The notes beneath the pieces were generated by a model. The model saw only the letters and a program-made list of their open reading frames with translations. It was not told the DNA's origin and made no database searches. A stretch of DNA of 42,087 nt, taken from assembly GCA_963813075.1 (NCBI GenBank), contig CAWEXU010000014.1, forward strand, positions 1 through 42,087. Reading direction: 5' to 3'. This stretch comes from Methanotrichaceae archaeon. Its GTDB lineage: Archaea > Halobacteriota > Methanosarcinia > Methanotrichales > Methanotrichaceae. The position numbers and the translations under genes were made by a program. Shown one piece after another: positions 1 through 42,087 of this stretch; the first letter of the stretch is position 1, and each line of letters opens with the position of its first letter.

Positions 1-163
1 CGAGCGTGCGGGAGGGCGGACAAGTGTCGGATTTATAGCGAGACGATATATCATCTGCAGAAATCGAATATGCGTGGTTCACGCAATGAAGCGATTCAAT
101 CTTCTGCTTGATCCGAATAATCTAAATACTGTTGATTGATACAACTAAACTCGGAGCCACTTA

Positions 164-1042
164 ATGAAGCCAAGAGTTTTTCTTTCTCATTCGAAAAAGG
201 ATCGCGAATATATCGAAGAATTAGCAACGGATCTGCGTTCAGCTCGAATAGATGTTTGGTACGATGATTGGGAAATCCCACCTGGAACCTCTCTTCGGGC
301 CAAAATATTTGAAGAAGGTATCACGGAATGCGAATCCCTCTTTTTTATATATTTGACTAAAAATTGAAGAGACTCTTCCTGGGTTCGACGGGAGCTGGAT
401 GCTGCATTCGTTCTTGAACTTGAAAAGATTGGTGGATTCATAGCGATATTTGTTGATTCCGATGATACTAGGCAGTCATTATCGCCGGATCTTCGATCAC
501 TCCGCATTCCGACGATTAATTCTGAAAACTATTCCAGATGCCTACTTGAATTAACCGCGAAATCTTGGGAGGCGCTTTTGAGAAAGAGAATTGTGAAAGC
601 AAACGAAACCAATAATATTAATATTATAAGATTGGAGAAGAAAATTGTGGAACTGGATCTCGAATTGACTAAGTTAAAACTTTTGGGAGCCATTGATCGA
701 GATAAGATTTTGCAAGAGCTAACTGAAACAAGTTTTGACTTGGATGGCCATTCGATTAGCTTTGTACAGATTTTTCAATCAGTTTCAGAAAATCTTGCTC
801 GTGGAGTGTCAAGTCTCTGGATTGGATCACTAATAGGAAATGCATGTGGTTTAACAGCGAGCCAATGGAGGGAACTCAAAGGAGATTTGGAATCAGAAGT
901 AATGGGCAAGTTAGTAATTTTAGGATTAGCCAGGGTTCAGCCACCAGTGGGCTCATGGGATGAGATTTTCTATCTAACGGACTTAGGGATAGAACTAGCA
1001 CTTGAAATCAAATGTCAATCCAAGGAAAACCAAAATGACTAA
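164..1042 (+). pseudogene. TIR-domain protein (TIR + coiled coil + C-terminal domain), interrupted by an in-frame TGA at 365-367
   Basis: N-terminus VFLSHSKKD...VWYDDWEIPPG is a typical TIR start. Reading through the TGA continues in frame as RDSSWVRRELDAAF (catalytic-Glu helix) and joins ORF 578..1042 in the same frame. Confidence 0.85.
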
Positions 1043-1090
1043 TCTTAAGACATAAGATTGGCTCCGGGTAGAATAATGATTTTCATTATT

Positions 1091-1128
1091 TCCTCTTCCC
1101 TTCACGAACGCCAGGATCGATGGCGATG
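1091..1128 (+). repeat. Degenerate direct copy of the pyrG 3' end (4002-4049), candidate att remnant
   Basis: tcctcttccc-ttca---------cgaacgccaggatcgatggcgatg aligns to tcctcttccccttcatcgcttccacaaacgccaggaacggcggcgatg with 34 of 38 positions identical and two gaps. Minus-strand translation SPSILAFV-KG compares with Pyr[14 protein letters not shown]. Confidence 0.65.
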
Positions 1129-1169
1129 CTTCGTTGGTCTCGTCACAACGGAAAGTATGTGAACCGAAA

Positions 1170-2883
1170 TTATCCCTTATCTGAAAAGCCCTGCTTTCTC
1201 CAGGCATCAAGCACTTCATCAAAATCAATTTTTGTGTGTTCTAAATTCCAGGCTCTATAAAACGATGTGTCCTCGCTGCTTGGTCTTGGACTTGGCTTAT
1301 TGATTTTGATTCTAGTTGGCATAATAACAGAGTCTCCTAATAAGATGCACTCACCTCGCCTTAGAGTCGAGAACATACTTGAAATTCCTCTGATTGAATC
1401 GGGCAGCAAATTCTTTACGTATGCTTGGTCATCGGGATTTGTTATTCTAAGACACATAAAGGTATTACACTGCGAAAGAATTGTGGCAGACACTTCCCTG
1501 GGTCTCTGACTAATGACCGTTAGACTTACTCCATACTTCCTGCCTTCTTTCGCGATTCGTTCGGCTGAGGTTCGTGCTGATCCGTTTGAATTATCCACAT
1601 CATTGAGATAGATATGAGCTTCATCGCAAAAGATGGCTACTGGGTGTGAAACGTTGTTGATATATTTAAACCAATAAGCAAAATCGAATATGCATCTCAG
1701 TAGAAGAGAAATAGCAGAATTTCTGACATCAAATGGAATGGAACTCATATTAATCACAACAAGTTTCTTTATGTTTCCATCAACTTCACCTAAAATTTTT
1801 CTAAAAAGGGATTTCCATCGAAGCTGAAGTATTATACCTCTCTGGATGGAATATCAGATTATAGCGCCTATCGTTTAGTCGCGAATCTATCCTCATGAGC
1901 AATCTAGTAAATACTCCATTAAGTGGCCCTTTTATTTTATCACGCTTGCCATCGACCATTTCGACGTCAAGTCTCTTGAATTCATCTAAAATATAATTAA
2001 AATCAAAATATACAGGAGTGTCAATCGTGATTTTGGGTAATCCTAGAGTTTTATTCTCCGAATATTCTTCTTTCGCTTCTTGGAGCAAATCCCTAAATTT
2101 TGCTATTTGGTTTGGAGCTGCGAACTCAGTACGATCAACCATCAATCCAAGCAGTTCTTCGCTATTCATCAGCCAATAAGGCAATTCCAATTCAGATGCA
2201 TCGATGTAATCACAATAGTCACCAAAAGCATCTTTATATTCACCATGCAAATCAAACAGAATCATTGTAGATTTAGGAAAAATTGATATGCTCTGCAATA
2301 TTGATGCAACTGTCCATGATTTCCCGCTTCCAGTTTGCCCTAAGATAGAAGCATGTCTTGTCAGAAATGCATCTAGATTTATTTTTGCATCTTGATCAGG
2401 AATTAGAGATAATTTTCCTATAGAGAACTTTCCTTCAGCGTAATTCTTATAGATATGATCAATTGTTTCATTCAACACTGCGAACGCTTCGCTGTTAACC
2501 GTAGGCAATATGTCCGTTCCTATTTCAAAATCTCCGGAAATGGTAATTTTGCCGATTGGTATTACGGAAAGTATTCGTTTAGGCGATTGTATTGGATACT
2601 GCCCATCTTTTCCCGCTTGCCTCAACTCAGAAATTGATATATTATCCTCTCTCATTTGAATTCCTGTAACTATGCATAAGAGTTGACCGACAGGCAATGA
2701 TATCTTTATAAAGCTACTTGGCTGGCCGATCAATACTGGTTGAGGTCCCGCCTCCGTATTGACGTTAATTGACATCGTCTCTGGGACACCTATTTGATCG
2801 GAATCACCCAAACGATCCATTAATGAAACAGATATCTGATCACCAGATACACTTATTACCTTGCCTATTTTATAAGCACTCAT
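1170..2883 (-). CDS. herA: HerA-like ATPase (DUF87 family) of a SIR2-HerA system; one frameshift near 1810-1815
   Basis: N-terminal HAS-barrel-like region (IGKVISVSG), Walker A GQTGSGKS, FDLHGEY, Walker B IFCDEAH, AKEGRKYG, SQRP. Removing one base joins ORFs 1801..2883 and 1170..1757. Confidence 0.9.
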
Positions 2884-3940
2884 TTATAAAAGCTCCAATC
2901 CTGTATTATTACATAACAAATTTACAAAGGCACTAAATTTCCACATATCAGATTTTTCATCAATTTTTATATTGTTTATACTCATATTATTTTCTGTTAA
3001 ATAATTAAAGGAAGGATATATATTAAATTGCCCAATATTTTCTGGTTCGGACTTAAATAGACCAGTAAATCTGATCTGTACCCTCACGAAGTTTGGGTAC
3101 TATCAGTTGATCGTTTATATGTTGATCTCTTAAACTCGAACCGCAACACAGAATATATTTGCATTGATTACCAATAATTTGAGAAGAATATCGGAACAGT
3201 TTGTCGTATGGATGTTCGAAAGCATCAAATACTTTTTCCATTCTTGGCAGAATCATTGAACGAGTATTATCTCCACTAAGGTTCTCACTCGTTTCGATCA
3301 CATCTTCACCATTCTTATACCACGAAATTGAACCATGCAATTTGATTAACCGGATATAGGGTTCTTTGTAATCTTCAAACATACTTTCTCTATTTATTCT
3401 ACCGTATTTTAATTCTAATCTATCGATATCAAAGTATCGATTCAATATGCCTTCAAAACCGTTATAAATTGGTATTTTCGCGTTCATAGCGGCACGCTCA
3501 AATAACATATCATAATTTGTCGTAAAAATCCAAATGCATTCATTTCTATTCGAATGCAACTTCTTCACAGCTTCCAAAAATTTTATATGGTATTTCAAAT
3601 TAATGTTTGTTGTGGGAGTGAGTTCTTCAATTATTTTGTTCCTTATTGATTTTTCTAATTCATCCGCAGACAACTCTACATTATGCTGATATCTATAAAT
3701 AGCATCGGACAGGACCTCGATATCAGGAATACCTTCATCCAGCGAATAAAAAATGTGCTCCGCCTTTAAAATAGATTCTATCTTACATCGTTCATCACTA
3801 CTTAATCGCGAGACAACTTTTTTTGTTAAATCTACCGTTTGGGGATAACCTGCTTCCACAGATGTGCCTGCCCCAAAGAAGAAACCAATATTAGAGCATC
3901 CTGAACTTATTGGGAAAACATCTTCTAATTTTAGTACCAT
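2884..3940 (-). CDS. SIR2-like (SIR2_2) NADase; one frameshift near 3080
   Basis: Motifs FFFGAGTS, IFTTNYD and IKLHGSISW. C-terminus continues in ORF 2884..3087, whose TAA directly abuts the HerA ATG. Confidence 0.9.
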
Positions 3941-3990
3941 GTTTAATCCTTTAAAAAATATATTTGGCCCAGTTAAATTAACTATACATT

Positions 3991-5598
3991 TTACTTTTTT
4001 GTCCTCTTCCCCTTCATCGCTTCCACAAACGCCAGGAACGGCGGCGATGGCCTGCCCGGCCGGGACTTCATCTCCGGGTGGAACTGGGAGGCGAAGAAGA
4101 ACGGATGCTCCGGTATCTCGCAGATCTCCATCAGGTCACCGTTCCTGCCGGAGAAGATCATCCCCTTCTCCTCAATGGGCTTGATATAAGCGGGATTGAC
4201 CTCATAGCGGTGCCTGTGCCTCTCCACGATATTGGTGCTGCCGTAGATCCGGTGCGCCAGGCTGCCCTCCAATAAGTGTGCGGGATAATTTCCCAGGCGC
4301 ATAGTCGCTCCCATATGCCTGATCTTCTCCTGCTCAGGCAAAATGGCGATCACCGGATGGGGGGTGTCACCGAACTCAGTGCTTCCCGCCCCCTCCAGGC
4401 CGCAGACGTTCCGGGCATACTCGATCACCGCCAGCTGCATGCCAAAGCAGATCCCCAAATAGGGAACCTTCATCTCCCGGGCATACTGCACCGCCTTGAT
4501 CTTGCCCTCCGTACCGCGGGAGCCAAAGCCGCCCGGCACCAGAATACCGTCCGCCTCCCGCAGGATCAGATCGGCTGATCCGTGCTCCAGCTCCTCGGCA
4601 TCGATCCAGACGATCTCCGTCCGGACGCCAGCCTCAATCCCCGCATGCTTTAAGGATTCCCGAATGGAAAGGTATGCATCCTCCATCGGATCGGCACACT
4701 GCTGGCCCACGGTGTACTTGCCCACAATTGCCACTTTGACCGATCCCGTGACCGCTTCCATTTTTTTTACAAACTCGTCCCAGTCCTTCTTCTCCTCCAG
4801 AGGAAAGAGCCTCATCTCCTTCATGATGTACCTGGCAATGCCCTCGGCCTCCATCTGCAGAGGGATTTTGTAGATATCGTCTGCATTGTGGGCGCTGATC
4901 ACCGCCTCCTTCGGCACATCGCAAAACTGGGCGATCTTGGCCTTGGTCTCTGGGAGCAGGGGATTCTCACAGCGAACCACGATCATGTCCGGCTGCAGGC
5001 CCAGCTCCCTCATCACCTTCACGCTATGCTGAGTGGGCTTGGTCTTCTGCTCCCCATCGGTGGTTGAGGGGGCAAGGGTTACATGGACAAAGAAGATGTT
5101 CCCCGACTCCTCGTACTTGAGCTGGCGCATGGCCTCGAGGAACGGCATGGACTCGATATCGCCCACCGTTCCCCCCACCTCGATCAGGCATATCTCGCAG
5201 CCGCCATCCCGGGATACCTGGCGGATGCGCTTTTTGATCTCCTCGGTGATATGGGGGATGATCTGCACCGTCTTGCCCAGATACTCCCCCCGCCGCTCCT
5301 TCTCGATGACTGTGCTGTAGACCTTGCCGGTGGTGATGTTGTGGTCTCGAGTCAGCTCGACATCCAAAAAGCGCTCATAGTTACCCAGGTCCAGGTCCAC
5401 CTCTCCTCCGTCCTTGAGAACATAGACCTCTCCGTGCTGAAAGGGACTCATGAGCCCGGCATCGATATTGATATAGGGATCGATCTTTATGGCCGTGACT
5501 TTATAGCCCCTGTTCATGAGCAGCCGGCCGATGGAAGCCGCGGTTATGCCTTTCCCCAAGCCGCTCATAACTCCGCCTGTGACCACGATATATCTCAT
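3991..5598 (-). CDS. pyrG: CTP synthase
   Basis: [42 protein letters not shown]. Confidence 0.98.
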
Positions 5599-5601
5599 TG
5601 T

Positions 5602-6876
5602 TTACGCCTTCAGGAGCGTAGCCGCTCCGTATATGATAAGGGTGACGATTAAAATCGACGATACGAGAGCCCCTGGGAACTCCGGGATGCTTTCGGTGAT
5701 GAATGTCAGAACCAATGCGACAACAAGGCTCAGAAATATAATTGCCGGTATGATCTGCATCATCCCGATGGTCCTGAAGTCCTCCTCCTCAATCCCGTCT
5801 TCAATCTCCTCAAAAGAGATCTGATCGGAATCAGCCAGCTCTCTAGGAATCTCATCCCTCTCCACCCTCTCCTCCGATCCGAAGGGCGTTCTTTGCCCGT
5901 CCTTTAGCCCAAAGAAGCTCTCCAGGTCCTCAGCAGCCTCGTCTCTCTGGGACAATCGATCTTCCTGGTTTGGATCAAAGGGATCAGGCTGATCAATGGA
6001 GCGGTCGATACGATCACGATCAGGGTAATCATCGGCGGCAAAATAATCATCGTCCCTCGATGAGTATCCCTTCTCCTTCAAGGTGCCAGTGCGCTCCTGA
6101 TTGTGATTATTGCCGTCCGTCTCGGAAAGCTCCTCAACCCGGCGAAAACGGCGGCCGGATCGATACCTCTCTAGATCCTGATCCTTTGAGAAGGATAGGT
6201 GCCTGCCATCTTTCTCATCCTCTTCGCTCTGGTTATCCTTCGCCGGGATGAATTCCGTATCAGGATCCTCGGATGATTCGTATGGACCATGGCCCTCATC
6301 CTCATGGTCATCATCCTCTTCGCCATCGTCCATTCCATCGGGATCGATTATATCATGATCAATCCCATATGCATCTATCCCATCTTCTTCCGGATTCCTT
6401 TCCTCTTCCTGATAATCCTCTTTTTGCACTCCCTCTGCCGGGGCAATGTCGCGGATGCGGGCTCGAGAGGAGACCCTGCCCAACCTGCGAGATGGGCCGG
6501 ATCGTCCAGGCTTCACCGGTTCGGTGCCAGAATGCCGATCGGAGTTGGGGCCCATGGAATCCCGCAGAATGGTTATGGGCACCCGGCTCTGACCATTGCT
6601 GCCTTTCAGGATGATCTCTCCATCCAGCCGATCTGTATCATCGGGCATTCGGGCGAAGACGGGTATGATCTGTTTCCCATCCACATGGTCATCTGATCTT
6701 CTGAAGCGAACCGCCTTAATGACGGGATTGCTGGCCAGGAGGGAGATATCAGACGGCTCTCCATCATTGATGATCACCAGGTTGAAAATGGTCTCCTCGC
6801 CGGGAAGAAGATGGAGGACGATGGGCGTCTTGGTATCGCTTCCCTCGTTGATGCGAACAACATGATCCAATCCCAA
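5602..6876 (-). CDS. Hypothetical membrane-anchored protein: N-terminal beta-rich domain, long acidic linker, two C-terminal TM helices
   Basis: 424-aa ORF ending 3 nt before the pyrG start; D/E-rich middle; hydrophobic C-terminus. Confidence 0.8.
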   Translation of the reverse strand: MGLDHVVRINEGSDTKTPIVLHLLPGEETIFNLVIINDGEPSDISLLASNPVIKAVRFRRSDDHVDGKQIIPVFARMPDDTDRLDGEIILKGSNGQSRVPITILRDSMGPNSDRHSGTEPVKPGRSGPSRRLGRVSSRARIRDIAPAEGVQKEDYQEEERNPEEDGIDAYGIDHDIIDPDGMDDGEEDDDHEDEGHGPYESSEDPDTEFIPAKDNQSEEDEKDGRHLSFSKDQDLERYRSGRRFRRVEELSETDGNNHNQERTGTLKEKGYSSRDDDYFAADDYPDRDRIDRSIDQPDPFDPNQEDRLSQRDEAAEDLESFFGLKDGQRTPFGSEERVERDEIPRELADSDQISFEEIEDGIEEEDFRTIGMMQIIPAIIFLSLVVALVLTFITESIPEFPGALVSSILIVTLIIYGAATLLKA

Positions 6877-7014
6877 ACCCCCTCACTAACTACTGTTACA
6901 TAATATTGTATAAATATTTCGCCTGTGAGCCCCGAGCCCATCTCTTCCCCGCTTCTTCATACCGGGCTCTGAGCGAGGATCCGGCCAGACGTCCTTGCCG
7001 GCTTTGAGTATCGA

Positions 7015-7209
7015 TCAGTCTCGCAGATCTGGAGGGAGCATATTTGGAATGCCGTCCTCGATGGGGTAGATCTCATTGCAGGCCTGGCAGCAGAGCTTGC
7101 CGGTTAATATCTCCACCTCATTCTCTTCGAATACCTCCAGGGTTAAGTCCCCTTTGCACAGGGGACAGGCCAGAATGTCAAGAAGATCGCGTTTCATCGC
7201 CGGGGACAT
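7015..7209 (-). CDS. Trm112-like methyltransferase activator
   Basis: LLDILACPLCKGDL...C..C...YPIEDGIPNMLPP. Confidence 0.9.
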   Translation of the reverse strand: MSPAMKRDLLDILACPLCKGDLTLEVFEENEVEILTGKLCCQACNEIYPIEDGIPNMLPPDLRD

Positions 7210-7295
7210 CTGTTCTTATAAAGTATATATCTTTGGTTCCAGATCAGAATTATCCGATTCCGGCGGCCCATGATGGCACTGGACCTTTGCCGCGC

Positions 7296-8087
7296 TCACC
7301 TCAATAATTGCGACGCATTCCTCCAGAGAATGGCCTCTTTTTCCTCCGGCGATAGGTCCAGCCCCTGGATTATCTCCGCTGCCCTGCCCGGCAGCTCCCA
7401 GGGATAGTCGCTGCCGAATATCACCCTATCCACCCCGATATCCCGGATCAGCTCAGCCATCTCCTTTCTTTCCAGATAAAAGGAGACATAGGCGGTATCA
7501 AAATGGACATTTCCTTCTGCGGGAAGAAGATGCCTTTTCGCTTCATCCCACATTCGCATCCCACCCAGATGAGCCAGCTCCATCCTGAGATCGGGATAGC
7601 ACTGGACCACTTTAGCAAAGCGCTCCGGCGTCCCGAAGACCTCCTCCCTTTCCAGAGGGTCCCGGCCGGTATGGGTCACCAGAATCATCCCTCTTTTGAT
7701 CAACCCCTCATAGAGTCTCTCGCAGCCAGGGTCATCGGGATAGAACTCCTGCAGCAGGGGCATTATCTTGACCCCCCGTATGCCGCAGCCGGCCAGCCGG
7801 TCCAGCTCAGCCTCCAGGTTCTCCATAAAAGGATGGATAGCTCCAAAGGGGATCAGGCCCTCTGCGGATACGGACAGGACCCAGTCGTTGAGGCTGGACA
7901 CGTCCTCTCTGCCTTTGGCCAGGGGGAGGAGAACTGACCTTTTGATCCCGGAACGACTCATATGCTCTTTCAGATCCTGGGGCGATCCGCTTCCCGGCAC
8001 CTCTACCTTGAGCTTTCTCCTTGCGGCGGGCAGGATCTTGGCCGCCACCGGCGGAGGATAGATGTGGGTGTGAAAGTCTATTATCAT
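7296..8087 (-). CDS. Amidohydrolase family protein (TIM barrel, Amidohydro_2-like)
   Basis: IIDFHTH, HTG, AHLGG, IFGSDYPW. Confidence 0.9.
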   Translation of the reverse strand: MIIDFHTHIYPPPVAAKILPAARRKLKVEVPGSGSPQDLKEHMSRSGIKRSVLLPLAKGREDVSSLNDWVLSVSAEGLIPFGAIHPFMENLEAELDRLAGCGIRGVKIMPLLQEFYPDDPGCERLYEGLIKRGMILVTHTGRDPLEREEVFGTPERFAKVVQCYPDLRMELAHLGGMRMWDEAKRHLLPAEGNVHFDTAYVSFYLERKEMAELIRDIGVDRVIFGSDYPWELPGRAAEIIQGLDLSPEEKEAILWRNASQLLR

Positions 8088-9217
8088 TCAGATGATCCCC
8101 ATCTCCGTCAGCCTATCGGGTAGATAGGTCTTGGTGACAAAGTCCAGCCCCTTTCCGGCAAAAGCCTGCTGCTCAGCCTTCTTCTTGAGGTCTATCTGCA
8201 GGCGGATCTGCCGCTCCCAGTAGGGATTGGCAAACCTGGGATCGGTAAGCTCGCTCTTCAAGCGCCTGAAGATCCTTGTCCGTGAGCTTGTCCGTGGACA
8301 GGTTGTAGTCCACGATATCGCTGGGCTGCACCCCCAGGAAGCGGGCTCTTGGGGGTTACCAGGTGCTCGGAGAGGTGGGCGCTCTTGATCGCCCCGTAGG
8401 CGATGCTGGCGAAGATGCGATAGGACCAGGGATCGCCATCGGTAAAGACAACCACCGGCAGGTCCAGCTCAGTGTTCAGCCTCTTTATCATCCGCCGGGT
8501 GGACCGGGCAGGCTGTCCTTTGATGTGAACCAAAATGGCATTGTACTCCTCATCAAAGCCGTTCTCGATCAGCCGGGCGTACATCCCGCCGGTCTCAATG
8601 GCCATGACCATCCGGGCATCATGGCTGATGAACTCGATGTTGTCCACGTTGAAGGGTATCTGATAGCCTGCCTCGCCCACGTCCTCCTGGCAGTGCATCT
8701 CCTTCTCTCCCCGGCGGGTCTGCTCTTTCAGGCGCAGCGGCCCGAAGACTGCTGCTCCGTCCTCCTCCGGCCGGACGTGAAAGTCCTCCCGGTGCAGATC
8801 GGTTACGATCTCCAGGTCCTCGATCAGCCGGTCGCTCTCCGCCTGCTCATGAAACTTGGCTATATCCCAGTTCTCGGAGATGTAATAGATCTCTCTTAAT
8901 GTCGAGCCCCGATTGTTCTTGAGGTGCTCATCTATCAGCAGCTCGGTCAGGTGGACGGTCTTGAGAAGGGTCTTGGCTCCGCGCACCGTCTTGACGCTGC
9001 GCGTAGTCTCCTGGTCTCCATAGATCCAGACGTCGTCTTTAGTGGAGAACTCTATATTGCCCTTGGTCCGGGAAGGCAGGGATATATGAGGCACCACCCC
9101 CTGCTGAAACTGGCCGTAGAGCGACTCGGCCAGGCCGAGGAGGTTTTTTTCTGCCTTTTTCGACCGGGAATCCCTCTTCGCCTTATTCGAGCTCTTCAGA
9201 TCCTCTGATTCTGCCAT
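8088..9217 (-). CDS. top6A: DNA topoisomerase VI subunit A; two single-base insertions near 8350 and 8260
   Basis: TLREIYY catalytic-Tyr motif, AIETGG, TDGDPW. Corrected C-terminus [25 protein letters not shown] ends at TGA 8088-8090. Confidence 0.93.
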
Positions 9218-9282
9218 GACCCTCACTCCATTCGCCCAGATTCTATCATCTCTCAGATCCTACCCTGATCAGATCACCCAGA

Positions 9283-11120
9283 TCAAATCACTCTGGCGCC
9301 GGTGACGATCTCCGGGTCCAGACCCTCTACCACCGGCTCCTTTAGCTCTTTGCCATTCGCTCCGATCTGGTAGCTGATGGTGGCCTTCTGGCCCGCCCCG
9401 AGGGAGAGCTTCCAGTGGTGGTCGTATCTATCCCCCAGAGAAATCACCTTGGCCGGGGGACTGACTGAGTCCGCCTTCTCCCCCAAAAGCTCATGCAGCT
9501 TGAAGGATCTTACAAGGTCGCTGTGGTTCTCCACCATCAGACGGACCAGGATATCCGGCCGTCTTGCTGCTCAGTCTCCCGAAAGATCAGCAGGTTGCCC
9601 ATGATCCTGGCCACCACCGGTCCGATGTCTGGCTCCGGGCGGTCCAGGACATCGGATAGCTTCTTGGCGATGCGAGGCAGGATCTTTCTGATGATCTCCT
9701 CCTTCTCCCTTCTTTCGGACAGCAGGCTCTGCCGGCTCAGGTAGCGGCGGAGCTTTCGAGCCACCTCTTTGAGCCCCAGCTCTATCTCCACCAGTATCTC
9801 CGGCATATCGGCCACCGCATCCTTGCTCTCCGAGGTGAAGGGGATATTGGTGGAGGCGATATGCACCAGCAGCACAGCCGGGCCGACGGGAATGCCGCTT
9901 CCTGCAGACTGGCTCAGGGAATAGTTCTTCCAGGATACCGATTCCACGGCATGAGTTATGGCGCAGGCCCCCTGCTGGTAGACCAGAGGGACGCGATTGG
10001 CGAATCTGAGGATCTCTAGCCGGCCTTCTCGAGTTAGCTCACCGCCATAGCCCAGGCCAACCTCAACCAGGAAAGGATTGCCTGAGTAGACTGATACCGG
10101 TCTGGTGCTGGTGGCGATGAAGTCCAGCCGAAACTCCTTTTCCAGACCCGCCCGGATCAGATCCTCTCCTATGGGGGATAAGCAGTCCACCGGGGGCGAC
10201 TTAACCCGTATCTGCTTGAAGGCGGATAGCAGGCGCACTGCCTCCTCGTGCTCCAGGCTTGAGGGAAGCGCTTCCGGGTCCAGATCCGCTTTTTTGCATA
10301 GCTCCTGGGCGGAGATGGAGCCGATGGAGGAGAAGGTCTCCTTTAAAAACACCCGGAGCTTTTTCTTGTCGGTATAGCGCAGGAGCTTGATCAGCTCCCC
10401 AAGCTCTATCCCCTCCGGATGGGGCTGGATGGCATAGGCCTTCTTGGGAAGGCTCTCTGTGGCTCGCTCGAAGACCTCCACATTCCCCTCCGGCTCCACC
10501 AGGGTTATGCGGGCATGGGGGTTGACGATGGCAGCGCTCTTTAAAGAGCCATAGACCGACTGCCTGCGGCTGCGAACATAAGAGCCCTCCATCTCCATCT
10601 CCACCCGCGTTCCCCGCGGCCTCTCCCAGTCCACCTCCTCCGCTTTGATGATCTCCGGCTCGTTTTTTGAGGTATTGATCATCAGCTCACAGTAATATGC
10701 GGGCCTGTCCGGGGCGATCTTGGAGATGACCCTTGTCGGCCTGCCGCTGGTGAGCTGGGAGTAGAGCACCCCGGCGGAGATGCCTATGCCCTGCTGCCCT
10801 CTGCTCTGGCGCAGAGTATGAAATCGAGATCCGTAGAGCAGTTTGGCAAAGACGCGCGGGATCTCCTCAGACACGATGCCCGGTCCGTTGTCCTCCACTA
10901 TGACCTGGAAGTACTCGCCGCTCTTCTTTATCTGCACGAATATGTCCGGCAGAATGCCGGCGTCCTCGCAGGCATCTAAAGAGTTGTCCACCGCCTCTTT
11001 CACACAGGTTATCAGGGCGCGGGGTGCGGAGTCGAATCCGAGGATCTGCCGGTTCTTCTCAAAAAATTCAGCTACGGAGATGGCTTTTTGCTGTTTGGCC
11101 AGCTCCTCAGCGATCTCCAT
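9283..11120 (-). CDS. top6B: DNA topoisomerase VI subunit B; frameshift near 9552
   Basis: [50 protein letters not shown]-terminus lies in ORF 9283..9537. Confidence 0.95.
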
Positions 11121-11138
11121 AAAAGGGGATGATGGGGC

Positions 11139-11369
11139 TTAAAGCTCGGCCCCGACCACGGTCTGGGTAGCGTTGACGTTATCGATCTCTCTGATGACAT
11201 CGACCAGCTTATTGAGCATGCTCAGGCCCTCGACCTCAATGATCACCACAAAGTCGAACTCGCCGAATACATGATACACATCCTTGATGCCGTCGATCTC
11301 CTGCAGAGCATTGTAGACCGTCTTCTCCTGTCCCGGCACCACCTTAACCATCGTTACACCAATTACCAT
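11139..11369 (-). CDS. Lrp/AsnC ligand-binding-domain protein
   Basis: 76 aa with the VYHVFGEFD pattern of a stand-alone RAM domain; upstream of top6B as in related archaea. Confidence 0.88.
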   Translation of the reverse strand: MVIGVTMVKVVPGQEKTVYNALQEIDGIKDVYHVFGEFDFVVIIEVEGLSMLNKLVDVIREIDNVNATQTVVGAEL

Positions 11370-11417
11370 ATTGACTCACCTCTTCACATAGAGCTTATGT
11401 AGATTATATAAGACTTT

Positions 11418-12349
11418 TCAGCTCTTCTTTCCGAGGTTGAAGGTCTCCACCTCTTCGTCCTCTCCAGCCTCAGGCCAGGAATCCAGCGATCCTCCCTTCT
11501 TGGGCCTCGTTTTCCTCAAAGACTGCTTTTCTTCCTGCTTTTCCATCTGCCTGGCATCGGCCCCTGCCTCTGGCTTCGCTTCCGCTACAGTCTCTTGATC
11601 CTCTTTCTGCCCATCTTCCCGTACCTCTTCTTGCCTGGAAGGAATGCCAACCGGCCCGAAATCATCTTTGGGAGCTACCGTCTTCGCGATCTCTCCTCGG
11701 GCTCGTCGGCTGTTTTCGCCAGGTCGACCTTCAGCGAGGTGAGGGCACGAAGGACCATCCGCCGGTAGCGCTCTACATCCGTATGGTAGTGCTCCCGCGC
11801 CCGAACCGCATCCTGCTGATTGGTGGAGGGAAAGGCTCTGTCTGCGGTGGCAAAATCGCTTGACAGGGGAGCTGGTTCGGCCTTATCGAGGATTGAAAGC
11901 CTCTCTAAAGTTCGCCTGGCAGTATCCATTATCCACTGATTTCTGGTTGCCTCGTCCACCCTCTGGATGGACTCGGCGCGCAGAGATATGATGATATTGC
12001 CGTCCTCCGTCTGATACAGATTGGGCTTTCCCACAATGGAGACAAATGCGGGTGCATCAATGCTGGCCAGTATCTGGGCGGCCTCCGGCTGGTACTGGCC
12101 GGCGTAGATCAGCATGCTGCCCGTTGGGTCAACCACTCTTCCTCGCCAGTACTCCGTGTCTCCCCCAATATCGTCCTTCTCGGTCAGCGTCCCCACGAAT
12201 AAGACCCGATTGCATTTCGCTCCGGTGGGAGTGAGAAGATATTGAGGAGCGTACTGATGCTGGTCCTCGCCATCCCGGAAGGAGTAGTTCGAGCTCTTCA
12301 GCTCTTCGGCGAATATCCTGCGCGCTACTTCTCTGGAGAATGCGGCCAT
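11418..12349 (-). CDS. RPA-associated OB-fold protein; probable frameshift near 11690 extending an acidic tail to TGA at 11418
   Basis: REVARRIFAEEL, LTPTGAKCNRV, DPTG, YAGQYQPEA. Directly follows RPA. An alternative frame stays open to 11418. Confidence 0.82.
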
Positions 12350-13579
12350 TTAGATCGCCTCCACCTGGCTTATCAGCTCATCTACACTTGATTCTGTAAC
12401 CGGCATCAATTCATTTATGGTCTCCACCAGAAGATAGCGATCGACCCTCGGTCCAGTGATGAGGAAATATCTTCCCACCAGCTTGCTCTCGATAAGGGCG
12501 CGGACCACCTCGTGATCGAGCGCCTCCATAGCCATCATCCTGGCGTCCTCCATTGTCAGACCCACCAGACGCTCGGTGGTCTCCCGGTTGATGAGTACAT
12601 CCTGCACCCGGCGGCCGTCGTCCAGCACCGCCTTGATGCGCAGGTCATATGTGCCGTCCACCTTTCCGTGCTCAGTGCATACGCCCTTGGCTAAAGAGCG
12701 CTTGCACATTGGGCAGCGTTTGATCAATCCCGAGCCCTTCTGCACATCCACCAGAGCGCCGGAGAACTCCGCTGCCTGCGAGCCGATCTCTACATCAACG
12801 TCCAATGGCTCGATCTGGCTGGTGCGGTTCAACTTCACGCTGAACCTCCCCTGGAACTCGTCTGTGACCATGTTTCTCAAGAGGTAGCTTTTCCCCTCTT
12901 CCAGGTTGGGAAGGTCCGCTTTTGCCCATTTCACAAACTTTATCGAGCCGGTCTCGTCGCCGATCAGGCCCGATTGGGAGATGGAATCGCTGTTTGGCTC
13001 CCAGAGCTGGGCCACCTTGACCTTCAGGTCGACCCACAGTCCGGGCTCGCTGATCTCTATCACCTTCATCTCCTGCGCTGCCCTGCTCGCTGATCTTGCC
13101 TCCACTTCCTTCTCTAAAGGTTCGATCAGGCTGGTGCGGTTCAGTTTTATGCTGAACCGGCCCTGAAACTCATCTGTGACCACCTTCTTCAGAGAATAGC
13201 TCTGGCCCTGAACCAGTTCCGGCAGCTCGGACTTCTTCCATTTCACAAACTTCATTGCTCCTGAGCCATCGCCGACCAGTCCGGTCTGAGAGATGGCCTC
13301 AGTCGCCGGCTCCCAGAGGTCGAGGACCTTGACCTCCAGATCCACCCACCGGCCGGATTCCTTGATCTCAGAGATCTTGACCTTCTCCGAGCTGGCCCTG
13401 GCCTGTGGAATTATGCCGTGCTCCTTTTGGAAGTAGTTCAAAACCGATCTTCTTGCTTCCCCTTCAGGCACGCGAAAATCGTCGATTAGCTTTCTTAGGC
13501 GAACCTCAATCTCCTCATCTGGGACGGAGATGTTCTGATCCTTTAAACGAGCCGATATCTGATCTATCAATTCTTTCAT
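12350..13579 (-). CDS. rpa: Replication protein A (tandem OB folds + Zn finger)
   Basis: Two similar OB repeats (WVDLxVKV...QxGLxGD...KLNRTS), then GSGLIKRCPMC...CTEHG and DLRIKAVLDDG. Confidence 0.92.
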   Translation of the reverse strand: MKELIDQISARLKDQNISVPDEEIEVRLRKLIDDFRVPEGEARRSVLNYFQKEHGIIPQARASSEKVKISEIKESGRWVDLEVKVLDLWEPATEAISQTGLVGDGSGAMKFVKWKKSELPELVQGQSYSLKKVVTDEFQGRFSIKLNRTSLIEPLEKEVEARSASRAAQEMKVIEISEPGLWVDLKVKVAQLWEPNSDSISQSGLIGDETGSIKFVKWAKADLPNLEEGKSYLLRNMVTDEFQGRFSVKLNRTSQIEPLDVDVEIGSQAAEFSGALVDVQKGSGLIKRCPMCKRSLAKGVCTEHGKVDGTYDLRIKAVLDDGRRVQDVLINRETTERLVGLTMEDARMMAMEALDHEVVRALIESKLVGRYFLITGPRVDRYLLVETINELMPVTESSVDELISQVEAI

Positions 13580-13724
13580 TATCTGTCTGCCCCCTATTTT
13601 TTCATTGAGAGGTAGATCTAAGTAGGCTCTGGAACTATTTAAAGAAGATCAGTGCAGTCCGAAAGTAATTCCTCAAAACAACTTTAAGAAACATGAGCTG
13701 GATTATCAACTGAGGTATGGCTGG

Positions 13725-14666
13725 ATGGAGATTGTTGCCTGGTTTGGAAGGGTTGATCTGGAGACGGGATCGATATCTTTAGCGGGAGGTCCGGAGGAGA
13801 TGATAGACGCTCTCCTGAATGGGGCTCATTATGCCGGCCCTCCCATTCAGCCCGACCTGCGCCGCCTGGCATTGATGCATGGATATGTGACAGACGACCT
13901 CGATTATAGTGGCCGGCTCAGAGAGGTGGCACTGGGCCTGGTCATTCGCCGGCTTGCCCTGCTGGCCGATGCAGAGCAGGACCTCCTCCAGGCAGTGGAG
14001 GCCATAGACGATATGTCCGAAGCGACAAATCTGCTGGACGAGAGGCTCTATGAGTGGCACCGTCTGCATGGTCAGAGGATCGTTCACGGAAAAGACCTGG
14101 CTTTATTCCTCTCTGAAGATCTTATATTGGGGCCTTTTGCCAGGGCCATTCTGAGCCTGAGGGAATCGAAAAAGAGCATGGAGGAGGAGGTGAGTGCCAG
14201 GGCGGAAAAGCTCGCCCCCAACCTCTCCACCCTGGCGGGGCCGGTCCTGGCGGCAAGGCTCATATCCAAAGCTGGCGGCCTGCGCCGGCTGGCCCAGATG
14301 CCCTCATCCAGATTGCAGGTCATGGGGGCAGAGAAATCCCTCTTCAAGCACCTTAACGGCCACGCTCCCTCCCCCAAGCACGGGGTCATCTTCCGTCATC
14401 CTGCAGTCATGGGATCCCCAAGGAGGCTGCGGGGAAAGGTGGCCCGTGCTCTGGCCGGGAAGCTCGCCCTGGCCGCCCGGCTGGATTACTATGGTGCTGG
14501 CCCCTCCCAGGACCTGGCTGCATCCCTGGATAGAAGGCTGAAGGACATAAAACGCAGGGACGGCAGGGGCAGGGCAGGGATAGCATCCGGGATGGCCTCA
14601 GGGAAATTGAAGGAAGGAACAAGCAATAAGGATAACAGGAAAGAATCAGGATCAAATTTATATTAG
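13725..14666 (+). CDS. nop5: Nop5/Nop56-family C/D-box RNP protein
   Basis: APNLSTLAGPVLAARLI, QVMGAEKSLF, PKHGVIF, RGKVARALAGKLALAARLD. Confidence 0.88.
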   Translation: MEIVAWFGRVDLETGSISLAGGPEEMIDALLNGAHYAGPPIQPDLRRLALMHGYVTDDLDYSGRLREVALGLVIRRLALLADAEQDLLQAVEAIDDMSEATNLLDERLYEWHRLHGQRIVHGKDLALFLSEDLILGPFARAILSLRESKKSMEEEVSARAEKLAPNLSTLAGPVLAARLISKAGGLRRLAQMPSSRLQVMGAEKSLFKHLNGHAPSPKHGVIFRHPAVMGSPRRLRGKVARALAGKLALAARLDYYGAGPSQDLAASLDRRLKDIKRRDGRGRAGIASGMASGKLKEGTSNKDNRKESGSNLY

Positions 14667-14697
14667 ATGCACCTCTATGGCGCTATGAGATGGTGGT

Positions 14698-15339
14698 GTG
14701 CATATGAAATGGTGGCAGTCCGGATTATTGACCATATCGGCATTTAGCCTCATCGCTTGCCTGGGCGTTCTGGTACCCCTGGCAGGTGCCGTCCCACAGA
14801 ATATGACCGAGCACTCCTGGATCTACAATCAGGGATACTCGGATGATATGCGCATCTTTCAGTCAACCAGCGGCCTTCACGGCCAGAAGCTGGTAACCGG
14901 GACCCGAGGTACAGGCACCATATCCCGCTCCATTGATGCTCATGTCTACGGCGGATTTGAGGATGGCTTTAATGAGATCTGGGCTAATGAATGGGGGGTC
15001 TACCAGAACAAGCCATCTTTATACACCGAGCCCATCACCAGGAGCGACCTGAGAAATGCCCTCTGCGCCAAGAACTATGAGGTGGGTTCGGTCTATTCCG
15101 AGAGCTACTCTGAGGTCCGGGACCTGGTAAAAGATACCTCGGTCAGCCAGACCAATGAGAACTCTGTCTACAGCATCCACACCGAAGCAGATGGAACGGC
15201 AAGGGTGGGTGCGCGGGTGCAGAAAAGCGCCAGCTCAGGCCCTGCCTATATCATGACTGGGAGCTATAAGGGGTACACAAATATGAGGATGCAGCTGGAA
15301 AGCGGCAACGCTTCCATCTTGACCCTCCCCTGTCCCTGA
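14698..15339 (+). CDS. Hypothetical secreted protein
   Basis: Signal-peptide-like N-terminus; 213-aa ORF with host-like codon usage. Confidence 0.75.
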   Translation: MHMKWWQSGLLTISAFSLIACLGVLVPLAGAVPQNMTEHSWIYNQGYSDDMRIFQSTSGLHGQKLVTGTRGTGTISRSIDAHVYGGFEDGFNEIWANEWGVYQNKPSLYTEPITRSDLRNALCAKNYEVGSVYSESYSEVRDLVKDTSVSQTNENSVYSIHTEADGTARVGARVQKSASSGPAYIMTGSYKGYTNMRMQLESGNASILTLPCP

Positions 15340-15362
15340 GGCAGCTATATTTTTCACCAGCT

Positions 15363-15418
15363 TCACCATCTTTTCTTCAGCATCCTTAGCTCAGCATCCT
15401 TAGCTCAGCATCTTTTGC
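15363..15418. repeat. Four tandem copies of a 14-bp unit (tcagcatccttagc consensus)
   Basis: tcaccatcttttct / tcagcatccttagc / tcagcatccttagc / tcagcatcttttgc, between convergent genes. Confidence 0.8.
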
Positions 15419-15443
15419 TTCACTGAGAATTCCATTTCCCAAA

Positions 15444-16298
15444 TTAGACCAGTGGCCGAGGCTGCTTTTTTTCTGGTAGGACGGGCAGCGGCATGGTGTT
15501 TATCAGCAGGGGCGAAGAGACATCCTTTGCCCTTTCCACCAGCAGCTCCTTTCCCCATTGGGTCAGGCCGAAGAGGGGGACTGCAGTTCCCACCTGCACC
15601 AGAGGCTTTGCCTGCTCCCGTATATGCCTGGAAGCGCAGCTGGTGACTATATCCGCTGCCCTCAGGATCCTTTTAGCGTCATCCAGACTGATTCCCGTGA
15701 GATGGACGCCGATTATCATTATCCTCACTTCCGCGGACCTCTCCAGTTCCCTCAGCCTCTCTGCCGTCTGGGCATCTGCAACCGTCACTGCGAATCTGGA
15801 GAATCCTGCGCTTATGGCATAGGCAGCACCCAGCATCTGATCGATCAGGCCGCTCTCGGGAGAGAGGACATATCCTCCCCGGGACTTTATGCCCTCTATC
15901 ACCTCTGGGATGGGGTCCGTCTCCACCAGTCCGGAGATGTAGCCGCCCATCCCCTGGACGAGAGAGCCATTGGAGGTGATGACCGTTCCTGCACCATCGC
16001 ATACGGTAACGGCAGCATCGATTATGCCTTTTTCAAGGCCGGTCATCATCGACTCGGATGCGCCAAAGCCGACGAATGTGCCCATCTCCAGCTTCCGGCG
16101 TTCGGAGAACATTCCATGCTCTTTTATGCGAAACTCCATGTTGGCCGCCGCAGACTCCTTTGTCACTTTTTTTATCCCTCGGATCTTATCAAAAAGAGGG
16201 CACCATTCGATCACCGGCTCAGTGGCGTCTTCTACCTTCTCCTCGCTAACCTTGATAGCTGACTTACCCAATAGCTCCATTTTATGCATATCGTCCAC
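15444..16298 (-). CDS. Methanogenesis marker protein 8 (DUF2099)
   Basis: H.MELLGK, CPLF, GFGASE, VCDGAGTVI, VQGMGG.ISGLVET.PI, CAS. Confidence 0.9.
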   Translation of the reverse strand: MDDMHKMELLGKSAIKVSEEKVEDATEPVIEWCPLFDKIRGIKKVTKESAAANMEFRIKEHGMFSERRKLEMGTFVGFGASESMMTGLEKGIIDAAVTVCDGAGTVITSNGSLVQGMGGYISGLVETDPIPEVIEGIKSRGGYVLSPESGLIDQMLGAAYAISAGFSRFAVTVADAQTAERLRELERSAEVRIMIIGVHLTGISLDDAKRILRAADIVTSCASRHIREQAKPLVQVGTAVPLFGLTQWGKELLVERAKDVSSPLLINTMPLPVLPEKKQPRPLV

Positions 16299-16410
16299 TC
16301 CATGAGGCTTTGTCAGAGTCTATACCATTCTGATTGCCTCTTCATATTGCTTTGCTTTTTCTATATTCGAAATAAAATATAGTTTTTATGTTGTCTATTA
16401 TTCTATCTCA

Positions 16411-16851
16411 ATGGAATTATTTTTGACGAAACTTATATATATGTTACCATTCGTTATGCGCCTGGTGAGAGCTTTGAATACATCAGCCGCCGCTGATATT
16501 ACTGTCGAGCGCGATGAATTTGCATCCATACTGATGAAGGTAGGTCTCAAAAGGAACGTGGCCAAGGTCCTGACCTATCTGGCGGGAGTGACCGAGGCAA
16601 CCAGTCGGGAGATAGAGAATGGATCCGACCTGCGCCAGCCTGAGGTGAGCATTGCCATGAGGGAGATCCGCAGGCTGGACTGGATTGAGGAGAGGGATGA
16701 GAAGAATCCCGGTAAAGGTCGACCTTATCGTATCTATAAGCTGAACAGGACCCTCCCGGAGATCGTCCAGTACCTGGAGTCAGAGAATGCAAAGGAGTCG
16801 GAGAGGGTGATGAAGCAGATAGAAAAGCTCAAATCCTTGAAATCCAATTAA
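16411..16851 (+). CDS. Winged-helix transcriptional regulator (methanogen ArsR-like family); true start probably downstream, near 16465-16474
   Basis: RNVAKVLTYL, TSREIE...LRQPEVSIAM, GKGRP..IYKL. A TATA-like cttatatata at about 16432-16441 lies inside the called 5' end. Confidence 0.85.
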   Translation: MELFLTKLIYMLPFVMRLVRALNTSAAADITVERDEFASILMKVGLKRNVAKVLTYLAGVTEATSREIENGSDLRQPEVSIAMREIRRLDWIEERDEKNPGKGRPYRIYKLNRTLPEIVQYLESENAKESERVMKQIEKLKSLKSN

Positions 16852-16874
16852 AATATTAATTAATACAATTTAAA

Positions 16875-16902
16875 TCGAGGGGGAGGTCAGACTCCCTTTC
16901 GA
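16875..16902 (+). terminator. Stem-loop downstream of the regulator gene
   Basis: tcgagggggag-gtcaga-ctccctttcga forms an 11-bp stem including two G-U pairs. Confidence 0.5.
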
Positions 16903-17035
16903 ACTCTACTGTGGTGTTTAATCAGTGCTATCATTCCATGATGTTTCTACGTTTTTTATAGAGTATTGCTTTCCTCTATGCAAAAATCTATATACTAATA
17001 GATTACTAGAATATGGCAGAATAAAGTAGAGGGGG

Positions 17036-18154
17036 ATGGATATGAAGTACATCATAGACGATGCAATGGGCAGAGCGGAGGCTGAGAGCAGGGTCAAGCC
17101 CTCCAGCATGATCCAGAGCGATGAAGAACTCGTATCGGTTCTGGAAGAGCTGACCACCGTCATCAGGGTTATTGGCTGCGGAGGAGGAGGCTCGAACACC
17201 ATCGATCGCCTGGCAGAATGCGGCATCCAGGGGGCGGAGCTGTTTGCCGTCAACACCGATGCTCAGCATCTTTTGCATATCAATGCCGACCGCCGTTTCC
17301 TGATCGGCAGGCGCACAACTCGGGGCCTGGGAGCAGGCAGCCTGCCTGCCATTGGGGAAGAGGCAGCGCAGGAGGATATAGATGAGATCAAAGCGGCAGT
17401 AGATGGGGCAGACATGGTCTTCGTCACCTGTGGTCTTGGCGGGGGCACAGGCACCGGAGCCTCGCCGGTAGTGGCAGAGGCCGCCCGTGAGGCGGGAGCC
17501 CTTACCATTGCCATAGTCACCCTTCCCTTCAGCGCAGAGGGGACGATCAGGATGCAGAATGCGGAAGCCGGCCTGAAGAGGCTCCGGGATGTCTCGGACA
17601 CGGTGATCGTGGTGCCCAACGATCGACTGCTTGATGTGGTTCCCAACCTTCCCCTGCAGGCGGCCTTCAAGGTGGCAGATGAGGTGCTGATGCGTTCGGT
17701 CAAGGGCATCACTGAGCTCATAACCCGTCCCGGCCTTATCAACCTGGATTTCGCCGATGTCAGAACGGTGATGACCAATGGCGGAGTGGCCATGATCGGC
17801 ATGGGCGAAGCAGAAGGAGAGGAGAAGGCACGTGACTCCGTGGTCAAGGCCCTGCGAAGCCCTCTCCTGGACGTGGACGTTTCCTGTGCAACATCCGCCC
17901 TGGTGAATGTGGTGGGTGGACCGGATATGACCATCACCGATGCGGAGACTGTGGTGGATGAGGTCTATCAGAAGATCAATCCCGATGCCCGGATAATCTG
18001 GGGGGCGCAGATAGACCAGAGCCTGGACCATACCCTGAGGACCATGCTGGTGGTCACAGGAGTCTCATCTCCACAGATACTGGGAAAGGACATGGGCAAA
18101 AGGGTGACCTCCAGACATGGCATAGACTTCCTCTCCCGCCGGGCGCGCTACTGA
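17036..18154 (+). CDS. ftsZ: Cell division protein FtsZ (FtsZ1-like N-terminus)
   Basis: [37 protein letters not shown]. Confidence 0.97.
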
Positions 18155-18175
18155 ACCGAACATTTTCATGGCCGG

Positions 18176-18200
18176 GGAGAGCCCCTATGCTCTCCTTTCT
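18176..18200 (+). terminator. Hairpin + pyrimidine tract after ftsZ
   Basis: ggagagc-ccctat-gctctcc followed by tttct. Confidence 0.5.
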
Positions 18201-18299
18201 GCTCACCTTTCTGCTTTTTGCGTGCTAGCATGGACCATGTCAATCGATGGAGTTATAAATCCGCACACCCAAGAAGTATCGATTTTCCTTTGAGCGGAT

Positions 18300-18608
18300 G
18301 TGATAATTATTCTGACCGAGAAGGTGAGCGGGGAGCTTGAGATGCTGCAGAGGCACCTGCTCATACTCAAGCATGTGGTGGAGAACGAGCCTATTGGCAT
18401 ACTCAAGCTGGCGGAAGAGACCGACATACCCAGCCACAAGGTGCGCTATTCTCTGCGAATACTGGAGCAAGAGGGTCTGATCAAGGCAACAGCTCCTGGA
18501 GCGACTACGACCCATCAGACCGCCCAGTTCCTGTTGGAGCTGGACTCAATGATCGAAGAGCTTTCCAGGAGGGCAGAGGAACTGAAAAAGATCAAGATCG
18601 CGAGGTAA
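18300..18608 (+). CDS. Small archaeal HTH protein (predicted transcriptional regulator)
   Basis: RHLLILKHVVENEPIGILKLAEET...HKVRYSLRILEQEGLI winged-HTH pattern. TAA abuts the next ATG. Confidence 0.85.
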   Translation: MIIILTEKVSGELEMLQRHLLILKHVVENEPIGILKLAEETDIPSHKVRYSLRILEQEGLIKATAPGATTTHQTAQFLLELDSMIEELSRRAEELKKIKIAR

Positions 18609-20225
18609 ATGCTCTATCTTCAGATCGCCCTTGCCCTGCAGGAGCTCTCAGAGGCAGCGCGCAGCGAGAAAGCGGCATTGATTGCCCGCATGATTTCGGA
18701 ATTGAAGCCGGAATTGCTCTGTCCGGCAGTTCGCCTCCTTTTGGGCCAGCTCTGGCCGCCCTGGGAGGTCAGAGAGATGGGGGTGGGGCCGGAGGGGCTC
18801 TCAGCCGCACTGGAGGAGATATCGGAAGGGGATATCCCTGGGCTGAGAGAGAGAACAGGGGAGATGGGGCTGGTGGCAGAGGCTGCACTGGCCAAAAAAG
18901 GGCAGCATTCGCTCGCCGTTGAGCCCCTGCAGGCCATGTCCGTCTATGAGCAGTTGAATCGAATATCTCAGATTCGGGGAAAGGACTCCGAGCAGAGGAA
19001 GAACGCCTTTCTCCGGGGCCTCTTCCAGGTGGCGGATCCACTGGAGGGGAAGTATATCGCCCGCACCGTCCTGGGAAATATGCTGGCCGGAATCGGCCCT
19101 AAGACCATGCTTTCAGCTTTTGTCCTGGCTTTTCACACCGACAAAGATCAGCTTCAAAGGGCCTATGGCCTCCTGCCGGATCCGGGTAGCATCGCCGTCA
19201 TGGCAGCCAGAGGCCAGCTGGAGAATGCCCGCATTCTGCCTGGCATCCCTCTCAAGCCCATGATGATATGCTCGGAAAGGGCATTGGACCATAAGACCGA
19301 AGAAGCGACGGAGGGAATGGCAGTCTTTCCCAAGTACCCTGCTCTCAGGGTGCAGGTCCATAAGACAGGAGCCGGAGCATTCATATTCAGCTCCCGGCTC
19401 AGGAACATCACCACCGCCCTGAACGGCCTGGCTCAGAGATTGGGGGGCATAGATGAGGAATTCATCATCGACGCCGATCTGATCGGCTTTAAGGATGGAA
19501 AGATCTGCTCCCAGTCGGATATGATCAGGCATATCAATCGCCGCCGGCTCTCCCGCCGGAGCAGCATATCGCCAGCCCTCCTGGCCTATGATCTTCTCTA
19601 TCTCTCTGGGACGGACATTGTCGGCCTGTCCTTTCTGGAGAGGAGAACCAGGCTGCAGGAGGCTTTGGGCGAGCCCAGGTCCATGCCCTTCCCGGGGATA
19701 TCGATTGTCCCACAGCTGTTCATCAAAGAGATGGACTCACTTTCTGGCCATCTGGACCGGCTGAAAGAAGAAGGCGGGGAGGGATTGATGGTGCGCAGCC
19801 TGGAAGCTGCCTACCATCCTGGCGTTTGCAGCAGTAGCGATTTTTTCATTGAAGCCGGAGCATACATATCGGCTGTGATCATCCGGGCGGAGTATGGGCG
19901 GAAAAGGGAGGATCAGATCTTCTCCCGCTTCCATATCGCTCTGCGAAATGGGGATGATCTCGTGCCAGTGGGCTGGATAGGAGGCCAGCTGGGCCAGAAG
20001 GATATCATAGCCCTAGACCGCCAGCTGAAGGCCCTGGCAAGAGAGTGGGATGAGAGGGGCGCTGCCGTCATCCCTCAGGTGGTGGTCCATCTGAGGACGG
20101 GAAAAGTTCGCAGGAGCGAGAAGGGCTATACCATAATTCGTCCCCAGATCGAACAGATCGATTTTTCCGCCTCCTGGGAGGATGCAGACGAGCTGGATAG
20201 GCTTCTTGCCGTTTGTTGCCAATGA
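18609..20225 (+). CDS. ATP-dependent DNA ligase homologue with degenerate catalytic motifs (probable pseudo-enzyme)
   Basis: DBD, adenylation and OB domains are recognisable (PLEGKYIAR, PLKPM, RVQVHK, IFSSRLRNIT, YDLLY, EGLMV). Motif I reads KYPA rather than KxDG; motifs V and VI are lost. Confidence 0.85.
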   Translation: MLYLQIALALQELSEAARSEKAALIARMISELKPELLCPAVRLLLGQLWPPWEVREMGVGPEGLSAALEEISEGDIPGLRERTGEMGLVAEAALAKKGQHSLAVEPLQAMSVYEQLNRISQIRGKDSEQRKNAFLRGLFQVADPLEGKYIARTVLGNMLAGIGPKTMLSAFVLAFHTDKDQLQRAYGLLPDPGSIAVMAARGQLENARILPGIPLKPMMICSERALDHKTEEATEGMAVFPKYPALRVQVHKTGAGAFIFSSRLRNITTALNGLAQRLGGIDEEFIIDADLIGFKDGKICSQSDMIRHINRRRLSRRSSISPALLAYDLLYLSGTDIVGLSFLERRTRLQEALGEPRSMPFPGISIVPQLFIKEMDSLSGHLDRLKEEGGEGLMVRSLEAAYHPGVCSSSDFFIEAGAYISAVIIRAEYGRKREDQIFSRFHIALRNGDDLVPVGWIGGQLGQKDIIALDRQLKALAREWDERGAAVIPQVVVHLRTGKVRRSEKGYTIIRPQIEQIDFSASWEDADELDRLLAVCCQ

Positions 20226-21087
20226 TCCTCAGAGCATTTGACCCCTGGAAGAGCGAGCTATGCACCTGTCCTGCCTAAGCTGAGCCTCAATCCCTACACC
20301 GGATGCCAGCACGGCTGCCTGTACTGCTATGCTTCATCATATATTCCCCGGTTCTCTTCCTGCCGGCCCAAGGTGGACCTTTTGAAGAGGCTGGATCGGG
20401 AGTCATCAAAAAGCAGCTACAGACTTTTTTGTGGCCATCTCCAATAGCTCTGACCCTTATCCGCCCATGGAAAAAGAGCTTAGATTGACCCGAGGGTGCC
20501 TGAGGATACTGAAGGAGAAGGGCTTTGGGGTTCAGATTGTGACCAAGTCCGATCTGGTGGCAGAAGACATCGATCTATTGGCCGGAATGAGGGCGGCGGT
20601 GGCGATTACTGTCACCACATTGAATGAGTCCCTCAGCCGCAGGCTGGAGCCGGGGGCGCCATCGCCAAAAAGAAGGCTCTCCGCCCTCAAAGAGCTCTCC
20701 GATGCAGGGATTCCCGTTTCGGCCAGAATCGATCCCATCATCCCGGGAATCAATGACCAGGGGTTCGGGGACCTGGTCTATTCTCTTTTCTCCTCCGGGG
20801 TCAGACATATAACTGCGTCCACCTATAAGGCCCGGCCAGACAACCTGAAAAGGATAAAGACCGCCTTCCCAGAGGAGGGTGAGGCACTGGAGGTCCTATT
20901 TTCCCGGGGAGGAAAAACTTCAGGCAGCCGCTATCTGCCAGAGGAGGTGAGACGGAGCATCCTGGGTGGCTTAGAGGCTCAGGTTCTGAAGGCTGGCATC
21001 ACCTTTTCCACCTGCAGGGAGGGATTTGTCTTCCCGCAGGGCACAAGCTGCGATGGCTCCCATCTGTTGCCCGTGATTGCAGACTGA
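20222..21087 (+). CDS. Radical SAM protein, spore-photoproduct-lyase-like family; frameshifts near 20275 and 20410
   Basis: MILRAFDPWKSELCTCP start (ATG overlaps the ligase TGA), LNPYTGCQHGCLYCY (CxxxCxxC), SNSSDPYPP, IVTKS, LEPGAP, RIDPIIPGIND. Confidence 0.88.
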
Positions 21088-21391
21088 AAAGTTCCGTAAG
21101 CTGAAGTTGGAGAGTTGGATGCATCCCGCGGGGTATCGGGTTACGGGATATCATGATTATTCTCAGATCGACAATCAGCTAAGTTGAATTCGATCTGCAG
21201 CCTCAGCTTGGCCGCGCTTCCAGATATTAAAAAAAATCATAAATGCAATGCGGCAACCTTAAAGTGTTCTTCTTCCACGAAAGTTTATTTATATGAAGAA
21301 TACTAGAATCCACGACAATTCTTCTCAAAAGGGAGGATGTTCAAGCCACAGTCATAAGTGCCATATGCAAGTGAAAAAGGAGGTATTCAAT

Positions 21392-23713
21392 ATGAAGAAT
21401 GTTCTGGCTATCACCATGGCCATCATGATCTCAGCCATTGTTTTGATGCCTGCTCTAGGTTACACTGGGGAGACGGATGCAAATCCGTCTTATTCAATAA
21501 CCACGACAGGAAATCAGTCTTATACTGCAGCCTCTACAGGAGGCCAATCTTATACCGCAACCTCGACCGGAAATCTTTCTCATACCCTGGGCTCTGCAGG
21601 AAGGACCGGCTATAGCTTCATGACCGGAGTTGCCGCTCATAATCTCACCAGCGATATGGTGAATACTGTTAATTCTGTAAACACTACATCTGTCCAGGGC
21701 ATGAGAATGCCTTATTCTATCAAGTATGGAGCTACTTCCAATTACTCGATCAAGCAGGGTTCCATCATACCATACTCGATCAAGCAGGCTTCCATTTTGC
21801 CATACTCGATCAAACAGGGATCTATTGCGCTATATTCCATCAAGCTGATGGATGTCAATAATACCATGCGAGACAGCTACCAGACTGTGAAGCTGGAGCC
21901 AAGAAAGCTCGGCAGTGTCGCCGGCAGAGAGACCGTTGCATTGGCCGCGGAAACTCCATCGGTTGCCGTAGCTGAGACTCCGGTGGTCCAGGAAGTAGCA
22001 GCGAATGAGACAGTTACCCTGAATGAGACTGTTGCATTAAATGAGACGTTTGTATTTAGCTGGATGAAGGTACCAGGAGCCGACGACGATCGACTTAAAG
22101 AGTATCTTGGGACGAGATATAATATCAATTGGATATACACAGCAGGAATTGTCAAGAGCCAAGACGGCAAGACCATTAACATATCCCAAGAGAATAAAAC
22201 TCTTTCACTTGCTCTGAATGACGAAGAATCAGAAGTGATGTTGAAGATCGATAACATTACAATTGATAAATTCATTGCGAAGATCGAGAATGGTGAGCTT
22301 GGCATATACAAAGAGACTGTTACACTGAACGAATCTGCAGTTGCAATTGAAGCTGCCCCCGTTGAAGCGGTTATGACTGAAACCGCGACCTGTGTAGAGG
22401 TTGTGACTGAAACCGCACCTGTGGAGGTTGCAACTGAAACCGCACCTGTGGAGGTTGTGACTGAAACCGCACCTGTGGAGGTTGCGACTGAAACCGCACC
22501 TGTGGAGGTTGTAACTGAAACCGCACCTGTAGAGGTTGTAACTGAAACCGCACCTGTGGAAGTTGTGACTGAAACCGCACCTGTGGAGGCCGAAACTGCT
22601 GAGGTGGCTCCAACTGAGGTCGTAGCAGCGGAGATGACATCGGTTGAAGAAGTAGCAGCACAAGCAGCTCCCATTGAAGCAGCAGCAACTGAGGCTGCAC
22701 CAATTGAGGCTGCAGCAACGGAGGTCGCACCAGTCGAGACAGCTGCACTGAATGAGACATTTGTGTTTAGCTGGGCGAAGGTACCTGGAGCCGATGACGA
22801 TCGACTTAAGAGGTATCTTGGAACGAGATATAATCTCGATTGGATATACACTGCAGGAATTGTCAAGAGCCAAGACGGCAAGATCATTAACATATCCCAG
22901 GTGGACGAAATTCTTTCACTTGCTCTGAACGATAAAGAATCAGAAGTACTATTAAAGATCAATAACAATACAACTGATAAATTCATCGCGAAGATGGAGA
23001 ATGGTGAACTTAACATATACAATGAGAGCGTAGCTCTGAACGAGACCGCAGTTGCAATTGAAGCTGTCCCCGTTGAAGCGGTTATGACAGAAGCCGTGGC
23101 TGTAACCACTGAGCCAGCAACAACGGAGGTTGTGACTGAAGCAGCACCTGCTGAAGAGGCAGCACCTGTTGTAGAAGCGGCACCTGTTGTGGAAGCCGCA
23201 CCTGTTGAAGAGGCAGCACCTGTTGTAGAAGCCGCACCTGTTGTAGAGGCCGCACCTGTTGTGGAAGCCGCACCTGTTGTAGAGGCCGCACCTGCTGAAG
23301 AGGCAGCACCTGTTGTAGAAGCCGCACCTGTTGAAGAAGCAACACCTGTTGTAGAGGCAGCTCCCGCTGCAGCAGCAACCAGTGCAGTCGCCACCGCAAA
23401 AGCCGGGCGGGGATATACCATTGAGGGCGTGGTCTTCGAGGATCTGAACGGAAACGGAGTCAAGAATGTAATCGAGGATGGACTGGCCAATTGGACCGTC
23501 AACCTTGAGCAGCCTGAAGGTGTAGTCGTCAAGAGCGTCAGTTCTGCAGCAGACGGCAAGTTCGTCTTCCTCAACCAGCTTCCGGGCACATATACCATCA
23601 AAGAGGTTCTGCAGCCTGGCTGGACTCTGGTCGCACCAGCTGAGGGCAAGCTTACGGTGGAGGTCATAAACGAGAGTGTGACACACCTGGGATTCGCCAA
23701 TAAGCTATCCTGA
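21392..23713 (+). CDS. Large secreted/cell-surface protein with Ala/Glu/Val/Pro/Thr repeats, a duplicated globular domain and a C-terminal SdrD-B/Cna-B-like domain
   Basis: aggaggt RBS before ATG 21392; signal peptide; many N-E-T/S sequons; C-terminal IEGVVFEDLNGNG...GLANWTVNL...PGTYTIKEV...GFAN. Confidence 0.85.
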   Translation: MKNVLAITMAIMISAIVLMPALGYTGETDANPSYSITTTGNQSYTAASTGGQSYTATSTGNLSHTLGSAGRTGYSFMTGVAAHNLTSDMVNTVNSVNTTSVQGMRMPYSIKYGATSNYSIKQGSIIPYSIKQASILPYSIKQGSIALYSIKLMDVNNTMRDSYQTVKLEPRKLGSVAGRETVALAAETPSVAVAETPVVQEVAANETVTLNETVALNETFVFSWMKVPGADDDRLKEYLGTRYNINWIYTAGIVKSQDGKTINISQENKTLSLALNDEESEVMLKIDNITIDKFIAKIENGELGIYKETVTLNESAVAIEAAPVEAVMTETATCVEVVTETAPVEVATETAPVEVVTETAPVEVATETAPVEVVTETAPVEVVTETAPVEVVTETAPVEAETAEVAPTEVVAAEMTSVEEVAAQAAPIEAAATEAAPIEAAATEVAPVETAALNETFVFSWAKVPGADDDRLKRYLGTRYNLDWIYTAGIVKSQDGKIINISQVDEILSLALNDKESEVLLKINNNTTDKFIAKMENGELNIYNESVALNETAVAIEAVPVEAVMTEAVAVTTEPATTEVVTEAAPAEEAAPVVEAAPVVEAAPVEEAAPVVEAAPVVEAAPVVEAAPVVEAAPAEEAAPVVEAAPVEEATPVVEAAPAAAATSAVATAKAGRGYTIEGVVFEDLNGNGVKNVIEDGLANWTVNLEQPEGVVVKSVSSAADGKFVFLNQLPGTYTIKEVLQPGWTLVAPAEGKLTVEVINESVTHLGFANKLS
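21710..21847 (+). repeat. 30-bp coding tandem repeat (YSIKQGSIxP), about 4.6 units
   Basis: Repeated tactcgatcaagcagg core. Confidence 0.8.
22034..23092 (+). repeat. 348-bp direct duplication (22034-22381 and 22745-23092)
   Basis: Both copies encode ALNETFVFSWxKVPGADDDRLKxYLGTRYN...ENGELxIY...PVEAVMTE. Confidence 0.92.
22397..22585 (+). repeat. 27-bp tandem repeat x7 (EVVTETAPV)
   Basis: gaggttgtgactgaaaccgcacctgtg units. Confidence 0.92.
23138..23371 (+). repeat. 18-bp tandem repeat x13 (EAAPVV)
   Basis: gaagccgcacctgttgta-type units. Confidence 0.92.
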
Positions 23714-23755
23714 GCAGCTTGAATCCGGGCAAAGGCCGCATCACCCAAAATCGGT

Positions 23756-23782
23756 GTCTGGGAGCTTCCCAGACCCTTTTTC
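23756..23782 (+). terminator. Hairpin + T tract after the surface-protein gene
   Basis: gtctggga-gct-tcccagac perfect 8-bp stem, then cctttttc. Confidence 0.65.
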
Positions 23783-23842
23783 AACCAAAAATCTTTCATA
23801 GATTGGGCGAGAGATAAAACCGCAAACTAGTGGGGGATAATT

Positions 23843-24307
23843 ATGAGATTAAACGTTGCACTGATATCTTTAGCGCTGCTCCTGATGATTTGGGAACCGG
23901 TGGCTTCAATAGGTATGAGCAGCTCCAGTGGCAGCAGCGGCTGCGTAGCGAGAAATGCAATTGAGGCCTACTGCGTCAACCATGGAGGATGCCCTAAAGA
24001 CGGGAACTGCTATTTCATGGATGGGAGCTATTGCGACCTGCAGTCGTTCTACAATGGAACCTGTCCGGGTAGAGCCTACTACGAGGACGCCATCTGGATG
24101 GCCGAAGCCTATGCCTTCCTCTATGGAGATTATAATCCTCAGGGACAGTATTATGTGCCCGGTGTTAGCTCTTCGTATTACAACTATCCCTATGCCTATA
24201 CGGGAAAGGAGGGCTCTTACTACTGGCCGGTGTATGCCCCAGGATACGGCACCGCATACGGCACCGCATATGGCACGGGATACGGCACAGGAAAGTATAC
24301 ATCTTAA
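23843..24307 (+). CDS. Small secreted Cys-containing protein (DUF333-like) with a Tyr/Gly-rich tail
   Basis: Signal peptide; YCVNHGG...C.FMDGSYCD...FYNGTC; YGTx x4 at 24245-24292. Confidence 0.7.
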   Translation: MRLNVALISLALLLMIWEPVASIGMSSSSGSSGCVARNAIEAYCVNHGGCPKDGNCYFMDGSYCDLQSFYNGTCPGRAYYEDAIWMAEAYAFLYGDYNPQGQYYVPGVSSSYYNYPYAYTGKEGSYYWPVYAPGYGTAYGTAYGTGYGTGKYTS

Positions 24308-24389
24308 AAGCCATTAACTTAAGAAAAGAAAGAAATCATGAGGCAGAACGCTGTGTCAGCCTCGGTCCATCATTTTTGGTCCCTTTTTT

Positions 24390-25058
24390 CTATTTCAATA
24401 TATCTTTTTTGAAGGTTTCAAAGCCGATCTCCTCGATGAAATCTCCCAGACGCTGTTTCTTGGCGTGATCCCGGTAATAGTTGACGATCTTATCTATGAG
24501 GGAGAAGACCTCATCATCAGACAGGTTCTCCGCCAGCAACACCCCCAGCCTCGGCCTGACCCCGCTGCTTCCACCGACCAACAATCTCCAGCCCTTGGCG
24601 GTGCCGATCAGCCCTATATCCTTTACTGCAGGCTCTGCACAGGAGTTGGCACACCCTGATACCCCCATCTTGAACTTCCAGGGAAGCTCCATTCCATGAT
24701 ACTTCTCGTCCAGCTTCAGGCCCACGCCCACAGCATCCTGCTGACCGCGCTTGCAGAATGTGGTTCCCGGACAGATCTTGATGCTGCGAACGCACAGGCC
24801 AATGGCCGCGCCAGTTTTCATCCCCAGGTCAGCCCAGGCATTATCGATATCCTTCTCGTCGATGCCCACAATGGCGATCCTCTGGGCGGATGTGATCTTC
24901 AAAGCCTTGGCATGATACTTCTCAGCCACATCAGCAATCCTTCGAAGGCCGGCGGGATCGATTATGCCGCCTGCTATATGCGGGGCTATGGCAAAGGTCT
25001 CTTTATCCCTTTGAACAATGGCCCCCTTTTCCAGAATGTCTTTGGACATGCTCAGCAA
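24390..25058 (-). CDS. Stand-alone nitrite/sulfite reductase-like protein (siroheme/4Fe-4S domain, Dsr-LP type)
   Basis: KITSAQRI, CPGTTFC, KFKMGVSGCANSCAEP, KDIG. Confidence 0.88.
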   Translation of the reverse strand: MLSMSKDILEKGAIVQRDKETFAIAPHIAGGIIDPAGLRRIADVAEKYHAKALKITSAQRIAIVGIDEKDIDNAWADLGMKTGAAIGLCVRSIKICPGTTFCKRGQQDAVGVGLKLDEKYHGMELPWKFKMGVSGCANSCAEPAVKDIGLIGTAKGWRLLVGGSSGVRPRLGVLLAENLSDDEVFSLIDKIVNYYRDHAKKQRLGDFIEEIGFETFKKDILK

Positions 25059-25287
25059 CTCCTATTATTTTGGATTAGATTGAAGTTCGGTTTGAATTTG
25101 TTCGCCAGGAACTGGCTGGGTTTGCCGGGCAAAAAAGCTTTCCTATTGAGTCCTGTTTAAAAGAGCTGTTTTCGCTTAAAGTTAAAGATCTGGGAAGAAT
25201 ATCCGGATTTTGAACTTCGGGATGGCTGAAGAGGAGCTCAATTTAACATTGAGTCTCAGTTCCTCTATCAGCATCTCTCTATTGACA

Positions 25288-25581
25288 TCATGCATGCGCC
25301 TTTGCCTGCAATGAGGCCCCGCTAGATCTGCTCTTGCGATGGCGCGAGCGTTTTCCCGCCAATCCATCGCTCTTAACCCACTCACCGGTCTCGTCGTCCT
25401 TTTCGTACTGCTCTTTTACGGCCGACCAGGCTGATTCGTGAGATGCCCTCTCGCGGGCTGTCTCATCTCCTATATCCAGCTCATCCCAGCAGCTATTGAA
25501 GGCTTTCATGTATATGGTTTTGGCCCGGCTGGGCAGATTTCGGACGCTCTTGGGCAGCTCGGTTAGGTTTGCGTATGGCAT
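25288..25581 (-). CDS. chaB: ChaB family protein
   Basis: MPY....LP.SVR.LP..A..IY..AFNS...AWSAVKEQYEK...W. Confidence 0.88.
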   Translation of the reverse strand: MPYANLTELPKSVRNLPSRAKTIYMKAFNSCWDELDIGDETARERASHESAWSAVKEQYEKDDETGEWVKSDGLAGKRSRHRKSRSSGASLQAKAHA

Positions 25582-25830
25582 CTAATACACCTCCTGTATG
25601 TGTTTAAGTCATGATAGCTTTCTATTACTAATAGCCTGGTTAAAAGGTTTTGGGCCGATCTGCTTTCCATATTGATTCAGACTAAAGAATATTTATTATC
25701 AATAAAAAAGTAGCACGGGCCGGATATAGATGCAGTCCGCATGGTGCAGCGGACGGCAGCAATCCAGCCGGTCAGAGTGCGAAAGCACGATTCATGTGCA
25801 CCCGTCTTTTCCGCCCTGAAATCCGTCCGC

Positions 25831-26686
25831 CTACTTTCTCATGGCCGCCTTGGCCTCATCCAGCTTTGCCATGGCCGCTGCCCGGTCGGCCTCTGCCTTT
25901 TCTTTGCGGGATTGTGCCGGATCTGATGCCGTCTGTGTCACGGCTGCAGTATCTTCAACCGCTGCTATCTGTGCCGGCTCTATGCTGGCGGAAGCATCCA
26001 CGCCTGGAGCCTCGTCCATTGAAGCTCTCTGGGGTGGCGGTGGCATTTGCAGAGATGGCCGCGGTCTCATTAATCGCAGTGACATCGGAGCAATAGCCAG
26101 GGGGAATGGGGGTTATGTTCTCGTCGACTGTTATGTTCATATAAACCAGAAAATTGAATAATGTATCCTCATCAAGGTTGCTGTCCATGACTATCAGTGC
26201 CGCTGTCTGGTTGTTGGGTTGGTAGGCAGCTAATATTGAAGGTCCCAGTGCTCCCCAAATGGCAGGCTTCTCGCCGATGAAAAGCTCGTTTTCGCTATAG
26301 TTTGCTAACAGTATGTTCTTATCAGCACTGGCGAGCAGGGATTTCAACTCCTCCGTGTCGAGCAAGCCCTCCGGACGCTGGCAGGGATATAATAGAAATA
26401 TATCGATTGCACTTTCATTCAGGAGGATGGATGTCTTAATGTCCTTTCCGCCGGGATAATTCAATGTCTCCTGCGCTACTGCCTTTGCTTCTGCAGCCGA
26501 TGGCACGATAGTGACAAACTCTGCATAGGTATTCACTTCGTCACCAATGGGCATTCTCAAGGGGATGAAATTCTCCTCTATATCCTCTTGGGCAGCGGCG
26601 GGATTCGCTGCCAGAAGGCCGAGCACAATGCATAGAGAGATCAGCAATCCTATACCTGCTGGCCAGCATGTTTTCGTAAACTTCAT
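25831..26686 (-). CDS. Hypothetical secreted protein; frameshift near 26020 joins ORFs 25955..26686 and 25831..26085
   Basis: Signal peptide; ggaggtgg RBS; Ala-rich tail ending in a charged helix in the second frame. Confidence 0.7.
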
Positions 26687-26980
26687 TCACTCCACCTCAT
26701 TGCTATTTCGATTATATACTTTCGACTACTCCGGGTTTATTTGTTTCGGTTTATAACTCTCTAACTATTTAGCGTTTTCCTAATTTATTTTGTAGAGTGC
26801 ATCCGTTCTTTCCGCCCCTGCCATCATCAATGATGAAGAGACTGCGATATGATAATATACCTGAAATCCAATATATGCAGATATTAAAATCATTGGTTGT
26901 GTGATCGAGGGAAGTGGAAAATATGGATCGCTTCCCTGGCGATCTTGAGGCGAAAAAACAAAAAGGAGAGGAGATAAGAT

Positions 26981-27448
26981 TTGAAATCAATTTCAAAGGC
27001 AGCCATTTTTGTCGCTGCACTGACGATCTTTGCCCTCAGCGCGACGGCATCGGTGGTCATAAATGAGATAGAATTGAACCCTCCAGAGGGTGGGGCAGAA
27101 TGGATCGAGCTTTACAACTCCGGGAACGATAGCGTCGACATCAGCGGCTGGACGGCCACCATCACCGATGGCAGCTGGAAAGGGGAGCTATCTGCTGCTC
27201 CTGCGGGGACGATTCTGCCTGCGGGCGGATTTTATGTACTGGACGGCCAGGAATCCTGGAACCACACTGACGGTGGATACGGCACCCTTTATGCGGCATC
27301 TGGTGAGGAGGTGGACAAGACCGCCCTCCGCCTGGATAGCCTGGGAAACGACTTCACCTTTGGCAGGCATCCAGATGGATTTGATACAAACACCGATGGC
27401 GATTGGGGCCTGGCTTCTGCTACCCGAGGTGCCTCCAATATTCGCTGA
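26981..27448 (+). CDS. Secreted lamin-tail-domain (LTD) protein
   Basis: VVINEIELNP...EWIELYN.G..SVDISGW...FGRHPDG.DT.....W....T.G..N. Confidence 0.85.
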   Translation: MKSISKAAIFVAALTIFALSATASVVINEIELNPPEGGAEWIELYNSGNDSVDISGWTATITDGSWKGELSAAPAGTILPAGGFYVLDGQESWNHTDGGYGTLYAASGEEVDKTALRLDSLGNDFTFGRHPDGFDTNTDGDWGLASATRGASNIR

Positions 27449-27506
27449 GTCTGCTGTGCCGATATGGAAAGATTAAGCATCAATCGGTTGCGAATGTGCT
27501 ATAAGA

Positions 27507-28028
27507 ATGTGCTATATTGAGGACATGGATATGAATATGAATAATATGGATATGATATCGAAAGGTGGTCATATAGCGATTCTGGCCTTTTTTTGCCTTA
27601 TGGCAGTCTCTGCGTCGGGGTTATGCAATGTGGTCATCAATGAGGTCGAATTGAGTGCGCCCCATAACGAATCTGTGTGGGTTGAACTTTACAATGCCGG
27701 AGAGGCTCCGGTGGACCTGACCGGCTGGGTTGTTGAGATAGAGGATGGGGCCTGGAAGGGCACCATAGCTCTCGATGGCATCATCGATCCTCTGGGGTTC
27801 AAGGTGGCAGAGGGCGAGGACACCTGGGTGACAACCGGTAACGGTACAGTCAATCTCTATGATGCCCTGGGAGAGGTGGTGGATCGGGCGTCTCCTCAGA
27901 ACGACCAGAGCCACACTTACTTCACCTATGGCCGGATCCCGGACGGTAAGAGGACGGGAACCAGTGCTGACTGGGCCCTCCTGAGGGGAAGCCGTGGCAT
28001 GTCCAACGGAATGGAGGTACAGGTATAG
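27507..28028 (+). CDS. Secreted lamin-tail-domain (LTD) protein, paralogue of the upstream gene; start uncertain
   Basis: VVINEVEL...WVELYNAG..PVDLTGW...DGAWKG...YGRIPDG...W. Confidence 0.82.
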   Translation: MCYIEDMDMNMNNMDMISKGGHIAILAFFCLMAVSASGLCNVVINEVELSAPHNESVWVELYNAGEAPVDLTGWVVEIEDGAWKGTIALDGIIDPLGFKVAEGEDTWVTTGNGTVNLYDALGEVVDRASPQNDQSHTYFTYGRIPDGKRTGTSADWALLRGSRGMSNGMEVQV

Positions 28029-28122
28029 GCCAAAGACTTGAAAGAAAGCTGTGGGGATGAGCCCGGCGAGCAAGTGAGATGCAGGCATCTCAATAATCCC
28101 CAACTTTTGCCGGATGAAGCCT

Positions 28123-28971
28123 TCAATCTATCTGCAGAGTATAGGCTACATCCCTCTTGAAGCTCTTTGTATGCTCGCTGGTGTTTATGATGTTCCCTTG
28201 AATGTCCCTTTGGGAGACGGCGATGGTGTGCGTCTTATCTGACCCGACGGTGAAGCTGGCAATGCCGTCTAGTGATCCGTCAGCTATATCGCTGCTGTAG
28301 AAGACCCCGTTCAGATAGACATCGTATCCTCTCATCCTCTCGCTTTTTATCGTCACCATCGCCTTTCCAATGGAGATGGATCCCACGTCCAATGGCGAGG
28401 TCGAAGCGGTATCGTTCACTGAAACCACGTCTAAAATTAGAGCATTGCCCGGCTCGTTCTTCTGAGAGGCTAATATGAAGTGCCGACCCTCCTCCTCCAC
28501 TGTAAGCCTGAGGAGATGATACCCTTCCAGCAGCTTGAAGCTCCAGTGATCTTTTGAGCCGCTGGCATAGGATAGGAGATAGATGTCCACATTGCCGTAT
28601 TCGGGCAAGTAGAGGATTATATCCACCTCCTCCCCTGGAGCGGCTTTGAGGTAGTGGCTCCATTGCATGTCCTTTCGGATCCACAGCTGGCAAGAGAATG
28701 GCAGGGGGTTATACTCTGAGAAGTTCAGAAGATGCGAGCCGATTTGCAGCAGTGCCGGCTCGCTTCCGCTCAGGTTGAAGGCCAGGGGATTGGATAGCAC
28801 CGTGGCTTTTTCTTCTCCTTCCTCTGCCTCGTCGCTCACCCAGGGGCTTTCTGTCCAGCTATGATTGGACTGGGGCAAGGCCTGGGCCGATGCTGCCAGG
28901 AGCAGGATCGCGGCCAGCAGCCTGATCGATTCTCGGAGGGGGATGGAAATTGGAAGAGGTAGGCATCTCAT
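28123..28971 (-). CDS. Hypothetical secreted protein
   Basis: 282-aa ORF with a signal-peptide-like N-terminus and beta-rich composition. Confidence 0.7.
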   Translation of the reverse strand: MRCLPLPISIPLRESIRLLAAILLLAASAQALPQSNHSWTESPWVSDEAEEGEEKATVLSNPLAFNLSGSEPALLQIGSHLLNFSEYNPLPFSCQLWIRKDMQWSHYLKAAPGEEVDIILYLPEYGNVDIYLLSYASGSKDHWSFKLLEGYHLLRLTVEEEGRHFILASQKNEPGNALILDVVSVNDTASTSPLDVGSISIGKAMVTIKSERMRGYDVYLNGVFYSSDIADGSLDGIASFTVGSDKTHTIAVSQRDIQGNIINTSEHTKSFKRDVAYTLQID

Positions 28972-29070
28972 AATAAAGAATCAGCCATCATTGCTTTAGA
29001 GCCTGCCGGCAGAACGGGGTAAAAAATAAGATCTCGGGCCCTGATTGGCCCGGAATCTGGCCTGTGGGCC

Positions 29071-30754
29071 TCACATGCTCTCCAGAGCGGATATGCCCAA
29101 TGTCTCCAGGGTGGTTCGCAGGGCATTTTTGGCCGCTCTGGCCAGAGCCAGCCTGGCTCTCCCGCAGCTCGGGAGAGGCATCCAGCACCGGGCTGAAGCG
29201 GTAGAAGAGGTTGAAGCCCTCCGCCAGCTCGCGGGCATATGTGGCCAGCTGGTGGGGCTTCAGCTCCCGCGCTGCTCTGTCGATGACCAGGTCAAACTCT
29301 GCGATCTTCTTGATCAGGGCGACCTCGTACTCGCTGGTCAGCAGATCGGCCTGGAACTCGCCATCAGAGCCCCCCTTGCGCAGGATGCTGCAGGCGCGGG
29401 CATGGGAGTACTGGATGAAGGGGGCGGACAGCTTCTCGAAGTCCAGGGCCTGCTTCCAGTCGAAGGTGGTGGCCTTGTCCGCGGATACTTTTACCACATC
29501 ATAGCGCACCGCTCCGCTGGCCACCTGGCGGGCAACCTCCTTTAAAAATTCCGGGCTCTCATCCGGCCTTCGGGCCCTGACCTCCTCCAAAGCCTGCTTT
29601 TCCACCTCGTCGAGTAGCTCGTCTGCGGAGATGAACTTGCCCTTGCGGGTGCTCATGGAGCCGGTAGGCAGGGATACGAACTCGAATATCACCACTTCCG
29701 GCTCCCGGACGCCCAAAAGGCCCAATGCAGTTCGTAGCTGTCCGGAGACCAGTTTATGGTCCGCTCCCAGGATGTCCACCGAGCGATCGGAGTTGGCCGA
29801 CTTCCAGCGGTGGTAGGCCAGGTCGCGGGTGATGTACAGCGATGTGCCATTGGCTCTTTTCAGGACCATCTTCTTCTCAAAGCCGTATTGGTTCAGGTCC
29901 AGTTGAAGGGATCCCTCCTCCCAGCCGACCAGGCCGGTCTTCTCCAGCCGTTCTACGATCTCGGCCACGCTGCCGTCCCGCACGAACTGTGACTCCCAGT
30001 GGTAGCTGTCGTGGCGGATGTTCATCCTCTGCAGGGTCTGTTCGATTCCGCCGATAGCATAGCGGACGGCCGCCTGGACCTTGGCGGTGATCTCCGAGTC
30101 GCCCGCCTCGTAGAGCTGGATCACCCGGTCCGCCTCCTCCCGGATGGCGGGATTGCTCTCCATCTCCTTGTTGGCGGCGATGTAGACCCGGGCGGTGGCA
30201 TGGTCCGGCTTGCTGCCGTCCAGCTGGAAGTGGTCCAGGCCCACCACCACCATCGCCTCCTGGCGGCCCATGTCGTTGACGTAGTATTGCGCGTCGACAG
30301 TGCAGCCCGCCCGGCGCAGTATTCTGACCAGGGTGTCGCCGATCACCGAGTTTCTGATATGGCCCACATGGAGCGGTCCGTCTGGATTGGCGGAGGTGTG
30401 CTCCACAATGACCTTCTCTGTCATGCGACCTGTCCAGGCGTTGTCTGCCAGAGCCTGGTCCAGGACGGCGTTCAGAAACGCCCGGTTCATGAAGAAGTTC
30501 AGGTAGGGGCCGGCAAGCTCTACCTTCTCTACGTAGCGGAATTCCTGGGGGATCGCCTGGTGGATCTCTTTCGCTATGGCTGCCGGATTCCTTTTCAGCA
30601 CCGGTGCCAGGCGGAAGGCTACGGACGAGGCCAGATCGGCCTGAGGGCACAGGTCAAGGCCCAGGCTGTTTATCCCCTCCTCCGGGGTATAGCCGCAGCG
30701 ATCGAGGGCGCTTTTCAGCAGGCCCTCGACCTCGCTCATAAAATCAAGAAACAT
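29071..30754 (-). CDS. argS: Arginine--tRNA ligase; frameshift near 29160
   Basis: EHTSANPDGPLHVGHIRN, MSTRKG, QYSHARACSIL. Corrected end ARLALARAAKNALRTTLETLGISALESM with stop at 29071-29073. Confidence 0.95.
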
Positions 30755-30881
30755 GGAAACACCATAATTGAATCTGAGTGCAGAGAAAGGATGAATCGAT
30801 ATAAGGGTTACGTTGTGAGCTTTTTGGTTCGGATCCCGTTCATTGTCTAAAGCTAAATAGTCCGGGGAAATAAGAGAATTT

Positions 30882-32810
30882 ATGCAGAAGCTCGCGCCTT
30901 ACGGCTCATGGAAGTCGCCCATCACCTCGGATATGATCGCCTCCCAGACGATCGGCCTGGAGCAGATCGTCCTCGACGGATCCGATGTCTATTGGATAGA
31001 ATCTCGCCCGGCGGAGGGTGGAAGGTGTGTTATCTCAAGATACAGTCCTGGAAAGGAGATCGAGGACATAACCCCAGCGCCCTTCAACGCCAGGACCCGG
31101 GTGCATGAGTACGGCGGAGGGGCATACACCGTCTTTGGTCGCACCGTCTTCTTCTCCAACTTCGCTGATCAGCGGCTCTACCGCCTCGATCCGGGCTCGG
31201 TCCCCCGGCCCATCACCCCCGCCGGTGAGCGTCGATATGCCGACGGGGTGATCGATGCCCGCCGCAACCGGATGATCTGCATCTGCGAGGACCACCGCCA
31301 TCCCAGGCAGAGAGGCGGCCAATAGCATTGTGGCGGTCGATCTGGATGGCGAGGAGGAGATGCAAGTTCTGGCCCAGGGATACGACTTTTATTCCTCTCC
31401 CCGCATCAGCCCGGACGGCGGAAAGCTGGCCTGGCTGTCCTGGAATCATCCCCAGATGCCCTGGGATGGAACCGAGCTGTGGACGGGCGAGCTGGAGCAG
31501 GACGGAAAGTTGGGCGCAGTGGAAAGGGTGGCCGGAGGGCCAGATGAATCCATATTCCAGCCGGAGTGGTCGCCTGACGGCATTTTGCATTTCGTCTCCG
31601 ACCGGACGGGATGGTCCAACCTCTACCGCTGGCAGGACGGGCACGCTTCGGCGCTCACCGATATGCAAGCAGAGCTGTCCAGTCCTCAGTGGCGGTTCGG
31701 CTTTTCCACCTATGCCTTTCAGTCCCCGGATCGCATTATCTGCACCTATACCAAAGATGGCATCTGGAAGCTGGCCCTTCTTGATACATCCAGCTTGAGG
31801 ATCGATCCAATAAAGACGCCTTTCACCGATATCTCCTACCTGGAGAGCCTGGCAAGGATCACGCCCTCTTCATCGCCGGCTCTCCCGATCAGCCCACCTC
31901 GGTGGTGAAGCTCGACCTCCCCACCGGGGATATGGAAGTGCTGCGCCGCTCCAGCCGGGCGGCCGTCGACGAGGGTTACCTCTCCCGGCCGGAGGCCATC
32001 GACTATCCGGCTGGAGAGGGACTCTGGCCCATGCCTTCTACTACCGGCCGAAGAACAAAGACTTCCAGGCTCCATCCGAGGAGCGCCCGCCATTGCTGGT
32101 CATCAGCCACGGTGGCCCCACCGGAGCAGCCTCCAGCGCCCTCAACCTGATGATCCAGCACTGGACCAGCAGGGGAATTGCGGTGCTGGATGTGAACTAC
32201 GGCGGCAGCACCGGTTACGGCAGGGCTTATCGAGAGCGGCTCAAGGGCAAATGGGGGAAAGTAGACGTCGACGACTGCGCAAATGGGGCCATCTTTTTGG
32301 CGGAAAGGGGAGACGTTGACCCTGACCGCCTGATCATCCGGGGCGGGAGCGCCGGTGGGTTACACCACACTGGCCGCTCTGGCCTTCCGCCGGACCTTCC
32401 GTGCCGGGGCAAGCTACTATGGAGTGAGCGACCTGGAGATTCTCGCCCGGGAGACCCATAAGTTCGAGTCGAGATATCTGGACGGTCTGGTGGGTCCATA
32501 TCCAGAGCGGATCGATCTTTATCGAGAGCGCTCTCCCATCCATTTTCCGGAAAAGCTCTCCTGCCCGGTGATCTTCTTCCAGGGCACCGAGGACAAGATC
32601 GTCCCTCCCAATCAGGCCAGGATGATGTTCGACGCCCTGCGAGCCAGAGGCCTGCCCACTGCATTGGTGGAGTTTGAGGGAGAGCAGCATGGCTTCAGGA
32701 GGGCTGAGAACATCAAAAGAGCCCTGGACGCGGAGCTGTATTTTTACTCCCGGATCTTCAATTTCCAGACCGCTGAGCACATCGAGCCCGTGCCGATAGA
32801 GAATCTATAG
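30882..32810 (+). CDS. S9-family (prolyl oligopeptidase/acylaminoacyl) peptidase, split by several frameshifts
   Basis: [56 protein letters not shown], spread over consecutive ORFs. Confidence 0.9.
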
Positions 32811-32891
32811 CTCTAAATCTTCTTTATCCTCTTTTTCTCATTGATAAGCTATAATAGCCATGAGACACAATTTTATAAGGAGGTGTCAAAC

Positions 32892-34124
32892 TTGAAATCC
32901 ATTGCAGCAATTCTGCTGCTTTTGCTGCTATCTCTCTGTCTGCCAGCCGCCCTGGCAGCAGACGATAGCTCCTCTGTAGAGGCCACAACTGCCATCACCC
33001 TGCCCGTGGACTCCGTCACCATCTATCCTGACGGCCTGATGGCAGTGAAGAGGACGGGATCATTGGATGTGACCGAGGGAGCCCATAAGTTCGTGGTCAA
33101 TGTGCCGGATAAGGCCGATCAGAGTTCGGTCCTTCTCTCGGTGAGCAATGCCACCACCGAGAGGGTGGTCTACGAGGCAGACCCCATCTACACCCTGAAC
33201 ATACTGTCCGCTGGATCGCAGAGATTCGATCTGAGCTACCTCATGTACGATTCCGCTGCCTGGAAGCCCATATACGACCTGCACCTCAGCGAGGATAAGG
33301 TGCTGGTGAAGTCCAATGCCGTGGTGAGCAACCGGGGTGGTGAGGACCTGAAGGACGTGCGGCTCAAGCTGGTGGCCGGTCTCTCTCCAGTAGTGCAGGC
33401 AAGTCCTGCTCCCAGAAGCCTGGGCGCGGCAGATGCTAAAATGGCGTATGAGGTGGAAGAAGCGGCAGTGGAAGAAGCGTATCTTCCCTCCACGGGCGAA
33501 TTGGAGACCCTTTATATCTTTGAACTGGAGGGACGAAAGGACCTGGCCATGGACAAGGAGATCGGCTTCCCCCTATTCGAGAAGGAGTCTCCCCTGGTGA
33601 GAGTCTATACCTGGGAGGCCAGCTGGCAGCCGGAGGGTCCGGCTGATGAGGAGATCCGGGTGAACAACACTCTGGAGAGCCCCTGGCCGGAGGGGAAGGC
33701 CATGCTCTACCGGAATGGTGAGTACGTCTCTACCATCCAGATGCCCTATACCCCGGCCGGCACCAATGCCTCCATAGTGGTCGGCACCTCTGCCGATCTG
33801 TTGCTGGAGCGAAAGCTCTCCGACTATAACCGGACCGAGGAGATCAGAGCGATAAGTACGCCTGAGGGCAATCGCACTGTCAAGGAGATCCGGCAGAACT
33901 GGACCTACCGTCTGATGATCAAGAGCAACCTGGACCGGACTGCAGCTTTGGAGGTGACAGATACAGTACCACAGGAGGCGGTGATGATCTCAGTCTCCCC
34001 CGAGCCTGATGAGAGAACGGCCACCACTTTGAAGTGGAAGCTGGATATCATGGCACGCCAGGAGACCTCGATCAACTACACCTACCAGGTGAAGACGACG
34101 GAGAGCCTGGACAGAGGAAATTGA
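32892..34124 (+). CDS. Secreted DUF4139-family protein
   Basis: aggaggt RBS before TTG 32892; signal peptide; SVTIYPDG, LSY....A.WKP.YDL, N..GEDL.DV.LKLVAG, LKWKL. Confidence 0.75.
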   Translation: MKSIAAILLLLLLSLCLPAALAADDSSSVEATTAITLPVDSVTIYPDGLMAVKRTGSLDVTEGAHKFVVNVPDKADQSSVLLSVSNATTERVVYEADPIYTLNILSAGSQRFDLSYLMYDSAAWKPIYDLHLSEDKVLVKSNAVVSNRGGEDLKDVRLKLVAGLSPVVQASPAPRSLGAADAKMAYEVEEAAVEEAYLPSTGELETLYIFELEGRKDLAMDKEIGFPLFEKESPLVRVYTWEASWQPEGPADEEIRVNNTLESPWPEGKAMLYRNGEYVSTIQMPYTPAGTNASIVVGTSADLLLERKLSDYNRTEEIRAISTPEGNRTVKEIRQNWTYRLMIKSNLDRTAALEVTDTVPQEAVMISVSPEPDERTATTLKWKLDIMARQETSINYTYQVKTTESLDRGN

Positions 34125-34180
34125 TGGCAGATCTTTCTCATTTTTTTAGGAAAAATTAATTGGCCAGTGGACAGCAGCGC

Positions 34181-34639
34181 TTAATCCACCTGGACCCTCT
34201 GGGCATTGACCACTACCAATTTCGGAAGATGCACCTCGAGGATGCCGTTATTGAACACTGCTCGCACCTGCTCCGGCTTGACCTCCGCTGGCAGCTTGAT
34301 CTCCCTTTTCAGGCTTATGGAGCTAAGCTCCCGGTGCAGATATTTACCCTCCCTGGGGTCGGCCCTGGCATCTACGTACAGGCTGTCCTCGGTCACCCTC
34401 AGATCGATCTTATCCTTGCTGGCGCCGGGCAGGGCCACCAGAGCTATCAGCTCGACATCGGCATCTATGAGGTCGATGGGTGCCTGGTCCAGGCTCTTTA
34501 CCTCGCCCATCTCGCCCGTCACATCGCCCAGGATCTTCCTTGCCGCCTGGCTGGCCTGGCTGGACATTCTGGCCGCCTCGACCGCCGCTTTGCCGATCAT
34601 GCGTTCCAGATCGCTGGTACCTGAAGAATCGGATCTCAT
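34181..34639 (-). CDS. Hsp20/alpha-crystallin small heat-shock protein
   Basis: PIDL...LPG..K..I.L, REIKLP..V......A.FNNGILEVHLPK. Confidence 0.9.
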   Translation of the reverse strand: MRSDSSGTSDLERMIGKAAVEAARMSSQASQAARKILGDVTGEMGEVKSLDQAPIDLIDADVELIALVALPGASKDKIDLRVTEDSLYVDARADPREGKYLHRELSSISLKREIKLPAEVKPEQVRAVFNNGILEVHLPKLVVVNAQRVQVD

Positions 34640-34679
34640 AACTGGAAATAGCGCTCTGTTCTCATAAAGCCTTTTGCAT

Positions 34680-36031
34680 TCACTTTAATTGCGCTCCCTG
34701 GAAGCGTCCGTAGCCCGGTCCGGCCACCAGATCATCATCCCAGACCACAGATCCCCTTATGATCGTCATCCGGGGAAGGATGGCCTTCATCCCCTCGAAG
34801 GGAGTCCAATCCGCCCGGCTGTGCAGTCGATCGGCCCTTATCTCCACCACCCTCTTGGGGTCGACTATCACTAAATCGGCATCCTTTCCCACACTGATTG
34901 CCCCTTTTTTTGCCAATTCGAAGATCCTCGCCGGCCCGGTGGCCAGAGCATCCACCAATCGGTCCAGGCGAAGAAGGTTCCTCCTAACGGCATAGAGCAT
35001 CAGCGGCAGCATGGTCTCCACCCCAGGAACCCCGGAAGGGGCCTCCCAGATGTCCTCTCTCTTCTCTTCCGGGAGGTGGGGTGCATGGTCTGAGGCCAGA
35101 ATATCGATGCTGCCCGTCCTCAGCCCCTCCCAGAGCCGATCGTTGTCCGCCTGACTGCGCAGGGGCGGGTTCATCTTCAGGAATGAGCCCTGCTTTTTAT
35201 AGTCCCCAACATTGAGGAGGAGGTGGTGAGGTGTCAACCTCGCAGCTCAGCCTCATGTTTGGTCTTAGCCTTATTATGAGCTAATCTTTCGGTCCCGGCG
35301 GTGGCATTCTCCTCTTCAGCCCGCTCCTGCCTGGCCCTTTCAATCAGATTCAGCCCCTGGCCGCAGCTTAAGTGGCAGATGTGCAGATGATCCGACCAGG
35401 CCAGAACCTTCTCTATCGACCGGACCTCAGCCTCCACCGGCCGGGCGAGAGAGTGGACCTCGGGATCCTGCCGGCTGGATAAGGCCGTTGCCAACTCCCT
35501 AATAATAGAGCCATCCTCAGCATGAATCGTAGCCAGCAACTCGAGCCTTTTTGTCTCGGCGAGAATCCGAACAATCTCCGGGTCGCTTAGCTCATAGCAG
35601 AATATCTCCCCGATGGCCTGGGCTCCTGCCTTTTTCAGCTCCTCGATCTTGCCCGGACCGCCATTGATGCAATAGTCCACCACGGAGCTGGCTCGCGCCC
35701 GATCCAGCTTCAGCTCGAATGACCCCCGGTCCAGGGTCCTGGGATCGGTGTTCGGCTGATCGATGACTGTGGTGATCCCTCCGGCGGCTGCGGAAGTGGA
35801 TCCGGAGAGCCAGTCCTCTTTGTATGTCGGTCCAGGATCGCGAAAATGGACATGAGAATCGATGCATCCCGGCAGGACCAGCATACCTTTAGCATCGATC
35901 CTCTCCGGTGCCCGGTGAGGGCCTCCCAGGGCCGCGATCCTCCCCTCATTGATCCAGATATCGATGCTCTTCAGCCCGCTTTTGGTATAGACCCGGCCGT
36001 TTGATACCGCCAGATCAAAGTTTATATCCAA
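34680..36031 (-). CDS. pyrC: Dihydroorotase; indels near 35235-35260
   Basis: [54 protein letters not shown]. Probable TTG start after ggagg. Confidence 0.9.
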
Positions 36032-36518
36032 ACCTCCTGAGCAAGAGACGTCTCTCTTCTGTCTGCTGGTCGTTCTCCGTCCCCCTGGGCACGAAGCCAT
36101 CGATCACGCCCATGATCCCTCTTCCTAGATCCGTCTCGGCCACCACCACTTCCAGGGGATTGGCAGTAGCGCAGAAGATCCCGCAGACCTCCTGGATGGA
36201 TTTGATGGCATTGAGAACGTTTATCGGAAAAGCCCCTTTCATCAGCAGCACGAAGGTATGGCCGCAGGCCAGGTTGAGTGAGTTTTTCTTTGCCGCCTCA
36301 ACCAGCTCTTTATCATTTCCCTCAGTGCGCACCAGACAGTCGCCGCTGGCTTCAGAGAATGCTATGCCGAACTTCGCTCCGGGGGCGGTGCCGGCCATGG
36401 CCTCATAAAGGTCCTCTGCCGTCTTTATGAAATGGCTCTGCCCTAAAACCAGGTTCGATCCCTCTGGGATTTCCATCTTCACGATCTTGAGTTCCATCTT
36501 CAACCCTTCGAGGATCAA
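36015..36518 (-). CDS. Adenosine-specific kinase / DUF355 family protein
   Basis: [44 protein letters not shown]. Confidence 0.9.
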
Positions 36519-36561
36519 TATTGCCGCTGGCAGGACTTATACTTTGGTCTGCCTGTTCGGC

Positions 36562-36843
36562 CTACTTTCTCAGGCCCTTCTTCGGCCCATGATATTGAAC
36601 GGCCATCTTTTTGGTCTTCTTCAGAATGAACCAGGATGTGAGATAGTAGATGGCCATAAAGAGCACCGCAGAATAAGCCGCCATGACAATGGATTCTGTG
36701 AAGCTCAACCTCAACAGAAAATATGAGTATGGAATATAAATCAGCAGCACGAAAGCCGCGGCAATGGCTGCCTGCTGAATCAGTGAATACTGCCGGAAGC
36801 GCAGGATGATCGCCGAATAGCTCAAACTGGGAAAATTTACCAA
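36562..36843 (-). CDS. Small hypothetical membrane protein (2 TM)
   Basis: Two hydrophobic segments and a basic C-terminus (GPKKGLRK); overlaps the upstream stop codon. Confidence 0.7.
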   Translation of the reverse strand: MVNFPSLSYSAIILRFRQYSLIQQAAIAAAFVLLIYIPYSYFLLRLSFTESIVMAAYSAVLFMAIYYLTSWFILKKTKKMAVQYHGPKKGLRK

Positions 36844-37734
36844 GGATCTTTCACCTCTTCCTCATTGAGCATCCCCTTCCTGATCATATAAAGCCTTGTC
36901 CACCAGAGATTGACCAGGGGGGCCAGGACGAAAATGCTCGCCAGACTGCTGATCAATGACATCAACTGATATGCTTCCTCGTTTCCCATGGAGATAAAGC
37001 TGCCTGCCATCTCTAAAACCAGGGATAGAGCCACCACCACCAGCCACAGAATCAGGACATCGAACTTGTTGTAGCGGAAGAAATCTATAGCTGCCCTTAA
37101 GGCCTGCACCGGCCCGGTATCCTCAATCACCAGAGCATAAGGTGCAGGTGGATAATATGATTGACAGGACCAGGGCATAGAGGATGAACAGCAGAAATCC
37201 CGCCAGGATCACCCCCAGCCCTTCAAGGCTGTCAGGATTCCCGGATACTGCTTCGCCAAGCTGCTCCACACCGGGGAGGAGGAAGATGAGCCCGGCCATC
37301 GTCACCAATCCTACAATGAGGCTCAGGAGAAACATATTCCAAAAGTGCTTCCTTCCCGCGGACCACATGGCCGATGTCCTCGATCTCCCCTCCACAAGAG
37401 CCTGCCTGGCCATGCCTATCGCACCGGCATTGAAGTACGATCCCACCAATGAGAGGGCTGCAATCATGCCCAGGATGAGGAGGATTATGGGGAGAAGATC
37501 CTGCCAGTCCATCCCGGCAAACAGCTCCTCCATTGCCCCCGGTTCCTCTAAATTCTCCAATTGAGTCCAGTCCTCACCCAGCAACGGAGTTGCCGCCAGG
37601 AATATAGCAACAAAAAAGACAACGACGATCAGGATCGAGGCGAGGCCGCTGTAGATAAAGGGAATGCAAAGGTTGAGGTTCTTCTTCCAGATTCTAAAGC
37701 CCTTACCGATCAACTGTCCAATCTCTTCCATCAC
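36837..37734 (-). CDS. Multi-pass membrane protein; frameshift near 37150
   Basis: ORFs 37123..37734 and 36837..37178 form one hydrophobic protein (KGFRIWKKNLNLCIP...APYALVI...WWTRLY). Confidence 0.8.
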
Positions 37735-37890
37735 AATCCTCCTGTCATCTCTGGATCCTGTGGCCCAAATGATGCCATGGCTTTTTCGCCCTTCACTCCC
37801 ATTTTATCTCAGTCCCTGATGCACTGCGCCCCTGGCCAGAGGCGGTTTTGTATCTTCAGGCCAATTTTTGCCTCAGAGATCAATTGATGA

Positions 37891-38904
<1,014 letters not shown>

Positions 38905-38914
38905 GGTGTTTTAG

Positions 38915-39085
38915 ATGAGCAAGGGTACTCCTTCAATGGGCAAGCGCCACAAGAGCTCGCATATCAGATGCCGGCGGTGTGGTAGCATCTCGTTTAATTT
39001 CAAGAGAAAGGTTTGTGTTCAATGCGGCTTTGGCAACTCAACGAAGCTCAGAAGCCATAAGTGGATGAGAAAAGCGGATTACTAG
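38915..39085 (+). CDS. rpl37e: 50S ribosomal protein L37e (56 aa, absent from the supplied ORF track)
   Basis: Manual translation: [56 protein letters not shown]. Confidence 0.96.
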
Positions 39086-39115
39086 AGAGCGAAAGAAGAT
39101 CTGAAGAGGCAAGAT

Positions 39116-40567
39116 TTGCACGATGCCTGCGGCGTTGTAGGGATCTCATTAAATGAGACGGCCAATGGCGCAGCCAAATCCATCTATTATTCCCTCTATG
39201 CTCTGCAGCATAGGGGGCAGGAGGCTGCCGGCATCTCGGTGCACGATGGCAAGTCCATTCGCACCCACCGGGCCATGGGATTGGTCTCGGAGGTCTTCGA
39301 TGATGCCCAGATCTCCCTTCTGCGTGGCCGGGTGGGCATCGGTCACGTCCGATATGCAACCAGCGGTCGTTCCACTATAGAGAACAGCCAGCCTCTTTTA
39401 GTTAAATACAAGGACGGTGCCATAGCCATCGCCCATAATGGGAACCTGGTCAACTCCAATCAGCTCCGGGAGCAGTTGGAGGAGGCGGGGGACATATTCT
39501 ATTCCACCTCGGACACCGAGGTAATAGCGCACCTGTTTGTCAAAGAGCTCCTCCACTATGACCTGCAGGAGGCAGTGCGCGCTCTGATGAAAAAGATCGT
39601 GGGCTCTTACTCCCTGGTGTTTCTCTGGGGGGATACCGTCCTTGCCTTACGCGATCCACTGGGAATCAAACCCCTGTGTATCGGAGAGGTCGATTCAGGG
39701 TTCATGGTGGCCTCGGAGAGCGTGGCCATAGATACCTTAAACGGCAGGCTGATAAGGGATGTCAAGCCGGGCGAATTGATAGTGATAAGGAACGGCGAGA
39801 TGAATTCCTATCAGCTAGCCCGTTCCCCCCGGCCCGCTCACTGCATCTTCGAGTACATCTACTTCGCCCGGCCGGACAGCATCATGGATGGCCGCCTGAT
39901 CTATGATGTGCGGGTGAACATCGGCTCCAACCTGGCAGGAGAGCATCCTGCCTGTGCGGACACCGTTGCCCCCATTCCCGATTCTGGCATAACCTTAGCC
40001 GTGGGCTACCACCAGCGTTCAGGCATAACTTATAGGGAGTGCCTGATGAAGAACCGCTACATAGGCCGGACCTTCATCATGCCCGATCAGAGCATGAGGG
40101 AGACGGCAGTGCGCCTTAAGATGAACACCATCCGGCCGAACATCGAGGGGCATAAGCTAATCTTAGTGGACGACTCTATTGTGCGCGGCACCACCAGCCG
40201 GAGGATTGTGAACATGGTTCGCAAGGCAGGAGCGGAAGAGGTGCACGTCCGCATAGGCAGCCCGCCCATACTCGCCCCCTGCTATCTGGGCATCGACATG
40301 GCCAGCCGGGATGAGCTGATCGCCGCCCATAAGACCGTCGCCGGGGTGGAGGCGGTGATAGAAGCCGACTCTCTGGGCTATGTGAGCCACGAGGGGCTGG
40401 TGGATGCAGTGGGCATACCAAAAGAGAACCTGTGCATGGGGTGCCTGACCGGCCTGTATCCGGTGGAAATACCGGGAGAGAAGTGCATGGCGGAGCAGAC
40501 CCGGCTCTCCGAGTACCTTGACGAAGGCTTTTTGAAGGGCTCTATGTATTTATCTCAAAAAAAATAG
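39116..40567 (+). CDS. purF: Amidophosphoribosyltransferase
   Basis: CGVVG, LQHRGQE, GHVRY, AHNGN, CIFEYIYFARPDS, LVDDSIVRGTT. Confidence 0.97.
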   Translation: MHDACGVVGISLNETANGAAKSIYYSLYALQHRGQEAAGISVHDGKSIRTHRAMGLVSEVFDDAQISLLRGRVGIGHVRYATSGRSTIENSQPLLVKYKDGAIAIAHNGNLVNSNQLREQLEEAGDIFYSTSDTEVIAHLFVKELLHYDLQEAVRALMKKIVGSYSLVFLWGDTVLALRDPLGIKPLCIGEVDSGFMVASESVAIDTLNGRLIRDVKPGELIVIRNGEMNSYQLARSPRPAHCIFEYIYFARPDSIMDGRLIYDVRVNIGSNLAGEHPACADTVAPIPDSGITLAVGYHQRSGITYRECLMKNRYIGRTFIMPDQSMRETAVRLKMNTIRPNIEGHKLILVDDSIVRGTTSRRIVNMVRKAGAEEVHVRIGSPPILAPCYLGIDMASRDELIAAHKTVAGVEAVIEADSLGYVSHEGLVDAVGIPKENLCMGCLTGLYPVEIPGEKCMAEQTRLSEYLDEGFLKGSMYLSQKK

Positions 40568-40583
40568 AATTTATAAAAAAATT

Positions 40584-41876
40584 TTAAGCTGAGGGCGTTG
40601 GTGGTTTAAGCATTACCAAAGCTACTACAATGCCAACAACAGCCAGGATAATTACATAGGGGAATACATTGACGTATCCTCCCAGCATGTCCTTTGCTGC
40701 ACCTGCCATCAGGTTTCCGATTATTGCGCCCACACCGTAGGCTGTGAAGACAAGTCCGTAGTTGCGAGCATAATCCTTGGTGCCGAAGTAGCTTGCTGTA
40801 GCCGCAGGGGCAATAGCCAGCCAGCCTCCCAGGCAGAGCCAGAGTATGGAGAAGGATATGGCGTACATATTGACATTTGTAGGATTCAAATACACCAGCA
40901 AAGATGCGATTATGATCAAAACGTAGGACAGAACGGCCGCTCTTGGTGGAGTAAGCTTATCGGTCAATGTGCCGAAGATCGGCCTTCCAACAGCATTACA
41001 GAAGGCGAAGGGCAGAACCAGGTTTGTCATCAGAACTCCGGCGGCAATTACTTCCATATTGGCATTGGCAGCTATCTCCAAGCCAGCTGGTTTGGCAACT
41101 CCTATGGCCATTAGACCGGCCAGGGCACCAATGACGTAACAGATCCACAATCCCATGAAGGTCTTGGTCTTTGTCATCTCACTTCGGGTGAATTCTGATT
41201 TTGGTGCGCCTGCAGCAGCCACAGGTGGCTTCCATCCACTGGGACACCAGCCCGCGGGCGGGAAGACGAGGAACATGGAGAGGACCACAATCAAAATCAG
41301 GAATATAATGCCAAGGGTACGGAATGTATTGAAGATGCCCATGCTTGCAGTCAGCGAATCGGCCATTTTCCCTGTGATGAACGCGGAGAAGCCAAAGCCA
41401 AGGAGAGTCAATCCCACTGCCAATCCTCTCTTATCGGGGAACCATCTCGCTGCCGTTGTGATTGGGCAGTTATAAGCTATTCCCACGCCTACACCCGCAA
41501 CTAACCCATAAAGAACAGCGAGAGTAATCGGTGAAGTGGCGAACGAGGCTAAGATCCAGCCCAATCCCACAATCACGCCGCCAATCATTCCTACCTTTCG
41601 CGGACCCATCTTCTCAATATATTTACCCACAAGAGGCATAGTCAGGGCGAACATAGCCAGAGATACGATGTAGGGCAGTTGCATCTCGATTGCACTTACC
41701 GTTAGTCCGAAGCCGCCTGACGATACTGGGTCTGTAAATATCTGCTTGAGCGGAACACTGAGTATGCTGTAAGCGTATACTGCACCCAGACATAGCTCAA
41801 TGATCGTGCCGATTAATATCAATAGCCAACGCCCTGATTCAGCGGGCATGCCTAATATCTTCACATCATCTGCCAT
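40584..41876 (-). CDS. MFS transporter, oxalate/formate antiporter (OFA) family
   Basis: GAVYAYS, GPRKV, WFPDKRGLA.G, N..GR...G...D, FG.K.Y..NYG; about 12 TM segments. Confidence 0.88.
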   Translation of the reverse strand: MADDVKILGMPAESGRWLLILIGTIIELCLGAVYAYSILSVPLKQIFTDPVSSGGFGLTVSAIEMQLPYIVSLAMFALTMPLVGKYIEKMGPRKVGMIGGVIVGLGWILASFATSPITLAVLYGLVAGVGVGIAYNCPITTAARWFPDKRGLAVGLTLLGFGFSAFITGKMADSLTASMGIFNTFRTLGIIFLILIVVLSMFLVFPPAGWCPSGWKPPVAAAGAPKSEFTRSEMTKTKTFMGLWICYVIGALAGLMAIGVAKPAGLEIAANANMEVIAAGVLMTNLVLPFAFCNAVGRPIFGTLTDKLTPPRAAVLSYVLIIIASLLVYLNPTNVNMYAISFSILWLCLGGWLAIAPAATASYFGTKDYARNYGLVFTAYGVGAIIGNLMAGAAKDMLGGYVNVFPYVIILAVVGIVVALVMLKPPTPSA

Positions 41877-42087
41877 AAGTCTAACACCTTTTAGAGTGAT
41901 ATTGTATTATTCTCATTCAACACAGGCAATAAGTATCGATACAAATCTATCAAGGAAATCTCTGTAAATTGAGCCTATTAGATCCCTCCCTATTCCCTCC
42001 ATCGCCTTTGAATGATAATCCAATGGCTTCGAACTAATTTCGTCTCCCATATATTTAAATATAGCGGCAAATTATCGCTATTATCGA

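Follow-up and report, generated by a model that had tools for sequence, protein, structure and literature searches.

A conserved, ligase-shaped and probably inactive paralogue of DNA ligase in Methanotrichaceae, with a candidate PCNA-docking loop

Genomes of the archaeal family Methanotrichaceae encode a protein with the shape of an ATP-dependent DNA ligase that is very probably dead as a catalyst and yet functional. The inactivity is read from sequence. The fold is kept while catalytic residues are lost across orthologues, as in a conserved pseudoenzyme, and purifying selection acts on the gene in the presence of an intact ligase paralogue in the same genome. Given a dead yet functional protein, we see about an even chance that docking on the sliding clamp PCNA is its core role.

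The gene lies at 18609–20225 on the forward strand of the window (the whole 42,087-nucleotide stretch analysed) where 538 codons form one unbroken frame; we call its product P0001. The original prediction described a full-length, uninterrupted ligase homologue, and an alignment over residues 1–533 together with an AlphaFold2 model bore out the three-domain fold. The domains, with approximate boundaries, are a DNA-binding domain (DBD; aa 1–205, 18609–19223, +), which is the best conserved part, a degenerate adenylation (nucleotidyltransferase) domain (aa 206–415, 19224–19853, +) and an OB-fold domain bearing an eroded motif VI (aa 416–538, 19854–20225, +). Pfam matches are DNA_ligase_A_N (E 1.5e-29, residues 6–171) and DNA_ligase_A_M (E 9.7e-19, residues 234–406); the Pfam OB model was unmatched in the scan of the 538-aa protein. 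Among solved structures the Pyrococcus furiosus ligase comes closest; its alignment spans those 533 residues (E 1.2e-59). The predicted model, computed from a 96-sequence alignment, has a mean pLDDT of 89.2 and a pTM of 0.79, and a structure search with it returned archaeal ligases as the five top matches (TM 0.71–0.74), the best being those of Thermococcales and Archaeoglobus. The architecture of an active ligase (DBD, adenylation domain and OB fold) is therefore present by domain scan, structure alignment and model. The score against TIGR00574 (dnl1) is 147.3 bits against a cut-off of 217.8, and all 12 NCBIfam ligase matches fall under their cut-offs. Homologues are named ‘DNA ligase’ or ‘hypothetical protein’ in databases, and the ESM Atlas names for P0001 are automatic ligase labels only. 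Contigs from RNA runs of four studies cover parts of the gene; this is compatible with expression, though contigs alone cannot demonstrate transcription or its level.

As the original prediction had anticipated, the genome has a separate canonical ligase, hereafter the resident ligase (G000, C17:79855-81525): 556 aa, 28% identical to P0001 and with all motifs intact. The same genome has a further ligase-domain gene (C31:240933-242738; L004, L006) that is split in two frames, possibly by an assembly error; the 282-aa gene ahead of it resembles Ku, and the two presumably form a bacterial-type end-joining pair. Elsewhere, in families f17 and f32, several genomes more than 90% complete gave no ligase-profile match at E 1e-30, some of them without any candidate.

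Catalytic residues were counted in P0001 and 119 homologues aligned with the resident ligase, these being the best 120 of 196 matches minus the near-identical P0002. This set is biased toward genus g1; 22 deep rows are spread across genera. The motif strings quoted in the original prediction are all present in P0001, where motif I spans aa 240–247 (19326–19349, +) with its Lys242 encoded by AAG at 19332–19334, and the erosion reported there proved common to the orthologues. The residues counted, from motifs I, Ia, III, IV, V and VI, are needed for ligation. None of the 120 sequences keeps the Glu or the Asp of motif I, the Arg of motif Ia, the first Lys of motif V, or the first Arg, the Phe or the final Lys of motif VI. 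The second Lys of motif V survives in 2/120, the motif III Glu in 5/120 (P0001 has Asp) and the motif IV Lys in 6/120; no homologue has three or more of five key catalytic residues. At motif IV the predicted erosion was overstated for P0001 itself, which keeps Glu and Gly and exchanges Lys for Arg, and it holds for the family, with Glu present in 16/120. The adenylated Lys of motif I is kept in 74 of the 120 and in 3 of the 22 deep rows; of the four orthologues nearest to P0001 (65–71% identical), three have Arg there and one Leu, and across genera the position holds Lys, Arg, Leu, Val, Ala, Trp or Pro. The Lys is unconstrained, and because the Lys is gone in 46/120 homologues its retention in P0001 carries no weight. 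Within the adenylation domain, 26 of 210 positions reach 80% conservation or more across the deep rows; most of them are fold residues, joined by new invariants such as Asn310.

It is scarcely credible, given these losses, that the protein is a divergent yet active DNA ligase. P0001 does have Lys242, Arg247 and Glu391, and one genome (G051, 97% complete in 140 contigs) yielded the pseudo-ligase and a 314-aa ligase-domain protein only, a full-length standard ligase not being found in it, with an assembly gap the likely cause. Two others (G063 and G004, 70% and 76% complete) are likewise without a standard ligase, and for these assembly gaps are the simpler reading. Against activity stand the replacements of the Lys in all four nearest orthologues and the absence of the KxDG Asp from 120/120; P0001 falls short of an active ATP-dependent DNA ligase at motif I, at motifs III, IV and V, at motif VI and in its curated score.

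A remodelled nucleotide pocket with residual or new chemistry, for example one binding or resolving 5′-adenylated DNA from abortive ligation, is a more serious proposal and still improbable. It would account for several regularities: the motif I Arg is kept in 111/120, a Tyr stands at the adenine-stacking position in 104/120, Arg replaces the motif IV Lys in 112/120, Asp328 is invariant and a new Asp411 nearly so. Of the ten AMP contacts of the Thermococcus gammatolerans ligase listed in PMC13136779, and mapped onto P0001 via alignment to the P. furiosus ligase, four are identical and three conservative. However, pocket positions vary freely across genera, position 242 most plainly, the acidic metal ligands are unconserved, and one lineage ends at 363 aa, ahead of motifs IV and V.

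The gene is present in at least 100 of 105 Methanotrichaceae genomes among the matches listed, the type being assigned by score and identity and confirmed by sequence for 50 loci; 94 to 97 of the 100 come from the family search and three further ones, of genus g14, from the class search. It was not found in the other five of the 105, which are 56–88% complete. Beyond the family, a single-protein query of 135 other genomes of the class gave, among the matches listed (186 weaker ones lie outside these), none above the score range of ordinary ligases, and in a profile search of 251 genomes of the phylum the top out-of-family matches listed were intact ligases of family f11 (109 matches lie outside these). 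Among the best 150 representatives (5 rows longer than 700 aa omitted), the eroded ones are top-scoring or family-type sequences, and the five eroded representatives placed on the tree all fall within the pseudo-ligase clade. A highly divergent outside member would score as an ordinary ligase and could escape such searches.

The dN/dS check proposed with the original prediction showed purifying selection. Of 78 genome pairs, 30 have dS < 1.6, and in these (pairs that are not independent) whole-gene dN/dS by the Nei–Gojobori method is 0.19–0.37 for the pseudo-ligase and 0.09–0.17 for the resident ligase, and is higher for the pseudo-ligase in 30/30. Constraint is thus relaxed relative to the resident ligase, yet far from neutral. 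Open frames persist down to 31–35% identity, and 30 columns are invariant in 96 sequences. Conservation is unevenly placed: in the deep rows 50 of 205 DBD positions are at least 80% conserved, as against 0 of 123 in the OB domain, a figure that partly reflects absence of the domain. The OB domain is missing from 18/50 orthologous loci and 38/120 homologues, with at least eight changes of state on a FastTree tree, and one lineage, noted above, stops at 363 aa. The OB domain is dispensable, and we infer that the selected unit is the DBD with the shell of the adenylation domain.

Slow decay of a redundant ligase with no selected role is very improbable against this background. A dN/dS about twice that of the resident ligase, repeated OB loss, occasional copies that are broken or split (G066, G100) and the five genomes without the gene could be read that way. 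Family-wide retention contradicts it, as do a whole-gene dN/dS far below 1, the persistence of open frames, the invariant columns and the incompleteness of those five genomes. A repurposed pseudo-ligase rather than a decaying gene, as originally proposed, is backed by the separate ligase, the shared losses and the purifying selection.

On trees the pseudo-ligases form one group, separate from the resident ligases. Forcing the two together was rejected (AU p = 0.0033; 19 versus 27 rows), the tested group having been named before the IQ-TREE run and after the FastTree run, and an origin by recent duplication of the resident ligase is rejected on this basis, with long branches as a caveat. The nearest relative is instead a motif-intact second ligase of family f11, labelled Methanocellales (P0141, L173, L175, L176, L178), nearest both by profile score (355–382 bits) and on the tree; the split joining it to the pseudo-ligases has an SH-aLRT of 98 on a quick, unrooted tree. 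The two have in common a short Gln loop, an N-terminal Tyr and other signature residues. Four f11 genomes have the second ligase, and in at least two of them it coexists with a standard ligase that groups in the main lineage (L174, L179). Unlike the pseudo-ligase, the f11 protein has all six motifs intact, and its gene neighbourhood differs. Most likely the pseudo-ligase descends from a second ligase lineage, inherited or transferred, with the chemistry lost in the family ancestor.

The residue that stands out in the conserved unit is Gln99 (18903–18905), invariant in 120/120 homologues and 22/22 deep rows, in a loop (aa 97–103, 18897–18917, +) where Leu102 is kept in 119/120. The loop aligns with the QKSFF motif of the P. 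furiosus ligase, which binds PCNA (PMC6212441), and has the pattern of a PIP-DBD or QKSFF element, with Gln at +1 and a hydrophobic residue at +4 in a mid-DBD loop. Both QKSFF aromatics are missing (Phe occupies position 103 in 33/120), and PCNA binding through it would therefore be weak. A parallel is the PIP-DBD tether of human LIG1, for which PMC9767926 describes a short Gln-x-x-hydrophobic DBD loop without aromatics that docks on one PCNA subunit, binding weakly via the Gln at +1 and the hydrophobic residue at +4; there it serves an active ligase, whereas here, by analogy, it would dock a dead one. In archaeal ligase–PCNA complexes the clamp is touched by the DBD and the adenylation domain but not by the OB domain (PMC13136779, PMC6212441); conservation in the pseudo-ligase is partitioned in the same way.

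A complex prediction of the DBD with the PCNA of the same genome, encoded at G000, C30:238998-239732, gave weak support: it scored 0.57 against 0.00 for the best control, in a band where the tool errs more often than not: the pass mark was reached by 116/157 solved complexes and 2/215 mismatches, and at 0.60 or below by 18/157 and by both mismatches. At least 96% of contacts recur between runs, the partner pLDDT is 89, and the output does not give the interface. The pass may reflect likeness to complexes already solved, and the controls were without the resident ligase or a loop mutant. Conservation of Gln99 could instead serve folding or another partner.

Resident ligases of the family (L002, L056–L075) have Pro in the Gln99 column in 18/20 rows and keep the loop hydrophobics. 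Such a ligase may bind PCNA normally, leaving a division of labour between the two proteins conjectural. Most other ligases of the class in the alignment retain a Gln in the PCNA-binding loop.

DNA-contact surfaces are also partly preserved. The DBD turns at Gly60, Gly124, Ser127, Gly161 and Gly163 are kept, positions to which we assign a DNA-contact role from ligase–DNA structures, and so are Arg130 (120/120), Arg311 (117/120), Arg312 (109/120) and Arg316 (111/120). The last three lie in a basic helix after motif III (aa 302–317, 19512–19559, +, by alignment columns), in which the nick-wedge Phe is replaced by Gln and several Arg are conserved. The RRRLSRR stretch noted in the original prediction is indeed inside this helix in the adenylation domain; it is not an added segment but a remodelled counterpart of the basic helix present throughout these ligases. 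DBD position 159 is Arg in the resident ligase and Leu or Gln in 113/120 pseudo-ligases, and with this Arg lost DNA binding may be reduced. Human LIG1 presses on nick ends with F635 and F872, and mutation of these little alters nick binding (bioRxiv 10.1101/2024.11.07.622578). Equivalents of both, as judged from motif position, are kept in 0/120 homologues; given the effect of the mutations, their loss lowers nick specificity more than binding.

A PCNA-independent DNA binder, protecting nicks, gaps or ends or acting as a chromatin-like factor through the DBD and the basic helix, is accordingly a candidate, if an unlikely one. In its favour the DBD is the most conserved domain, and the turns and arginines just listed are retained. 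It fits less well with the missing nick-end Phe equivalents, with the frequent absence of the OB domain, which would close the ring, and with the net charge of the adenylation domain, 0 where the resident ligase has +8, and it leaves the invariant Gln99 unexplained. Among the roles suggested in the original prediction, the nick sensor fares worst, because the two nick-pressing phenylalanines are lost and the OB domain is absent in many members; a scaffold or regulator docked on PCNA is the better fit.

Upstream of the pseudo-ligase the window has a gene for an MreA-family regulator (16411–16851), ftsZ (17036–18154, +) and a gene for a small winged-helix (HTH) protein (18300–18608, +) whose stop codon abuts the pseudo-ligase ATG. 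Downstream a PA0069-like radical SAM gene (20222–21087, +) overlaps the pseudo-ligase stop and is frameshifted in the assembly. Contigs of three RNA runs are without one base at 20275–20276 and most relatives are unbroken, which makes the frameshift either an artefact of the assembly or a defect of the strain; in L011 and L025 the radical SAM gene is likewise split. Nearly all of 29 close loci have the order ftsZ, HTH, pseudo-ligase, radical SAM, with ftsZ upstream in 28/29 and radical SAM downstream in 28/29. Among 20 more distant loci, a radical SAM gene was picked up in 10. By-eye comparison of coordinates put the HTH gene next to the pseudo-ligase in 58/65 high-quality family genomes. The other seven are the genus g14 genomes, in which the pseudo-ligase is relocated and ftsZ and HTH stay together. 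Some 2 kb from the relocated pseudo-ligase, g14 (L053, L054, L097) has another MreA-like gene. The HTH gene is single-copy in 197/201 genomes of the class, 63–93% identical within the family, and also occurs without the pseudo-ligase; outside Methanotrichaceae its neighbours differ. No specific family name for the winged-helix protein was found in Pfam or NCBIfam, and ESM Atlas gives generic winged-helix names.

These neighbours raise the case of a protein–protein regulator, prozyme-like, of the winged-helix protein, FtsZ, the radical SAM protein or the resident ligase, which we think distinctly unlikely. The abutting HTH gene and the constant flanks in close loci speak for it. They lose force because HTH occurs across the class and has different neighbours beyond Methanotrichaceae, because g14 separates the pseudo-ligase from ftsZ–HTH and because radical SAM was detected in only half of the distant loci. 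We read the neighbourhood as inherited gene order and a weak guide to function, and gave it little weight.

The reading we prefer, tentatively and a little short of an even bet, is a PCNA-docked, DNA-contacting pseudo-ligase that would serve as placeholder or adaptor when Okazaki or repair intermediates are handed over. A dead paralogue of archaeal ATP-dependent DNA ligase would have been fixed in the family ancestor and retained since, its working unit being the DBD and the adenylation-domain shell, the two parts that touch PCNA in archaeal complexes. The Gln99-x-x-Leu102 loop would dock it on the clamp, and contact with duplex DNA would be made through the glycine turns of the DBD and through the basic helix; self-adenylation, closing round a nick and sealing would all be beyond it. 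Bound to the clamp, it would occupy a PCNA site and hold Okazaki or repair intermediates or pass them to FEN1 and the resident ligase, a receiver whose own loop has mostly lost its Gln. A stronger version, which we regard as doubtful, has ligase work split between the Gln-less resident enzyme and the dead second-lineage paralogue. The latter would be a dedicated PCNA-bound gatekeeper when Okazaki fragments or repair intermediates are passed on, and might link unfinished DNA to the ftsZ operon.

Compared with archaeal ATP-dependent DNA ligases (P. furiosus 2CFM, Thermococcus 3RR5 and 9DFA, Archaeoglobus 3GDE), the pseudo-ligase has the same three-domain fold over its whole length, a Gln at the position of the PCNA-binding loop and the DBD glycine turns. 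It differs in the family-wide erosion of motifs I, Ia, III, V and VI, in scoring under the TIGR00574 cut-off, in a dispensable OB domain and in having an intact ligase alongside. Inactivated paralogues of replication enzymes occur in the archaeal PolB2 group, and PolB2 proteins were later found to be partly active, a warning for calls made from sequence only. Other cases are the non-catalytic C-terminal Pol2 module of Pol epsilon (PMC6265327) and the trypanosome prozyme, an inactivated enzyme paralogue (PMC5201418). In each, as proposed here, a dead enzyme copy is under selection as scaffold or regulator, but the folds differ and none is a DNA ligase. Full-text searches of open-access papers turned up no description of a dead DNA ligase conserved in a cellular archaeon. 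Term searches of two reviews of archaeal replication (PMC3914693, PMC3984812) gave no passage on this paralogue, though their supplementary gene tables may list it as a second ligase.

Methanotrichaceae are major acetate-consuming methane producers, and for this near-universal gene of the family, whose product cannot be a normal ligase, the labels ‘DNA ligase’ and ‘hypothetical protein’ are both wrong. Dead polymerase modules are known replication scaffolds; were ligase work split as outlined above, the pseudo-ligase would count as a replication factor of a new type, made from a ligase shell. The family offers a natural dissection of a ligase, displaying the surfaces that are still selected once the chemistry is gone, with an intact sister lineage for comparison.
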